Assembly: GCA_963794325.1 (NCBI GenBank)
Contig: CAWCDG010000002.1
Location: 616,143-680,142, forward strand
Source of the DNA: an uncultured delta proteobacterium
GTDB lineage: Bacteria > Desulfobacterota > Binatia > Binatales > Binataceae
Direction: 5' to 3'
Length of the DNA: 64,000 nucleotides
Below, one piece after another: positions 1-64,000 of this stretch. Below the pieces are notes generated by a model. The model ran no database searches and was not told the DNA's origin. It saw only the letters and a list, made by a program, of their open reading frames with translations. The position numbers and the translations under genes were made by a program. Every line of letters starts with the position of its first letter. Positions within the stretch are counted from its first letter, which is position 1.

Positions 1-502
1 CGGTCGAGTGCACCTTCGTCATTCCCGGCTCATAAACGAACTGGTCGCGGATGAAAGCGACGATGCGATTCGCATACGCGGCCACATCTTCGGACGGATC
101 AGGTTTCGCCAGCCAGAAAAATTTGCGCATCGGGTCGCTGAACGGAACATTGCGGCTCGCGTTCAGGAAATCGTACTCGAGTCGATTGCGCACGTGATCC
201 TCGAGCAGGTACTCGCCGAACGGCATCGGTATCGAAGGCGGCTGCGAATCATGCGTGCGCTCGACCAGAGATTTCGTCATAACGATTAGCTCGGGGTGCG
301 GGTCGTGGAGCGAAAATCCGTAAACCCGATTGCCATAGTAGTCGTCGTATTCAAAGGTGGACGCGTCGGGGGTCAAATCCAAATCGAACTCGACGCATCG
401 TTGATTCGCGCCTTCCAGCGGGCGCATTCGCACTTCGTTGTGCGAATCGTAGGCGGGCGCCTGGTACTCGAAGCGAGTGGTGTGGCAGATCCGAAGCAGC
501 AT
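1..502 (-). CDS. Transglutaminase family protein, N-terminal part (runs off window edge)
   Basis: Manual translation from ATG at 502 (not in ORF track): MLLRICHTTRFEYQAPAYDSHNEVRMRP...DYYGNRVYGF..., typical bacterial transglutaminase N-terminus; lies directly downstream of the alpha-E gene. Confidence 0.85.
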   Translation of the reverse strand, partial: MLLRICHTTRFEYQAPAYDSHNEVRMRPLEGANQRCVEFDLDLTPDASTFEYDDYYGNRVYGFSLHDPHPELIVMTKSLVERTHDSQPPSIPMPFGEYLLEDHVRNRLEYDFLNASRNVPFSDPMRKFFWLAKPDPSEDVAAYANRIVAFIRDQFVYEPGMTKVHST

Positions 503-513
503 CGCGTCACAGT

Positions 514-1455
514 TCAATCGGTCCTGAGGTAGCGTTGAAAGACCTCGTCGCCCAGCGCGGCGCATCCGTCCTGAATCTGCAGCAGAAACTGATGCAGACC
601 GGATTTGATCACCTCGAGCGAGCGCTTCGATTGCATCAGCGCCAACAGTTCTTCGAGCTGTGCCGATGGCGGCGACGGCTCGGGTGACAGCCGCTTGATG
701 CGGTTGAGCGAAGTCTCGAGCATCGCGAGCGCGAATCGTGCCGAGCGCGGGAAGGTCGGATCGAACAGCAGGATCTCGACGACGTTGTCAATCCTGATCG
801 AGTTGCCAAAGCGCTTGCGATAGGCCTCGAGACCCGACGCGCTGCGCAGCACGGCCGCCCACTGCAGGATGTCGAGCGAGCCGCCGACATCTTCGAGCCG
901 CGGCAGCAGGAAGTGGTACTTGACGTCGAGCATCCGCGATACGTCCTCGGTCCGCTCGAGCATGATCCCGAGTTGCATGAAGTCGTACGCGATGTCGCGC
1001 GGGATGGTGCTCTGGCGAATGCCGGACAGGCGATAAAAGTTGTCTTTTAGGTCGGCGAAGAACGCGAACACGCCGGGCGAGACGAAAAGCTCCGGCGTCC
1101 ATTCCTGCGCATTGAGGTACAGCGTGTTGAGGTCGAGCCAAAGCTCGGACGAGATGTAATGGCGCAGCGAAATCGCGTTCTGGCGAGCGGTGTTGATACA
1201 ACTGCGAATCGAATTTGGATTGTCGGTATCGAGCGCGAAGAAGTTGAGGATCGAAGCGTCGTCGGCGGTCGAGTGCGACTCGGCGAATAGTTCGCGCTCG
1301 CCAAAAATCGCAAGCAGCGGCGCCCACGGCTGCGCGTCGCGCGGCGGACTTTCGATCAGCAGCTGGTAGTTGACGTCGAGCAGCCGCGCGCGCCATTCGG
1401 CACGTTCCAGATTGCAGGCGGTCCAGAAAAGGTGGCTCGCGATTCGCCGGAGCAT
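514..1455 (-). CDS. Alpha-E domain protein (DUF403)
   Basis: MLRRIASHLFW...LERAE..ARLLDV, DNPNSIRSC..ARQNA, LERTED..R motifs; overlaps the ATP-grasp stop codon. Confidence 0.92.
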   Translation of the reverse strand: MLRRIASHLFWTACNLERAEWRARLLDVNYQLLIESPPRDAQPWAPLLAIFGERELFAESHSTADDASILNFFALDTDNPNSIRSCINTARQNAISLRHYISSELWLDLNTLYLNAQEWTPELFVSPGVFAFFADLKDNFYRLSGIRQSTIPRDIAYDFMQLGIMLERTEDVSRMLDVKYHFLLPRLEDVGGSLDILQWAAVLRSASGLEAYRKRFGNSIRIDNVVEILLFDPTFPRSARFALAMLETSLNRIKRLSPEPSPPSAQLEELLALMQSKRSLEVIKSGLHQFLLQIQDGCAALGDEVFQRYLRTD

Positions 1456-2945
1456 CAGGCCTCGAGCACCCAGGTGTCCTTGCTGCCGCCGCCTTGCGAT
1501 GAGTTCACGATCAACGAGCCCTCGCGCAGTGCGACGCGGGTCAGACCGCCGGCCAGCACGCGCGGCTTGGCGCCCAGCAGCACGAACGGGCGAAAGTCGA
1601 TGTGCCGCGGCAACATCTGCATGCCGCTCGCGGAGCCATTGTGAATGATCGTCGGATGCACCGAGAGCGCGATGACTGGCTGCGCGATGAAGGCCGACGG
1701 ATCGTTGAGGATTCTTTCGCGCGTTTCCGCGAGTTCCTGTTCGCTCGCCTTTGATCCGATCACGACGCCGTAGCCGCCGGACGCGCCGGTCGGCTTGACG
1801 ACATAGCGCTCGAGATTTTTGACCACCTGATCGCGCACTTCAGGGTCGCGCAGCAGGTAGGTCTCGACGATCGGTAGAATCGGTTCCTCGGCCAGGTAGT
1901 AACGAATCATCGCGGGCGTGTACGCATAGACGGCCTTGTCGTCGGCGACTCCGGTGCCGACGCCGTTGGCAATCGCCGCGTTTCCAGCGCGCAGAACGGC
2001 GGTAAGGCCGGCAACGCCGAGCAGAGAATCGGGGCGGAAGACCAGCGGGTCGAGGAAGTCGTCGTCAATGCGCCGATAGAGAACATCTATCTGGCGGAGC
2101 CCGTGAACGTCTTTCATGTAGAGTTTGCGATCGACGCAAACGAGATCCACGCCTTCGACGAGCTCGATGCCCATCTGCTGCGACAGGAAGACGTGCTCGA
2201 AGAACGCCGAGTTGTACGGCCCAGGCGTGAGCAGTGCGATCGTCGGATTCGACTTGCCGGAGGGAGACAGTTCCTTCAGGCATTGCAAAAGGTCGGCGGG
2301 GTAGCGCTCGACGCTGCGCACGCGCGATGCGCGCATCAGGGTCGGTACCAGGCGCGTCATCACGACGCGATTTTCGATCACGTAAGAAACGCCGCTTGGA
2401 GTGCGCACGTTATCTTCGAGGACGTAGAAGCGGCCGTCAACGCCGCGCACCAAATCGATTCCCGCGACGGTGACGAAGTTGCCCAGCGGAGGCTTGATGC
2501 CCACGGCGGCGCGGCGGAACTGCGGGCATCCGAGAACCAGGTCGCGCGGGACGACGCCGTCGGACAGGATGCAACCGTCGCCGTAAACGTCGGCGAGAAA
2601 CGCGTTGAGCGCGCGCACGCGTTGAATCAGGCCCGCCTCGAGTGTGGCCCAGGTAGCCGCGTCGATCACGCGCGGAATCGGGTCGAACGGGAAGATGCGC
2701 TCGGAGCCGTCGGCGGCGCCGTACACATTGAAGGTGACGCCCATCCGGCGGAACATGCGGTCAGCGCGCGCGCAAATCTCGGTGAACTGCGCCGGCGTCA
2801 TCGAGAACAACGTATCGATTACGCCCGCACAGCCAATTCGCGGCTGGCTAGAAAGATCCATCATCTCGTCGAAAACGCTCGCGTCGGACTTGTACGCCGC
2901 CCAAACGGGCACCGCCTTGCCTGTTTCGGAAACAGTCGAATTCAT
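1455..2945 (-). CDS. Circularly permuted type 2 ATP-grasp protein
   Basis: GVTF..ERIFPFDPIPR, LEDNVRTPSGVSY, YRRIDDDFLDP, GGLTRVAL..VNSSQGGGSKDTWV. Confidence 0.95.
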   Translation of the reverse strand: MNSTVSETGKAVPVWAAYKSDASVFDEMMDLSSQPRIGCAGVIDTLFSMTPAQFTEICARADRMFRRMGVTFNVYGAADGSERIFPFDPIPRVIDAATWATLEAGLIQRVRALNAFLADVYGDGCILSDGVVPRDLVLGCPQFRRAAVGIKPPLGNFVTVAGIDLVRGVDGRFYVLEDNVRTPSGVSYVIENRVVMTRLVPTLMRASRVRSVERYPADLLQCLKELSPSGKSNPTIALLTPGPYNSAFFEHVFLSQQMGIELVEGVDLVCVDRKLYMKDVHGLRQIDVLYRRIDDDFLDPLVFRPDSLLGVAGLTAVLRAGNAAIANGVGTGVADDKAVYAYTPAMIRYYLAEEPILPIVETYLLRDPEVRDQVVKNLERYVVKPTGASGGYGVVIGSKASEQELAETRERILNDPSAFIAQPVIALSVHPTIIHNGSASGMQMLPRHIDFRPFVLLGAKPRVLAGGLTRVALREGSLIVNSSQGGGSKDTWVLEA

Positions 2946-3032
2946 CGCAAATCACCCTACCGCCCTGACTGGCGCGTAATTCAGCATCGCCAGCACCGCC
3001 GGTGTCTTTTAAGAGCAATCGACGGGCCAGAC

Positions 3033-5015
3033 TCAGGCGGGAATTTCGGCGTCGGTTTGCGCCAGGTACGCCTGGTAGTCGCGGTCCGTCGCGAGCAGGT
3101 GGGCATGCGTGCCGGAAGCGGCGATCGTACCGCCGTGAACGAACAAGACGCGGTCGCATGCCGCGAGGGTGCCGGCGCGATGAGCGACGATGATCACGAT
3201 TCGATTGCGCGCGAGCTCGGTCAGCGTTTTCAGGAGTTCTGATTCCGAGGCCGGGTCGAGCGGCGCGGCCGGTTCGTCGAGAACGATAATTTCAGGGCGT
3301 CGGAGGAGGGCGCGCGCGATTGCGATTCGCTGTTTCTGCCCGACCGACAGGCGCGCGCCGCGCCGCCCGAGCATCGTCGAGTAACCGTCGGGAAGGCGGT
3401 CGATAAATTCCGCGGCACCAGCCATCGCGGCAGCTTCGCGAACATCGGCATCCGAGCTGCTATCACTGCCATAGCGGATGTTGTCCTCGATCGAGGTCGA
3501 GAACAGCGACTCATTCTGAAAGACGAATCCGACGCGCGCGCGAATCGTGTCAGGCGCGACGGCGCGCGAATCGATCCCGTCGAAAGCGATCGTTCCCGCC
3601 GACGGTTCGACAAAACGCGGGATCGAGTGGATCAGCGTCGTCTTGCCGCATCCGCTGGGACCGGCCAGCGCAACCATCTCGCCCGCGCGCATCGACATCG
3701 TGACGTCCCTCAGCACTGTGGTCGCGCCGTACCCGACTGCGACGCCGTTGAATTCGAGACGGTTGAGGCGTCCGCTGAGTCCGTCGCCACTACCGTCGCT
3801 GACCGGCTCGGCAAGATTGTCGAGCACGCTATGCACGCGTCTCAGTCCCGCGACCGACGCCTGTATCGATGCCCATGTGCTGCCGATGGTAGACATCGGA
3901 CTCGCGAGCATCCCCATGTAGCCCGCGAGCAGGACGATATCGCCGAGCGTCATCTTGCCCACAATTACTTGCATCATCAGGTAGTAGAGGCTGTATCCGA
4001 TCAGCGCGCAGCTGACCGGCGCGAGCACGATTACGATCACGAAAAAGATCGCGAGCATCCGCAGTGTCGAGCGGAATGACTGCCAGCTTGCGGCGTCCAC
4101 CGCGGCGGTCTCGCGAGACTCCTGTCCGAATGCCTTGATAAGCTGGACCTGGGCGACGCGCTCTTCGAACGCGGCCATTACGTTGCTGCCGCTTTCCCGC
4201 ATTGATTGGCTCTGAGCGCGGATCACGCGTCCGAATAAACTGCTGCCGATTGCGACCACCGGCAAAAACAAAATGGAGACGGCGACGATCACCGGCTGAT
4301 TGCTGAACTGTATTGAGATCACGATGATCGCCATCACGAACATGAACACGGACATGATCGGCGCGAGCACGCCGCGATAAAATACCGGCCCGATCGATGC
4401 GGAGTCGTACATCACGCGGAACACGGCGTCCCCGATTTTCTGATCGGCGTAGAGCGCGAGCGGCGACCGCAAAAATCGCTCGTAGATCGCGCTGCGCAGC
4501 GATTGGTTCATCCGCTGCGTGAGATCGATCGTCACTCGCGACTCGAGATAGCCGAACAGGCCGTTCCACAGGCTGCCGCCGTCGTTGGCGTCGTTGGCGG
4601 TGATGCCCGCCTGGTCGAGACCGCCGCTGTTCACGTTGGTGCCGAGCGATTGCGCTTCGCCGTGAACCATCCCGATCAGGATGACGGTGAGAAAGAGAAA
4701 CAAAGAAACGGCGAGGAGTAGCCCGGATCGGCTGGTGCCGACCATCGGCGTCAAAATGGCGGAGGGAACGCCGGTCAGCGGATGGCCGTCGATGACGTTG
4801 TCGATGACGATCTTCAGCGGCCACGGCGTCATAAGAAAAAAGGTCAGCGATACGAACACCAGCGCGCACTTGATCGCTACGAGCCGCCGATAGCGGCTGA
4901 CATACGGCCAGCTCTTGATGAGAATGCGCCAGGCCTCGCGCAAGGTGAGCGGCGCTTGTTCGTCGGCGTAGAGCAGATTGGCGCGCGAGTCGCGCGATTC
5001 GGCGGCGTCAGCCAT
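3033..5015 (-). CDS. ABC exporter, fused permease/ATPase (half-transporter)
   Basis: TM domain followed by Walker A GPSGCGKT, signature LSVGQ, Walker B IIVLDE; start set at ATG 5015 (MADAAES), overlapping the end of the upstream ABC gene. Confidence 0.9.
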   Translation of the reverse strand: MADAAESRDSRANLLYADEQAPLTLREAWRILIKSWPYVSRYRRLVAIKCALVFVSLTFFLMTPWPLKIVIDNVIDGHPLTGVPSAILTPMVGTSRSGLLLAVSLFLFLTVILIGMVHGEAQSLGTNVNSGGLDQAGITANDANDGGSLWNGLFGYLESRVTIDLTQRMNQSLRSAIYERFLRSPLALYADQKIGDAVFRVMYDSASIGPVFYRGVLAPIMSVFMFVMAIIVISIQFSNQPVIVAVSILFLPVVAIGSSLFGRVIRAQSQSMRESGSNVMAAFEERVAQVQLIKAFGQESRETAAVDAASWQSFRSTLRMLAIFFVIVIVLAPVSCALIGYSLYYLMMQVIVGKMTLGDIVLLAGYMGMLASPMSTIGSTWASIQASVAGLRRVHSVLDNLAEPVSDGSGDGLSGRLNRLEFNGVAVGYGATTVLRDVTMSMRAGEMVALAGPSGCGKTTLIHSIPRFVEPSAGTIAFDGIDSRAVAPDTIRARVGFVFQNESLFSTSIEDNIRYGSDSSSDADVREAAAMAGAAEFIDRLPDGYSTMLGRRGARLSVGQKQRIAIARALLRRPEIIVLDEPAAPLDPASESELLKTLTELARNRIVIIVAHRAGTLAACDRVLFVHGGTIAASGTHAHLLATDRDYQAYLAQTDAEIPA

Positions 5016-6882
5016 GACTGACCTCGCGAATCGGTACGTCGACGAGCGCCGATCCGTCCGCGGCAACAATACGGCCGGCCGCAAGCTGATAGATTCGGTC
5101 GGCGCGGGATGCGGTGGTGCGCCGATGCGTCGCGAGAATCACCATGCGGCTGTCGGGCGCCGCGTTCACCCAATCGCGCAAGCCGAGCATCACAGCTTCT
5201 TCAGTGGCGACGTCGAGCGAGGAGGTCGGTTCGTCGAGCAGCAGAATCGGCGCGTTACGTAAAATCGCGCGGGCGAGGCCAAGCCGCTGCGCCTGCCCGG
5301 CCGAAAGCTTCGAGCCCTTTTCGCCAAGCATCGTGTCGAGTCCGGCCGGCAGAGAACGGACGAAGTCGCCGAGTCCCGCCCGCTGAATCGCTTCGACAAC
5401 TTCGGTAGTCGATGCGTTCGGGCGTCCGTATGCGACATTGTCGCGAATGGTCGCGCTGAAGAGTGGATTCTCCTGGAGCGCGACGGAAAGCATCCCGCGC
5501 CATGCGGAAAGATCGAAGCTGTCAATCGGTTCGCCGTCGAGCAGAATGCGGCCCGCCGTCGGATCGAAGAATCTCACTATCAGCGAAATGATCGTGCTCT
5601 TGCCAGAACCGCTAGGACCGGCGATTGCACTGATTTCACCGACTCGAGCCTCAAGATTCACCCCGGTAAGTACCGGCGTGCGCGGGTCGTAGCCGAAGGT
5701 CACCTGATCAAAAGTTATCGTCGTCGCGGACTTGGGCGGGAGTGCGTGGCCGCTGCGCACGCTTTGTTCGGGCGTTTGGCCGAGCATTTCGAGGACGCGC
5801 GAAATTGCGACGACGACGTCCTGCATGCTGCCCCACTGATCGGTGATGTTCCTGGTGCGCCTGCTGATATTCGAAAACAGCGTGATCGATCCCTGGAACA
5901 ATCCCAACGAAAGGGCGACGTGCGAGAAGCCCGCGGTTCCGCCCGCGAGCACTTCCGTTGCGCCGACGTACATCGCGGCGACATAGCCCAGACCGCGAAC
6001 AGTGTTGGTCGCGACGCGATATCGCGCCAGCATCAGGCGCGCGCGGCGTCCGGCAAGGAACGCGGTCCAATTGTCGCGCGCGTAATTCTCGGCTTCGCGA
6101 GCTTCGGTGCCGAAGGCTTTCACGGTTCTGATCGATGCGAGCGTCTCCTCGATGCGTGTGGTCGCGAGTGCGGTGGTTTCGCGTTCGCCGATGAACGCGG
6201 CGCGCAGCGAATCGGCGTATATCCAGCCCAGGATGAAGTTCGCGGGCATCAGCAGAACGACGATCAGTGCCATCCGGTAGTCGTACCAGAGCAGGTAAAG
6301 GATTGAGCCGATGGCGGCCGGGAAGAAAATCACCGGCTGAACGATCAGGCCGTCGATCACGTTGGGAATCGCGGCGGAATCCTGGAACATCCGGAAAATC
6401 GCATCGCCGATTTTCTCTTCGGAATGAAAACGGACGCTCAGTTCCTGCATCCGGGTGTAGAGATTGACGCGGAAGAGGTTGCTGATGCGCTGCAGAATCC
6501 AGACTGCGTAGCCGAGGAGAAATCCGACCGCGATCAACGCGACCACCGACATGACGCCGCCGACAACGCATGCGTGAATGAGGATAGTCTGCCGATCCGC
6601 ATGCAGCGGCACCCGGAGCATCCACGCCTCGCCGGGTTTCAAGGCGCCGCCGAGACCAACGACGTCGAAGAAAACGCGCACCAGCGTGAGTCCGACCAGT
6701 CCGCCGATCAGTGCCGGCAGCGTCAGCAGGAACAGATACACCAGATGGCGCCGGTATGGGCGGATGAACGGCCATGCGCGTGCGACGAGGCGGAACACGT
6801 CGCGCGAACGCAGCCGGCGAGCGTCGGGAAATGCCAGTTCGCTGGCAGGGGGTGGCGGCGCGACTGTCGGTTCAGGATTCAA
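5008..6882 (-). CDS. ABC exporter, fused permease/ATPase (half-transporter)
   Basis: TM domain followed by Walker A GPSGSGKS, signature LSAGQ, Walker B ILLLDE; shares KIGDA.FR motif with its neighbour. Confidence 0.9.
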   Translation of the reverse strand: MNPEPTVAPPPPASELAFPDARRLRSRDVFRLVARAWPFIRPYRRHLVYLFLLTLPALIGGLVGLTLVRVFFDVVGLGGALKPGEAWMLRVPLHADRQTILIHACVVGGVMSVVALIAVGFLLGYAVWILQRISNLFRVNLYTRMQELSVRFHSEEKIGDAIFRMFQDSAAIPNVIDGLIVQPVIFFPAAIGSILYLLWYDYRMALIVVLLMPANFILGWIYADSLRAAFIGERETTALATTRIEETLASIRTVKAFGTEAREAENYARDNWTAFLAGRRARLMLARYRVATNTVRGLGYVAAMYVGATEVLAGGTAGFSHVALSLGLFQGSITLFSNISRRTRNITDQWGSMQDVVVAISRVLEMLGQTPEQSVRSGHALPPKSATTITFDQVTFGYDPRTPVLTGVNLEARVGEISAIAGPSGSGKSTIISLIVRFFDPTAGRILLDGEPIDSFDLSAWRGMLSVALQENPLFSATIRDNVAYGRPNASTTEVVEAIQRAGLGDFVRSLPAGLDTMLGEKGSKLSAGQAQRLGLARAILRNAPILLLDEPTSSLDVATEEAVMLGLRDWVNAAPDSRMVILATHRRTTASRADRIYQLAAGRIVAADGSALVDVPIREVSHG

Positions 6883-6897
6883 TCGAATCGCATCGAC

Positions 6898-7383
6898 TCA
6901 CTTGCCGGGCGCGGCGCCCGCGGCCGCCAGTATCTGGTCTTCGAGGGTGAATTTAGATTTGCAAGCTACCGTATTTTGATTGCCGCCGAGCGCGTAACGC
7001 CCCTGGAAATCCGCCGACACCGAGGCGAGCGTCGAATGCGGCGTCGCCTTATCGAGTTTCACAGTGACGATGGCTGTGCCGTCCTGCAACTTGTAGATCA
7101 TCTGAACCGGACCGGTCTCGCAGAATGCCCAGTTGCGCCACGTCAGGTCATCGAGAGCGGTTTGCCTGGCGACCAGGGTGTGCGTGCGCTCATCGGCGCT
7201 GACGATCTGAAAGTGACTCAGCGATGAATCCGAAAAGTAATGCTTGAGGGAGGCGAACACTTCTCGCTCGGGCTTGGCTATCTCCTGAATTCGCGGAACG
7301 ATGCGCGGCGTTTCGATCGCGAAAGCGGTCGCGAAGATGGAGATAAGCAGGAGCGTTGTGATCGATGCGGCGCGGAGTTTCAT
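6898..7383 (-). CDS. Hypothetical secreted protein
   Basis: AAGGAGG RBS before ATG 7383; signal peptide MKLRAASITTLLLISIFATAFA; two Cys residues. Confidence 0.75.
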   Translation of the reverse strand: MKLRAASITTLLLISIFATAFAIETPRIVPRIQEIAKPEREVFASLKHYFSDSSLSHFQIVSADERTHTLVARQTALDDLTWRNWAFCETGPVQMIYKLQDGTAIVTVKLDKATPHSTLASVSADFQGRYALGGNQNTVACKSKFTLEDQILAAAGAAPGK

Positions 7384-7535
7384 GATTCCTCCTTGACAGG
7401 TACGAGCCTGACTGGTGTGAGGTTGCAAGCCTCTCACGATCATAACGGCTCGTGGAGCGGCTGGTAAAGGCGGTCGTGTGGCCCGCGAATACAGTTTGAT
7501 GGTAATTTCGCGGCGTAAACGCAAAAGGAGACCCC

Positions 7536-8342
7536 ATGCCTGCGCTTATATTCGAGAAACGAAATCACATCGCGTATCTCACGCTGAATCGGCCCGAGGT
7601 TCACAACTCATTGAATCCCGAGATGCTCGTCAGTCTTGCGGCAGCGTGGAAGGAGATCGATGGCGACGACGCGGTTCGCGCGACGATCGTGACGGGCGCC
7701 GGCAAGGTCGCGTTCTCGGCCGGCGCTGACCTGGGCAAGCTGATCCCGCTCTTCACCGGCGCGCGAAAGCCGGAGGACGAATGGGACAGCAAGCTGCTCG
7801 CGGACCGCAAGATCGGCGACATCGCATTGCTGCGCGGCTACGACATGGATAAGCCGGTGATTTCGGCGGTCAACGGCTTTTGCATCGCAGGCGGAATGGA
7901 ATTCATCCAGGGCACCGATCTTCGTGTCGCGTCGGAGAATGCGAGCTTCGGCTTGCAGGAAGTGAAGTGGGCGATCATTCCGGCGGCGGGCTCGCTCGCG
8001 CGATTGCAACGGCAAATTCCGTACTGCAAGGCGATGGAGATACTCCTGACCGGCAACCGGATCGATGCGCAGGAAGCGTGGCGTCTCGGGCTCGTGAACT
8101 ACGTCGTGCCGCAAGCGCAGTTGATCGCGAAGGCCGAAGAGCTTGCGGCGACCATCGCGCAGAACGGTCCGCTGGCAGTGCGGAAGATCAAAGAGGCCGT
8201 GCGTCGAACGTCGGGGCGTCCGTATGAAGAGGCTTTCAAGATCGAAAATGAAATCGCGCGCGAAGTCATGAAATCCGAGGACGCCAAGGAAGGCCCGCGC
8301 TCGTTCATGGAGAAGCGCACGCCGAATTACAAGGGGAGATAG
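7536..8342 (+). CDS. Enoyl-CoA hydratase/isomerase (crotonase) family protein
   Basis: TLNRPEVHN, AFSAGADL, KPVISAVNG..IAGGME, FGLQEV; AGGAG RBS. Confidence 0.93.
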   Translation: MPALIFEKRNHIAYLTLNRPEVHNSLNPEMLVSLAAAWKEIDGDDAVRATIVTGAGKVAFSAGADLGKLIPLFTGARKPEDEWDSKLLADRKIGDIALLRGYDMDKPVISAVNGFCIAGGMEFIQGTDLRVASENASFGLQEVKWAIIPAAGSLARLQRQIPYCKAMEILLTGNRIDAQEAWRLGLVNYVVPQAQLIAKAEELAATIAQNGPLAVRKIKEAVRRTSGRPYEEAFKIENEIAREVMKSEDAKEGPRSFMEKRTPNYKGR

Positions 8343-8371
8343 CGCCAATCTTCTCTGCCCGTCTCCCTGTT

Positions 8372-8556
8372 AGGAGGCCTTTGCATAAATTCACGCCGGC
8401 GGCGCAAAGCGAGACGCGCTGCGCGCGAGATCCTTCGCTGCGCTCAGGATGACACAAAGAACAGGACGACTCCTTGAGTCATTCTGAGCGAAAGCTGCTG
8501 TAGCGAAGAATCTCGACGGACGTTCCTGCGGCCGGCGTTATTTACGCAAAGCTCCT
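8372..8556. repeat. Nested palindromic element: family B halves inside an outer inverted repeat
   Basis: GAGATCCTTCGCTGCGCTCAGGATGAC (to 8453) and GTCATTCTGAGCGAAAG..GCGAAGAATCTCG (from 8478), enclosed by AGGAGGCCTTTGCATAAAT..ACGCCGGC / GCCGGCGTTATTTACGCAAAGCTCCT. Confidence 0.8.
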
Positions 8557-8659
8557 CTTTATAAGGGAGAGGATTAACCTCCCTAACCCTCGAAGGTGAG
8601 GGTCCGATTACAGCGCGCTGCTTTCGCGCGCGATTCAAGATTCTTTCCGTTCCGCAGCG

Positions 8660-9670
8660 CTAAGCTCCTGCCAAGGCGCGCATCGTGTTTGGATAGTCCC
8701 GCGCCGACGTTGCGGCCGGGCCGATTGGGAAGACTACCGGATGCGTTACGCCGGCGGCGCGGAACCTTGCAACGAAATCGCGGCCGGCTTGGGCTTTACC
8801 GAATACCGCGATTTTGCGGCACGATGCTTCCGAGATGGCTTTGGGAGCCTCGTCGCGCTTGCCTTCTTTCCACAGACGGCGCACTTCGTCGAACTCGGCG
8901 GCGAGACCGTAACGCGCGAACATCTTGTTGTAGCTGTCCACGAACGCGTAGCTGGCGAGCTCGCGGCGGAACGAATCTACCGCTTTGTCCTCATCTTCGG
9001 TGATGCACATGCGGATGTAGATGCCGACGTCGACGGCCGACGGATCGCGGCCCGCGGCTTTTGCGCCTTCAGCGATGTGCTGCACCATCGGCGCCATCGC
9101 TTCCGGTGGCGAGTAGTTCATCAGGACACCGTCGGCAACTTCTCCGGCGAGACGGAGCATCGGGGCGTTCAGGCCCGCGAGATAAATCTTCGGCGGATGC
9201 GGCGCCGTGATGCGCATGCTCAACTTGAAGTCGGACTTGTACACTTCGCCCTGGAACTTCGAACGGCCCTCGGTGAACAACTGGCGCATGATGGTGACGC
9301 ACTCGCGCATCGCGGTGACCGGCTTGCGATACGCCGCGCCGTGCCATCGCTCGACGATGATCGGACTCGACACGCCGAGCCCCGCGATCGCGCGGCCGCC
9401 GGACAGTTCGTTGATCGTGAGGAAGCCCATCGCCATCGCGCCCGGCGTGCGAATCTGAATCGGGATGACACCGGTGGCAAGTTCAGCCTTGCGAGTATTG
9501 ACCGCGAGCGCGGCGAGGCTGACGAACGCGTCGGGTCCGCTGACTTCGGCGATCCACAATGAGGTGTAACCGAGGTCCTCGGCCTCGCGGATGAGCGCGA
9601 GGCGAGCGGGGAGAGCGTCGGCACCGACGCCGACATTAGTCTGAAGTCCGAGCTTTTGGGTTGATGGCAT
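8660..9670 (-). CDS. Luciferase-like monooxygenase (LLM) family oxidoreductase, probably F420-dependent
   Basis: AEDLGYTSLWIAE, LATGVIPIQIRTP, LSGGRAIAGLG.S, IYLAGL..MLRLAGEVADG. Confidence 0.85.
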   Translation of the reverse strand: MPSTQKLGLQTNVGVGADALPARLALIREAEDLGYTSLWIAEVSGPDAFVSLAALAVNTRKAELATGVIPIQIRTPGAMAMGFLTINELSGGRAIAGLGVSSPIIVERWHGAAYRKPVTAMRECVTIMRQLFTEGRSKFQGEVYKSDFKLSMRITAPHPPKIYLAGLNAPMLRLAGEVADGVLMNYSPPEAMAPMVQHIAEGAKAAGRDPSAVDVGIYIRMCITEDEDKAVDSFRRELASYAFVDSYNKMFARYGLAAEFDEVRRLWKEGKRDEAPKAISEASCRKIAVFGKAQAGRDFVARFRAAGVTHPVVFPIGPAATSARDYPNTMRALAGA

Positions 9671-9748
9671 TGATGCGTCCGTGCGATTTTGATTTGCGCA
9701 GATTGTGCGGCTAATCGATTATGGCTGCAAGACACAGGAGCGTTGAAG

Positions 9749-10508
9749 ATGGCTTACTTCGATTCCAATGGCGTGCAGATTTATTTTGAGGAGCGCGGGA
9801 ACGGGCGAGCCGGTTGTGCTGGTGCATGGGTTTGCGTCGCGCGGGGAGCATAACTGGGGCGGGGGATGGATCGACGCGCTCGCGCGGGATTATCGCGTCG
9901 TCGTGCTGGATTGCCGCGGTCACGGCAAGAGCGGGAAGCCGCACGATTCGGCGGCGTACGATGGCGAGACGATGGGCGACGACGTGATCCGGCTGATGGA
10001 TCATCTGGGAATCAAGCGCACGCTCATCATGGGATACTCGATGGGCGGGCGAATCGTGACGGGGCTGCTGATGTTGCATCCGGAGCGTCTGCGCGCGGCG
10101 GTGCTCGGCGGAATCGGCGCGGCGAGCGCGGCGGCGCCAAGCTTCAATCGCAAGCCGATCGTCGATGCGCTGCTCGCCGAAAATATTTCGAGCGTGAAGG
10201 AGCAGCGTGCGCGGGATTTTCGCCAGTTTGCGGAGGCCACCGGCAACGACTTGAAGGCATTGGCGGCTGTGATGGCGTCGAAGCGCGAGGATTTCACTGC
10301 CGAGCAAATTGCGGCAAAGAAGATTCGCGTGCCGGTGATGATCGTGATCGGGACTAAGGATTTGCTGGTCGGCGATCCGAAGTTACTGCATGGCGCGATA
10401 CCGGGCAGCAAACTGGTGATGCTCGAAGGACAGGATCATCTGAGCGCGCCGAGCGACCCGCGTTACGTGAAAGAGGTGCTGGAGTTTTTCAAGGCGGCGC
10501 CGGCGTAG
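9749..10508 (+). CDS. Alpha/beta hydrolase, frameshifted near 9797-9800
   Basis: AGGAG RBS then ATG 9749 gives MAYFDSNGVQIYFEERG, continuing in the +1 frame as GEPVVLVHGF...GYSMGG...DHL. Confidence 0.8.
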
Positions 10509-10534
10509 GCCGCTGAGTTTGCGAATGTGCGAGC

Positions 10535-10580
10535 AACCTAACCCCTAACCCCTTCCCATAGTGGGAAGGGGAACCGGAAT
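10535..10580. repeat. Family A palindromic repeat
   Basis: AACCTAACCCCTAACCCCTTCCCATAGTGGGAAGGGGAACCGGAAT between convergent genes. Confidence 0.85.
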
Positions 10581-10621
10581 AGGGGCGATCGAGTTGGTTT
10601 GTGTTTTAGAATTCGCCACCT

Positions 10622-11473
10622 TCAGTGGATCCGCGGCGCGTTCAGGGTACCAGTCAAGAGATAGCGCTGCGGGCCTGGAGGGTGGGGCAGGACTGCAAGG
10701 AGCATCGCCAACTGCGAAGCGGCCGCGGGGGATGTCGATAGAGTGAATTGGATTGCGAGCTCGCTTTCGCCTGGGTCGGGGGCTAGTTGGATCGTTCCTT
10801 CGGCGCTGAGGGTCAAGTCACCGCCGGTGGTTGCGAGCTGCTCGATCGTCAATGTTCCCTGATCCAATTTAAATTTTGAATGGCCTTCGCCCAAACGGAT
10901 TGGTGAGCTCGCCAGGGCCGAGATGAAGGTCAGGCCGGCGGCGCTTAGTATGCCGTCGCCGGTTTCCGCGATGTCTGCCGGGGAGAGCAATAGACTGCCG
11001 GTGCCGGAGAGCGCGCCGACGACGCTCGCGCCGGGGATTGTCCATAAATGCTGACGCGCTAGATCCAACGAGTCGAGGTCGTAGCTGATTGCGGTGCCGC
11101 TGCCGCTGGGGCGCAGCGTGACGTTTACGATGCCGTCGTAGAGCGCGGCTTTTACGCGGACCCCAGGATGCATCGTGAGCATCGAGAGGAATGCGGGCGC
11201 GATCGTGACGGCGGGGCTCTCGATTAGCAGGCCGCCTGACGCCGCGCGGGTTGAGATCAGGCGGACGCCCGACAGTCGCGCACCGAAGGGGAAGCTGGCG
11301 CTCTGGCTCGCGCTGGAAACCTCGAGGCCCATCGGTGCGAGGACTTTGGTGAGTGTTTTGGAGTACGGGAAGGTTGAAATCAGGTACGCGGCGAACAGCG
11401 ATAACCCGACTATTGTGTAAGCGGTTCGAAGGAAGCGGGGTCGCTGGTACTGCTGCGACGGGATCGCGCGCAC
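10622..11473 (-). CDS. gspN: Type II secretion protein GspN-like
   Basis: N-terminal TM ending in TFPY, beta-rich body, last gene of the gsp operon; GTG start inferred. Confidence 0.7.
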   Translation of the reverse strand: MRAIPSQQYQRPRFLRTAYTIVGLSLFAAYLISTFPYSKTLTKVLAPMGLEVSSASQSASFPFGARLSGVRLISTRAASGGLLIESPAVTIAPAFLSMLTMHPGVRVKAALYDGIVNVTLRPSGSGTAISYDLDSLDLARQHLWTIPGASVVGALSGTGSLLLSPADIAETGDGILSAAGLTFISALASSPIRLGEGHSKFKLDQGTLTIEQLATTGGDLTLSAEGTIQLAPDPGESELAIQFTLSTSPAAASQLAMLLAVLPHPPGPQRYLLTGTLNAPRIH

Positions 11474-11474
11474 G

Positions 11475-12119
11475 TCAGGTGTTCTTCGCGAGCGCGACGC
11501 AAGTGAGGTCAACGTCGTAGGAATGCGTATCCGGCGTGCGGCGCTGAATCCGAATCGTCGAGACGCCAATCGGCGTCGCCAGCGAATTGATGCCGTAGAG
11601 TGCGTCGATCAATTGCGCCAGATTCACGTTGGCGAGTTTCAACTGCACGCTATACTCGGTGAATCCGTCGGAGAGCTTGCGATCGGAGCCGGGGGTGATC
11701 GAGCCAATCTTTTCGCGGCCGACGCTCTTGGTCATCGAGGCTTCGACCACCGAGAACAGCGAGAAATCCTTGCCCAGCGGAACCGTGCGCTTCTCGGCAT
11801 TGGCGAGGTTGGCCTTGAGCTGCGCATAAGTGCCGGCCAGGCGGCGAACCTCGGCGAGGTCGTGCTGGCGCTCAGCGATCTTGTCCTCGAGTCCCGAGCT
11901 CAGGCTCACGATCGGCACGTAAACCAAATTGTAGATGAGAAAAATTGCGAGCAGGCCGCCGGCGATCTGCACCAGGATGCGTTCGCGCGGTTCCAGTTTC
12001 TGGTAGCGGCCGCGCGCCTGCGCGAGCAGCGGATCGATGCGCGTCATGCCCTGCTTGAGCAAGGGACGGATCAAGTCCCTCATTCGCGCGCGCAGGTTGT
12101 CGAGCCATTCTCTAAGCAT
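11475..12119 (-). CDS. gspM: Type II secretion protein GspM
   Basis: YQKLEPRERIL then TM, coiled coil and ferredoxin-like C-terminus; follows gspL. Confidence 0.85.
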   Translation of the reverse strand: MLREWLDNLRARMRDLIRPLLKQGMTRIDPLLAQARGRYQKLEPRERILVQIAGGLLAIFLIYNLVYVPIVSLSSGLEDKIAERQHDLAEVRRLAGTYAQLKANLANAEKRTVPLGKDFSLFSVVEASMTKSVGREKIGSITPGSDRKLSDGFTEYSVQLKLANVNLAQLIDALYGINSLATPIGVSTIRIQRRTPDTHSYDVDLTCVALAKNT

Positions 12120-12132
12120 CGGGCTTCTTCAC

Positions 12133-13629
12133 TTATTCTTCGACGTCGTCGCCGCGATCACTCGACCGCACGGCGTCCTTGAAATCCGCGTCCATCCGAA
12201 AATCCACCTTGCTCGGATCAGAGCCGGCCTTGGCGTGCGCGACTTCGATCGTGCCGAAGAAGCCGCTCTTGTCGAGCGCTCGCTTGGCTTGATCGACGGT
12301 TGCGAACGAATCGGCCTGTCCGGTCACGCGCAAGCCCTGCGAATCGATCTGAACGTCAGCCATCTGAACCGGAAAGCGCGGCGGCAGCGCTCGCGATACG
12401 GCGGCCAGGGTATCGAGCGGCGAATGAGTCAGATTGCCGCCAATCAAATTCAGCCGCTTGTTCATCTTCGCGATTCCCATCTGCAACTGCGTCTTGGCGT
12501 TGGCGGGATCGGTTTCGCCGAGGACCGGTCCTGCGACGGCTGCGATTTCCGCGTTGACCTGGCTCAGGCGATGGAGTTTGGCGGACACCCCGAGCGAGAA
12601 ATGAACGATGGTCACCGCCAACAACGCAGCCGCGAGAATCCCCGAAGTGTAGAACGGGCTGAGATCGCCGCGGACGCGTCCGCGAAACATGAATTCGCCC
12701 TGCCGGAAATTGATCAGCTCAGCCGGCTTAGTCGGCAACTCGCCGAGCAGCATCGCGATGCACGATGAATACTTGCCGGTGTTGGGACCCGGCATAGCGC
12801 CCTCGAAGATTCCGGTGTAGTCGAACGCACCGCCGTCGCGTACCGCCATCGCCAGCGAATCGGACAACAGTCCGCGCACCTTCGAAGACGTCGCCGCCGC
12901 GCCCGCAATGATTACCTCGGTCTGATCGGTTTCCTCGCCGCTGGCCAGCAGCGTCTGACGCACCGAGTTGAGAATCGGCGCCGCCGCATCCTCGGATACC
13001 AGCGATCCGTCGGACATCATCAGGCCGCCGACTATCGAACGGAGAGCGCGCGGCGTTCCTCCCAGGTCAACCAGCACGACTGAGGTGGACGATTCGTCGC
13101 CCTCGACCACCAGATGCGCCATCGGCTTCGCGCCGTTTCCATTCCTGGTGCGCGTGAACATCGCGGCCAGCGCCAGCGGCGCCAGCGTGACGGTCTTGGG
13201 ATCGAGTCCCGCCTTTCGCAGCAAATCGATATGATTCTGAAGATCGGTCTTGCGCACCATCGCGGCCATCACCAGCGTGTGATCGCCCTCGCGTCCAACG
13301 CGGGTAAACGCGACTGCGCCATTGTCCACCGGAAACGGGAGATGCTCTTCCAGCGCGAACGGAACTACCTGGTGAAGGCGGCGCGCATCCTTGAACGGCA
13401 GCTCGAGCAATCGCTTGACCGCGCGATCGGCGGGCAGTGCCGAGATGACGATGTCTGGATGACCGGCGTCAACCACCAGCCGCGACAGTGCGCCGCTCAA
13501 GTCGGCCTCGTCGTCGGCGCGAACCTTGTCGTAAACGCCGGCCAGCGTGAACGAATTCCACGAGCGCTCGGCGACCGCGGCAAGCACCCGGTCCGCCCCC
13601 ATTTCCAGCGCTAGTATTCGTTGAGCCAT
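12133..13629 (-). CDS. gspL: Type II secretion protein GspL (actin-like cytoplasmic domain, TM, PilN-like domain)
   Basis: RILALEMG, LELPF..LHQVVPFALEEHLPF, INFRQGEF, single TM. Confidence 0.88.
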   Translation of the reverse strand: MAQRILALEMGADRVLAAVAERSWNSFTLAGVYDKVRADDEADLSGALSRLVVDAGHPDIVISALPADRAVKRLLELPFKDARRLHQVVPFALEEHLPFPVDNGAVAFTRVGREGDHTLVMAAMVRKTDLQNHIDLLRKAGLDPKTVTLAPLALAAMFTRTRNGNGAKPMAHLVVEGDESSTSVVLVDLGGTPRALRSIVGGLMMSDGSLVSEDAAAPILNSVRQTLLASGEETDQTEVIIAGAAATSSKVRGLLSDSLAMAVRDGGAFDYTGIFEGAMPGPNTGKYSSCIAMLLGELPTKPAELINFRQGEFMFRGRVRGDLSPFYTSGILAAALLAVTIVHFSLGVSAKLHRLSQVNAEIAAVAGPVLGETDPANAKTQLQMGIAKMNKRLNLIGGNLTHSPLDTLAAVSRALPPRFPVQMADVQIDSQGLRVTGQADSFATVDQAKRALDKSGFFGTIEVAHAKAGSDPSKVDFRMDADFKDAVRSSDRGDDVEE

Positions 13630-13657
13630 CAGGCGTCCTTGGTCCTAATCTTCGTGC

Positions 13658-14605
13658 CTAATCTTCGTGCCATGAGGCGAGGGTGCCGACGCCGGTGGTC
13701 TCGCGATGGAAGGTTGCGGTGATAATTTTCCGCGCGCCCGCATAAGTTCCGTTTCCAGTGATCGTAAAAAATTGACTCCTCATATCCACGTCCTTCTGCA
13801 GGCGCTGGCCTACTTCGCCGAGATCTGGAAGGTTCGCGATGTCGGTAGGCTGGCTGAACGGCCGAATCGTGCGGGCGTCCAGTATCGACACCACGATTTT
13901 CTGATCCTCGGTCAACTCCGGTTCCAGCGCCGCCAGTACTTGCGGCGACGCGGTGTTGGCGTTAACCGCCGTCTCAGGCATCACAGTGAGAAACGGGCTT
14001 ACCCGGTTAAAGACTGCCTCGTTGAACCCCTGCACCATCTGCAAATCACCCATCGTCGGCATCGACCCGTAGCGCGGCTGGTATGGCGGCTTCAGTCCCG
14101 CGTAATAATCCCCGATACCGCCGCCGAGCCCGGTGCCATTATTCGGTGTAATCCAGTCGATGATACCTTGAACCAAGTCGGGGCTCACGTCGAGTATCGT
14201 GAAAAGCCGTTGGACCTTCAAAACGGCAAGCTGGTTCGGGTGGCCGTTTTGAACCATCGCATTCAAATTGATTTTGCGGCCTTCGTCCACGATCGACAAG
14301 GACACTGTGCCACCCTCGAGTTGCATCGGCGGAAACGGCATAGCCCACACGTCGTTTAAGGTGTCGGTCGGGGTTTGCGATTTCGCATCGGCGCGCGCGT
14401 CGGCCGCGAGCAGCGCGAGACCGATACTGACCGCCGACCTCGCCAGGTAACTGGCGCGCAGCTCGTTGGCCTGGTTCGCCGCCGACACGAACCCGAGTCC
14501 CGAGGTCATCGCGAATTCCACGACGACCAGGGTCATCAGTGCGACTCCGAGCAGAACCGCCAGCAGCGCGACGCCGCGTTCGCTCTTTCGCATCCGCGCT
14601 ACCAT
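13658..14605 (-). CDS. gspK: Minor pseudopilin GspK
   Basis: Prepilin-like SERG|VALLAVL, DTLNDVWA, DEGRKINLN, VNANTAS. Confidence 0.9.
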   Translation of the reverse strand: MVARMRKSERGVALLAVLLGVALMTLVVVEFAMTSGLGFVSAANQANELRASYLARSAVSIGLALLAADARADAKSQTPTDTLNDVWAMPFPPMQLEGGTVSLSIVDEGRKINLNAMVQNGHPNQLAVLKVQRLFTILDVSPDLVQGIIDWITPNNGTGLGGGIGDYYAGLKPPYQPRYGSMPTMGDLQMVQGFNEAVFNRVSPFLTVMPETAVNANTASPQVLAALEPELTEDQKIVVSILDARTIRPFSQPTDIANLPDLGEVGQRLQKDVDMRSQFFTITGNGTYAGARKIITATFHRETTGVGTLASWHED

Positions 14606-15267
14606 TGCTGTATCGCCATCGGCAGAGTGACCTGAGTCGCGAAGTCCATCACGCGTCCGCCGGGCGCCGCCATCTGAATCTGGATTGCCACCGCGACCGG
14701 CAACTGGCGTCCGCGCGGCAGGCTCGGCGAGTCCCAACTCTCTCCCCACCGCTGTCCGTCGAAATAACGGAAGTGAAGCGAGAGCACATTGTCCGCGAGC
14801 ACCGTTGTTTGCGGCGTGACGGCGTTCGTCAGCAGTCCGCTTTGCTGCGAGCGCTGCAGCACATACCAGCCCCGCTGATCAGGATTCGACGTCAAATTGT
14901 AAGTGACGATCGTTTCGGCCGTCATCCCGGTAAGTGCGCGGCGATGGCCCGCGCTGAAGGTGGACAGCGTCAGGGTATCGACCGCCGTGCCACCGTTCAT
15001 GTGGCCGGCGCCGAACATGGCGACGTTGCTGGTAGTGTACGGAGTCTGCACGGCGTTGCGCAGTTCCTTGGTGAGTTGCCACAACAAGGCACGGCCCTCG
15101 CGATCGACCATGAGGCGCCCCTCAGCATGCACCTTGCTATGCGCTATCGCGCTGAACGAGCTCGCCAGCATCGCGAGGATCATCGCCAGCACGCCGATCG
15201 CGAGCATCATCTCGATAAGCGTGAAGCCGCGCGGTGCGCGACGCGTCGAAATACGCCGGTTGATCAT
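14599..15267 (-). CDS. gspJ: Minor pseudopilin GspJ
   Basis: G|FTLIEMMLAI; C-terminal FRYFDG..W..WDS..LPVAV. Confidence 0.88.
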   Translation of the reverse strand: MINRRISTRRAPRGFTLIEMMLAIGVLAMILAMLASSFSAIAHSKVHAEGRLMVDREGRALLWQLTKELRNAVQTPYTTSNVAMFGAGHMNGGTAVDTLTLSTFSAGHRRALTGMTAETIVTYNLTSNPDQRGWYVLQRSQQSGLLTNAVTPQTTVLADNVLSLHFRYFDGQRWGESWDSPSLPRGRQLPVAVAIQIQMAAPGGRVMDFATQVTLPMAIQQW

Positions 15268-15689
15268 GGCGTCGCTGCCTGCGGGTCGTTTGGATCGAGC
15301 GGGACTGGCGAATGCAGAAATTCGACGAGCGAGAAGCTTTGCTCAAGCTTGGGGCCGTAGCGAATCACGATCTTGACCTTGCGAACGTCGGGGAACATGC
15401 CTGACGCGGCGACCTCGCGTTCCCACCGGAAATCCTGGAACTCGCCGGGGAACGACGATTCGAAATCGCCGCTGCTGCGGCCGAGGTCCGGATACCGCTC
15501 GAGCTCCGCCTCGGTCATCACCGCCTGCGCCAGCATCGAGGCCCGCGTCGATTGCTGCGCCCGAATCACGGATTGGATGCTCTGATGTTGCAGTCCGAGC
15601 AGGCCCATCAGCGCGATCCCGAGGATCGCAATCGCAACCATCACCTCGAGCAGGGTAAATCCTCGCGCGCGCTGGTGAAGAAGATTCAC
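15264..15689 (-). CDS. gspI: Minor pseudopilin GspI
   Basis: G|FTLLEVMVAIAILG; operon position. Confidence 0.88.
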   Translation of the reverse strand: MNLLHQRARGFTLLEVMVAIAILGIALMGLLGLQHQSIQSVIRAQQSTRASMLAQAVMTEAELERYPDLGRSSGDFESSFPGEFQDFRWEREVAASGMFPDVRKVKIVIRYGPKLEQSFSLVEFLHSPVPLDPNDPQAATP

Positions 15690-16273
15690 TGCGGCACCTT
15701 GATGCCCGCCGGCATCACGTCGCCGTTGATAATCGCGACCTGGCCGGTCAGCGGAGAGAATTCGAGCGTCATCACGTCGCCCGAGGCGTCCTCGAGATGC
15801 ACCACGGTCGCATCGACGTAGCCCTCGGGATAGAAGGTGGTCGCGATAGTGCCGCGATTCAGGGTGCCGATTCCTTCGACCGTCACGTCGCGAATCCGAA
15901 TCGCCGACGGCATCATGACCGGATGTCCCGACATGCTGGTGTCAGGCGCGAATACTGGCTTGATCGCGTACGGATCGAGCTGCGCGACCGCATAGCCGTT
16001 GTTGTCGAGATCGAAGATTAGCTTCAACACGAGTTTGTGGCCGGTGGCCTCGTCGTACAAGTAAGTCGCGCGGCCCGCGAGCCGGCGCGCCTGGCTCTTG
16101 AGCGCAGCCTGACGAAATCCGCCAAGGTACGGCATCGCCAGGGTCAGCATCAGGCCCATTATAAAAATTACGACCGCAAGCTCGAGCAGCGTGAAGCCCG
16201 GCGCCGCGGACCTCGCGCCACGGCGCGCGCTCGCGGTGGCATCGCGAGAAGCTGGCTCGGGCCGGCACTTCAT
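15686..16273 (-). CDS. gspH: Minor pseudopilin GspH
   Basis: G|FTLLELAVVI; FYPEG motif; follows gspG. Confidence 0.85.
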   Translation of the reverse strand: MKCRPEPASRDATASARRGARSAAPGFTLLELAVVIFIMGLMLTLAMPYLGGFRQAALKSQARRLAGRATYLYDEATGHKLVLKLIFDLDNNGYAVAQLDPYAIKPVFAPDTSMSGHPVMMPSAIRIRDVTVEGIGTLNRGTIATTFYPEGYVDATVVHLEDASGDVMTLEFSPLTGQVAIINGDVMPAGIKVPQ

Positions 16274-16280
16274 TGCGTCG

Positions 16281-16709
16281 TCACTGCGATTGGCTGGCGT
16301 CTATAACGCTGGAAGTGTCTCCGCTGTCGGTGCCGCCTTTGCCGAACGACTTCAGCACATAGGAGTTCCCATCGCTCTGGAAGAAGTACGGGTTCCCCCA
16401 TGGATCCATTGGAAGGCGTTCGATATAGCCGCCACTCTCGTAGTTGGCGGGCACGCGTCCGCTCGACGGCGGCGAAACGAGCGAATTCAAACCCTGGTCG
16501 GTGGTCGGATAGAAACCATTGTCGAGGTAATAGCGATCGAGCGCAGTTTTGATCTCGGCGAGGTCGGCCTGCGCCTTGGTGCGCTTGGCCTTGTCGGCGG
16601 CGCCGCGGAGACTCTGTACAACGATCGTCGCCAGCAGGCCAAGGATCAGAATAACCACCATGATTTCAATCAGGGTAAAACCATCCTGATTGTATCGGCG
16701 CGATTTCAT
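16281..16709 (-). CDS. gspG: Major pseudopilin GspG
   Basis: G|FTLIEIMVV, YYLDNG.YPTTDQGL, DPWGNPY; GGAGGT RBS. Confidence 0.95.
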   Translation of the reverse strand: MKSRRYNQDGFTLIEIMVVILILGLLATIVVQSLRGAADKAKRTKAQADLAEIKTALDRYYLDNGFYPTTDQGLNSLVSPPSSGRVPANYESGGYIERLPMDPWGNPYFFQSDGNSYVLKSFGKGGTDSGDTSSVIDASQSQ

Positions 16710-16726
16710 CGCGATTACCTCCGGCG

Positions 16727-16760
16727 CATTTTTCATTTTTTCACTTTTCATTTTTTCACT
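16727..16760 (-). repeat. AT-rich short tandem repeat of (G/A)TGAAAA(A) units
   Basis: CATTTTTCATTTTTTCACTTTTCATTTTTTCACT; same unit at 46044-46080. Confidence 0.7.
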
Positions 16761-17316
16761 GCATCAACTGGTTGAGCTGGAAAATCGGCATCAGCACCGC
16801 CAGCATCATGAACACGATAACAGCGGCCATCGCGAGCGTCATCACAGGTTCGAGCACAGTGGTCATCTGGGACGAGTGGTCACAGTAGTGGTAGAGCCGC
16901 CGTCCGCGCTCGGTTAGCAGCGCACCCACTGTTCCGGCGACGAGCCCGACGAACAGAATAACCATCGCCAGCCAATGGCCCGTGATGAGCGCTGAGAATC
17001 TCATCAAAAGTTTCGTCGCCAGTGGCAATGACGCATGCTGCTGCACGAAGATCGTCGCTACCTGCGGCACCACATATGCCACCAGGAACAATATGATCCC
17101 CGTTCCATAGGTCAGCATTACGAGAGGATAGGTCAACGCGCCGCCAACCTCGTTCACCGATCGGTTGTCAGAGCGCCGTCCCTGCCGCCCTACCAGCGCG
17201 CCAGCCATTAACTTTAAGAGCCCAATTAACCGACTGGTCGTGGTGGTTGAACAGCTGTGCGCGCCGCTGACTTCGTAGGTGGATTCGGCGTTGTAACTGC
17301 GCGACTGCGTCTTCAT
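16756..17316 (-). CDS. Truncated GspF paralogue (mini-GspF, 186 aa, TM segments only)
   Basis: ATG overlaps gspF stop (TAATG); contains GALTYP..LVAYVVPQVATIF..LPLATK..RGRR.Y and a C-terminal 38 aa identical to GspF. Confidence 0.7.
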   Translation of the reverse strand: MKTQSRSYNAESTYEVSGAHSCSTTTTSRLIGLLKLMAGALVGRQGRRSDNRSVNEVGGALTYPLVMLTYGTGIILFLVAYVVPQVATIFVQQHASLPLATKLLMRFSALITGHWLAMVILFVGLVAGTVGALLTERGRRLYHYCDHSSQMTTVLEPVMTLAMAAVIVFMMLAVLMPIFQLNQLMQ

Positions 17317-18545
17317 TACTGCATCAACTGATTGAGCTGGAAAATCGGCATCAGCACCGCCAGCATCATGAACACGATAACAGCGGCCATCGCCAGCGTC
17401 ATCACAGGTTCCAGCACCGTGGTCATCTGGCTCAGTGAGTGCGAGACCTCGCGTTCGTAGTTGTCCGCGACCCGCTCCAGCATCCGCTCGAGCTCGCCCG
17501 ACCGTTCGCCGACCCGAATCATCTCGATCAGCAGCGGTGGGAACAGTCCGCTTTGCGAGAGCGTCTGCGCCATGCCGTGGCCTTCCCGGATGCTTTCGCG
17601 GCTCTTCTCGACGGCGTCCTTGAGCAGACCGTTGGTCACCACGCCCTTGACCGCGTCGAGCGAGGGCAGCAATTGAACGCCGCTGGCGAGCAGGGTGGCC
17701 AGCGTCCGCGCGAAGCGCGCGCAGATAATTCGAATCATCGTCGGCCCGATGTAGTAAACCTTCAGGATCGCGGTATCGTAGATTCTGCGGCCGCGCGGCG
17801 TCGCCATCGCGGCGCTGAATCCTGCGACGATGCCGACCAGCAACAGTGCCAGCGGAATCCAGTAGCCGGTGACGATTCCCGAAATTGTGATGAGGACTTT
17901 GGTCGCCAGCGGCAGCGCCGCATGCTGCTGCTCGAAAATCGTCGCGACCTGCGGCACCACGTATGCCACCAGGAACGCCATGATTCCGGTGCCGACGCAC
18001 ATCATGATGATCGGATAGGTCAGCGCCCCGCGCACCTTGGTGACGAATTCATTCTGGCGCTCGCTGTACTCCGCGAGCCGGTCCAGCACCGCCTCGAGCG
18101 CCGCCGCCTGCTCGCCGGCCCGGACCATCCCGATGTAGAGATCTGAAAACACGTCGCGATGATTGCTCAGCGCATCGGCCAGCGACGAGCCCTCGCGCAC
18201 CCGCTCGCGCACCTGCGAGAGCATCCGCTTGGTCGCGGCGCGGGTCGATTGGTCAGCGAGCGCAGTCAGCGCATCGACCAACTGCACGCCAGCACCAAGC
18301 AGCGCGCTCAACTGCCGGGTGAGCAGCGCCAGGTCCGACGCCGGCATCTTGCGCCGCCACAGCGAGGGCAGCCAGTCGCGCTTGGCGGCCTGGCGTTCGG
18401 CGGCGTTGGATTCCTCGTTGAGGTCGGTCGGGAAAATCCCTGACGCGCGCAGCTTGCCGCGCGCGGTTCGCGCACTGTCCGCGTCAACCACGCCGTTGAC
18501 GGAACGACCGTCGGCGCCAAGTCCTCGATAAGCAAATACTGGCAT
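17316..18545 (-). CDS. gspF: Type II secretion inner membrane platform protein GspF
   Basis: MPVFAYRG, TRQLSALLGAG, AGE..LE.VL.RLA.Y, ALTYP, GERSGEL..ML, LEP. Confidence 0.96.
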   Translation of the reverse strand: MPVFAYRGLGADGRSVNGVVDADSARTARGKLRASGIFPTDLNEESNAAERQAAKRDWLPSLWRRKMPASDLALLTRQLSALLGAGVQLVDALTALADQSTRAATKRMLSQVRERVREGSSLADALSNHRDVFSDLYIGMVRAGEQAAALEAVLDRLAEYSERQNEFVTKVRGALTYPIIMMCVGTGIMAFLVAYVVPQVATIFEQQHAALPLATKVLITISGIVTGYWIPLALLLVGIVAGFSAAMATPRGRRIYDTAILKVYYIGPTMIRIICARFARTLATLLASGVQLLPSLDAVKGVVTNGLLKDAVEKSRESIREGHGMAQTLSQSGLFPPLLIEMIRVGERSGELERMLERVADNYEREVSHSLSQMTTVLEPVMTLAMAAVIVFMMLAVLMPIFQLNQLMQ

Positions 18546-18570
18546 CGGTGAAAAAAATTAAGCGGGAGCG

Positions 18571-20286
18571 CTATTCGATATCTTCCTGCGTGACCCGCAG
18601 CAACTCTTCGATCGAGGTCTCTCCGCGCACCACGCGCGCCGCTCCGTCCTGCCGCAGCAGCATCATTCCGGTGCTGACGCATTTACGGCGCAGGGTCGCG
18701 GCGTCGGCGTTCTGCATCACGAGCGCGCGAATCTCGTCGTCCATGATCATCAATTCCTGGATTGCCATTCGTCCGCGATAACCGGTGTTGCGGCAATTGC
18801 GGCATCCCTTCGGACGGCAAATCTTGTTCATCGGATCGACGCCCTTGAGTCCGATTCGTGCCAGCTCGGTATCGCTGGCCTTATAGGGCTCGCGGCAATC
18901 GACACAGAGCTTGCGGACCAGGCGTTGCGCGAGCACCGCGAGAATCGACGACGAAACCAGGAACGGCTCGATTCCCATATCGACCAGCCGCGTCACCGCG
19001 CCGAACGAATCGTTGGTGTGCAGCGTCGAGAACACAAGATGGCCGGTGAGGGCGGCTTGAATCGCGATTTCCGCAGTTTCGCTGTCGCGGATTTCGCCGA
19101 CCATGATTACGTCGGGGTCCTGGCGCAGAATCGATCGCAGGCCACTGGCGAAGGTCAGCTCGATCTTCGGATTCACCTGCATCTGGCCGACGCCGCGCAA
19201 CTGGTATTCGATCGGATCCTCGATCGTAATGATATTTTTTTCGGGTGAGTTGATTCGCGTGAGACACGCGTACAGCGTCGTCGATTTGCCCGATCCGGTC
19301 GGTCCGGTCGCCAGGATGATCCCGTGACTCTGCCTGATCAGGCGATCGAGCCGCTGAAGATTGTCGCCGGAGAAACCAAGATGATCGAGGTTGATTGCTT
19401 CGACCGCCTGCGCGCGGTCGAGCAGTCGCAGCACGATACGCTCGCCGAACGCGGTCGGGATCGACGAGACGCGCAAGTCGATATCGCGGCCCGCGATGCG
19501 CAGCCGGATTCTGCCGTCCTGCGGCAGCCGCTTCTCCGCGATATTGAGGCCCGCCATGACCTTGACGCGCGAGGTGATCGCCGGCTGAAACCGCTTATTC
19601 GGCGACAGTACGTCGTACATCATGCCGTCCACCCGGAACCGGATCACCATTTCCTTTTCGAAAACTTCGACGTGGATATCCGACGCGCGGTCCTTGACCG
19701 CCTGCGACAGCACGCCATTGACCAGCTTGATGATCGGTGCGGAATCGTCGGATTCGAGCAGGTCCAGCGGCTCCGACGCGAGTTCGTTGGCGACGACGTC
19801 GAGCCGCTCTTCCTCGAGATCGATCATCAGATCTTCGGCCGAGGTGGCCGAGGCCTGGTCGTATGCGCGGTTGATCGCTTCCGCGATTACTTCCGACGGC
19901 GCGACCAGCGCTTGTATCTTGGCGTCGAACAGCATTCGCAAATCGTCGAGCGCCTCGTAGTTGGCCGGGTCGGCGATCGCAACCGTCACCGCGCCGTCGA
20001 TACTCGACAGCGGCAGCAGCCGGTTCTTCTTTGCGTAGTTGATCGGAATCTTCGAGACGAGCTTGGTGTCGAGCGAGTTTTCGTCGATATGGGCCTGGAA
20101 GGGCAGCCGGTATTCCTGCGCGAGCGCCCGCGCCAGGCGCTGCGGCTCGAGCGCGCCCATCTCGATCAGGACGTCGGCCAGCTCCTGCCCGGGCTTCTTG
20201 CGCTGACGCGCCTTGTCGAGATCCTGCTCCGAGACCCACGACCGGTCTAACAGAATTGCCTCGAAACTTTTGCGTGCTGTCGCCAT
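18571..20286 (-). CDS. gspE: Type II secretion ATPase GspE
   Basis: ASDIH, GPTGSGKSTT, EDPIE, LRQDPD, GHLVFSTLHTN, tetracysteine CxxC..CxxC. Confidence 0.97.
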   Translation of the reverse strand: MATARKSFEAILLDRSWVSEQDLDKARQRKKPGQELADVLIEMGALEPQRLARALAQEYRLPFQAHIDENSLDTKLVSKIPINYAKKNRLLPLSSIDGAVTVAIADPANYEALDDLRMLFDAKIQALVAPSEVIAEAINRAYDQASATSAEDLMIDLEEERLDVVANELASEPLDLLESDDSAPIIKLVNGVLSQAVKDRASDIHVEVFEKEMVIRFRVDGMMYDVLSPNKRFQPAITSRVKVMAGLNIAEKRLPQDGRIRLRIAGRDIDLRVSSIPTAFGERIVLRLLDRAQAVEAINLDHLGFSGDNLQRLDRLIRQSHGIILATGPTGSGKSTTLYACLTRINSPEKNIITIEDPIEYQLRGVGQMQVNPKIELTFASGLRSILRQDPDVIMVGEIRDSETAEIAIQAALTGHLVFSTLHTNDSFGAVTRLVDMGIEPFLVSSSILAVLAQRLVRKLCVDCREPYKASDTELARIGLKGVDPMNKICRPKGCRNCRNTGYRGRMAIQELMIMDDEIRALVMQNADAATLRRKCVSTGMMLLRQDGAARVVRGETSIEELLRVTQEDIE

Positions 20287-20475
20287 CAGGCAAGTCCAGA
20301 CGCCGGCGACACGGCTCGTCGATTCAGGTCATATCGGGTTATTTTCAACGACAATGACACCCCACCGAACATACCACCATTGCCCCCATCGAGGCTCAAT
20401 TAGACACGATGCTTCCGACTGGTTGCAAGTATAGTTTCCCCATCGCACCGCTAGTTTCGCAGCTCCCCGCTGCCG

Positions 20476-20949
20476 CTAGTAGTGCACCGCACCGGGCATT
20501 TGCTCGGTCCCGTTGCCTATCGGTCCCTGATTGATCCCCATTCCGAAGCCCGTATGCCCTTTCGGCGGCAGAGTGTGCTCGGCTTCTTGCCATGAGACGA
20601 GTTTACCGTCAACAAACTTCAAATCTAAAAACGTCCCCTTGTCCCCGTCCTTGGACGAGGTGTACAGCAGGGCGGCTGTTACGTCGTTGCTGTTGGGCTT
20701 ATAAGGATAGCTCCAGACCTCGGTTTCGCCCGGCAAATAGGTCCGAATATCGGGTTCTCCCCACGAATGATGCACCTGGGGCGAGGTCTGGCCGACCTGC
20801 AACGAATCGGACATCCGCGTCGCCTTGATTCGGGTGCCCGCCTGGTAAGCGAGGCCGCATCCGGCGAAAACCAGCGCCGCCGATACGATCAGGGGCAGGG
20901 CGAAGGGGGCAAACGGGACTTTTTTCCCGAAAAAGGTACTTATCGACAT
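20476..20949 (-). CDS. Lipoprotein, SmpA/BamE-like fold
   Basis: Lipobox VFAG|C; LQVGQT...WGEPD...EVWSY pattern; start uncertain. Confidence 0.6.
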   Translation of the reverse strand: MSISTFFGKKVPFAPFALPLIVSAALVFAGCGLAYQAGTRIKATRMSDSLQVGQTSPQVHHSWGEPDIRTYLPGETEVWSYPYKPNSNDVTAALLYTSSKDGDKGTFLDLKFVDGKLVSWQEAEHTLPPKGHTGFGMGINQGPIGNGTEQMPGAVHY

Positions 20950-21036
20950 TCCATCCATCGACGAGATTTTGTGGGCGCCATCCTTGATTGTCAACGTTAT
21001 GCTATAGAGCAACGAATATGAACGAGGGAGGACCCG

Positions 21037-21270
21037 ATGGCGCGTAAGCTGACTCTGGTGAAAGGGCGGTCGCAGCGCGGCTCACTGGTTTACGGGATGC
21101 GCATATTCAGCCAGGGCAGCGTTGCGGGCGTCGAGGATGCGCGGGTCAGCTTGGCCGACGGCACCAGCGGCCGAGTCACGATGCATCTGATCGAAGGCAC
21201 GCGAGTACAAATCCGCCGCCAGCTGATGCAAAGCATCGACGCCTTTTTCGAATTGTTAGATGAGCAGTAA
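21037..21270 (+). CDS. Small hypothetical protein (77 aa)
   Basis: GGAGG RBS; protein-like composition. Confidence 0.7.
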   Translation: MARKLTLVKGRSQRGSLVYGMRIFSQGSVAGVEDARVSLADGTSGRVTMHLIEGTRVQIRRQLMQSIDAFFELLDEQ

Positions 21271-21283
21271 AATATAAATGCCA

Positions 21284-21330
21284 GCAACCTAACCCTAACC
21301 CCTTCCCGAGCGGGAAGGGGGACCGGATTA
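21284..21330. repeat. Family A palindromic repeat
   Basis: AACCTAACCCTAACCCCTTCCCGAGCGGGAAGGGGGACCGG. Confidence 0.8.
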
Positions 21331-21345
21331 AGCGCGGAGAAAAAT

Positions 21346-22131
21346 ATGGATCTGAAATTCATCAAATACGAGAAGCGCAACCATATCGCCTACATCACGT
21401 TCAACCGGCCCGAGCGGATGAACGCGTTGCATCCGCCGTGTCACGTCGAGATGGACAGCGTGTGGGACGACTTCGTCGCCGACAAGTCGGCATGGGTCGC
21501 AATCGTCACCGGCGCCGGCGACAAAGGGTTCTCCGCGGGCAACGATTTGCGCTGGACCGCGGAGAATCGCGGCGAACTGGAGAAGACCATTCGCGGCAAG
21601 GGCGGCTTCGCAGGAATCACCGCGCGTTACGATATCTACAAACCGATCATCGCGGCGGTGAACGGATTCGCGCTCGGCGGCGGATTCGAAATCGCACTCT
21701 CGTGCGATATCATCATAGCCGCCGAGCACGCGCGTTTCGGATTGCCGGAACCGCGCGTCGGCCTGATGGCCGCAGCCGGCGGCGTGCATCGCCTGCCGCG
21801 TCAGATTCCTCTGAAGATCGCGATGGGCATGATGCTGACGGGCAAGCACATCACAGCCGCCGACGCACTCCGCTTCGGAATCGCCAACCAGGTGGTACCG
21901 CTCAAGGATCTAATTCCCACCGCCGAGAAATGGGCCGCCGAGATCATGGAATGCTCCCCGCTGTCGGTGCAAGCCACCAAGCAAGCAGCGATGGACGGCC
22001 TCGGGCTGCCAACCCAGGACGCGCTCGCCAAGCATTACGATTTGCAGTCGAAGCTATTCAGATCGAAAGACGCAGTGGAGGGCCCGCTGGCATTCTCGCA
22101 AAAACGAAAACCCAACTGGACCGGCGAGTAG
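21346..22131 (+). CDS. Enoyl-CoA hydratase (CaiD-like crotonase)
   Basis: FNRPERMNAL, FSAGNDL, KPIIAAVNG.ALGGGFE, FGLPEP. Confidence 0.93.
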   Translation: MDLKFIKYEKRNHIAYITFNRPERMNALHPPCHVEMDSVWDDFVADKSAWVAIVTGAGDKGFSAGNDLRWTAENRGELEKTIRGKGGFAGITARYDIYKPIIAAVNGFALGGGFEIALSCDIIIAAEHARFGLPEPRVGLMAAAGGVHRLPRQIPLKIAMGMMLTGKHITAADALRFGIANQVVPLKDLIPTAEKWAAEIMECSPLSVQATKQAAMDGLGLPTQDALAKHYDLQSKLFRSKDAVEGPLAFSQKRKPNWTGE

Positions 22132-22157
22132 GGCGCCGCGCCCATCTCTCCTTTTTT

Positions 22158-22286
22158 CCGGTTCCCCTTCCCGTTCGAGAAGGGGCAACTAATAATCCGG
22201 TTCCCCTTCCCGCGCGGGAAGGGGTTACTCCCCATAATCCGGTTCCCCTTCCCACTATGGGAAGGGGTTAGGGGTTAGGTCGCCGG
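22158..22286. repeat. Tandem array of three family A hairpins
   Basis: CCGGTTCCCCTTCCC-N-G(A/G)GAAGGGG units starting at 22158, 22197 and 22239. Confidence 0.85.
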
Positions 22287-22292
22287 AATTTT

Positions 22293-22508
22293 ATGCAAGA
22301 ACTCTGGCTACTGCACGACGCAATCGCGATGCTGCTAGCCGCGGCGACCACCGCAGCGTTGCCGCCAGTCAGCACCGGCGCATTCTGGACGATCGTCGCA
22401 TTCTACGGCGTAGTTTCGATCATCTTCGACGACGAAACCCCGCGCGGCGTCCCCGGCATCGATTACTTCTACGCCACCCGCCCCCACCTGAAGGATCCGC
22501 AGAGCTAG
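22293..22508 (+). CDS. Small membrane protein, copy 1 (ends DYFYATRPHLKDPQS)
   Basis: One hydrophobic segment; reading frame conserved in two further copies with largely synonymous changes; start 22293 or 22329. Confidence 0.65.
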   Translation: MQELWLLHDAIAMLLAAATTAALPPVSTGAFWTIVAFYGVVSIIFDDETPRGVPGIDYFYATRPHLKDPQS

Positions 22509-22516
22509 CCCTTTAG

Positions 22517-23674
22517 ATGACAGGTGTCAGGCACTTTCGCGCAAGACATTTTCTTTCGGCGCTGGGTTTGCTTATCGGTTTGACGATCGGCTGCGCTCAA
22601 TCAGGATCCGAATCGTTGCCCGACTGGATGCAGCCCGGAGTGCGGACTGGAGCCGGCGTTCTCGACGAGCGACTGTACGCGACCGCTGACGGGATGGGCT
22701 CACTCACTGACATTCAGTATGGAGAACTTCGCGCTCGCGGGAAGGTTGAGTTGGGAATTGCGGGAAACTATGGCGCCAGGTTTTTCGACGAGGCGGGAAG
22801 ACCGAGCGCTAGCGTGGACTTTGCCGTTCGAGAACCCGGCGGGCTTAAAGTCTCGGCCGATATTGTGAGCCGATCCCGTGCACACGCAATGCGTTTTTTT
22901 CGCCATGGATACGCCGCCTACGCGAGTTTGGTCGACGCTGACGGCAAAGAGATCTGGCGAACGCCCTATAACCCTTTTGCCAGCACCTTCGGAGATCTAA
23001 ATGGCGACGGCACCGAGGACTTTATCTTTGCGCGAACGCCGGATGCTGTAATCGAAGCTCGGAATGGTTCAGGCGCGATCGTATGGCAGACGCAGCCCGG
23101 TCACATGGTGTTCAAGCTTGCGGTTATCAGCACGGATGGCGGTGAAGGTTCCAAGCTGCTCGCTGTCGAATCTGGCAGATTGATAGGTCTTGGGCCACAT
23201 GGTGAACGCCTTTTCGAGAGAACCCCATCTACCGGAGGATATTTTCATGCTTTTTCCCCGGTTCGCTGGCCCAGTGTCTGTGCGGAGGAGTGCCTACTCG
23301 TGAGCACGAACGACGAGATTTTTCTGCTCACTTCGGATGGAGAAAAAGAGGTGACAGAGCTCGCCGCCGGGTACATGTATCAGCCGCGTGGTGTGGCCGT
23401 TCGTCTGGACAAGAACGAACGGCCACTGCTAGCGGTGGCTGGCGAACTGCCCTATAGGAGAAAGAACGAGAGGTTTGGTGGTGCACTCTTCGTGTTCGAC
23501 GCGAACAGGAATCTTGTCTACCACGAGGTTTTTCCGGAACCGGTCGAAGCGCTCGGCGTGATGCCCGCGCCAGACGGCAAGCGTGAGAACCTTTTGGTGG
23601 GCGGCGTGAATAAGTTGTGGCAATACTCAATGCCTCCAGCGAACGCATCCCACTCTGTCCAGCCACCGCACTAA
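22517..23674 (+). CDS. Hypothetical lipoprotein with FG-GAP/beta-propeller-like motif
   Basis: Lipobox TIG|C; GDLNGDGTEDF motif; codon usage looks atypical for the window. Confidence 0.7.
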   Translation: MTGVRHFRARHFLSALGLLIGLTIGCAQSGSESLPDWMQPGVRTGAGVLDERLYATADGMGSLTDIQYGELRARGKVELGIAGNYGARFFDEAGRPSASVDFAVREPGGLKVSADIVSRSRAHAMRFFRHGYAAYASLVDADGKEIWRTPYNPFASTFGDLNGDGTEDFIFARTPDAVIEARNGSGAIVWQTQPGHMVFKLAVISTDGGEGSKLLAVESGRLIGLGPHGERLFERTPSTGGYFHAFSPVRWPSVCAEECLLVSTNDEIFLLTSDGEKEVTELAAGYMYQPRGVAVRLDKNERPLLAVAGELPYRRKNERFGGALFVFDANRNLVYHEVFPEPVEALGVMPAPDGKRENLLVGGVNKLWQYSMPPANASHSVQPPH

Positions 23675-23690
23675 GACGGGCGTCCCTAGT

Positions 23691-23809
23691 CGCGCAGTGT
23701 AGCTGGGCTCGATTATTTCTACGCGACGCGCCCGAATCTGAAGGATCCGCAAAGTTAGCGCTCTTCTTCCACCACAAAATGTAGCGGGAAGAACAAAAAG
23801 CGTGACCAA
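23691..23809 (+). repeat. Partial copy 2 of the small-gene 3' end plus shared downstream tract
   Basis: Encodes RSVAGLDYFYATRPNLKDPQS*; followed by AAAATGTAGCGGGAAGAACAAAAAGCGTGACCAA, similar to the tract after copy 3. Confidence 0.8.
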
Positions 23810-23844
23810 TCGTCGCTAGTGTCTCAGTTTGAATTTCACGCGAT

Positions 23845-23985
23845 TTAAGTTGGGGCGAGCCGCTGAATCTTCAAACATGAACGACACAGTCGAACGCTGA
23901 GAACGCGCCAGAGCTTTCGGATTCTACCGCAACGCGAACATGCTCCGGTACTTGGGATCGGTATTGGATGGGTTTCTACGGTCAT
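23845..23985 (-). CDS. 46-aa putative zinc-ribbon microprotein
   Basis: Manual translation MTVETHPIPIPSTGACSRCGRIRKLWRVLSVRLCRSCLKIQRLAPT with two CxxC; below the ORF-track size limit. Confidence 0.4.
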   Translation of the reverse strand: MTVETHPIPIPSTGACSRCGRIRKLWRVLSVRLCRSCLKIQRLAPT

Positions 23986-24004
23986 GTCGATTCTGGGCAG
24001 TGGG

Positions 24005-24196
24005 TCAGTTTGAACGCTGAAAACAAAAGTAGAAGATCTGTAAGATCAGAACGACCAGTCCAGTCAGTCGAAGCGTCGTGATGCTGTAATCTTCCCTCAT
24101 CCTGGGATTAACGCGAAAGACGCCTTCAGGCCAAATCACGAACCATGCGGCCAACGAACCAAACACGATCGTCGCGGCTAGTGTTAGCCAGTACAT
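24005..24196 (-). CDS. 63-aa two-TM hypothetical protein
   Basis: Two hydrophobic helices; ATG directly after the transposase-remnant stop; stop lies inside TCAAACTGA motif. Confidence 0.6.
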   Translation of the reverse strand: MYWLTLAATIVFGSLAAWFVIWPEGVFRVNPRMREDYSITTLRLTGLVVLILQIFYFCFQRSN

Positions 24197-24197
24197 T

Positions 24198-24330
24198 TTA
24201 CGCAGTCTGTCCCTTCTGACTCGCTTCCCATTCGTCTACGACTCCAATCAAATCCTCGAACGAGAAAAGATGATCGACAATACCCGACTCCATCGCGGGC
24301 GTCACTCTCAGCGTCGTGTGAATCCGAACG
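24198..24330 (-). mobile_element. IS1-like transposase C-terminal remnant
   Basis: RIHTTLRVTPAMESGIVDHLFSFEDL resembles the R.H.TLR.TPAM.AG..DH.W tail of IS1-like DDE transposases (recognised from memory); truncated at copy 3. Confidence 0.7.
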
Positions 24331-24341
24331 ACGCACTCACG

Positions 24342-24521
24342 ATGCTGCTCATCTCCGCGACGACCGCAGCATTGCCGCCAGTCAGCACCGGCGCATTCTG
24401 GACGATCGTAGCATTCTACGGCGTAGTGTCGATCCTCTTCGGCGACGAAACCCCCCGCGGCGTCCTCGGCATCGATTACTTCTACGCCACCCGCCCCCAC
24501 CTGAAGGATCCTCAGAGCTAG
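24342..24521 (+). CDS. Small membrane protein, copy 3 (59 aa)
   Basis: MLLISATTAALPPVSTGAFWTIVAFYGVVSILFGDETPRGVLGIDYFYATRPHLKDPQS; direct repeat of 22329-22508. Confidence 0.6.
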   Translation: MLLISATTAALPPVSTGAFWTIVAFYGVVSILFGDETPRGVLGIDYFYATRPHLKDPQS

Positions 24522-24623
24522 CGTTATATTTTCCGGATAAAAATGTTGCGAGGGGAACAAAAATTCTGACCAAAAGTGGAGGCTTTCGTTTGACTTAGCC
24601 ATGCACGCGATTTGGCGTTATTG

Positions 24624-24632
24624 TGCTACAAT
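24624..24632 (+). promoter_or_regulatory. Possible extended -10 promoter
   Basis: TGcTACAAT just upstream of ORF 24644. Confidence 0.3.
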
Positions 24633-24643
24633 GAGCGTTATGG

Positions 24644-24901
24644 GTGACATGCATGGCGATTAATTCTGTGATTCCTTCTCCGATCTTCGAGACGCTCAGG
24701 GATTCCGAGGACACGCTCCGGACCACTCTGGCCGAGCTGGCCCAGGATAAACGCAAGCAGAAGCCGAAGATCTCCGAGCGAAAACTAGCCGAATATCTTG
24801 CAGATCAGATGGGCTACCGCGGCGCGAGGAATGTCGAAGCGCTGGTCGCTGCACGCGAGCGAATCGCCAAGTCGCGGCAGGCAGTCGGTCTGGGCAAGTA
24901 A
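24644..24901 (+). CDS. Small hypothetical helical protein
   Basis: 85-aa ORF with charged helical composition; start uncertain. Confidence 0.55.
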   Translation: MTCMAINSVIPSPIFETLRDSEDTLRTTLAELAQDKRKQKPKISERKLAEYLADQMGYRGARNVEALVAARERIAKSRQAVGLGK

Positions 24902-24925
24902 CGCGTTTCTGTTCGAGTAGACCTG

Positions 24926-27900
24926 CTAGGCGAGCGATTCGTCGAGCAGCGCTTTGGCACCTTTCAGATCGGGCGTGTCGAAGCCTTCAGTGAACCATTT
25001 GTAGATTTCGAGGAGCGTTGCGCGAGCCTCATCGCGTTTGCCCTGCTTCGTGAGCAGGCGTGCGAGGCTGGTCGCGGCGCGAAGTTCGAACGACTTCGCG
25101 CTCATCGTGCGCGCCAGCGCTATCGCCTCGCGAAAATCGGCTTCGGCCAGTTCGTTCTGGCCGAGCTTGAATCGCAGGTCCCCGCGACAGGTAAGAATAT
25201 GCGGTCGGAAGATAATCTCCTCGGGGTTCGCCTCAAGAGCATTCTCCAACGTACCGAGGGCCTCTTCGATTTGGCCGTCGAGAGCCTGCGCCTCGGCCAG
25301 GACCGATAGAAATTCGCTGACGCCGGCCCTTGAGCCTGCCGCCAGCATGTCAGACAGACCTTGCTGTATCAGCGAGACGCCTTCGCCAGCGTGGCCAAGA
25401 TGCGCGCGCGCCCATCCGAGGAAGCATCGCGCTAAATTGCTCACGTACGAAAAGCCGAGCTGTTCGGACATCGCGAGCGCTTGCATGGCGGCGTCTTCCG
25501 CGAGCCGCGGTTCCCTGAGAAATCGGTAAAACCACGCGGCAAAGTAATGCGCGAACGCGATGTCGTGCAGATTCTTGCCGTCCTGCACAAAAGCGATCGC
25601 ATGCGCCGCGTGTTCGCGCCCGCGGTCGGCATAGCCGAGCGCCCATTCGCTGACGCTGGCGAAGCCCTCGGCATTCGGCGTACCGGGGAATCCACTGCTG
25701 CGAATCGTCTCAAGGTAGGGAATCAGCTCGGCGAAATGCTCCCGGACTCCCAACAGATCGGCGCGGTAGTAGCAGACGTGCACTTGGGCGATCTGTGCGC
25801 GTCCGAGGTTATCGTCGCTGCCCTCGCGTTGTGCCAAAGCCAGTACCCGGTCCGCAAGCGCAGCGGCGGCAGGATGGTCGCCGGAGACTAGCACGCCGCT
25901 CCAATTGAGGATTTCCTGCGCGACCAGCAGCTTCAGGTTACCGGTCTTCTCCGCGACTACGCGCGCCCGGCCGACCATCTCGACCGTTGCTGGAGCGGTA
26001 AAACCACTCGTCGTAAGCAGGAGGTTGGACAGTCCTGTCGTGAGCTCGAGCTCGCTGACGTCACGCTCGGGTGATTCGGGCATCGTGTAGAGCATCGCGA
26101 GTGCATTGCGATAGTCCTCTTCGGCTTCCTTGAAGGCGCGGCGCCCGTATGCCGCGTGCTGCGCCTTCTTCCATGCCGCGATAGCTAACTTCGCCTCTGT
26201 GGCCTCGGTCCAGTGGCGTGCGACGACTTCCGGCTGCGCTTCCGCAATAGCGGGGAATTTTTCGCTGATAGTTTGCGCGACACTGCGATGCATCTGCTTG
26301 CGCCTGCTTTTCAGCAGCGCCTCGTACGCGGCGTCCTGGATGAGTGCGTGCTTGAACTGGTAGGTCGCGTCGGGCGCGGTGCCGCGGGTGTAGATCACTT
26401 CCGCGTCGGCAAGTTTATCGAGCGCCGACTGCAAATCGATTTCCGGCATCGACGCGACCGCGCGAAGCAGCTCGTACGAGAACTCGCGTCCGATCACGGC
26501 GGCGACCTGGGCAACCTCTTTGGCGGCGCCGAGCCGGTCGAGCCGTGCGGTCAACGAGTCGTGCAACGTGGCGGGAATCTCGCGCGATATGGAACGCCCG
26601 TCGGCCTCGAGCATCAGCCGCGTCAGCTCTTCAGTGAACAGCGGCACGCCGTCGCTGCGCTTGACGACCGCGTCGATCACGCTCGCGGGCAGGCCAATAC
26701 GCGCGATCACGCCGATCACCATCTCGCGGGTCTGGCCGTCGTTCAGCCGGCTCAGCGTGATCTGCGCATGATGCGCCCGCGGCGGCCACGGCGCGCGGAA
26801 TCCCGGCCGCGCCGCACACAGCAACATCAATGGCGCCGTCGCGGCCTGCTCGGCCAGGGTCTGCAGCAGTTCTAGCGTCGAGGGATCGGCCCAGTGAACG
26901 TCCTCGATCGCGATTACCATCGGTTGCAGCCGAGCGACGTTGAGAACCCAGGTCTGTAGGTTCGCCAGCAGCCGTTTACGCTTCTGGTCCGGCGCAAACA
27001 GCAGGTGCGGGTACTTATCCGGTATCGGCAGATTCAGCATCTCGGCGATCAACGGCACCGCCTCGTCGAGCTTCATCCCGGCCAATTCCAGCGAGCGCTC
27101 GAGCTGACTAATCCGTTCGTCCGCACTTTCATCGCCGCGCCAACCCAGCCCCTGATCGAGTATTTGAGTCACCGCGTGGAAGGGCGTGCTTCGAAAGATA
27201 TGCTCGCCGGCACAATCGATCCAAAGATGTGGTTCGTCCTTGACCCGCGCGCGGAACTCGTCGATCAGGCGCGATTTGCCGATTCCCGGCTCGCCGGTCA
27301 CCAGCACCAACTGGCCTTGTCCCTGCCGCGCGCGATCCCATCGATTGAGCACCAGGCGCATCTCGTCGTCGCGCCCGACGAACGCCGTCATCGCGTGCAC
27401 TGCGGGGTCATCCCTGTGACGGCGTGTCGCGATAGCCTGGATGGCGCGATAAAGCTGCACGGGATGCTCGATACCCTTGAGCGGCTGCGCGCCACGGTCC
27501 TCGACCACGAACAGACCTGAGACGAGCGCGTGCACGGCGGCGGTGAAAAGGACCGAATCCGGCTCGGCGAGAGTCTGCACCCGCGCCGCTATGTTGGGTG
27601 CGTCGCCGAACACGTCGGATTCCATCCCGCCACCGTGACCGACGACTACCGATCCAGTATCGATTCCGACGCGCACCGCGAGCTTTACCTGCTGCGCGAT
27701 TGCCAGGCTTGCACTCAGCGCTGCGACCGAATCGACGATCGCAAGCCCGGCGCGGACGGCGCGCTGCGCGTCATCCTCATGCGCCTCGGGGAAGCCGAAG
27801 AACACGACGAGTCCATCGCCGAGATACTTCGCGACGTGGCCCCCGAAGCGCGTGGCCGCCTCGGCGGCCGCGCGTTGATAGGCAGCCGCGATATCGCGCC

Positions 27901-28174
27901 AGTCCTCGGGATCGAGACGCGCGGCGATTTCAGTGGAGCTGACGAGATCGCAGAAGAGCACCGTAAGATGGCGCCGTTCGCCGTCGGAGATAGCCGCATC
28001 CGGAGCGCGCCGGATGTCCACGCCGCCTATTGGCGAACCGCAATCGCTGCAAAATCGCGACGCCGCCGAATTTTCGAATCCGCACTTGACGCATCGCCGC
28101 TTGAACGGCGCGCCGCATTGCGCACAGAACTTGCCCTCGTCGGGATTATCCGACGCACATGACGGGCATTGCAT
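24926..28174 (-). CDS. Class III adenylate/guanylate cyclase with double zinc ribbon, AAA/STAND NTPase and TPR-like region
   Basis: Four CxxC at N-terminus, FCDLVSST, KYLGDG, GDAPNIAAR, GEPGIGKS, FKHALIQDAAY, FTEGFDT.DL. Confidence 0.95.
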   Translation of the reverse strand: MQCPSCASDNPDEGKFCAQCGAPFKRRCVKCGFENSAASRFCSDCGSPIGGVDIRRAPDAAISDGERRHLTVLFCDLVSSTEIAARLDPEDWRDIAAAYQRAAAEAATRFGGHVAKYLGDGLVVFFGFPEAHEDDAQRAVRAGLAIVDSVAALSASLAIAQQVKLAVRVGIDTGSVVVGHGGGMESDVFGDAPNIAARVQTLAEPDSVLFTAAVHALVSGLFVVEDRGAQPLKGIEHPVQLYRAIQAIATRRHRDDPAVHAMTAFVGRDDEMRLVLNRWDRARQGQGQLVLVTGEPGIGKSRLIDEFRARVKDEPHLWIDCAGEHIFRSTPFHAVTQILDQGLGWRGDESADERISQLERSLELAGMKLDEAVPLIAEMLNLPIPDKYPHLLFAPDQKRKRLLANLQTWVLNVARLQPMVIAIEDVHWADPSTLELLQTLAEQAATAPLMLLCAARPGFRAPWPPRAHHAQITLSRLNDGQTREMVIGVIARIGLPASVIDAVVKRSDGVPLFTEELTRLMLEADGRSISREIPATLHDSLTARLDRLGAAKEVAQVAAVIGREFSYELLRAVASMPEIDLQSALDKLADAEVIYTRGTAPDATYQFKHALIQDAAYEALLKSRRKQMHRSVAQTISEKFPAIAEAQPEVVARHWTEATEAKLAIAAWKKAQHAAYGRRAFKEAEEDYRNALAMLYTMPESPERDVSELELTTGLSNLLLTTSGFTAPATVEMVGRARVVAEKTGNLKLLVAQEILNWSGVLVSGDHPAAAALADRVLALAQREGSDDNLGRAQIAQVHVCYYRADLLGVREHFAELIPYLETIRSSGFPGTPNAEGFASVSEWALGYADRGREHAAHAIAFVQDGKNLHDIAFAHYFAAWFYRFLREPRLAEDAAMQALAMSEQLGFSYVSNLARCFLGWARAHLGHAGEGVSLIQQGLSDMLAAGSRAGVSEFLSVLAEAQALDGQIEEALGTLENALEANPEEIIFRPHILTCRGDLRFKLGQNELAEADFREAIALARTMSAKSFELRAATSLARLLTKQGKRDEARATLLEIYKWFTEGFDTPDLKGAKALLDESLA

Positions 28175-28276
28175 CAGCAGTTCCCCTGGCGGACCAACCC
28201 CGTCGCGCCTTGTTCACTCTGCGAAAGCTTTAGCTAATGCAATAATATTACGCGAACAGGCAAGCGCTTTGAATGC

Positions 28277-28996
28277 TTAGTGGCCAAGATAGCGGCCGAA
28301 GAACGCTGCGATACGCTTCCAACTGTCATCGGCGGCCTGCGGATTGTATTCGGCCTTCATTGGCCCAATTTTTCCTATCCACGGCAGCAACCCGCTGTTG
28401 CGGCTCATGAAGCTGTGGCCGGCATCCTCGTAAACTTTGACGTCGTGATCGACGCCCATCTCAGTGAGAAGGTTTTCGAGCCTGCGCCCCTGCGCCGCGA
28501 ACATCCGGTCCTGGCCGCCGTAGCCGCCGAGCACCGGGCACACGCCGCGTAACTGCTCGACGGTCTTGGGCACGTCGCCATAGAACGTCGCGGCGACGCC
28601 GAGCGGAGTGCGCGCCGCGTACATCAGCGCGAATCCACCACCCATGCAAAACCCGATCACGCCGATGCGCGCGGCGTCAACGCCCGGCTGCTGCTGGAGA
28701 AACTTGCGCGCCGCATCGAGGTCCTTGAACGCATCACCGTCGCCGCGATTCAGCGTCATCAGTGTGCGCGCTATGCAAATGAGCCGGGCACCGTCCCGAT
28801 CGTAAAGGTCAGGCGCGAGCGCCGCGTAACCAAGGTCAGCAACCATCCCGGTGATTCGGCGGATATCGTCGTTGAGCCCGAAGATCTCGTGAATAACGAT
28901 CACGCCCGGACGCTTCTGCGAATCAACCGGCGCAGCATACGCCGCCCGCATCGGACGCCCGTCGTGAGAAGGGAAGCTAATATCAGTGGTGGTCAT
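28277..28996 (-). CDS. Dienelactone hydrolase family protein
   Basis: HEIFGLN, GFCMGG, AGHSF. Confidence 0.93.
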   Translation of the reverse strand: MTTTDISFPSHDGRPMRAAYAAPVDSQKRPGVIVIHEIFGLNDDIRRITGMVADLGYAALAPDLYDRDGARLICIARTLMTLNRGDGDAFKDLDAARKFLQQQPGVDAARIGVIGFCMGGGFALMYAARTPLGVAATFYGDVPKTVEQLRGVCPVLGGYGGQDRMFAAQGRRLENLLTEMGVDHDVKVYEDAGHSFMSRNSGLLPWIGKIGPMKAEYNPQAADDSWKRIAAFFGRYLGH

Positions 28997-29109
28997 CGGA
29001 ACCCATCATCATACGGTTATCGATTCACAGCAACCTAACCCCTCTTTTCAGTATTAAGGCCGCGCTCCGTTGTCGCGCGCGGATCGAGGGAACGGGAACC
29101 GGACGCGGA

Positions 29110-29230
29110 GAAGTCCCGCATCCCGCGGCGGTGCCGATTCTCTTAATACTGGGGTGCAGGGGTCACCCCTGCCGAAGGAAGTTTGAAACCCACCGTGGGT
29201 TTCAAATTAAATCAAGTTTTCCTCTTCCCG
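29110..29230 (-). repeat. Family C repeat (inverted partner of 30128-30238)
   Basis: GAAGTCCCGCATC...ACTGGGGTGCAGGGGTCACCCCTGCCGAAGGAAGTTTGAAACCCACCGTGGGTTTCAAATTAAATCAAG. Confidence 0.85.
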
Positions 29231-30093
29231 CCTTTCTTCGGCGCGCGATTCTTCGAGCGCGGGTTTGATCCATAATCTCCGAATGGATCATCGCGCTCGC
29301 GGACTGCTTGCCGAAATCCCGCTGCTTGTGCGCGTGCAACGAAATCCAGGCCCTCCTGCGTGTGCCGCGCGATTCCGTCAAACAGCGAGCCGACCAGCCG
29401 CGACGTCGCCAGGCCCATGTTCTCGGCGGTGTGATTGCATAGCAGCTTAAGCATCTGGAGTTGATTCGTCGGCACCTGCGCCATCCGCTCGGCGAGCGAG
29501 GTCGCGCGCGCATCGAGTTCGGCGTCGGGCACCGCTTCGAGGATCAGTCCGATACGCGCGGCTTCGGGCGCGGGGATCTCATCGCCGGTAAGCAGGTAGC
29601 GCTTGGCGCGTTCCAGCCCCATCCGATAGACCCACATCGCGGTGGTCGGCGTGCCCCACACGCGCGACGGCGGATAGCCGAACGAGGCGGACTCGCCCGC
29701 GACAATCAAGTCGGCGCACAGCGCCATGTCGGTGCCGCCCCCGATGCACCATCCGTGGACGGCCGCGATAGTCGGTTTCTTCGCGTACCAGAGTTTCATG
29801 TACACGTTGACGTATTGCGAGATCATCCCGAAGTCGGCGACCGAGTCCCACACGCGCTTGCGCGCGGTCTCCCCGGCCTGCGCGCGAGTCGATCCCGCGA
29901 GTGCGTAGCCCGCGCAGAACGCGGGCCCCTCCGCGCGCAGCAGGATCACGTGGACGTCGTGGTCGGCGTCAGCGCGATCGATAGCGTCGGCAAGCTCGTC
30001 GCGCAGCTCGGGTGTGATCGTGTTGTACTCGGCGGCGCGCGTGAGCGTGATGATACCGACGCCGTTGCGTGTCTCCGTGCGGAGCGTCTTCAT
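29212..30093 (-). CDS. Crotonase/enoyl-CoA hydratase family protein
   Basis: AFCAGYAL, KPTIAAVHGWCIGGG, FGYPP.R. Confidence 0.9.
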   Translation of the reverse strand: MKTLRTETRNGVGIITLTRAAEYNTITPELRDELADAIDRADADHDVHVILLRAEGPAFCAGYALAGSTRAQAGETARKRVWDSVADFGMISQYVNVYMKLWYAKKPTIAAVHGWCIGGGTDMALCADLIVAGESASFGYPPSRVWGTPTTAMWVYRMGLERAKRYLLTGDEIPAPEAARIGLILEAVPDAELDARATSLAERMAQVPTNQLQMLKLLCNHTAENMGLATSRLVGSLFDGIARHTQEGLDFVARAQAAGFRQAVRERDDPFGDYGSNPRSKNRAPKKGGKRKT

Positions 30094-30127
30094 GGGACTC
30101 GCATATAGCAGAGGACGAAGCGAAACA

Positions 30128-30238
30128 GGGAAGGGGAGATCACTTGATCTAACGTGAAACCCACCGTGGGTTTCACACTTCCTTGGGCAGGGGTGACCCC
30201 TGCACCCAGTGATAAGAAAAAGATGCGGGACTTCGTCC
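30128..30238 (+). repeat. Family C repeat
   Basis: GTGAAACCCACCGTGGGTTTCACACTTCCTTGGGCAGGGGTGACCCCTGCACCCAGT...GATGCGGGACTTC. Confidence 0.85.
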
Positions 30239-30262
30239 CTGTTAGAACTTGCTCGGTAAGAG

Positions 30263-30958
30263 TCAGGCGGCCTTCGATTTCTTCTGTACTGGCGGTGTCG
30301 TATTGCTCATCCGGCGCGACACTTCCTCGTCGCTCATCGCCCAGATGCGATCATCCGGCGGATAATCCATCAGCGGCTTCGACGGATCGGGCTTCGGCTG
30401 CGCGACCGTCCCGCCTTTCGATTCGAACTGCGAGGGATGCTTGTACTTCTCGACTTCCTCGGCGCTGATTCCGGCCAGCGCCTGCACTTCAGGATCGATC
30501 CACGACTCGGCGTCGATCGAGCCGCCGTCGGAGGTCGAAAATTCGAGCATGATTCCTTCCGGCGCCGCCAGGTAGATCGATTTGCAGAAACCATGATCGA
30601 GCGGGCCCATCACCCAATGCCCATGCGATCGGACGCGGTCGCGAATCGCCATCAGGTCGGCGGTGCTGTCGACGTTGAGCGCCAGATGCTGCATCGCGCC
30701 GGGCGCGACGTTCTGCGTGGTGTGCCCGGCGTGCGAGACGCCCTTGATCGGCTTGATCGTCGCGACCTCGGGATGCTGCACGAAGGCGATCGACGAGCTG
30801 TCGCTCAGCTTCATAAAGCCGTGGAAGGTGTTGTCGACACCATGCATCCAGTAGAGCGCGACCAACTCCATCCCGACGACCTCGGAGAAGTACTCGATCT
30901 GTTTCTTGATGTCCTTGGTGCAGATAGCGAGGTGATGGACTCCGTTGGGCAAACCCAT
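30263..30958 (-). CDS. VOC/glyoxalase family protein
   Basis: GVHHLA, MQHLAL, SIY..PEGIMLEF; GGAGG RBS before ATG 30958. Confidence 0.88.
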   Translation of the reverse strand: MGLPNGVHHLAICTKDIKKQIEYFSEVVGMELVALYWMHGVDNTFHGFMKLSDSSSIAFVQHPEVATIKPIKGVSHAGHTTQNVAPGAMQHLALNVDSTADLMAIRDRVRSHGHWVMGPLDHGFCKSIYLAAPEGIMLEFSTSDGGSIDAESWIDPEVQALAGISAEEVEKYKHPSQFESKGGTVAQPKPDPSKPLMDYPPDDRIWAMSDEEVSRRMSNTTPPVQKKSKAA

Positions 30959-31023
30959 AATTCCGACCTCCGTGGTGACTGATTCTGTTTTGCCACAATG
31001 AGCGAAGGAAGGGAACTCTGTGA

Positions 31024-31086
31024 TAGTGGGGCGGGCCGCCGTGCCCGCCATCGACGCGCGGACGTCCGCGTCCGCGCTTACCAATG
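31024..31086. repeat. Family D REP-like repeat
   Basis: TAGTGGGGCGGGCCGCCGTGCCCGCCATCGACGCGCG; also at 55276-55400. Confidence 0.8.
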
Positions 31087-31094
31087 CACCCTCC

Positions 31095-31206
31095 GTCATC
31101 CTGAGCGCAGCGAAGGATCTCGCGCGTTAGCGCGTCTGCCCGCAGGCGCCGAACGTAAGAACGTCCGTCGAGATTCTTCACTGCGGCAGCCTTCGTTCAG
31201 AATGAC
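31095..31206. repeat. Family B MITE/REPIN-like element
   Basis: GTCATCCTGAGCGCAGCGAAGGATCTC...GAGATTCTTC...CGTTCAGAATGAC; reverse orientation of 38750-38858. Confidence 0.85.
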
Positions 31207-31229
31207 GGAAAAAAGAAAGATGCGCTTCG

Positions 31230-32129
31230 CTAGCCAATAATCTTATTCAGCGGAAACTCCACGATTCCCACCGCGCCCGCTTCGAGCAGCTTCGGGAACA
31301 ACTCGCGCACTGTCTGCTCCGCGATCACAGTCTCGACCGCCAGCCACTCGACGCCCTTGAGCGCGGCACTCGGGTATAGGTGCGAAATCGTCGGCGCGGT
31401 GATCGACGGCAGCAACGCAATCACTTTTTCCAGATTTTCCTTCGCCACGTTCATCTTGATGCCGACGCGATTCTCGGCGTCGAGCGCGCCGCGAATCAGG
31501 ATACCGAGTTGGCGAATCTTGGCCTGCTTCCACGGGTCGTTCCACGATGTGGGGTTGGCGACCAGCACTGGATTCGAGACGAGCAACTCCTCTACGATGC
31601 GCAGTCCGTTGGCGCGTAGCGACGATCCGGTCTCGGTTACGTCGATTGCCGCGTCGATAATCCCTTCGGCGACCTTGGCCTCGGTCGCGCCCCACGAAAA
31701 TTCAACCTCTGCTTTAACTTTGCGCTCGGCGAGGATTCGCTTGACGAACTGCACCAGCTCGGTCGCGATTCGCTTGCCCTGCAAATCTTCGAGCCGCTGG
31801 ACCGGCGAGTCGTTGCGCACGCACAGCACCCATCGCGAGGGCGTCAGCGTCGCCTTCGCATAGATGAAGCTCTCGACCTGATGCAGCTTCACGTTGTTCT
31901 CGACGATCCAGTCGCTGCCTGTGATACCCGCGTCGAGCGATCCGTCGGCGATATACCGCGGCATCTCCTGCGGCCTCAGGATGCGGCAGCTTAGCGTCGG
32001 GTCGTCGATGGTCGGGATGTACGAGCGCGATCCAACTGTGATCCGCCAGCCGGACTTGCGCATCAGCTCGAGCGTTTGATCCTCGAGGCTTCCCTTCGGG
32101 ATGCCGAATTTCAAAACCTGGTCAGCCAT
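31230..32129 (-). CDS. hisG: ATP phosphoribosyltransferase (long form)
   Basis: GIPKGSL, RPQEMP, DAGITG.DW, SWGATE, DVTETGSSLRANGL, C-terminal regulatory domain. Confidence 0.96.
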   Translation of the reverse strand: MADQVLKFGIPKGSLEDQTLELMRKSGWRITVGSRSYIPTIDDPTLSCRILRPQEMPRYIADGSLDAGITGSDWIVENNVKLHQVESFIYAKATLTPSRWVLCVRNDSPVQRLEDLQGKRIATELVQFVKRILAERKVKAEVEFSWGATEAKVAEGIIDAAIDVTETGSSLRANGLRIVEELLVSNPVLVANPTSWNDPWKQAKIRQLGILIRGALDAENRVGIKMNVAKENLEKVIALLPSITAPTISHLYPSAALKGVEWLAVETVIAEQTVRELFPKLLEAGAVGIVEFPLNKIIG

Positions 32130-32134
32130 ATCGA

Positions 32135-32575
32135 TCAGCCGGCCGACTTCTTCTGATGCCCGTAGTTGGGGCCGTACTTGGTGGGATCGACTTTGCGCTG
32201 ATCGACGACCTTCCACGCGCCATCGTCGAGTTTGCGGAAAAAGCACGACTCGTAGCCCTCGTGGCATGCAGCCGCGTCGCCGCGCTGCTCGACCGCGATC
32301 ACGATAGCGTCGGCGTCGCAGTCGATGCGAATCTCGTGCACGACTTGAAAATTTCCCGACTCCTCGCCCTTGCGCCACAGCTTGTTGCGCGATCGTGAGA
32401 AGTAGCACGCGCGCCCGGTCGCAACCGTCTCGTCGAAGGCCTCGCGATTCATATAGGCAACCATCAGCACCCGATGGCTCAAATGATCGACCGCGATCGC
32501 GGCGACCACGCCGCCATTCTTGTCGAAATCAATTGCCGCCGATGCTGAATTGGTTTTCTGTGCCTGTGTCGCCAT
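32135..32575 (-). CDS. hisI: Phosphoribosyl-AMP cyclohydrolase
   Basis: FSRSR..LW.KGEESG, DCDAD, ACHEG..SCF. Confidence 0.96.
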
Positions 32576-32765
32576 TACTGTCACCGCGCAAAAAATGCCT
32601 TTGTGAATCAAGAAGTATCGGCGAATCTCCTGTCCGATTCAATGCGGCTTCGTCTTTACGACTTGCCCTGAATTGCCAGACGGTTTTTAATTAGAGACAA
32701 GACGTGTAGATTACGGAGCGATGTTAGACAACCGACCACGTTCCTTTGTTCGTTCGTCCTCAGCG

Positions 32766-33632
32766 ATGTATCCGCGCGCTTCATCCACAGTTTCGAAACT
32801 CCTGTACGTCGCCGCCCTCGTGTTGGCGACGGCGCTTGCCGCTTGCCACATTCCTGGAAAATCTATCGCGTCGAATTATAAAAACGTCGATCAGTTCAAC
32901 TTCGATGTCGCCCAAGGGCCCAAGAATTATCACATAGAAGGATACCTGACGCGCAGCGCCGAGCTGGGCAAGCGGCCCGGACTGCTGGTCCTCAATGGCG
33001 GCGAGGGCAACGTCGATCGATGCGTCCAGATGAGCCAGGGAATCGCCGCGATGGGTATCCAGGTCGCCTGCGTGAGTATTCCCGGCTACGGCAATTCGTC
33101 GGGACCCAGCCGCTTCGTTGGACAGCCGTCGGTGCTGGCCTCGCGCAAGGCATTGGACATGCTCGCAGGGCGTACCGACGTCGATTCGTCGCGGCTCGCA
33201 GTCTGGGGACTCGGGCACGGCGCACTCGCCGCGGGATTGCTGATGGACTACGACTCGCGTCCGCGCGCACTCATCCTCGAATCCGGATGCTACGATCCGC
33301 TGACGCTGTGGCCTGAAGCGCCGCTGCGCACCAAGCTGTCGATCCTGCGCGAAGTATGGCCGAGCAAGCGCATCCTGAAAGAGCGCAGCGTGATTGCGCA
33401 TCTGCCGCCGAGGCTCGATGTCAGCGTGCTAATCATGCACGGCGAGCAGGACAATCGGATGCCTGTCGGACAGGCGGTGAAGCTCGCCGGCGCATTGCGC
33501 GCTCACGGCGCGAAAGTCGAAACCCTGTACTTCCCGGCGGCGTCGCACGATCTCGGCAAACGCGTCGAGCCCGAACTGCGTGCATTCCTGCGCGACAATC
33601 TGCTCGGCACAACCAGCGCCGCCGCCTCGTAG
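32766..33632 (+). CDS. Alpha/beta hydrolase (S9-like) lipoprotein lacking the nucleophile Ser
   Basis: Lipobox LAA|C; PGYGNS; WGLGHG in place of GxSxG; HGEQD and ASH retained. Confidence 0.75.
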   Translation: MYPRASSTVSKLLYVAALVLATALAACHIPGKSIASNYKNVDQFNFDVAQGPKNYHIEGYLTRSAELGKRPGLLVLNGGEGNVDRCVQMSQGIAAMGIQVACVSIPGYGNSSGPSRFVGQPSVLASRKALDMLAGRTDVDSSRLAVWGLGHGALAAGLLMDYDSRPRALILESGCYDPLTLWPEAPLRTKLSILREVWPSKRILKERSVIAHLPPRLDVSVLIMHGEQDNRMPVGQAVKLAGALRAHGAKVETLYFPAASHDLGKRVEPELRAFLRDNLLGTTSAAAS

Positions 33633-33639
33633 AAAGCAC

Positions 33640-33717
33640 GGGAAAATTCACTTTATTAAATGTGAAACCCGCGGTGGTTTCACACTTCCTTCGGCAGGGG
33701 TGACCCCTGCACCCAGT
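33640..33717 (+). repeat. Family C repeat
   Basis: GTGAAACCCGCGGTGGTTTCACACTTCCTTCGGCAGGGGTGACCCCTGCACCCAGT. Confidence 0.85.
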
Positions 33718-33795
33718 GAAAAGTGAAATCGCAAAACGGCGAGGACGCCATTTTGCTCTAAAGTTCGTTTGGGGGAGGGCGGCGCCTCTGCCTCT

Positions 33796-33908
33796 GTTCC
33801 CCCTTTCCGCATCGGAAAGGGGGTGAGGGGGATAGGACGACGCGATCCGACGAAACCCTTCCGGTTCCCCTTCCCACTATGGGAAGGGGTTAGGGGTTAG
33901 GTCGCCGG
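33796..33908. repeat. Two family A-like hairpins
   Basis: CCCCTTTCCGCATCGGAAAGGGG and CCGGTTCCCCTTCCCACTATGGGAAGGGGTTAGGGGTTAGG. Confidence 0.8.
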
Positions 33909-33934
33909 CATCGACCACCACTCCCGTTGCCGAG

Positions 33935-34474
33935 CTACGCGATCTCCTTCAGCGCCTCGATCACTTCCTCGGTGTGGCCGTTCACCTTGACCTTCGGGAA
34001 CACCCGCCGCACGACGCCCGCTTTGTCGATGATGAACGTGGTGCGCTCGATACCCATGAACTCGCGGCCGTAGAGCGATTTCATTTTGTACACGCCGTAC
34101 AGCTTGCAGACCTTGTTGCCGGGATCCGCGAGCAGCGGGAAGTTGAGATCGTGCTTGGCGATGAACTTGCCGTGAGAGTCGGTCGAGTCGCCGCTGATGC
34201 CGACGACCTTCGCGCCGATCTTTTTGATCGGCGCAAGGTTGTCGCGGAAGCTGCACGCCTCGATCGTGCATCCCGGCGTCATGTCCTTGGGATAGAAGTA
34301 GAGCACGAGGTTGTTCGCGCCGATGAGCTGCTTCAGCGCGACCGATTTCCCGTCAGCATCGAACAGCTCGAAGGCCGGCGCTGTTTTTCCTTCGAGCGCA
34401 GCGCTGGCGCTCTTCGCCGTCGCGGTTACGGGCTTCTTCATGATTTTGGGGCCAAGCTTTTTGGATGTCGGCAT
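33935..34474 (-). CDS. bcp: Peroxiredoxin Bcp/PrxQ
   Basis: YFYPKDMTPGCTIEACSFRD, ERTTFIID. Confidence 0.93.
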   Translation of the reverse strand: MPTSKKLGPKIMKKPVTATAKSASAALEGKTAPAFELFDADGKSVALKQLIGANNLVLYFYPKDMTPGCTIEACSFRDNLAPIKKIGAKVVGISGDSTDSHGKFIAKHDLNFPLLADPGNKVCKLYGVYKMKSLYGREFMGIERTTFIIDKAGVVRRVFPKVKVNGHTEEVIEALKEIA

Positions 34475-34662
34475 GAACGTGATTTAATCGCGCCCGCTGG
34501 TTGTCGCAACCCGGACACTCTGCCGCGGCGCACTCAAGGTATTCTGAAAATCACGAAACCCCCATTTTATAAGGGTTTCGTGGCCCCTAGTTGACGAGGT
34601 GGCAGCCACCCCTTAGACTTGGCGGGCTGACAGTCCTCAATTTGAATCGCCCCCGCGTCCCT

Positions 34663-35697
34663 ATGGCCGTTTACACCGAGCTAAGCAAACCGTTTCTCAA
34701 AGAGTTGGCGGACGACTACGGTCTCGGCCGCGTGACCAGCGCGACTGGAATCCCCGAGGGCTCGGTTAACTCCAACTACGTGCTCGAAGCGGCCAAGGGC
34801 AAGTTCCTGCTGCGGATCGACGAGGTCAAAGGCGAGAACGAGCTGAAGCGCGAAATCGATTTGCTGTCGTTCCTGCGCAAGCACGCGTTCCCATGCCCGC
34901 ATCCGATGCAGGATCGGACGGGCCGCTTCTATCGCAATTTCAATAATCGCTGTGTCTCGTTGTTCAAGTACCAGGAAGGCAAGGTGCTCGCGCCTGCGCG
35001 GATGAAGCCGAGCCAGCTCGAGACGATCGGCCACGCGCTTGGCGACCTGCACGTGATTGGCAAGGCTTACAAAAAGGGAATCGACAACCGTTTTAGCTTC
35101 GAGCGAATCGCCGACCTCTATCTGACGGTGCGCAACCGGCTGCCGAACTACTTCCGCAAAATCTGCCGCACGCTCGACGACGAGGTCGAGTACCTGACGC
35201 GCTACCTCGAGGGCAAGCTGCCCAAGGGCGTAATCCACGGCGATATCTTTTCGGACAATCTGCTGTTTCGCGGCGAGAAGTTGACCGCGATGCTTGATTT
35301 CGACGCGGCGTGCCGCGGCAAATTTATTTTCGATATCGCGACTGCGGTCAACGCGCTGTGCTTCGTCGATGGCAGCTACTCGCTCGACCGGTTCCGCTAC
35401 CTGCTGTCGGGCTACGAATCGGTGCGGACGCTGTCGCTCGCCGAATGGGACGCGTTTCCCAACGAGCTGCGATTTTCGTCGCTGCGCTTCACCGTGACCC
35501 GGCTGCATGATTTCTTTCTGACCCCGATCGACGGCAAGAATCGCGTGGACAAGGACTTCCGCGAGTTCTTCGATCGCCTGCGCGTGCTGCGCCGCGAGCG
35601 TGAGGGCGGGATGGAACCGCTGCTGATGGCGATGGCGACCGGATACGACTACCGCAAATATCAGAAGGTCAAAGCGACCGAACGCCGCCAGGCTTGA
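34663..35697 (+). CDS. thrB: Homoserine kinase type II
   Basis: MAVYT, GI.EG..NSNY, LP.GVIHGD.F.DN, LDFD. Confidence 0.9.
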   Translation: MAVYTELSKPFLKELADDYGLGRVTSATGIPEGSVNSNYVLEAAKGKFLLRIDEVKGENELKREIDLLSFLRKHAFPCPHPMQDRTGRFYRNFNNRCVSLFKYQEGKVLAPARMKPSQLETIGHALGDLHVIGKAYKKGIDNRFSFERIADLYLTVRNRLPNYFRKICRTLDDEVEYLTRYLEGKLPKGVIHGDIFSDNLLFRGEKLTAMLDFDAACRGKFIFDIATAVNALCFVDGSYSLDRFRYLLSGYESVRTLSLAEWDAFPNELRFSSLRFTVTRLHDFFLTPIDGKNRVDKDFREFFDRLRVLRREREGGMEPLLMAMATGYDYRKYQKVKATERRQA

Positions 35698-35735
35698 CGC
35701 CGGCATCCTGACCTTCGCGTCCGCGGAGAAATCCG

Positions 35736-36638
35736 TTGCCCTCAATCCTCGACAGCCTGAACGCATCGACGCCCGCGCTATGGCTCGAGGTTTCTCCGCC
35801 GCGCGGAATCAATCCGGCGCCGCTGCTCAAACGCCTCGGCGAGCTGGCCGGGCACGTTGATGCGATCAACCTGACCGACAACGCACTTGGAAAAGTGAAA
35901 ATGTCGGGGCTGGTTTTCGGCGCCGCTATCAAGGATCGCTTAAAAATTCCGGTCGTGCTGAACGTCTCGTGTCGCGATCGCAACCGCTTCGCGCTCAAAT
36001 CGGATCTGCTGGGCGCTGCCGCGATTGGAATCGACGCAGTGGTCGCGCTGAACGGCGACAAGATTCCGCCGGGGGCCGATGGCGCCGCGATCGTCTCGCA
36101 CGATATCGACGCGTACGGACTGCTCGCGATTGTCGGCGCATTGAATCGGGGCGATACCGGCGAGGGCAAGGCGCTGTTGAAGGCGATCCCGTCGATCGTC
36201 GCGGGATCGGTCGCGAATCCAAATCGAAAAAATATCGACCGCGAATTCGAATTGCTCGAACGCAAGGCCGCGGCCGGTGCGAAGTTCGTGATCACCCAGC
36301 CGGTGTTTGATGCGGAGACTGGACGCCGCTTCGTCGCGAAGGCGAACAGCCTCGGAATCAGGACGATGCTCGGAATTCTGCCGGTCAAGCGCGAGGCGAT
36401 GGCGAATTACCTGATCGACCGCGTCAAGGACCTCAGCGGCGCCCGGAGCCATCTGGACAGATTCGCCGGGATGAGCGAAGAAGAGGTGCGCGCGATGTCG
36501 ATCCGCGAGAACCTGGCGCTGATGAAGTCGTTGGCTCGCGACGCCAGTGGGTTCATCATCATGAGCGGTGGCGGCCCGTCGCTCGCAATCGAGCTGGCGC
36601 TTCAGTTCAGCCGCTGGCGCAAGGAGATCGGTAAATGA
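35736..36638 (+). CDS. metF: Methylenetetrahydrofolate reductase family protein
   Basis: EVSPPRG, NLTDN, CRDRN, GD, ITQP. Confidence 0.85.
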
Positions 36639-37264
36639 ACCGTACCCATGCAAATGGTTCACGATCGAAAGTCGGCGCCGACAAGAACGGCGCGACGGGT
36701 ACCGCCAAGGTCGAAGACGCGGTCCGCGTCATCCTGCGGCATATCGGCGAAGATCCGGATCGCGAAGGCCTCGAGCGCACGCCTGCCCGCGTCGCCAGGG
36801 CTTACGAGTTTCTGACCAGCGGCTACGCCAAGGATCCGAAGGAAGCGATCAACGGCGCGCTGTTCTCCGAGGAAGACTACCAGGAGATGATCCTGTGCAA
36901 GGATTTGGATTTCTACTCCTTGTGCGAGCATCACCTGCTGCCGTTTATGGGCAAGGCGCACGTCGCGTATCTGCCCAATCGCAAGATCGTCGGAATCTCG
37001 AAGCTGGCGCGGATGGTCGAGATCTACGCACGGCGCCTGCAAGTGCAGGAACGGCTGACCACGCAAATCGCGCAGACTCTAATGTCGGAGATCGATCCGC
37101 TCGGCGTCGCCGTGGTCCTCGAGGCCGAGCATCTATGCATGCGGATGCGCGGAGTCGAGAAGCAGAACTCCTACGTCACGACGTCCGCGATGCTGGGCGT
37201 GTTCCGCACCAACACCGAAACGCGCCAGGAGTTCATGCAACTACTGCGCAACGGCAAGCCGTAA
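36635..37264 (+). CDS. folE: GTP cyclohydrolase I
   Basis: [41 protein letters not shown]. Confidence 0.97.
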
Positions 37265-37330
37265 ATGCGTCGCGAGTTTCGCTTTTTTTCGAGGGAACAG
37301 GGCTGATTTGCTGTACTTTTTAGGCGAAAA

Positions 37331-37346
37331 TGTTTCACGTGAAACG
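37331..37346. promoter_or_regulatory. parS: parS chromosome partition site
   Basis: TGTTTCACGTGAAACG, one mismatch to the consensus TGTTTCACGTGAAACA; intergenic. Confidence 0.8.
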
Positions 37347-37407
37347 TTTTTGGCAGTTTAGTTCAGGAGAACGAAACGCGAATCTGGTGGAGTGCGGTAT
37401 CGAGCAC

Positions 37408-37800
37408 TCAGGTCTTCAGCACACGAAGGCCAAGATGGCGCTCGAAGGGATCGAAGTCGCGGTCGCAATGAAGAAGCTCATGGCCCTCGGCGATGCAGAA
37501 CGTAGCGATGATCGTATCAATGGTATTCCGGGGAGTAATGCCGCGTGCTCGGAGTGTGCGATGGTTGCGTGCAGCAGCAGTTGCTATCTCGCGACTGCCC
37601 ATAGGACGAAATTCGAGCAGCGCGAGAGCTCCCGCTACGCGCTGAAAATCAGTTTCGGACGCGAAGCCTTGCAGCACTTCCGTCATGATAAGGTCGCCGA
37701 TAAGGATCCGTGCGTTGAGTATTCGGTCGAGAGCGTCGGTCTGGTCGGTAATGCGCCCGTTGAAATAGTCGACCCAGACCGAAGAGTCGACCACAGTCAT
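37408..37800 (-). CDS. vapC: PIN-domain toxin VapC
   Basis: VVDSSVWVD, EVLQG, IDTIIA, DRDF. Confidence 0.93.
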   Translation of the reverse strand: MTVVDSSVWVDYFNGRITDQTDALDRILNARILIGDLIMTEVLQGFASETDFQRVAGALALLEFRPMGSREIATAAARNHRTLRARGITPRNTIDTIIATFCIAEGHELLHCDRDFDPFERHLGLRVLKT

Positions 37801-38006
37801 CTCCGCGGTTTGCGGTCACGGCGCATAGCTTTCAGATCGCCCTCCCAATGGACCTTGCCGCGCAGGGATCGTATGGCCTTTTCCTGTTCCTCCAAGCGCA
37901 CCATCAATTCGAGCCCTCGCTCGACTGTCTCGCGTTTAGTGGTCGCGCCCGATACGCGCATCGCGCGCTTCATCAATTGGTCGTCAATTACTATATTTGT
38001 CCGCAT
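37797..38006 (-). CDS. vapB: Antitoxin VapB
   Basis: MRTNIVIDD.L..A...TKRE.V, WEGDL..MR; ATGA overlap with vapC. Confidence 0.93.
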   Translation of the reverse strand: MRTNIVIDDQLMKRAMRVSGATTKRETVERGLELMVRLEEQEKAIRSLRGKVHWEGDLKAMRRDRKPRR

Positions 38007-38066
38007 CGGTAATCACCCGATGTGTATCGTAGCCCTGCGTGATACACACTGCAAGGTTCTACAGTG

Positions 38067-38741
38067 ATGGCTGCTGACGACGCATCGCTGGAGGCGCTGG
38101 GAAAGTATGCGCTGCGCTTTGTTAAGCCGGGGCATACGATTGGGCTGGGGACGGGGAGGGCGGCTAGTGCGTTCATCCGGGCGCTGGGAGCCAGCGGGAT
38201 CAGCGTTCGCGGAGTGCCTACTTCGAGCCCCGCCGAAGACTTGGCGCGCTCGGTGGAGATTCCGATCGTCACGCTGGCGGAGGCGGGGAAAATCGATACC
38301 GACTTCGACGGCGCTGACGAGGTCGATCCGCGGCTCAATCTGATCAAGGGATATGGCGGCGCGCTGGTGCGCGAGAAAATCGTGGCTGCATCGTCGCGGC
38401 GGTTCGTCGTGCTCGTGGGTTACGAGAAGATTGTGAAGCGGCTCGGAGAGCGGGGGAGTATCCCGGTCGAGGTGGTCCCGTTCGGCGTGCCGCTGGTGAG
38501 CGCGAAGATCAAAGCGCTCGGGATGAAACCGCGCGTTCGCGAAAATAATGGACAGCAGTTCGTCACGGACAACGGGAACGTGATTCTCGATTGTGCCGTG
38601 AAGAAGACTACGAATCCGGCGCGCCTGGATCGCGATCTGCGCGCGATTCCTGGCGTGGTCGGCACCGGGTTGTTCATTGCGATGGCGGACGTGGTGCTGG
38701 TGGCGGAAGCATCGGGGAAGATTCGCGTCCTCAAGCGTTAA
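38067..38741 (+). CDS. rpiA: Ribose-5-phosphate isomerase A
   Basis: IGLGTG, DGADEVD, IKG.GGAL.REK, TDNGN.ILD. Confidence 0.96.
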   Translation: MAADDASLEALGKYALRFVKPGHTIGLGTGRAASAFIRALGASGISVRGVPTSSPAEDLARSVEIPIVTLAEAGKIDTDFDGADEVDPRLNLIKGYGGALVREKIVAASSRRFVVLVGYEKIVKRLGERGSIPVEVVPFGVPLVSAKIKALGMKPRVRENNGQQFVTDNGNVILDCAVKKTTNPARLDRDLRAIPGVVGTGLFIAMADVVLVAEASGKIRVLKR

Positions 38742-38749
38742 CCATGCCC

Positions 38750-38858
38750 GTCATTCTGAGCGAAAGTTGCTGTAGCGAAGAATCTCGATGGACGTTCCTG
38801 CGTCCGGCGCCTGCCGGTACGCGCTGCGCGCGAGATCCTTCGCTGCGCTCAGGATGAC
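38750..38858. repeat. Family B MITE/REPIN-like element
   Basis: GTCATTCTGAGCGAAAG...GAGATCCTTCGCTGCGCTCAGGATGAC. Confidence 0.85.
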
Positions 38859-38877
38859 GGAAGAGAGCCGCGCTGCA

Positions 38878-40227
38878 GTGACTCAACAACCATCGGCGCG
38901 GGCGGACCTCGAAAAGATTTATCGTGCGGCGGTTGCGGCGGTCGATCCGGCGCGCCTCGTTGGACTCGCGATGCATGGCGATTGCCGCGGCGCGGAACGG
39001 GTTCCCGATTTGATTGCGGGTGCGTCGCGAATCCTGCTGCTGGCGGTGGGGAAAGCGTCGATCGAGATGGCCAGCGAGATTCAACGCCGAGTCGGCGACA
39101 AGCTCGCCGATGGACTCGCCATCGTGCCAAGAATCTCCGCCGCGACAACAGAGCGGGCCTTAATACTGAAAAAAAAGAAAAGAATTAGCGTCGTCGAATC
39201 GAGTCACCCTGTCCCTGATGAGTCGTCGGAGAAGGCTGCGCGCACGGCGTGCGAGATGCTGCACGGCGCGACGGCGGATGACCTGGTGATCGTCGCGGTG
39301 AGCGGTGGCGCGTCGGCGATGTTCACGATGCCGCCCGAGGGGCTGACGTTGGCGGACAAGATTGCGGTCAATCAAGCGCTGCTCAAAGCCGGAGCGTCGA
39401 TCCGCGAAGTTAATGTCGTGCGGCGGCATCTGTCGGCGGTGAAGGGCGGGCGATTGTTGCGCCATTGCGGCGGCGCGCGGGTGCTCGGCCTGATTTTGTC
39501 GGATGTGCCCGGCAACGATCTCGCGACGATCGGCTCGGGACTGACGGCGGGCGATTGGAGCATCGTCGGCGATGCGATCTCGGTGATGAAGCGGCGCAAC
39601 GTATGGGGGCGCGCGCCCGAGACGGTCCGCTCGTATCTCGAAAATGCGGTGGCGAACGAAGTCGGCCCGACGGTGAAGACCAACGATCCGATCCTTGAGC
39701 GCGTGACCAACGTGATCATTGGCGACAACGACCTGGCTCAGGAGGGGGCTGAGCGCGCCGCGGCCGCGATTGGGTATCATCCGCAGCGGTGGAAGCCGAT
39801 GCATGGAGAAGCCAACGACGTCGGCCTCACGCTCGCGGAGTATCTTAGCGAGATCACGAATGAGCGAGTATGCGTCGTGGCAGGAGGCGAGCCGGTCGTG
39901 ACGGTTCGCGGTGGCGGGAAGGGCGGACGCGCACAGCAATGCGCACTCGCGATGAGTATCGAGCTGTCGAAAATCGGACGCGGGCAATCAAAGCGAATCG
40001 CGGCGCTGTTCGCGGGCACCGACGGAATCGACGGGCCGACCGACGCCGCGGGCGCATTCGCGTCGCCAGGCACGGTCGAAGACACAGCGCGCGCGGGCGT
40101 CAGCGCCGCGACCGCATTGACGCGCAACGACGCGTACAATTTTTTCAAAGCATCGGGCGGACTGTTCATCACAGGGCCGACCGGGACCAACGTCAGCGAC
40201 ATTTTTGTCGGGCTGGTGAATTACTAA
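38878..40227 (+). CDS. Glycerate kinase type 2 (DUF4147/MOFRL)
   Basis: GKAS, HPVPD, SGGASA, KGGRL, LSDVPG, GTDGIDG, TGPTGTNV.D; start GTG 38878 or ATG 38854. Confidence 0.92.
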   Translation: MTQQPSARADLEKIYRAAVAAVDPARLVGLAMHGDCRGAERVPDLIAGASRILLLAVGKASIEMASEIQRRVGDKLADGLAIVPRISAATTERALILKKKKRISVVESSHPVPDESSEKAARTACEMLHGATADDLVIVAVSGGASAMFTMPPEGLTLADKIAVNQALLKAGASIREVNVVRRHLSAVKGGRLLRHCGGARVLGLILSDVPGNDLATIGSGLTAGDWSIVGDAISVMKRRNVWGRAPETVRSYLENAVANEVGPTVKTNDPILERVTNVIIGDNDLAQEGAERAAAAIGYHPQRWKPMHGEANDVGLTLAEYLSEITNERVCVVAGGEPVVTVRGGGKGGRAQQCALAMSIELSKIGRGQSKRIAALFAGTDGIDGPTDAAGAFASPGTVEDTARAGVSAATALTRNDAYNFFKASGGLFITGPTGTNVSDIFVGLVNY

Positions 40228-41280
40228 TTGAAGTTGAAAAAGAAAAGTCAGGCGGCGGTCTCGCAGAAAAATCACAATCGCCCGGTCACATTGATTCCGG
40301 GCGACGGAGTCGGGCCGGAGGTGGTCAGCGCGGCGCTTGCGGTGATCGACGCGACCGGAATCAAGCTCGAATGGGATCGGCAGGCGGCGGGGATGAGCGC
40401 GTTTCGGCGCTTCGGAACTCCGGTGCCCGACGCGCTGATCAAATCGCTCCGCCGCACCGGCGTTGCGCTGAAGGGGCCGCTCGAGACGCGCGTGGCGGAG
40501 GGATGGCGCTCGATCAACGTGCATCTGCGGCGCGCCTTCGACCTCTACGCCAACGTGCGCCCGACCATGAATTTCGCCGGTGTGCAGACGCCGTTCAGCA
40601 ACGTCGATCTGATCGTCGTGCGCGAGAATACCGAGGACCTCTACTCGGGTATCGAGCACGAGATCGCACCGGGCGTGGTCGAGAGCATCAAGGTGATCAC
40701 CGCGCGTGCGTCGCGGCGAATCGCGAAGTTCGCGTTCGAGTATGCGCGCCAGCGTAAGCGCAAATCGATCACCGCGATCCATAAAGCCAATATAATGAAG
40801 CTGTCGGACGGGCTGTTTCTGAAGTGCGCGCGCGCGGTATCGCAAAGCTACAAGACGATTCGGTATCAGGAGCAAATCGTCGACGCGGCATGCATGCGGC
40901 TCGTGACGCATCCGGAATCCTTCGACGTGCTGCTGCTGGAAAATCTGTACGGCGATATCGTTTCGGATTTGTGCGCGGGACTGGTCGGCGGATTGGGACT
41001 CGTGCCGGGCGCGAACTACGGCGACAAGGGCGCGATTTTCGAAGCGGTTCACGGCACGGCGCCGGATATCGCGGGCAAAGGCGTCGCAAATCCGATTGCG
41101 ATGATCCTGTCGAGTGCGATGATGCTCGACTACCTGGGGCATCGCGCAGCCGGCGACAAAATTCGCGCCGCGACCGCGTCGGTGCTGCGCGCGGGCAAAG
41201 TGCTGACCCGCGACGTCGGCGGCAAAGCCTCGACGCAGGAGGTGACGGCGGCGATCGTCAAGGCAATGTCGCGGGGTTGA
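40228..41280 (+). CDS. Isocitrate/isopropylmalate dehydrogenase family protein (NAD-IDH-like)
   Basis: IPGDGVGPE, RENTEDLY, HKANIMK, NLYGDIVSD, FEAVHGTAPDIAG. Confidence 0.92.
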   Translation: MKLKKKSQAAVSQKNHNRPVTLIPGDGVGPEVVSAALAVIDATGIKLEWDRQAAGMSAFRRFGTPVPDALIKSLRRTGVALKGPLETRVAEGWRSINVHLRRAFDLYANVRPTMNFAGVQTPFSNVDLIVVRENTEDLYSGIEHEIAPGVVESIKVITARASRRIAKFAFEYARQRKRKSITAIHKANIMKLSDGLFLKCARAVSQSYKTIRYQEQIVDAACMRLVTHPESFDVLLLENLYGDIVSDLCAGLVGGLGLVPGANYGDKGAIFEAVHGTAPDIAGKGVANPIAMILSSAMMLDYLGHRAAGDKIRAATASVLRAGKVLTRDVGGKASTQEVTAAIVKAMSRG

Positions 41281-41285
41281 GGGAG

Positions 41286-41363
41286 GGGGCAAATCACTTC
41301 ATTGAATGTGAAACCCTGCGCGGGTTTCACGCTTCCGCGGCAGGGGTGACCCCTGCACCCAGT
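41286..41363 (+). repeat. Family C repeat
   Basis: GTGAAACCCTGCGCGGGTTTCAC...GGCAGGGGTGACCCCTGCACCCAGT. Confidence 0.85.
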
Positions 41364-41415
41364 ACTAATCGCGAAATGTCGAGGACGACCTTTCGCTCGA
41401 AGGTTCCTGATTTTG

Positions 41416-41491
41416 GTGGCACAGGCTTTGGCCTGTGATTCTCTGGTCCATGCAGATCCAGGAAAGAATCACAGGCTAAAGCCTGTGCCAC
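41416..41491. repeat. Family E REP doublet
   Basis: GTGGCACAGGCTTTGGCCTGTGATTCT ... AGAATCACAGGCTAAAGCCTGTGCCAC. Confidence 0.8.
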
Positions 41492-41544
41492 GTGATCAGA
41501 TCAACCCTTCCACCAGATCTATCCGTCAGATAATAGTCAGCCGT

Positions 41545-42150
41545 ATGTCAAAACCGCTCACCTCACAGGACGATGCCGCGCGGGTTCCTCCGGGACAGAC
41601 CCTGACTGACAACTTTCCGGTTCTCACTTACGGTCCCACCCCGCATTTCGATCCTAAGACCTGGGATTTCAAAGTCGTCGGTCTGGTCGAGAAGCCGCTT
41701 CGATTTTCATACCAGGAATTCCGTGCTCTCCCGCAAACCCGTGAAGTCGCCGACTTCCATTGCGTGACGACCTGGTCGCGCCTCGACAATACGTGGGAAG
41801 GTGTTCGGGTTGCCGATCTGATGAAGCTGGTGAAGCTCAGTCCGGAAGTCCGTCACGTGATTATCCATTGCGACGGCGATTACACGACGAACCTGCCGCT
41901 GAACGAGTTTCTCGACGACGACGTCATGCTGGCGAATCGGCATGACGGGCGCGACCTCGAGCCGGATCACGGATTTCCGCTGCGCCTGATCGTGCCGAAG
42001 CTCTACGGATGGAAGAGCGCAAAGTGGGTGCGCGCGATCGAGTTCACAGATATCGATCGGCGCGGATTCTGGGAAGTTCGCGGCTATCACAATCACGCCG
42101 ACCCCTGGACCGAGGAGCGCTACTCGTTCCAGGAAGATCCCGAAGACTGA
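41545..42150 (+). CDS. Sulfite oxidase-like molybdopterin oxidoreductase (cytoplasmic)
   Basis: RVPPGQ, DFHCVTTWS, HGFPLRL.VP..YGWKSAKW, GFWE.RGYH. Confidence 0.92.
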   Translation: MSKPLTSQDDAARVPPGQTLTDNFPVLTYGPTPHFDPKTWDFKVVGLVEKPLRFSYQEFRALPQTREVADFHCVTTWSRLDNTWEGVRVADLMKLVKLSPEVRHVIIHCDGDYTTNLPLNEFLDDDVMLANRHDGRDLEPDHGFPLRLIVPKLYGWKSAKWVRAIEFTDIDRRGFWEVRGYHNHADPWTEERYSFQEDPED

Positions 42151-42163
42151 CCGGTCGGATTCG

Positions 42164-43790
42164 TTGGCCGCTACTCTTAATCGTGAGAAGAGCCTGGCGC
42201 GATTTCGCGACGAGGAATTCGATCTCGCGGTAATCGGCGCGGGCATCAATGGCGCCGCGGTCGCGCGTGACGCGTCGATGCGCGGGCTGCGGGTCGCGCT
42301 GATAGACCGCGGCGATTTCGCGGGCGGTACATCGTCGCGATCGTCGAAACTGATTCACGGCGGATTCCGCTATCTCCCGCAGGGGCAGTTCAAACTCGTG
42401 TATGAGGCATTGCGCGAGCGCGAGCGCTTGCGGCATCGCACCGCGCCTCATCTGGTGCATCCGATTCAGTTTCTGCTTCCGGTTTATAAGCGGCGCGGCT
42501 TCAATCGTTTCACCATGGCGATGGGGCTGACGCTGTACGATCTGTTCGCGCGGATGCCGTTCAAGGAATGGCACTCGAGCCTCAACCCTGCCGAAGTGCG
42601 CGAGACCGAGCCGGCGCTCAGCCGTGATGGGCTCACCGGCGGTGCGATGTACTTCGACGCGTGGGCCGACGACGCGCGCGTCACGTTCGAAAATGTGCTC
42701 GACGCAGACTTGCATGGCGCGGCGGTCGCGAACTATGCGGGGGTCGAGAGTTTCAACATGGCCGACGGCAAGATCGCGTCGGCGAAGGTGCGCGATTTGA
42801 TTGGCGGCGCCGTCTGTGAGATTCGTGCGAAGAAGTTTCTGAACGCGGCCGGGCCGTGGGTCGACGACATCCGCCGGATGGACGCATCCGGAGTCGAAGC
42901 CCTGCGTACGATTGACCAAGGGCGTCCATCTGGTGTTCGCGCGGACGGTTCTGCCGGTACGCGAATCGATTGTGCTCGCCGACGAGCACGGCCGAATCGT
43001 GTTCGTGATGCCCCATGACCGCTACGTGCTGGTGGGTACCACCGACACTGATTTTACCGGCGATCCCGCCACGGTGCGGACGGAGATTGCCGACGTCGAA
43101 TACTTGCTCGCGGTGCTGGCCGAAAGTCTGCCCGGAATCAAACTGACTAGCACCGATGTAGCGACGAGTTTTGCCGGGCTGCGCGCGCTTGTCCGAGAAG
43201 AGAAGGATTCGCCGTCGTCGGTTCCGCGCGAGGAAGTTATTTTGGAAAGTCTGTCGGGACTGATCACCGTCGCAGGGGGGAAATTCACGACGCATCGCGC
43301 GATTGCGCAGAAGCTGGTCGATCTCGTGATGAAACGCATCGGGCGTCCATCGGGTGTTTGTCCGACGCTCATGACGCCGTTTCCTGGTGCGCGCGCGCTG
43401 CCCGACGGCGACAGCTCGGGTACCAGTGCGGCGATGCGAAGTATTCCGTCAGCGGCGGCTGAGATTCTCAAAGCACGTTATGGAACGCGCGCGTCGCTCG
43501 TCGCCCGGATCGCATCGCGACGGCCCGAGCTTGCGGAGCCGCTGTCGCGCAACTGTCCCGCGATTGGCGCGGAGGTTGTGCACGCGGTCGCCAGCGAGAT
43601 GGCGCACTCGGTCGGCGATTTTCTGATTCGACGCACCTCGCTGTCGTGGCGATCCCCGGTCGAGGCGGAAGCCGCGGCGGCCACGGTCGCGCGAATCATG
43701 GCGGCCGAGCTCGGATGGGATCGCGCGCGCGAGGCTGCCGAAGCCGCCAGCTTCACGCATGAGCAGCAGAGCCGGCGCGTCGTCGCGTGA
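42164..43790 (+). CDS. glpD: FAD-dependent glycerol-3-phosphate dehydrogenase, frameshifted near 42884-42890
   Basis: IGAGING, GTSSRSSKLIHGG.RYL, NAAGPW in one frame; LTKGVHL, GTTD, GLR, GGK.TT.R in the next. Confidence 0.88.
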
Positions 43791-43796
43791 GGATTG

Positions 43797-44465
43797 ATGG
43801 CGGCGCGCGAATCGATCGCGGATCTGAAAAAGCGCGCTGCCCGAGTCTCGCGCGCGTTCGCGAAGCTGTACCCCAAAGCCCGCATCAGCCTTGATTTCAA
43901 CACGCCGTGGCAATGCCTGGCGGCGACGATCCTCTCGGCACAGTCCACCGATGTCGGCGTCAACAAGGTGACGCCGCAACTTTTCAAGGAGTATCCCGAC
44001 GCGCGATCGATGGCGACGGCGGACCCGCGGCACGTCGAGCAGTTAATCGTCAGGACGGGATTCTTTCGGCAGAAAACGCGCGCGCTGATCGGAGCAGCGA
44101 AGAAGATCGTCGAGGACTACGGCGGTGAGGTTCCATCGACGATGGTAGAGCTCGTGAAGATTCCGGGAGTGGGGCGCAAGACCGCGAATGTGATTCTCGG
44201 GCATGTCTTTGGCGAGCCGGCGTTCGTCGTCGATACGCATGTGCGGCGGCTTACGTATCGGCTGGGGTTTACTAAGCATACGGATCCGGCCGAGATTGAA
44301 ATCGATATGCAGAAGATGCTGCCGCCCAAGGATTGGACGCCGTTCTCGATGCGGCTGATCCTGCACGGGCGCCAGGTGTGTGATGCGCGCAAGCCGCTCT
44401 GCGAGATTTGCGCGATCGCCAATGATTGTCCGAGGATTGGCGTGGGGAAGGCGCGAAGAACCTAA
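43797..44465 (+). CDS. nth: Endonuclease III
   Basis: ILSAQ.TD, PGVGRKTANV, VDTHV, C-x6-C-x2-C-x5-C Fe-S motif. Confidence 0.96.
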   Translation: MAARESIADLKKRAARVSRAFAKLYPKARISLDFNTPWQCLAATILSAQSTDVGVNKVTPQLFKEYPDARSMATADPRHVEQLIVRTGFFRQKTRALIGAAKKIVEDYGGEVPSTMVELVKIPGVGRKTANVILGHVFGEPAFVVDTHVRRLTYRLGFTKHTDPAEIEIDMQKMLPPKDWTPFSMRLILHGRQVCDARKPLCEICAIANDCPRIGVGKARRT

Positions 44466-44622
44466 CCCCTAACCCCTTCCCATAGTGGGAAGGGGAACCG
44501 GAATGATGGGAGAGAGTAACCTCTTGCCGAGTGGGAAGAGGAACCGGATTGTTGGGAGTAACCGCTTCCGCGCGGGAAGGGGAACCGGATTGTGGGAGTA
44601 ACCTCTTGCCGAGCGGGAGGAT
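44459..44622. repeat. Tandem array of four family A hairpins
   Basis: Repeated TAACC.CTT.CC-N-GGGAAG.GGAACCGGA units between convergent nth and GH1 genes. Confidence 0.85.
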
Positions 44623-44635
44623 TTTTGGGCGTAGG

Positions 44636-45892
44636 TCAGTCGGTGATATCCATCGCGTTGGTGCGGGCGATGGTGCCTAGCCATTCGGCGCTGGGTTTGA
44701 TGGTGCGCTTTTGCGTGGTGCGATCCACTGCTACCAGGCCGAAGGTTGGGCGGTAGCCGGAGATCCATTCGAAGTTGTCCAGTAGTGACCAGTAGCAGTA
44801 TCCGCGGACGTCGATGCCGTCGCGGATACATCGCGCGACGCCGTTCAATGCGCGCCGAACGTACTCGATGCGGCGATCGTCTTTGTCGGTGCCAATGCCG
44901 TTCTCGGTGACGATCACCGGCACTTTGGCGATCGCGGCGGCCTGACGAATGTTTGCTTCGAGCGCTTCCGGCCAGAACTCGTAGCCCATCAAGGTCGTCT
45001 CGACGCCAGCCTCCGGGCCCAGCGTGCGGTCGGCGCTGATGCGATTGCGGGTGTAGGTCTGGACGCCGATGAAATCGTCGCCGCGCGCTGCTTCGTAGAA
45101 AATCTCCTGGCACTCCGCCTTGATGCGATCGCGACGAGCCTCGCCGCCCGGCATCGCCTGCAGGTCGCCTAGCGCGACACAGATTCCCACCGGATATTTG
45201 CCGCGCGATGATTTCAGCGCGGCGGTAGCGAGGCGATGTGCTTCGAGCATCACGTCGCGCGCCTTCATCTGATCGCACATCAGGTACGGTGCGAAGCGAT
45301 TCGGATCGGCGCCGATGCGCCGCGCCGCGTCCGCGAGCCATGGCAATCGCGACGGGTCGAGCTTCAACGGCAGCGTGCCGACGAGATATTGGTAGGCGCC
45401 GAGGTTGGCCTCGTTGATCGTGCATGCGACGCCAATCAAATCCCCCAGATGAGCGGCCGCGCGCTCGCAGTATCGGGCGAACAGTTCGGCGGTCTTTTTC
45501 TCTTCCCATCCGCCGTCGCCCGTGACCCATCTTGGCGATGTGAAATGATGAAAGGTTACGACCGGCGTGATTTTGTGCTCGTGACAGCAGGCAAGCACGC
45601 GCCGGTAATGGTCGAGTGCGGCGCGCGAGAACTCGCCGGGCTCGGGCTCGACTCGCGCCCATTCTATCGAGAAGCGGTAAGAGTTGAAGCCGAGCCGCGC
45701 AAGCATCGCGATGTCGTCGGCATACAGATGATACTGGTCGCATGCGTCGCCCGACGGCTCGACGAACGGCGAACCGGGCGTGTGCTCGAGCACCCAATAA
45801 TCGCAATTGAGGTTGTTGCCCTCGACCTGGTGGGCGGCAGTCGCGGTGCCCCAAAGAAAATTGTCGGGAAAAGTGAAACGTTCAGTTGGCAT
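44636..45892 (-). CDS. Glycoside hydrolase family 1 (beta-glucosidase)
   Basis: FLWGTATAAHQVEG, YRFSIEWAR, TINE, VTENG, WSLLDNFEW. Confidence 0.95.
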   Translation of the reverse strand: MPTERFTFPDNFLWGTATAAHQVEGNNLNCDYWVLEHTPGSPFVEPSGDACDQYHLYADDIAMLARLGFNSYRFSIEWARVEPEPGEFSRAALDHYRRVLACCHEHKITPVVTFHHFTSPRWVTGDGGWEEKKTAELFARYCERAAAHLGDLIGVACTINEANLGAYQYLVGTLPLKLDPSRLPWLADAARRIGADPNRFAPYLMCDQMKARDVMLEAHRLATAALKSSRGKYPVGICVALGDLQAMPGGEARRDRIKAECQEIFYEAARGDDFIGVQTYTRNRISADRTLGPEAGVETTLMGYEFWPEALEANIRQAAAIAKVPVIVTENGIGTDKDDRRIEYVRRALNGVARCIRDGIDVRGYCYWSLLDNFEWISGYRPTFGLVAVDRTTQKRTIKPSAEWLGTIARTNAMDITD

Positions 45893-46043
45893 CTGAATTT
45901 ACCCTCGACCACGAAAACGAAAACGAATATCCTTCCGACGCTACAGCTAAAATCGCGACTCCGCCAACCCGATGTATTTGAACATCGCCGCCGAAATGCA
46001 ATAATTCGCGTTCCGCTACTGCGTCCCAGGCGTGTCGTGAGCA

Positions 46044-46080
46044 GTGAAAAAGTGAAAAATGAAAAAGTGAAAAGTGAAAA
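46044..46080 (+). repeat. AT-rich short tandem repeat of (G/A)TGAAAA(A) units
   Basis: GTGAAAAAGTGAAAAATGAAAAAGTGAAAAGTGAAAA; last unit holds the yceD GTG. Confidence 0.75.
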
Positions 46081-46607
46081 TCCGAATCGAGGACATAACG
46101 GCCGATGCCAAGGATTTGGCGTTCGCCGAGCCTGAGCAGGAAATAAACCGTATCCTGGGCGAAGGGCCGATCCGCGAGTATCACTTGGAAGGGCCGGTCG
46201 ACGTGTCGGTGTCATTCTATCGCGCGGGCACCGAGCTGTTTTTCGAGGGCAAGCTCAAGACGCGGACCGGTGCGGTCTGTGCGCGATGTGCCGAGGATTT
46301 CGATGCGGCCGGCGACCGTCCGTTCCGGTTCGTGCTGTCGCCCAAGTCGATCGGATATGACGACGACAATCTTCGCGCCGAGGATTTGGAATTTTCGCTG
46401 TACGAGGGCGACGAGGTAGATCTGGGCCCACTGATTCGCGAGCAAGTCCTGCTCGCATTGCCGACGCGACCGCTGTGCCAGGATGATTGCCGCGGTCTGT
46501 GCCCGCATTGCGGGTTGAATCTGAATCGCAATACGTGCGACTGCCGCGTGGAAATCGTCGATCCGCGGCTGGAAGCAATTCGGTCGCTTAAACTGCCGCG
46601 CACCTGA
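46074..46607 (+). CDS. yceD: YceD/DUF177 family protein
   Basis: CARC, LIREQVLLALP..PLC..DCRGLC..CG.NLN, DPR; upstream of rpmF. Confidence 0.93.
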   Translation: MKIRIEDITADAKDLAFAEPEQEINRILGEGPIREYHLEGPVDVSVSFYRAGTELFFEGKLKTRTGAVCARCAEDFDAAGDRPFRFVLSPKSIGYDDDNLRAEDLEFSLYEGDEVDLGPLIREQVLLALPTRPLCQDDCRGLCPHCGLNLNRNTCDCRVEIVDPRLEAIRSLKLPRT

Positions 46608-46641
46608 TAAGCTCAACCTCAACATTAGGAAGTAATCCGTC

Positions 46642-46821
46642 ATGCAAGCACCCAAACGCCGAAGTTCGCACTCGAAGAAAAATATGCGCCGCGCGCATGA
46701 TGCACTCCGCGCCGTCAACCCGGGCACCTGCGGGTCGTGCGGCGAGCCCGTGATGCCGCATCGAATCTGCCGTCATTGCGGCGCCTACCGCGGCCGCCAG
46801 CTGGCCGAAGTCAAGGAATAG
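46642..46821 (+). CDS. rpmF: 50S ribosomal protein L32
   Basis: Manual translation MQAPKRRSSHSKKNMRRAHDAL...CGSCGE..PHRICRHCGAY (59 aa, not in ORF track). Confidence 0.96.
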   Translation: MQAPKRRSSHSKKNMRRAHDALRAVNPGTCGSCGEPVMPHRICRHCGAYRGRQLAEVKE

Positions 46822-46838
46822 GCGCTCGGAGCACTGCC

Positions 46839-48269
46839 GTGAAAATCGCGCTCGACGCGATGGGGGGTGATCTCGCCCCCAAGGCGACCGTTGAGGGCGC
46901 CGTCCTGGCGGCTCGCGACTTCGGTATCGAGGTCGTGATGGTCGGCGATGGCGAGATCCTCGCGCATGAACTTGCCGACCATGACGCCGCCAACCTTCCG
47001 ATTCGAATCGAACACGCGCCCGAAGTCGTGCTGATGGACGACTCGCCGCTCGAAGCCGTGTTGTCCAAGCCCCGCTCGTCGATCCACGTCGGACTCGACC
47101 TCGTCAAGCGCGGTGACGCGAACGCATTCGTCAGCGCGGGAAACTCCGGCGCGGTGATGACGGCGTCGATGATGATCCTGGGCAATCTCAACTACGTCGA
47201 TCGGCCCGCGATCGCGTCGCTCGTGCCTACCAGCGAAGGTTTCAGCCTGCTGATCGATGCGGGCGCGAATACCGACGTCAAGCCGATCAACCTCGTGCAA
47301 TTCGCCGTGATGGGGAGCGTGTACTGGCGCTACGTTCGCAACGTCTCGCGCCCGCGCGTCGGGATTCTCTCGAACGGCGAGGAAAGTTCCAAGGGCACCG
47401 ACATCACGCGCGCCGCGGCCGCGATGCTCGAGCAGATGCCGACTTACGTGCATTACATCGGGTACGTCGAGGGACGCGATATCAACCGCGCGAAGGCGGA
47501 CGTCGTCGTCACCGACGGCTTCACCGGCAACGTCGCGCTCAAGACGATGGAGGGATTCTCGTCGTTTCTACTCGGCAGCCTGCGTGGAGTGTTCGGCGGA
47601 AATTGGCGCACGCGGCTGGCGTACCTGCTGGTGCGAAAAAACCTCACCGCCATGCGCGAGCGGCTCGATCCGTCGGAATACGGCGGCGCACCGCTGCTCG
47701 GGGTCAGCGGCGTGTCGATCATCGCGCACGGCTCGTCGAATCCCAAGGCGATTCGCAACGCGATTCGAGCCGCGGCGAACGAGCAACTCGTGCATCACGT
47801 GAACGCTGAAATTCTCGAAATTCTTGGGAAAATTCAGCCGGTCGGACCGGTCAAGCCTGCTGCGGGCAAGGGGATCCGGGCTCTATTCGGCAAGATGCGC
47901 GGACGATTGCATCGTCGCGAGAAAGAAGGCGAGGCCGGTAGGCACGACGATGCGAAGCACGACGAATCGCATCCGGTGACGAGCGGTACGGGCCCACTGC
48001 GCGAGCCGTCACCGGAGCACGGTGCGGATCACCATCCCGATCCAAAAATTGAGCGCGCCAATTATGAATCGACCCATTCGCGATCTCCTGGCAGCGGCTC
48101 GCTTAAGAACGAGGCGCGGGTCGAGACCGCAGACGTAGTCGCGACACCGCCGGCGACCAACGGCACGGCGGTAGGCATCGACAAGTCGCACAAATCAGGT
48201 GAGTTGCATCCGCAAGGTGAACCGGACGCCGACGCGAAATCGTCCGATCGCCCAAAGAGCGATTCGTGA
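46839..48269 (+). CDS. plsX: Phosphate acyltransferase PlsX with long C-terminal tail
   Basis: KIALDAMGGD, SAGNSGA, DAGAN, DGFTGNVALK, YGGAPLLG, HGSS; GTG start. Confidence 0.95.
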   Translation: MKIALDAMGGDLAPKATVEGAVLAARDFGIEVVMVGDGEILAHELADHDAANLPIRIEHAPEVVLMDDSPLEAVLSKPRSSIHVGLDLVKRGDANAFVSAGNSGAVMTASMMILGNLNYVDRPAIASLVPTSEGFSLLIDAGANTDVKPINLVQFAVMGSVYWRYVRNVSRPRVGILSNGEESSKGTDITRAAAAMLEQMPTYVHYIGYVEGRDINRAKADVVVTDGFTGNVALKTMEGFSSFLLGSLRGVFGGNWRTRLAYLLVRKNLTAMRERLDPSEYGGAPLLGVSGVSIIAHGSSNPKAIRNAIRAAANEQLVHHVNAEILEILGKIQPVGPVKPAAGKGIRALFGKMRGRLHRREKEGEAGRHDDAKHDESHPVTSGTGPLREPSPEHGADHHPDPKIERANYESTHSRSPGSGSLKNEARVETADVVATPPATNGTAVGIDKSHKSGELHPQGEPDADAKSSDRPKSDS

Positions 48270-48283
48270 GGCGCCGCCAATAG

Positions 48284-49228
48284 ATGAAGCTGGCGTTTCT
48301 TTTCCCAGGCCAGGGATCGCAACGCGTCGGGATGGGCAAGGAGCTCGCCGACAACTTCCCGGTCGCGCGCGAGACGTTCAGGGAAGCCGACGAAGCACTT
48401 GGATTTTCATTATCGAAGCTATGTTTCGAAGGTCCCGAAGACGAACTTCGCCTGACCGCCAATACGCAACCCGCGATCGTGACGGCCTCAATCGCCGCGC
48501 TGCGGGTTTATCGCGAGAAAATCGGCGGAGAGCCGGAAATCGCGGCGGGTCACAGCCTCGGTGAATACAGCGCGCTGGTCGCGGCCGGCGCTCTTGAGTT
48601 TGCCGACGCGGTGCGGGCAGTTCGCGAGCGTGGACGCCTGATGCAGGAAGCGGTCCCGCAAGGGCAGGGCGCGATGGCGGCGCTGATCGGGCTCGACTTG
48701 CCGCAAGTGCAGGAGATTTGCGCGGAAGTCACGGGCGACGGCCAGCTTGCGGTGCCGGCGAATCTCAATGCGCCCGGCCAAATCGTTATCGCCGGACATG
48801 CTGCTCCGGTCCGGCGCGCGCTCGAGATCGCAAAAGAGCGGGGCGCCTCGATGTCGGTCGAGTTGAAGGTGAGCGCGCCGTTTCATTGCCCACTGATGCA
48901 GCCGGCGCGCACTGGAATGGAACCGATGTTACGCGCGCTCACAGTTGGAGAGTTCCGGTTCGGCGTGATTGCGAACGTCACGGCGGAAGTCAATCGCGAT
49001 CCCGCTCGGGTGGTGCCGCTGCTGCTCGAACAGATAACCTCGCCGGTGCGATGGGAAGAATCGATGGGCGTGGTCGCGCGCAGCGGGGTTACGGAAGCGA
49101 TCGAATTCGGCTGTGGCCGCGTGCTGATGGGCCTGATGCGCCGGATGTACCGAACAATCCGCGTGCGGCCGCTCGAGGACCTCGCGTCGCTGAAGGCGGT
49201 ATCGGAGCCGGCCGCCGCCAAAGGTTAG
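48284..49228 (+). CDS. fabD: Malonyl-CoA:ACP transacylase
   Basis: FPGQGSQ, GHSLGEY, VSAPFH, PVRW. Confidence 0.96.
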   Translation: MKLAFLFPGQGSQRVGMGKELADNFPVARETFREADEALGFSLSKLCFEGPEDELRLTANTQPAIVTASIAALRVYREKIGGEPEIAAGHSLGEYSALVAAGALEFADAVRAVRERGRLMQEAVPQGQGAMAALIGLDLPQVQEICAEVTGDGQLAVPANLNAPGQIVIAGHAAPVRRALEIAKERGASMSVELKVSAPFHCPLMQPARTGMEPMLRALTVGEFRFGVIANVTAEVNRDPARVVPLLLEQITSPVRWEESMGVVARSGVTEAIEFGCGRVLMGLMRRMYRTIRVRPLEDLASLKAVSEPAAAKG

Positions 49229-49494
49229 GATTGATGATGGGATACTGGTCCAGAGAAGAGGCAGAATCTTGAATCGCGCAAAAGAGCGCGCTGCATAAGG
49301 TCCCTCTCCTTAAATCCTCTCCCGATGGGAGAGGGGAAGAACTTGCGTCCGCTCCTTTCAGTCCTTATGATCCCCTGATAATTTAATCCCGACCCTCTCG
49401 CCGGTTACCTCTGGTCTGCGCGGCAGTGGGATAATGTTAGAATATTGATTGGCGGCCAAATTACGATCCCGCTGCCAGGAGGAACTAGAGCACG

Positions 49495-49734
49495 ATGGCT
49501 CAAGACATCGAAACCAAAGTTCGCGAGAAAATAAGCGAACAGCTGGGTGTGGCCGCTGACGAAGTAACTCCGGAGGCCTCGTTCATCGAGGACCTCGGCG
49601 CGGACTCGCTCGATATCGTCGAGCTGGTAATGGCGCTGGAAGAGGAGTTCAACATCGAAATCTCTGACGAAGACGCCGAGAAAATCCGAACCGTCAAAGA
49701 CGTCGTCACCTACATCGAGGCTCACAAGAGCTGA
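49495..49734 (+). CDS. acpP: Acyl carrier protein
   Basis: [19 protein letters not shown]; AGGAGG RBS. Confidence 0.97.
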
Positions 49735-49811
49735 AGCTCCGCGGCGCAAAACTCGTTCGTTACAAGTCGGCGGGGCCGCGGCGAATCGCCGGATGGACCC
49801 GGGGTTAGTCC

Positions 49812-50318
49812 ATGCGGTGCCCCTTCTGCCGCCATCGGGGAAATCGCGTCATCGATTCGAGGCTCGCGAACGACGGCATGTTGATTCGGCGTCGTCGCGC
49901 GTGCTCGGGATGCAAGCGGCGCTTCACGACCTACGAACGAGTCGAAGAGGCGGCGCCGATGGTGGTCAAGAAAGACGGACGCCGGGAGCCGTTCGATCGC
50001 GCCAAGATAGTCGCGGGCTTGAAGCGCGCGTGCGAGAAGCGGCCGGTCTCGATGGAAACGATCGAGCAACTGGCCAACAACATCGAGACTGCGATGACCG
50101 AACAGAGCGATCGCGAGGTGGCGAGCAGCGTGGTCGGCGCGGCGGTGATGAACGAGCTGCACAAAATCGACCAGGTCGCGTACGTGCGCTTCGCGTCGGT
50201 CTATCGCCAATTCAAGGATATCGACGAGTTCATGCACGAGCTCGAAGACCTCATCAATCAACGCAAGCAAGCTCCCGCGCATCGCGCCGGTGAAAAGAAA
50301 GGCAACGGCGCCGCCTGA
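49812..50318 (+). CDS. nrdR: Transcriptional repressor NrdR
   Basis: MRCPFC, IRRRR.C..C..RFTTYE, ATP cone, [10 protein letters not shown]. Confidence 0.97.
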
Positions 50319-51429
50319 TTCGGCTGCGATTCGGGACGAGCGCTTCATGCGCGACGCGCTCGCGCTCGCACAAGAACAGCTCGGGCTGACCACTCCAAAT
50401 CCGTCCGTAGGATGCGTGATCGTGCGCGGCGAAAAAGTCGTCGGGCGCGGCGTCACCGGCGTGGGCGGGCGTCCGCACGGCGAGACGGTGGCAATCGCGG
50501 AGGCGGGCGCGCTCGCGCGCGGCGCGACCGCGTACGTATCGTTCGAGCCATGCGCACATTTCGGGCAGACGCCGCCGTGCGCGAACGCGCTGGTCGCGGT
50601 GGGCGTCAAGCGCGTCGTCGTGGGATGCGTCGATCCGGACCCGCGCGTCAGCGGTCGAGGAATCGCAATCCTGAAGCGCGCGAAGACAGTCGTCACGGCC
50701 GGAGTGCTCGAAGAAGAGTCTTTGCGGCTCAATGAAGGGTTCATTACGCGGCTGCGACAGGGACGCCCGATGAACACCCTCAAGCTTGCGATGTCGATGG
50801 ACGGGCGAATCGCCGCGAGCAGCGGCGATTCGCGATGGATCAGTTCGCGCGAATCGCGCGAACTGGTCCATCGATGGCGTCGCGAATGCGACGCCATCAT
50901 GGTCGGTGCGGGCACGGTGATCGCCGACAATCCACGACTGACGTGCAGAATCGCGGGCGGACGCGATCCGGCGCGCGTCGTCGTCGACGCGCGCCTGCGC
51001 TCCTCGCCGAGCGCACTCGTATATCGTCAGCGCTCGAAGGCCCCAACTATCTTGGTCACGACGCCTGCGAATCTCGCTCGCGCGCGAGCGAGATATGAGC
51101 GTCGCGGTGTCGAGGTGATCTCGGTCGCGACTCATAGCGGAATCATCGAGCTGGATCGCTTGATGCTCGAGTTTGGGCATCGCGGATGGTGCCGTGTTTT
51201 AATCGAAGGCGGTGCAAATCTCGCCGGCTCCGCACTCAGTGCCGGAATCGTCGATCGGGTGGCATTCTTCGTCGCGCCCAAACTCCTTGGTGCGGGCCTC
51301 TCCGCGATCGAGGGAATGAAATCGCGCAGCGTGCGCGATTCCGTCCAACTTGAGGATCTTTCGGCGCGTCAAGTCGGCGACGACTGGCTGTTCGAGGGTC
51401 GGGTGCGCCGGACAGGAAGAAAATGTTAA
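50290..51429 (+). CDS. ribD: Diaminohydroxyphosphoribosylaminopyrimidine deaminase/reductase
   Basis: [37 protein letters not shown]; start uncertain. Confidence 0.95.
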
Positions 51430-51509
51430 CTCAATCTTCAACCCAAGAGCTGATTCACTGAATAGACTGGTTAGGTTCTCCAGCCGGTGATAATATCGCC
51501 ATCATTGAA

Positions 51510-52730
51510 TTGAATCAGATGAAACCGGCCTCTCTAGAAGAAATTTTCTCCACGCTGCGCGACGGAAAGATGGTCGTGATGGTCGCGGAGGAGCGCGAGG
51601 ACGCCGAGGGCGACCTCGTGATGGCGGCCGAGAAGATCACCCCAGTCGATATCAATTTCATGGCGCGCGAGGCCTGCGGCGTCATTTCGGTCGCGATTCC
51701 CGAGAAGCGTTTCCGCGCACTTGGCATTCCGCTCCAGCCTTCGACCGACAACGGCGATTCCAACGAACAGGCCGGCGTGCTGATCGACGCTCGCGAGGGC
51801 GCCACCACCGGCATCTCGGCGAGCGATCGTGCACGCGTGATTTCGGTAGTCGCATTCGACGAGTCGCGTCACGACGATATCGTTATGCCGGGACACATCC
51901 TGCCCTTGATGGCGCTGAGCGGCGGCGTGATGGTGCGAATAGGGCGCGCCGAGGGCGCGGTCGACCTGGTTCGCTCTGCGGGAATGGGTTCGGTCGCGGC
52001 GTTGTGCACGATACTGCGCGAGGACGGCGAAGCCGCGCGGCTCAAGGAACTTCGAGAATTCGCGACGAAGCATTCGATCCCAATCGTTTACGTCAAGGAA
52101 CTCGTCTCGCATCGCCTGACGAATGAAGTCCTGGTCCAGCGGGTTTCCGAGCAGCCGTTCCCGATCGAGGGCGGCATGCTGAATGCAGTCGTCTTCCGCA
52201 ACGTCGTTGACGGCCGCGAGCATCTCGCGCTTATCAAGGGTCAGGTCGGCGGTGGACGCTCGGCGCTGGTGCGGCTCCATTCGGAATGTCTCACTGGCGA
52301 CGTGTTTGCGTCCGCGCGATGCGATTGCGGCGAGCAGTTGCAGGAGGCGCTCGATCGAATCATGGCGGCGGAGCGCGGCGTGGTGATTTATCTCCATCAG
52401 GAGGGCCGCGGTATCGGGCTCGGCAACAAGATTCGCGCGTACGCGCTCCAGGACAATGGGATGGACACGGTCGAAGCGAATTTGCATCTCGGCTTCGAGG
52501 AGGACCTGCGCGATTACGGAATCGGCGCGCAGATTTTGCGCGACCTCGGCGTCGGCGAGGTGCAGTTGCTCACCAACAATCCGCACAAAATTGACAGCCT
52601 GCGCCGTTACGGGGTGAATGTCTCTCGCGTGCCGATCGAAGTCGTGCCGCACGCCGGAAATATCGGGTACTTGAAAACCAAAAAGGAAAAACTCGGCCAT
52701 CTTTTTTCGGAGCTGAAACTGATCACATGA
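51510..52730 (+). CDS. ribA: RibBA fusion with intact GTP cyclohydrolase II and degenerate DHBP synthase domain
   Basis: C-terminal [33 protein letters not shown] intact; N-terminal RibB motifs altered. Confidence 0.92.
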
Positions 52731-52785
52731 AAAAGTAAGCCGCTGCGCCGGCGCAGCGCGCGTTGCCAGCGACTGTGGAATTGCA

Positions 52786-53232
52786 ATGGGATTAAGACAT
52801 CAGGGGCGCGAGCTTGCGCTCAAAGCCCTATACCGGATTGATATCTGCGGCGGCGCGAGCAGCGACGACCTGACCGCGCTGTTCGAAAGTTTTCCGGTCG
52901 AGGATGACGCGCGCAAGTTTGCCGTCCAGCTGATGGAAGGGGTGAGGCGCGAGCAGCCGGCGCTCGACAAGCATCTGGCGGACGCGCTGGAACACTGGTC
53001 GGTCAAGCGGCTGTCGCGCGTCGATCACAACGTCATGCGAATCGCGCTTTACGAATTGCTGCGGATGGAGGACATTCCAACGCGCGTTACGATCGACGAG
53101 GCAATCGAGCTGGCGAAGTGTTACGGCGACATCGAATCGGGACGCTTCGTCAATGGGGTGCTGGACGAAATTGCGGGACGGCTGGGGCTCAAGCAGAAGG
53201 GTGAGGATGTCACGTTATCCAAGGCCGAGTAG
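52786..53232 (+). CDS. nusB: Transcription antitermination factor NusB
   Basis: RELALKALY, W...RL..VD, IDEAIELAK.YG...S..FVNGVLD. Confidence 0.95.
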   Translation: MGLRHQGRELALKALYRIDICGGASSDDLTALFESFPVEDDARKFAVQLMEGVRREQPALDKHLADALEHWSVKRLSRVDHNVMRIALYELLRMEDIPTRVTIDEAIELAKCYGDIESGRFVNGVLDEIAGRLGLKQKGEDVTLSKAE

Positions 53233-53812
53233 GCGGATCGGCTTAATAATAGGCGCGGCGCTCTTTCTTTCCGGATGCGGCTATCACTTCGCGGCGTCGG
53301 GCGACGCGTTGCCGAGTGGCGCCAATACGATTTACGTTTCGCGATTCAGCAACAGCACGCGCCTGACGGGCGTCAACGACGAGTTGATGCGCTACATCAA
53401 GGACGAAATCGCGTTGCATCGCAGACTCAAGGTCGTCGATAGTCCCGATGCGGCCGATTTGGAATTGTCGGGGGATGTCAGATTTGTCAACCAGACGCCG
53501 TCGAACTTCAACTCGGCTCTCGAACCGACCCAATACAACCAGAGCATCGTTGTCTCGGCGTCGCTCAGAGATGTCCGCGCCAAGAAGACTATCTGGACTA
53601 CGCGCAACGTCAGCGCCGGCGAGCATACGCCTATCGTGCCGCAAACCACCGTGGCGACGACGCCAACTTTTCTGCAGCAGAATTTGCGCGCCAATGACAT
53701 CGCAAATCTGACCGACATCCAGACTGCACAATCGGAAACCTCGGCCTACCGCGACGTGATGATGCAGCGGGTCGCGCAAAACCTCTATAGTCAGATGGCC
53801 GAAGGCTTCTAG
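53207..53812 (+). CDS. lptE: LPS assembly lipoprotein LptE family
   Basis: Lipobox LSG|CGYHF; directly upstream of holA. Confidence 0.8.
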   Translation: MSRYPRPSRRIGLIIGAALFLSGCGYHFAASGDALPSGANTIYVSRFSNSTRLTGVNDELMRYIKDEIALHRRLKVVDSPDAADLELSGDVRFVNQTPSNFNSALEPTQYNQSIVVSASLRDVRAKKTIWTTRNVSAGEHTPIVPQTTVATTPTFLQQNLRANDIANLTDIQTAQSETSAYRDVMMQRVAQNLYSQMAEGF

Positions 53813-53823
53813 CGAGTCTGCGC

Positions 53824-54897
53824 ATGCCGCTGGAAACCGCGCTGGCGTACATTCGAGGGGCGGGCGGAGATCCCGGAAAGCGAATCCCGCCGGTGGTCGT
53901 GATCTTCGGACCGCATGCGTTCCTGCGCGAATACGTTCTCGATTCGGTCGTTCGCAAGCTCATCGCTGACGGTTGCCAGTATCGAAGCTTTCAGATTGGC
54001 TCCGGTGACGACTATGGCGCCGCGCTGAACGAACTTAACGCCCCCGATTTGTTCGCACCTCGGCGCGCGATCGCATGCCGAATCCTGAAGTCGCGGCGCG
54101 ACAAGGCGGAGACTGCCAGCGATGCTGACGGCGGCGACACGCGTGGGTCGGGCGGCGGCGGCTCGGAGGCGGCGCTGGTCGCGGCTATCGAGGATGCGCG
54201 CGGCCCCGGCCATCTCATTTTGCTCTACGAAAAAGACAGTGCGCCCGCGAAAGTCCGCCGAGCGGCTGAAAAACCGGCGCTGCTCGTGAATTGCATGCGG
54301 CCGTTCGATAATCAGATCGAGCAGTACGTCAATGCGTTCGCGAATGCGCTGGGATTAAAACTGTTGCCAGCGGCGCTCGACCTGATCATTTCGCGCCATG
54401 GCGGAGATTTGGCGGCGGTCGCCAACACGCTCGGCAAAGTTACGATTTTCGCCGAGCCTGGCAAACTGGTGCAGCCGGGAGATTTGGATGAGGGCTCGCG
54501 CCGGATGCCGGAAGTCTTCGAGCTTGCCGAGAGCGTCGCTCGCGGCCGGGCCACGGCGGCGCTCGCGCAGTTGGGCCGCGCGCTCGCGCTCGGGCGCGAG
54601 GTCTTCGAGATTCTCGCGGTCGAGATCATCCCGATGATGCGCCGGATGATGATCGCGGCCTCGATGATGGCGTCGCGCAGAAGTCCCGGCGATGTCGCCG
54701 CTGCGCTTGGACTGCCGCCGCAAAGCGGACTGGCGACTCGCGCAATCGAAGGAGCGCGGCGCTTCGGATTGGCGCGCCTCGAGCGCGCTTACTGGCGCGC
54801 GTGCGCGATGGACGCGGGATTCAAGGACGGCACGATAAAAGGGCGCGAGGAAGCGCTCGCCGGACTGATCCTCGATCTGATGACGGCGCCCGACTAG
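53824..54897 (+). CDS. holA: DNA polymerase III subunit delta
   Basis: PVVVIFG, DLFAPRR, VFELAE, D..FK; lptE-holA/rpsT synteny. Confidence 0.8.
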   Translation: MPLETALAYIRGAGGDPGKRIPPVVVIFGPHAFLREYVLDSVVRKLIADGCQYRSFQIGSGDDYGAALNELNAPDLFAPRRAIACRILKSRRDKAETASDADGGDTRGSGGGGSEAALVAAIEDARGPGHLILLYEKDSAPAKVRRAAEKPALLVNCMRPFDNQIEQYVNAFANALGLKLLPAALDLIISRHGGDLAAVANTLGKVTIFAEPGKLVQPGDLDEGSRRMPEVFELAESVARGRATAALAQLGRALALGREVFEILAVEIIPMMRRMMIAASMMASRRSPGDVAAALGLPPQSGLATRAIEGARRFGLARLERAYWRACAMDAGFKDGTIKGREEALAGLILDLMTAPD

Positions 54898-54921
54898 GCA
54901 GCCATCATTCGAGCGGACGAC

Positions 54922-55206
54922 TTACGCTTTCTTGAATTTGCGATGCAGGCTGGCGGACAGCCGCGCAACTTTGCGCCGCACCGTATTGCGATGTATCGTG
55001 CCGCTGCTGATCGCCTTGTACAGCACCTTGGTCGCCTGCTTGAGCGCTTCGCGCGCCGCGGCCTCGTCGCTGCTGGTGGCGATAGTTTCCGCGGCGGTCT
55101 TTGCTAACGTGCGGGCACGTGTGCGAACGACGCGGTTGCGCTCAGCGCGCTTAAGACTTTGCCGATGACGTTTCTCGGCCGACGGATGAACGGGAATATG
55201 AGGCAT
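54922..55206 (-). CDS. rpsT: 30S ribosomal protein S20
   Basis: SAEKRHRQSLKR..RN, G.IH.N...RK.ARL. Confidence 0.95.
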   Translation of the reverse strand: MPHIPVHPSAEKRHRQSLKRAERNRVVRTRARTLAKTAAETIATSSDEAAAREALKQATKVLYKAISSGTIHRNTVRRKVARLSASLHRKFKKA

Positions 55207-55275
55207 AACCAGTCATTTCTAACAGTGCGCGAGAGCGGGGGCAATACAGCGAAGATCGGTAGTGGTCCTGATTAC

Positions 55276-55400
55276 AGTGGGGCGGGCCGCCGTGCCCGCG
55301 CCCTCTCCTTAATGTTGCGGCCACACCCCAGCGTCACTCATCGGTAAGCGTGGGCGCGGCGCCCGCGCGTCGATGGCGGGCACGGCGGCCCGCCCCACTA
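55276..55400. repeat. Family D REP doublet (REPIN-like)
   Basis: AGTGGGGCGGGCCGCCGTGCCCGC ... GCGGGCACGGCGGCCCGCCCCACT inverted pair. Confidence 0.85.
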
Positions 55401-56204
55401 TGAGCGCAGAGCGGCTTTTGCTTCTTTCCACAGAGCGTCGATTTCTGCAGGTGTCATCGCTTTGAGATCGAGGCCGCGCGAAGCTGCGATTCGTGCGACT
55501 TCGTCGAAACGCGCGACGAACTTGTCGCAGGCGGCGCGCAGGGTTGTCTCGGCATCCTTGTTGATGAAGCGCGGGGCGTTGGCGATTGCGAGCATCAGGT
55601 CGCCCAGTTCTTCGGCGGCGTGAGCGGTGTCGTTGCGATCGAGCGCCTGCTCGACTTCGTCGAGTTCTTCGCGAGCCTTCGCCAGCACCTCGCGGATGTT
55701 TGCCCAGTCCATGCCGGCGCGCCGCGCCTTTTCGCCGAGTTTCTCCGCGCGCATCATCGACGGCAGGCCGCGGCCGACGTGCGCGAGGCTCTTTGCGCTG
55801 TCGTCGTCCTCGTTCTTGCTCTCGCGTTCCTGCTGTTTGATCTTCTCCCAATTCTCGAGGACCCGCTCGACTGTCTCGGCGTGAGTATCGCCGTAAATAT
55901 GCGGATGCCGCCGGATGAGTTTTTCCGCGGCGTTCTTGACGACCGTCGCGATATCGAACTCCGAATCCTCAGCAAGAATCACTCCGGCAAACACGCATTG
56001 CGCGATTACGTCGCCAAGTTCCTCTGCCGCATGCGCCGGGTTGCCGTGTGCGATCGCGTCAGCCGCCTCGTACGCTTCCTCGATCAGATGTCGCGGCGTG
56101 TCGTTGAGTTTCTGTTCGCGATCCCACGGGCATCGTTCGCGCAGTTCCGTGACGACTGCGAGCAGTTTCGCAAATGCTTCCGCAGCGGTGGTGTTGTCGC
56201 TCAT
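55398..56204 (-). CDS. mazG: Nucleoside triphosphate pyrophosphohydrolase MazG
   Basis: CPWDREQ, IEEAYE, EELGD, KLIRRHPH, second EELGD. Confidence 0.95.
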   Translation of the reverse strand: MSDNTTAAEAFAKLLAVVTELRERCPWDREQKLNDTPRHLIEEAYEAADAIAHGNPAHAAEELGDVIAQCVFAGVILAEDSEFDIATVVKNAAEKLIRRHPHIYGDTHAETVERVLENWEKIKQQERESKNEDDDSAKSLAHVGRGLPSMMRAEKLGEKARRAGMDWANIREVLAKAREELDEVEQALDRNDTAHAAEELGDLMLAIANAPRFINKDAETTLRAACDKFVARFDEVARIAASRGLDLKAMTPAEIDALWKEAKAALRS

Positions 56205-56284
56205 GGCGACGATCCTAGCACGCTTTGTTTTTGGAAAGATCCGGGATTCTTCGCCGCAGCGGCTCTGAATGGCACAATGGGGCA

Positions 56285-57043
56285 ATGAAAATCATCGACA
56301 TCGGGGTGCCGCTCGACGCCGCGCCTTATCCGCCTTGGAACTATCGCTTCAAACGAGTCAGCCACGAGGAAGGCGCTCGCGCGATGCTCCGCCTGTTCAA
56401 GGGTTCCGACGTTGGCGACTATCCGAGTTCGATGGCGCTCGGATGGGAGACCATCACGCTGACGGGCCACGCTGGAAATCACATCGACGCGCCGTGGCAT
56501 TTCGGGCCGCTATGCGAGGGCCGCCCCGCGCGCACGATCGATCAGATTCCACTGGAGTGGTGCTACGGCGACGGCGTCCGGCTGGACTTTCGCCATCGCG
56601 AGGGCAACGACATCAGCGTCGAGGACATCAAGAGCGAGCTTGCGCGAATCGAGTACACGCTCAAGCCGCTCGACATCGTGCTGCTATGGACGGGAAGCGA
56701 CCGGTATCTCGACAACGTCGATGAATACGTCCGTCGGCAGGCAGGCCTCTCAGTCGCGGGCCAGAATTTCATTCTCGACCAGGGCGTAAAGCTTATCGGC
56801 ATCGACGCGATCGCAATGGACGTGTCGTTCGCCACGATGGCGCGCGGGTTGCGCGAGGGGCAGCCCGACGCGTTGTTCCCGGCGCATTTCGTCGGCCGCG
56901 AGCGCGAACATCTGCATATGGAGAAGCTCGCCAACCTCGGCGCGATCCCGCGCCCGTTCGGTTTCAAGGTGAGCGCGCTGCCGATCAAGATTACCGGCGG
57001 GAGCGCGGGATGGGTGCGTCCGGTCGCGATTGTGGAGGAATAA
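56285..57043 (+). CDS. Cyclase family metal-dependent hydrolase (kynurenine formamidase-like)
   Basis: HAGNHIDAPWH, IGID, EKLANL, P.KI..GS..WVR. Confidence 0.9.
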   Translation: MKIIDIGVPLDAAPYPPWNYRFKRVSHEEGARAMLRLFKGSDVGDYPSSMALGWETITLTGHAGNHIDAPWHFGPLCEGRPARTIDQIPLEWCYGDGVRLDFRHREGNDISVEDIKSELARIEYTLKPLDIVLLWTGSDRYLDNVDEYVRRQAGLSVAGQNFILDQGVKLIGIDAIAMDVSFATMARGLREGQPDALFPAHFVGREREHLHMEKLANLGAIPRPFGFKVSALPIKITGGSAGWVRPVAIVEE

Positions 57044-57075
57044 AGGCCGCGTCAGCACCGTCATCGGGGAATAGG

Positions 57076-57120
57076 AACCTTATCCCTAACCCCTTCCCGA
57101 GCGGGAAGGGGGACCGGAAA
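57076..57120. repeat. Family A palindromic repeat
   Basis: CCCTAACCCCTTCCCGAGCGGGAAGGGGGACCGG. Confidence 0.8.
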
Positions 57121-57147
57121 AGAGAGGGCGAGTATCGGGCGAGGTAA

Positions 57148-57810
57148 CTACGGTTTGACGATCGGGTCGAGGACCTTCTCGGTGAGGAAGTTTGAGAGGT
57201 CGGTCAGGCCCTCGCCGGTTATCTCGTGGCCGCAATCGTATTCGTGAAATGTCAGTGGCACCTTCAATGCGCGCAGCGATTCCACCGACGCGCGCGCCCT
57301 CGTGATCTCGATCATGTCGTCGGCGCGGCCGTGCTGTACCATCGTCGGCAAGGCTTCGAGTGCGGCTGGATCGTTAACCTCATCCTTCAAGTCGGGCGGA
57401 AAGTAGGTCGAGAGCGCCACCAGCGCCGCGAACTTCGACGGATTTCGAATCGCCAGCCGATACGCCATCATGCCGCCCTGGCTGAACCCGAGTACCACCA
57501 GTTTTTTGCGATCGACCGGATATTTTTTCAGCGCTTCGTTGAGAAACTCGGTCACCATCTTGTTGGCGTCGTCGATTGCGCCGCGATCGGGCGATGCGCC
57601 CATTCGAATCGGAAACCACGCGTAGCCGCGGGTCGGGCCGATTGGCACTTCCATCGGACCCTGCGGGCAAATCACCATGAAGCGGCCGTCGGCGATGTAC
57701 GGCGCGAGCCCCAGCAGGTCGAGCGCGCTGGCGCCGAACCCGTGCATCGCAATCAGTGTCGGATGTGGCCCTTCGCCCGCGGGCTCGTAGAGCGTGTGGA
57801 TCAGTCGCAT
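57148..57810 (-). CDS. Phospholipase/carboxylesterase
   Basis: HGFG, GFSQG, HG..D, GHEI. Confidence 0.92.
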   Translation of the reverse strand: MRLIHTLYEPAGEGPHPTLIAMHGFGASALDLLGLAPYIADGRFMVICPQGPMEVPIGPTRGYAWFPIRMGASPDRGAIDDANKMVTEFLNEALKKYPVDRKKLVVLGFSQGGMMAYRLAIRNPSKFAALVALSTYFPPDLKDEVNDPAALEALPTMVQHGRADDMIEITRARASVESLRALKVPLTFHEYDCGHEITGEGLTDLSNFLTEKVLDPIVKP

Positions 57811-57943
57811 CGAGGCTGCCTCCTTCGCGGCAATGCCGCATCATAGACTGCGCGCGAGCGCCCTCGCCAGCCGACCCGCAGGTGTTCATCGTGGGCTCAA
57901 TAACCGCTATCTTTAGCGGCTGCGCGATGTGGGCAATAGCAGG

Positions 57944-60900
57944 ATGATCGAGAGTCTGAAGGTCGAGGGGGACCGGCCTCAAGGGTGGGTTGCGTGGACG
58001 CGAGTTGCGTCGTGGGTAGCTGCCGCGTTGGTGGTAGCCGCGATCGCAGCCGCATCGACTCCCGCGGCAGCCACCGGCAAATTCCCGGGATTCATCGCCG
58101 GCGCGATCATGATCGCGCTGGTCATCTACGCCTCCTTCGACTACCTGCGCCCCTTACTCGACGATCCCGACTCCGGCCTGTTCCGCGCGCTGCTGGTACT
58201 CGCCGCCCTGTCCATCATCAAGCTTCTGGTGATGCCGTATTTTCCCGGCTTCGGCCCCGACGTTGGCGACTACCAGGCGTGGGCGAGCCAAATCGCGACG
58301 TTCGGTCCCGCGCATACTTATCAGCAGGGATTCTTCCTCGACTATCCGCCGGGCTATCTCTACGCGCTGTGGGTCGTCGGGATCATCGCGCACGGCATCG
58401 GCGCGACCGGAGATTTTTACCGCGTAATAATCCAAAGTCCCGCGATTGTCGCCGACTTCGCGCTCGCGATCCTGGTGTACGCGTACATGCGGCGCAGCGC
58501 ACGGCGCGAATTGGCTTTCATCGCGCTGCTGATGGTCGCGCTGAATCCGGCGCTGCTGTTCGACACCGTCGTATGGGGGCAGAGCGATTCGGTGATGACC
58601 TTCGTCACTCTGCTCAGCATCGTCGCGATTCTCGGTGAGCAGTACGAAATCGCATGGGGACTCGCCGCAATCGCGGTGCTGGTCAAGCCGCAGGGACTGA
58701 TGATGCTCCCGGTGCTCGGCTTTTGGACGATGCTCGAAACTGATTTTGCGACGTGGATCAGATCGGGAGTCGCGCTCATCGCCGTCGCGATCATCGGCGT
58801 CGCGCCGTTCCAAATCGGCCACGAATGGAACTGGATCATCAAACTCTATAGTTCGACCGCCGCGTACTATCACGAGACCTCGGTCAACGCATTCAACCTG
58901 ATGGCGTTGCTCGGCGGACTCCGCCAGGCGGATACGAACACACTGGCAGGTGTCTCGTTCTTCGCGCTCGGCATGAGCCTGCTGGTACCGCTGTACGCAT
59001 TCGTCGCGTGGATTTTGTGGAGCGGCCGGACGCCGACGCGCCTGCTATTCGCCTCGTTCGTCGCAATTTTTGGATTCTTCATGGTCGCGCCCCGGATGCA
59101 CGAGCGCTATCTCTATCCGGCAATCGCGCTGGCCGTGCCGCTGGCTCTGGAAGCGCCCGAGATGCTCGCAGTCTTCGTGATTATCACGATCACCTGCTTC
59201 ATCAATCTCATCTATATTCTGCACACGCTCAACACCGTGGTGTTCCTGGACTCTCGCGACGGGCTTGCGATGCTGACCTCGGCGCTCAACGTCGTCGCAC
59301 TCGGGCTGGCCGTTTATTGGGGTTCGATGCGCATGCAGGACGGCGGCAGCGGCACCGCGCTGAGCGATTTCGTCGGGAAATTTGCGATGCCGACCCATAC
59401 GGTCGAAGACTACGTCGAGGAAGCCCCATCGACGCCGCCGTGGATTACCACCGACACGATCATCATCTCGCTCCTTCTGATCGCGGCGGCAATCACACGC
59501 TTCTGGAACCTCGGGCATCCGGCCGAGATCGTCTTCGATGAAGTGCATTTCGTCGCTCAAGGACGCCACTATCTGCACGGCGAGTCGTTCCTCGATCCTC
59601 ATCCCCCGCTGGCCAAGCTTGTAATCTCACTGGGCATCCTGCTCTTCGGCGATAAGCCCTTTGGATGGCGAGTCGGCAACGCGACCATCGGCACCGCGCT
59701 GGTGGGAATCACCTATCTGCTCGGGCGCAGGATATCGGGATCGCGGCTGGTCGGCGCGCTCGCCGGCGCGATCATACTGTGCGACGGGATGTACCTGGTC
59801 GATTCGCACTATGCGGTTATCGACATCGTCTATCTCACCTGCGCAGCAGTTTCGTACGTGCTTTTTTTCAAATTCGCGGAGACGCACGACGTAAAAGCGC
59901 GCCGGCGAATCCTGCCATGGATCGGTTTGGCGCTCGGACTGTGTCTGGCCAGCAAACTCTACATCCCAGCGATCACGTTTTTGCTGGTCGTCGGCTTTAT
60001 CGTCTATGTACTCACGCGGGATCATCTTCAGGCCGCACCGCCTCCGCCGCCTCGAGTCGAGCCGAAGCCGGTGGTCGAGTCCAAATCGAAGAAAGGCAAA
60101 GCGCCCGTGCAGGTTCCGGTCGGAATCAATCTTTTCGACCAGACCTCGGCGCTCTTTATAGCGCTGATCTGTATCGTGCTCGGATCGCTGTTATTCCTGA
60201 GCGGGGCCACCGCCGGATACATCGTCCTGGCCATTCTGGCCGTGCTGGCAATTCGCTTGGCTGAGATCTATTGGCGTAACCGCTCAGCGCCATCGACCGC
60301 GCAATCATGGCGGCTGCCTTCGATGCGCGACCTGCTCGAGCCGATGACTATCGGCGCAGTTCTGCTGGTCGGATCGATCGCCACAATCGCGTACCTGGCA
60401 GTATTCCTGCCGCATTTCTGGCTGGGATGGTGGGGCGGCATCTCCGATCTGTTCAAGTATTACAGCGATGTCGTCTGGTACGAGAAGAGCGTTTCGTCCG
60501 CCACCCATCCGTATTCTTCGCGATGGTGGAGTTGGCCGTTGATGCTGCGCCCGATCGCGTACTGGCAGAACTTTCCCAAGACCGGCGACGTGCAGACGGT
60601 CTGGGGCGGCGGCAATCCGCTGCTCTGGTGGGGCGCACTGACCGCAATCACTATCACCGCCGTGCAGGCACTCGAGCGTCCGTCGCTGACCCGCTCGTTC
60701 CTCGTCATCGGCTATCTCAGCTACCTGCTGATCTGGGCGTGGATCGGCCGCACGCTTTTCCTCTACCACTACATGGCTTCGGTTTATTTCGGCTATCTGG
60801 CGCTGGCGATTCTGCTCGCCGAATGCTTCAAAGAGCGCGCCGAGCCGTGGGAGCATCTAGCGCTGTTGCTGACGATGACGCCGGTGTTTTTCCTCGGGCT

Positions 60901-61126
60901 CCCGCCGACCTGGGGGTGGCTGGTATTTTTCGTAGTGGTCGGCGCGTACTTCTACATTCTGCTGAGGACTCCTTATGCGGGGAGGTACGTCGCCAGTGTG
61001 TTCGCGCTCACCGCGGTGATTCTGTTCGTTTACTACTTCCCCATTTGGGTCGGTATGCCGATCAGCCGCGAAGGATATTACGCGCGCATGTGGCTCCAAG
61101 CCGGCGGAGTCCGCAACTGGATATGA
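57944..61126 (+). CDS. Tandem GT-C fusion: DYPP-type glycosyltransferase plus protein O-mannosyltransferase (GT39/PMT) domain
   Basis: DYPP, WGQ.DS, MHERY; then FDEVHF, HPPLAK, HPYSS.WWSWP, GNP.LWW, FLYHY; many TM helices. Confidence 0.88.
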   Translation: MIESLKVEGDRPQGWVAWTRVASWVAAALVVAAIAAASTPAAATGKFPGFIAGAIMIALVIYASFDYLRPLLDDPDSGLFRALLVLAALSIIKLLVMPYFPGFGPDVGDYQAWASQIATFGPAHTYQQGFFLDYPPGYLYALWVVGIIAHGIGATGDFYRVIIQSPAIVADFALAILVYAYMRRSARRELAFIALLMVALNPALLFDTVVWGQSDSVMTFVTLLSIVAILGEQYEIAWGLAAIAVLVKPQGLMMLPVLGFWTMLETDFATWIRSGVALIAVAIIGVAPFQIGHEWNWIIKLYSSTAAYYHETSVNAFNLMALLGGLRQADTNTLAGVSFFALGMSLLVPLYAFVAWILWSGRTPTRLLFASFVAIFGFFMVAPRMHERYLYPAIALAVPLALEAPEMLAVFVIITITCFINLIYILHTLNTVVFLDSRDGLAMLTSALNVVALGLAVYWGSMRMQDGGSGTALSDFVGKFAMPTHTVEDYVEEAPSTPPWITTDTIIISLLLIAAAITRFWNLGHPAEIVFDEVHFVAQGRHYLHGESFLDPHPPLAKLVISLGILLFGDKPFGWRVGNATIGTALVGITYLLGRRISGSRLVGALAGAIILCDGMYLVDSHYAVIDIVYLTCAAVSYVLFFKFAETHDVKARRRILPWIGLALGLCLASKLYIPAITFLLVVGFIVYVLTRDHLQAAPPPPPRVEPKPVVESKSKKGKAPVQVPVGINLFDQTSALFIALICIVLGSLLFLSGATAGYIVLAILAVLAIRLAEIYWRNRSAPSTAQSWRLPSMRDLLEPMTIGAVLLVGSIATIAYLAVFLPHFWLGWWGGISDLFKYYSDVVWYEKSVSSATHPYSSRWWSWPLMLRPIAYWQNFPKTGDVQTVWGGGNPLLWWGALTAITITAVQALERPSLTRSFLVIGYLSYLLIWAWIGRTLFLYHYMASVYFGYLALAILLAECFKERAEPWEHLALLLTMTPVFFLGLPPTWGWLVFFVVVGAYFYILLRTPYAGRYVASVFALTAVILFVYYFPIWVGMPISREGYYARMWLQAGGVRNWI

Positions 61127-61974
61127 TCGCGCCCCCGCACCGCTACCGCGCTCGATTGTTCCCCTTCCGTCGAAGGAAGGGGTTAGTACCCAAATCCGGT
61201 TCCCCTTCCCACTATGGGAAGGGGTTAGGGGTTAGGTTCGCCGCAATTCTTCTCTGCGCGATGCTCGTCGCAGTATCCATCCCGCGCCCCGTCCACGCCG
61301 CCGATCAGAAAAATCTGCTCCTCAATGGCGATTTCAAAAAAGGATCCGAAGATCAGCCCGACTCCTGGCGCACCGAGGCCTGGATCAACGATCCCGATTC
61401 GTTCGCGACCCATTGGCATTCGTACACCGACAAGCCCAGCGAGATGGAGGTCGACAATCTCAAGGCGAACGACGGCCGCTGGATGCAACCGCTCACCGTG
61501 CCGCCGGGATGGTATCAACTCAGCGTCGATGTCCGCACCGAAAACGTCGGCGCCAAGGAATCCGGCGCGTCGATGTCAGTGATGGAAGACGGCATCATGT
61601 CCGCCGACATCCACGGCACCACCGACTGGCAGCGCGTGACGCTCTATCTCAAGGTCGGTGGCAAAGGCGCCGACATCGATGTTGCGCTGCGCATCGGCGG
61701 CTTCGGCAGCCTCAACAGTGGCAAGGCATTCTTCAGAAACGCGACCATGTTCGCGATCGCCGCACCGCCTCCCAACGCGACTCCCACCTACGACCTCAAT
61801 GCGATTCGGCAGCAGGGGGCGCCGGTGCCGATTGGATCGCCAATCTCGCTGGTCGTCACCTTCATGGCGCTGGCCGGAATCGCATTGGCCGGATGGCGCA
61901 TCTTCGGCGACGACGACTATCGACTCTTCGATCCGCTCCGCGCCGCGATGGCGACGCGCCCGAAGAAGCGATGA
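61123..61974 (+). CDS. Exported carbohydrate-binding-module-like protein with C-terminal membrane anchor
   Basis: ATGA overlap with upstream stop; signal-like h-region; NLLLNGDF start of a CBM4/9-like beta-sandwich; C-terminal TM. Confidence 0.75.
   Translation: MIAPPHRYRARLFPFRRRKGLVPKSGSPSHYGKGLGVRFAAILLCAMLVAVSIPRPVHAADQKNLLLNGDFKKGSEDQPDSWRTEAWINDPDSFATHWHSYTDKPSEMEVDNLKANDGRWMQPLTVPPGWYQLSVDVRTENVGAKESGASMSVMEDGIMSADIHGTTDWQRVTLYLKVGGKGADIDVALRIGGFGSLNSGKAFFRNATMFAIAAPPPNATPTYDLNAIRQQGAPVPIGSPISLVVTFMALAGIALAGWRIFGDDDYRLFDPLRAAMATRPKKR
61158..61238. repeat. Two family A hairpins inside the 5' end of CDS 61123
   Basis: GTTCCCCTTCCGTCGAAGGAAGGGG...CCGGTTCCCCTTCCCACTATGGGAAGGGGTTAGGGGTTAGG. 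Confidence 0.85.
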
Positions 61975-63986
61975 GCGCTGGCGTGGCGAACTCCAGCCGC
62001 GCGATCTCGCCCGAGGATCGTCGCCGCCAGCTAGAGGCTGCGATTTTCCTGATCCCGTTCATCACCTACGCCTACTTTTACCAGGGCGCCGACCAGAGCG
62101 TCGCCTGCCGCTTCGATCTGCTTCGCTCGATGATCGAAAAAGGCGCGTTGTACATCAACGATTTCTGCGGCTACAACACCGCCGACATCATCACCTTCCA
62201 TGGCCACATCTATTCCGTCAAAGCGCCCGGCACATCATATACGGCGCTGATCCCGTGGATGGTTTTCCGAATCGCGCTGCTGCCGATGAGCGCGGCGCAC
62301 GAGCCGCTGTACTGGGCGTTCGTCACTTACCTGACCACGGTATTCACGACCGGCCTGCTTATCTCCGCGATGTGCGTCGTCATGTTTCGCTTCGCGCGAT
62401 TTCTCGGCGCGTCCGACGGCCGCGCTACCGGCGTCGCGCTGATTCTCGGTCTCGGCACGATCGCGTTTCCATACGCGACTGAACTCACCGGCGAGCCGGT
62501 CGCCGCAGTTTGCGTCTTCACCGCATTCTACTTGCTTGCGACGTTCTCCACTCGTCCCTCGTCTATGCGTGCCTTCGCCGCCGGCTTCCTCGCGGGATGG
62601 GCGGTCCTCAACGATTACCCGGTTTTCCTGGTCGCCGCCGCAATCGGAATCTACGCGTTGTTCAAGCTGCGCGATTTGAAATTCCTGGCGGCGTTTTCCG
62701 CCGGCGCCGCGATCACCGTCGCAATCATGCTCGCCTTCAACTGGGGTGCATTCGGAAATCCCTTCTTCTTCAGCTACCAGGCGTTCAAGGCCGCGCCCAC
62801 CGAGAATCATCAATTCCCCGAACAGGCGGTCGGCTTCGTCGGTCTGACCTATCCGAAGATGCGCATTCTCTGGAACGTACTGCTCGATCCGCAGCGCGGA
62901 TTGTTTTTCTGCAACCCGGTCCTGCTCTTGTCGATCGTCGGTGTCGGCTATTTTGCCGAGTTCAAAAAGTGGCGCGCAGAATTTATCGTCACCGTCTATT
63001 CTTTCGTCGTGCTGATCCTGTTCAACGCCGCGTATGGCGAATCGATCGTATCGTGGGGCGGCGGCACCGCGACCGGTCCGCGCCAAATCGTCGCCTCAGT
63101 CCCGTTCATGGTGCTCGCACTCGCGTTTCTACCCGCCGCGTTCAACTGGCTGCTCGGCGCGATGGGCGCGCTGTCGGCCGCGATCATGCTCATGGCGACG
63201 GCCACCAATCCGCACTTCCCCTACGAATACGACAACCCGGTGCGCGATTTCGCGCTGCAGCAATTCATGCGCGGCGACTTCGCCACCAACCGCGACGCAT
63301 TCTTCGGCGGCGGCATGATCGTGCGCGACTCGGTCGCGTTCAACCTCGGCAAACTAGCCGGACTGCCCGGACCGTTCCAATTATGGCCGCTCGCCGCGTT
63401 CTGGATCTTCGGCGCATTCGATTTGACGGAAACGCTCGACGTCTGGGGTGATCGGCCCTCGCGGCGCCTGACGCAAACCGCCTTTACGGTGGCAATCGCG
63501 TCGGTGTTCATGATCTCGATGAACCAGCGAGTCATGCAGCCGTTCCTGCAAAGCGGACGTCACGGATTGTTGGGCCGATACTACGTCGGTGATCAATGCG
63601 GCGCGACGCCGCCGCACATCGTGCGCGTCGACTCGCGAATGGACTTCGATGACATCGCGGAAATGGGCGCGATGCCGTTTCCGTCATGCGACACATGGCG
63701 CGGCCATCTCATCGCGCCCACCACCGGCAACTACGAGTTCACTATCGACGTTGACGACTCAGGCTGGCTCACGATCGACGACACGCCGGTAATTCACGAT
63801 CCCGGCCCGATTAACAAGCCTCATGACAGTGGCATCATCCACCTGACCGAAGGCCCCCATCGAATAGAAGTCGGCGAGCGAAACACCGGCGGCGGCTCGT
63901 ACTTACACCTGTACTGGAAAACCCCCGACACCTCAGACCGCGAAATCGTCCCCTCCAAGGCCCTAATCCCCGACCGCGCCAACTAA
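61971..63986 (+). CDS. Polytopic GT-C-like membrane protein with C-terminal PA14 domain
   Basis: YS.KAPG, RGLFF..P, GPR motifs; GLLGRYY, W.G.L.AP.TG.YEF...DD.G.L.ID typical of PA14; ATGA overlap. Confidence 0.8.
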   Translation: MSAGVANSSRAISPEDRRRQLEAAIFLIPFITYAYFYQGADQSVACRFDLLRSMIEKGALYINDFCGYNTADIITFHGHIYSVKAPGTSYTALIPWMVFRIALLPMSAAHEPLYWAFVTYLTTVFTTGLLISAMCVVMFRFARFLGASDGRATGVALILGLGTIAFPYATELTGEPVAAVCVFTAFYLLATFSTRPSSMRAFAAGFLAGWAVLNDYPVFLVAAAIGIYALFKLRDLKFLAAFSAGAAITVAIMLAFNWGAFGNPFFFSYQAFKAAPTENHQFPEQAVGFVGLTYPKMRILWNVLLDPQRGLFFCNPVLLLSIVGVGYFAEFKKWRAEFIVTVYSFVVLILFNAAYGESIVSWGGGTATGPRQIVASVPFMVLALAFLPAAFNWLLGAMGALSAAIMLMATATNPHFPYEYDNPVRDFALQQFMRGDFATNRDAFFGGGMIVRDSVAFNLGKLAGLPGPFQLWPLAAFWIFGAFDLTETLDVWGDRPSRRLTQTAFTVAIASVFMISMNQRVMQPFLQSGRHGLLGRYYVGDQCGATPPHIVRVDSRMDFDDIAEMGAMPFPSCDTWRGHLIAPTTGNYEFTIDVDDSGWLTIDDTPVIHDPGPINKPHDSGIIHLTEGPHRIEVGERNTGGGSYLHLYWKTPDTSDREIVPSKALIPDRAN

Positions 63987-64000
63987 TAAGCAATCCGCTT

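Follow-up and report, generated by a model that had tools for sequence, protein, structure and literature searches.

A reciprocally degenerate pair of RibBA-like fusion proteins in Binatia and a candidate composite DHBP-synthase site

The ribBA-like gene in the rib operon of a Candidatus Binatus genome (85% complete) encodes a fusion protein, here called RibXA, whose RibB half very probably has no DHBP-synthase site of its own, yet is under purifying selection. A second RibBA paralog of the RibBX type in the same genome is degenerate in the reciprocal manner. As the best reading of the residue patterns we propose, with a probability of roughly 0.6, that RibXA and RibBX form a heterodimer sharing a single composite DHBP-synthase site. 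The reciprocally specialised pair is old and fixed throughout the class Binatia.

Results

The window comprises the whole stretch of 64,000 nucleotides that was analysed. The following features were identified in it, all of them on the plus strand:

49812..50318, plus: nrdR, transcriptional regulator (open reading frame; TIGR00244, 210.2 bits, cut-off 124.65; Zn_ribbon_NrdR and ATP-cone domains)
50290..51429, plus: ribD, bifunctional pyrimidine deaminase/reductase (open reading frame; TIGR00326, 340.5 bits, cut-off 156.35; dCMP_cyt_deam_1 and RibD_C domains)
51510..52730, plus: ribBA-like gene (RibXA), 406 aa (open reading frame, NCBIfam and Pfam profiles, residue alignments)
51531..52124, plus: DHBP-synthase-like N-domain, residues 8-205 (PF00926, 192.3 bits; TIGR00506, 155.5 bits, below the cut-off of 177.45)
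51585..51614, plus: remnant of the acidic active-site loop 1, residues 26-35 (alignments, ortholog counts)
51792..51827, plus: loop 4', residues 95-106, fully canonical (translation, ortholog counts; trans role from PMC5228156)
51876..51902, plus: loop 5', residues 123-131, DIVMPGHIL, with His137 (translation, ortholog counts; PMC5228156)
51945..52010, plus: stretch with lost cis residues (alignments, ortholog counts)
52125..52727, plus: GTP cyclohydrolase II domain, residues 206-406, intact (TIGR00505, 242.8 bits, cut-off 205.85)
52272-52340, plus: zinc-ligand motif of the cyclohydrolase domain
52786..53232, plus: nusB (open reading frame; TIGR01951, 129.4 bits, cut-off 88.35)

The gene order nrdR-ribD-ribBA-nusB and the two gaps given in the first-pass annotation agree with the list of open reading frames. 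The first gene of the cluster, nrdR, overlaps the called start of ribD by 29 nt; the gaps between ribD and the ribBA-like gene (80 bp, 51430-51509) and between the latter and nusB, a common downstream neighbour of rib operons (55 bp, 52731-52785), are so short that there is no space for ribE or ribH. The full order recurs in 32 of 42 related loci, and a RibE or RibH match was found in none of the 42. The nrdR-ribD-ribBA operon is a module for 5-amino-6-ribitylaminouracil, needed by both riboflavin and FO, and to this extent the earlier reading of ribD-ribBA as an upper-pathway module supplying the shared uracil precursor holds. The same annotation had proposed a coordinated loss of the riboflavin-specific steps. 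RibH, RibE and a second RibB were all found on one other contig, above the curated cut-offs:

G000:C4:581881-582279: lumazine synthase RibH (TIGR00114, 105.9 bits, cut-off 84.6)
G000:C4:959148-959690: riboflavin synthase RibE (TIGR00187, 217.1 bits, cut-off 156.6)
L004:1447-2619, on G000:C4: second RibBA paralog, RibBX type (TIGR00506, 227.5 bits, passing the cut-off of 177.45; ribA model, 75.3 bits, failing)

Judged by its gene content the riboflavin pathway is complete in this genome, because RibH and RibE are also encoded, outside the operon. In the RibBX paralog all cis DHBP-synthase residues are intact and the cyclohydrolase domain is dead, its zinc cysteines being lost. RibBX proteins are defined by a competent RibB joined to a RibA-like domain without zinc-binding and ring-opening residues; by sequence the paralog fits this definition, and the window gene is the reverse of it. 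The genome thus holds two DHBP-synthase and two GTP-cyclohydrolase-II domains only, reciprocally degenerate. We found no FMN riboswitch in the window, in the RibBX, RibH, RibE and cofH loci or in the whole 85% complete genome, so that differential riboswitch control cannot be demonstrated; as RibXA and RibBX also lie in separate operons, there is no sign of their co-regulation.

Residues are numbered below as in the V. cholerae enzyme (window residue + 8) unless given as window residues. The N-domain of RibXA resembles DHBP synthases in fold and family, as the Pfam match (cut-off 26.4) spans residues 10-200 of the protein. The ribB equivalog-domain cut-off is missed (155.5 vs 177.45 bits), and RibXA falls under the cut-off in all six models of bifunctional RibBA (best NF006803, 469.1 vs 569 bits). 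We aligned the protein residue by residue with M. tuberculosis RibA2 (PDB 4i14) and 36 ordinary RibBA proteins, and every altered RibB motif reported in the first-pass annotation (DDEDRENEGD, Cys, G-[HQ]-T-E and C-E) was confirmed. The counterpart of DDEDRENEGD in loop 1 carries Glu for Arg38, Asp for Glu39 and Ala for Asn40, Ser takes the place of the conserved Cys, G-[HQ]-T-E reads G-R-A-E (His/Gln154 to Arg at window residue 146, Thr155 to Ala at 147) and C-E reads C-T (Glu175 to Thr at 167). The cis catalytic and metal- or phosphate-binding positions are hence occupied by Asp39, Arg154, Ala155 and Thr175. These losses extend to the 52 RibXA orthologs, which retain Arg38 in 0, Glu39 in 3, Cys68 in 10 and Thr94, Thr155 and Glu175 in 0 cases each; a His or Gln at 154 survives in only one of them, and 41 have Arg there. 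Ordinary RibBA proteins retain Arg38, Glu39, Cys68, Thr94, Thr155 and Glu175 in 137-138 of 138 cases. All 41 Binataceae orthologs compared show the same altered states, and since both these states and the operon recur, the RibB degeneration is neither chance nor an assembly error. In V. cholerae DHBP synthase, Glu39Ala and His154Ala are reported to be inactive (PMC5228156). Across 11 ortholog pairs dN/dS ranged from 0.055 to 0.24 in the N-domain, compared with 0.03 to 0.13 in the cyclohydrolase domain.

What the N-domain conserves best are not the residues of its substrate pocket. Arg151, Asp43 and Glu156 are retained, and the pocket-lining loops 1-3 are highly variable among the orthologs; the best-conserved blocks are the two loops that face the partner subunit. 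The active sites of DHBP synthases are located at the subunit interface (PMC10366380), and in V. cholerae each is built from loops 1-3 of its own monomer, while the partner adds loop 4 (103'-111'), which acts as a lid, and loop 5 (132'-138') (PMC5228156). Thr108 in loop 4 is described there as strictly conserved, and its replacement by Ser is reported to inactivate the M. jannaschii enzyme (PMC5228156). Among the RibXA orthologs loop 4' keeps Thr108 (51/52), Gly109 (52/52), Ser111 (52/52) and Asp114 (51/52), and loop 5' keeps His137 (52/52) and Asp131 (50/52). The retention of the two partner-reaching loops in 51 of 52 RibXA orthologs is a new observation.

Regarding the other half of RibXA, the intact RibA zinc and catalytic motifs described at first pass were borne out by the alignments and by the TIGR00505 equivalog-domain match (GTP_cyclohydro2, PF00925, 225.5 bits). 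Three cysteines, which we take to be the zinc ligands, and the QEGRG arginine are present in RibXA and in all 52 orthologs. The C-terminal domain of RibXA is the sole intact GTP cyclohydrolase II found in the genome. Zinc binding in these enzymes is described in PMC10012899 and PMC3509567.

We then compared 138 ordinary RibBA, 52 RibXA and 40 RibBX sequences, leaving out L033 and L050 (frame disruptions) and L053 (a fragment with residues 190-406 only). The assignment of columns to cis or trans was taken from the literature after the pattern had been seen. The cis residues Arg38, Glu39, Cys68, Thr94, Thr155 and Glu175 are each present in 40 of 40 RibBX proteins. For the trans residues the picture is inverted: Thr108 is retained in 137/138 ordinary RibBA, 51/52 RibXA and 2/40 RibBX, and His137 in 138/138, 52/52 and 15/40, respectively. 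A separate, earlier count gave the same complementary retention, with 10 of 19 invariant cis columns lost in RibXA and none in RibBX, and 1 of 10 invariant trans-loop columns lost in RibXA and 4 in RibBX.

Genome G322 represents the earliest branch of both clades. Its RibBX keeps Thr107-Thr108 and His137, and loop 4' is gone from its RibXA (TT to GS, Asp114 to Ser), which means that RibXA itself needs no loop 4'. Loop 4' thus appears to be kept in RibXA where RibBX is without it, with G322 as a candidate natural control, although the tree separates G322 from the other Binatia by one split only and the many concordant genomes are therefore not independent. A separate, younger duplication was found in family f12 (G048, G161), where the two copies are 61% identical. 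In copy a the cis site and the cyclohydrolase are canonical, alongside Thr108Lys and His137Gln; copy b carries Arg38Pro, Glu39Asp and Glu175Thr, a cyclohydrolase below cut-off and canonical trans loops, at a dN/dS of 0.085. By its residues the f12 pair seems to follow the same cis/trans logic and would be an independent, younger replicate. In G076, the one genome of family f40, copy a shows Thr107Ala and Thr108Ser and copy b a canonical DHBPS domain, which is compatible with the composite-site model in this single genome.

Several sequences limit how such residues can be read. Ser108 occurs in one of 100 single-copy RibBA genes of the phylum, which were translated by tblastn; as this gene (L146) holds the only DHBP-synthase domain found in its genome (G159, 98% complete), Thr108Ser alone is no proof of inactivity. 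The RibBX of G417 keeps Thr108 and 15 of the 40 RibBX proteins keep His137, so RibBX homodimers could work in some lineages. G345 has a fully canonical first copy next to a degenerate second one whose trans loops are intact; kept trans loops are thus not always a sign of need. The sole RibBA-like gene of G046 is doubly degenerate with an internal TAA, probably a pseudogene, and was rejected as evidence.

Both types are present in 40 of 41 Binataceae genomes, and the reciprocal pair was found in all 15 sampled Binatia genomes, from 9 families. RibXA and RibBX types each form one branch (SH-aLRT 99). No bifunctional RibBA copy was found in the Binatia genomes examined. A homolog search with the RibBX N-domain yielded at least 120 close Binataceae orthologs.

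FO synthase and F420 genes, expected in the first-pass annotation, are indeed encoded in the same genome: cofH (453.1 bits, cut-off 374.1) with a cofG-like neighbour, cofE (279.8 bits, cut-off 180.65) and, between cofH and cofE, cofD, which is split over three frames in the assembly. Across the phylum cofH matches of at least 450 bits occur in 5 of 121 sampled genomes, all 5 being among the 6 genomes with two long RibBA paralogs. This overlap, which amounts to about two independent lineages only, gives some support to a link between F420 and paired RibBA paralogs.

Modelling the two N-domains together gave a predicted complex with a score of 0.93, compared with 0.02 for the best control; 58 of 80 solved complexes attain this mark, as do 2 of 110 mismatched pairs, and since solved DHBPS homodimers exist, it denotes likeness to these and is not proof of binding. 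The runs agreed in at least 97% of contacts with a partner pLDDT of at least 89. The modelled contacts connect residues 99-105 and 125-129 of RibXA with residues 40, 42, 65-67 and 176-184 of RibBX.

Discussion

In the proposed heterodimer the N-domains of the two paralogs would bind each other and form a single composite site. RibBX would contribute the cis half, that is, acidic loop 1, Cys68, Thr94, Gln154-Thr155-Glu156 and Glu175, and RibXA the trans half, loop 4' (Thr107-Thr108) and loop 5' (His137); both sides of the heterodimer's second potential site would be dead. The nrdR-ribD-ribXA operon would supply 5-amino-6-ribitylaminouracil to both riboflavin and FO/F420, and with the two activities on two genes the dosage of each could differ. 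A wider claim, on which we would place an even bet, is that the Binatia DHBP synthase became an obligate heterodimer after a homodimeric interface-site enzyme had undergone an ancient duplication: one copy would have lost the cis half, the other the trans half and the cyclohydrolase, leaving only the mixed dimer complete. Such an arrangement would have originated at least twice (Binatia and f12), in association with an extra demand for the uracil by FO/F420.

The strongest competitor, which we consider unlikely but deserving of serious weight, is a division of labour without interaction, with RibXA as a homodimeric GTP cyclohydrolase II on an inert scaffold N-domain, and RibBX as a homodimeric DHBP synthase that tolerates Ser, Gly, Arg or Lys at 108 and Tyr at 137. 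That RibBX works together with a separate RibA is established (PMC10012899, citing Brutinel 2013), and Arabidopsis RIBA3 and RIBA2, each acting alone, rescue the corresponding E. coli mutants (PMC3509567). The Ser108 of one single-copy RibBA, the RibBX of G322, which is self-sufficient by sequence, and the unlinked genes of the pair are also in keeping with it. It leaves unexplained, however, why a dead domain should hold Thr108 in 51/52 and His137 in 52/52 cases while its cis residues drift freely, and why RibBX should lose residues kept in 137/138 and 138/138 ordinary enzymes. Loop 4' is moreover dispensable both for RibXA, as in G322, and for the fold, as in RibBX, and the proteobacterial RibBX of PDB 6mnz keeps TTG and PGH in the alignment.

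Considerably less probable is a new non-catalytic role of the RibXA N-domain unrelated to RibBX, for example as a sensor of ribulose 5-phosphate or DHBP that tunes the cyclohydrolase. Purifying selection on the domain would fit such a role, as would Arg151, Asp43 and Glu156, and a phosphate could still be bound by Arg154, which 41 of 52 orthologs carry; conservation, however, is highest in the partner-facing loops and not in the substrate pocket, whose loops 1-3 vary widely among orthologs, and the matching losses in RibBX find no explanation. That the organism is a riboflavin auxotroph keeping only the upper pathway for FO/F420, after coordinated loss of the riboflavin-specific steps, was suggested by an operon without ribE and ribH, a degenerate RibB half and the presence of F420 genes, but the first-pass annotation had itself tied this claim to the absence of RibH, RibE and a competent RibB, all three of which pass curated cut-offs in the same genome, so that it is refuted and its probability practically negligible. 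RibXA and RibBX lie on different contigs in the source genome; their pairing is no binning artefact, because both stand on a single contig in related genomes, e.g. G004, G023 and G150. For Binatia in general, auxotrophy should not be read from a rib operon that has no ribE or ribH and whose RibB half is degenerate, since the missing steps are encoded elsewhere, and automated reconstructions that call either paralog a "bifunctional RibBA" or broken would mis-score the pathway.

Returning to the composite heterodimer, the pair offers a clean candidate, recognisable from sequence, for an enzyme that has come to depend on its own paralog, with the cis and trans halves of an interface site split over two genes. 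If the heterodimer is indeed obligate, core vitamin metabolism would offer a natural bacterial example of constructive neutral evolution, in which complementary degeneration locks in complexity. The retention of "dead" halves in RibBA-like fusions would also find an explanation, which may bear on RibBX and on plant RIBA2 and RIBA3. The fact that FO synthase co-occurs with the pair points to a metabolic reason for uncoupling the GTP branch from the ribulose-5-phosphate branch.

Comparison with known systems

Our literature searches yielded nothing relevant to RibBA heterodimers among the matches listed, no bacterial fusion of a dead RibB with a live RibA in the search on inactive DHBPS and GCHII paralogs, and nothing relevant to riboflavin in Binatota; the accessible sections of a 2026 riboflavin review (PMC13151069) make no mention of such variants.

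The closest relative in kind is RibBX, a fusion derived from RibBA that retains one domain despite the loss of its catalytic residues (PMC10012899, citing Brutinel 2013), and the Binatia paralog L004:1447-2619 is of the same type. RibXA is its mirror image, the RibB half being dead and the RibA half live. In Proteobacteria the activity missing from RibBX is supplied by a stand-alone RibA, in Binatia by the mirror-image fusion; further, Binatia RibBX has lost Thr108 and mostly His137, whereas the proteobacterial RibBX of PDB 6mnz keeps both. Plants offer a second parallel: Arabidopsis RIBA3 has only GTP cyclohydrolase II and RIBA2 only DHBP synthase activity, as determined by assay and E. coli complementation (Hiltunen et al. 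2012, PMC3509567), and both are, like the Binatia proteins, bipartite with one activity missing. A structural role of the dead halves was raised as possible by these authors, and the accessible sections of their paper propose neither cis/trans complementarity nor a heterodimer. Unlike Binatia, plants keep a fully bifunctional RIBA1 (PMC3509567). The origins are independent.

Canonical RibBA shares with RibXA the position beside ribD and nusB, and M. tuberculosis RibA2 (PDB 4i14), the best PDB match (E 1.2e-97, residues 8-399), has the same two-domain layout and length; RibXA differs from canonical RibBA in falling under the bifunctional and ribB cut-offs and in its lost cis residues. RibXA would work like the 'prozymes' that trypanosomatids have for AdoMetDC and deoxyhypusine synthase, enzyme/pseudoenzyme heterodimers with shared active sites, where the dead paralog is required since the active site lies at the subunit interface. 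Those systems are eukaryotic and of unrelated fold, whereas the putative Binatia partners each carry a second, independent domain.

A RibBA-like gene with unequal halves

The operon in question comprises four genes:

49812-50318, plus strand: nrdR (NCBIfam and Pfam above cut-offs)
50290-51429, plus strand: ribD (NCBIfam and Pfam above cut-offs)
51510-52730, plus strand: ribBA-like gene, 406 aa, hereafter RibXA (ORF, NCBIfam, Pfam)
52786-53232, plus strand: nusB (NCBIfam and Pfam above cut-offs)

Gaps of 80 bp (ribD side) and 55 bp (nusB side) flank the ribBA-like gene. The final 29 nt of nrdR (window 50290-50318) also fall within ribD as called from its GTG start, and the real start may be further downstream.

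The two halves of RibXA differ: its score on TIGR00505, the domain model of GTP cyclohydrolase II, clears the cut-off (242.8 bits against 205.85), whereas its scores on TIGR00506, the DHBP-synthase domain model (155.5 bits against 177.45), and on every bifunctional RibBA model (best NF006803, 469.1 against 569) stay below threshold, with the DHBP_synthase fold still seen by Pfam at 192.3 bits. Motifs were read by alignment to M. tuberculosis RibA2 (PDB 4i14) and 36 ordinary RibBA from many phyla. Each altered RibB motif named in the first-pass annotation was present, and the cyclohydrolase motifs were complete, as it had likewise described.

The riboflavin pathway elsewhere in the genome

In the genome of origin (G000; 4.45-Mb assembly, 10 contigs, 85% complete, window at G000:C2:616143-680142) we found three further genes of the pathway:

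G000:C4:581881-582279: lumazine synthase, RibH (TIGR00114, 105.9 bits, cut-off 84.6)
G000:C4:959148-959690: riboflavin synthase, RibE (TIGR00187, 217.1 bits, cut-off 156.6)
G000:C4:520514-521683 (L004:1447-2619 in the fetched locus): second RibBA paralog, RibBX, 390 aa

RibBX is 38% identical to RibXA and has the opposite profile: the ribB model is passed (227.5 bits) and the ribA model failed (75.3 bits), the DHBP-synthase motifs are canonical and all three zinc cysteines are replaced. It belongs to a known type, according to a passage of PMC10012899 citing Brutinel 2013. G000 contains exactly two DHBP_synthase and exactly two GTP_cyclohydro2 domains, reciprocally degenerate. The proposed riboflavin auxotrophy is therefore wrong, as the search suggested along with it, for RibH, RibE and a second RibB, found all of them encoded in G000.

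The lumazine synthase gene (L001:1486-1899, minus strand) is located immediately downstream of hisF and hisH, outside any rib operon. Divergent from ribE is a HAD-IA phosphatase (L002:386-1087, minus strand) that weakly matches the YigB model for 5-amino-6-(5-phospho-D-ribitylamino)uracil phosphatase (35.8 bits, cut-off 225), and is so a candidate for the missing phosphatase of the pathway. In another genome, G046 (84% complete), the sole RibBA-like gene (L132, G046:C82:4400-5750) has two degenerate domains and an internal TAA; judged from these features it is probably a pseudogene, so riboflavin auxotrophy may be genuine in the G046 lineage.

Distribution, synteny and selection

Of 41 Binataceae genomes (30 genera), 40 contained both RibXA and RibBX; G019 (94% complete) shows RibBX only and G031 carries fragmented copies. 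In a second phylum sample of 401 genomes, each at least 85% complete, two RibBA matches were present in every one of the 15 Binatia genomes (9 families), while most non-Binatia genomes have one. In unrooted trees built by a quick method, RibXA and RibBX sequences each form one branch (SH-aLRT 99 each), and the pair arose either by duplication or by acquisition. The order nrdR-ribD-ribXA-nusB is complete in 32 of 42 Binataceae loci, and no RibE or RibH match was found within any of the 42. A locus from another Binatia family (L052) has kept ribH before nusB, and ribE lies directly upstream of ribBA in 23 of 36 outgroup loci. RibXA therefore occupies the ancestral operon position. A reciprocally degenerate RibBA pair, the known RibBX type and its mirror image, is fixed across Binatia.

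For 11 ortholog pairs dN/dS was 0.055-0.24 in the RibXA N-domain and 0.03-0.13 in the cyclohydrolase domain. The N-domain is therefore maintained by selection and not decaying.

Own-site and partner-site residues

DHBP-synthase sites lie at the subunit interface (stated in part of PMC10366380). In V. cholerae, following excerpts of PMC5228156, a subunit gives its own site loops 1 (34-41), 2 (82-98) and 3 (175-185), here termed cis, and the other monomer gives loops 4 (103'-111') and 5 (132'-138'), here termed trans. The same excerpts describe Thr108 as strictly conserved and report loss of activity for its replacement by Ser in M. jannaschii and for Glu39Ala and His154Ala in V. cholerae. We compared 138 ordinary RibBA (102 of them single-copy genes from within this phylum, the remaining 36 from other phyla), 40 RibBX, including one (L112) from the unpublished G017, 1 of the 41 Binataceae genomes, and 52 RibXA. 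Left out beforehand were a fragment (L053) and two Binatus RibXA orthologs with local frame disruptions (L033:3001-4221 and L050:3001-4219, the latter match being 1219 nt, no multiple of three), likely indel errors of long-read assemblies.

Table. Conservation of DHBP-synthase residues (V. cholerae numbering, window residue + 8): ordinary RibBA; RibBX; RibXA
Arg38 (cis): 138/138; 40/40; 0/52
Glu39 (cis): 138/138; 40/40; 3/52
Cys68 (cis): 138/138; 40/40; 10/52
Thr94 (cis): 138/138; 40/40; 0/52
Thr155 (cis): 137/138; 40/40; 0/52
Glu175 (cis): 138/138; 40/40; 0/52
Thr108 (trans, loop 4'): 137/138; 2/40; 51/52
His137 (trans, loop 5'): 138/138; 15/40; 52/52
Gly109 (trans, loop 4'): 138/138; 40/40; 52/52
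Ser111 (trans, loop 4'): 138/138; 37/40; 52/52
Asp114 (trans): 129 Asp and 9 Glu of 138; 38/40; 51/52

At position 154, all 138 ordinary RibBA have His or Gln, all 40 RibBX have Gln, and 41/52 RibXA have Arg. RibBX replaces Thr108 by Ser (30), Lys (3), Arg (2), Gly (2) or Leu (1), and His137 by Tyr (24) or Cys (1), n=40. Combined with the V. cholerae loop geometry, these counts indicate that RibXA lost own-site elements and kept partner-site elements, and RibBX the reverse. Columns were assigned to cis and trans loops from the literature after the pattern had been seen, and Fisher tests (p = 0.04 and p = 0.009), with few columns and related sequences, are given no weight.

G322 (family f71) is the first branch in both clades (support 97 and 96). 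Its RibBX retains Thr107-Thr108 and His137, and in its RibXA loop 4' is lost, GS standing for TT and Ser for Asp114, with the cyclohydrolase intact, so loop 4' is dispensable for RibXA's own fold or cyclohydrolase. Both copies were read per genome in 10 further genomes (G000, G116, G150, G078, G394, G270, G182, G417, G440, G371): Thr108 is present in RibXA in 10/10 and absent from RibBX in 9/10, being kept in G417. As G322 against the rest is a single split in the tree, the contrast does not represent many independent events. Family f12 (G048, G161, G127; one genus) has a separate, younger RibBA pair with copies 61% identical. Copy a scores above the cut-off of the bifunctional model (606.9 against 569), yet carries Thr108Lys and His137Gln; copy b has Arg38Pro, Glu39Asp and Glu175Thr, a cyclohydrolase domain below cut-off (150.3 against 205.85), canonical loops 4' and 5' and a dN/dS of 0.085.

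A possible composite site

We consider the sequence pattern best explained by a RibXA:RibBX heterodimer that would hold one composite DHBP-synthase site (probability about 0.6). Modelled as a complex, RibBX residues 10-216 and RibXA residues 1-207 scored 0.93 against 0.02 for the best control, a mark reached by 58/80 solved complexes and 2/110 mismatched pairs; since DHBP-synthase homodimers are already solved, this reflects likeness to them and is no proof that these two copies bind. Model runs share at least 97% of contacts with a partner pLDDT of at least 89, and place RibXA loops 4'/5' (residues 99-105, 125-129) against RibBX 40, 42, 65-67 and 176-184.

The main rival, in which each paralog forms a homodimer of its own and the two activities are simply divided, appears less likely to us, given the reciprocal residue losses, but several observations count against a heterodimer. 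His137 persists in 15/40 RibBX. Ser108 occurs in 1/100 single-copy RibBA genes of the phylum (L146, G159:C5:27652-28851), which is otherwise canonical and has the only DHBP-synthase domain found in the 98%-complete, 1.5-Mb G159; Ser108 alone may therefore be tolerated. In G345 the trans loops are intact in a degenerate second copy (L267, C36:7050-8360; Thr155Val, Glu175Gly, degenerate cyclohydrolase), the first copy there (L266) being canonical throughout, and G363, G164 and G339 carry two canonical RibBA copies each.

F420 genes

Of the FO-synthase and F420 genes for which the first-pass annotation had suggested a search, several occur in G000, clustered on contig 3: cofE (279.8 bits, cut-off 180.65), cofH (453.1 bits, cut-off 374.1) and an adjoining cofG-like gene. 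Between cofE and cofH, cofD (L135:1100-2010; G000:C3:165549-166459) matches its model as three segments, each in a different frame (176.9, 75.4 and 25.9 bits, all short of the 257.45 cut-off), reflecting either two assembly frameshift errors or a broken gene. The supposed F420-dependent LLM gene at window 8660-9670 (minus strand) does match luciferase-like monooxygenases, but its score of 209.5 bits on TIGR03841, the F420-dependent LLM model, is just below the cut-off of 213.65.

In the phylum sample of 121 genomes, cofH exceeded the cut-off in 7, strongly (453-502 bits) in G000, G078, G116, G150 and G076 and marginally in G067 (377.7) and G069 (375.8); true cofH-level scores were confined to Binatia and G076. 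All five strong-cofH genomes are among the six with two long RibBA paralogs, the sixth being G048. This fits FO synthesis favouring an uncoupling of the two RibBA activities, over about two independent lineages. No cofH was seen in f12 (genomes 61-79% complete). Most of the 121 genomes have two adjacent genes that reach 224-374 bits with the cofH model and miss its cut-off; our guess is menaquinone (futalosine-pathway) radical-SAM homologs.

Comparison with known systems

The literature searched yielded no description of a bacterial fusion of dead RibB and live RibA, or of a RibBA heterodimer. The closest analogue of the pair is Arabidopsis RIBA3/RIBA2, as portrayed in excerpts of PMC3509567.
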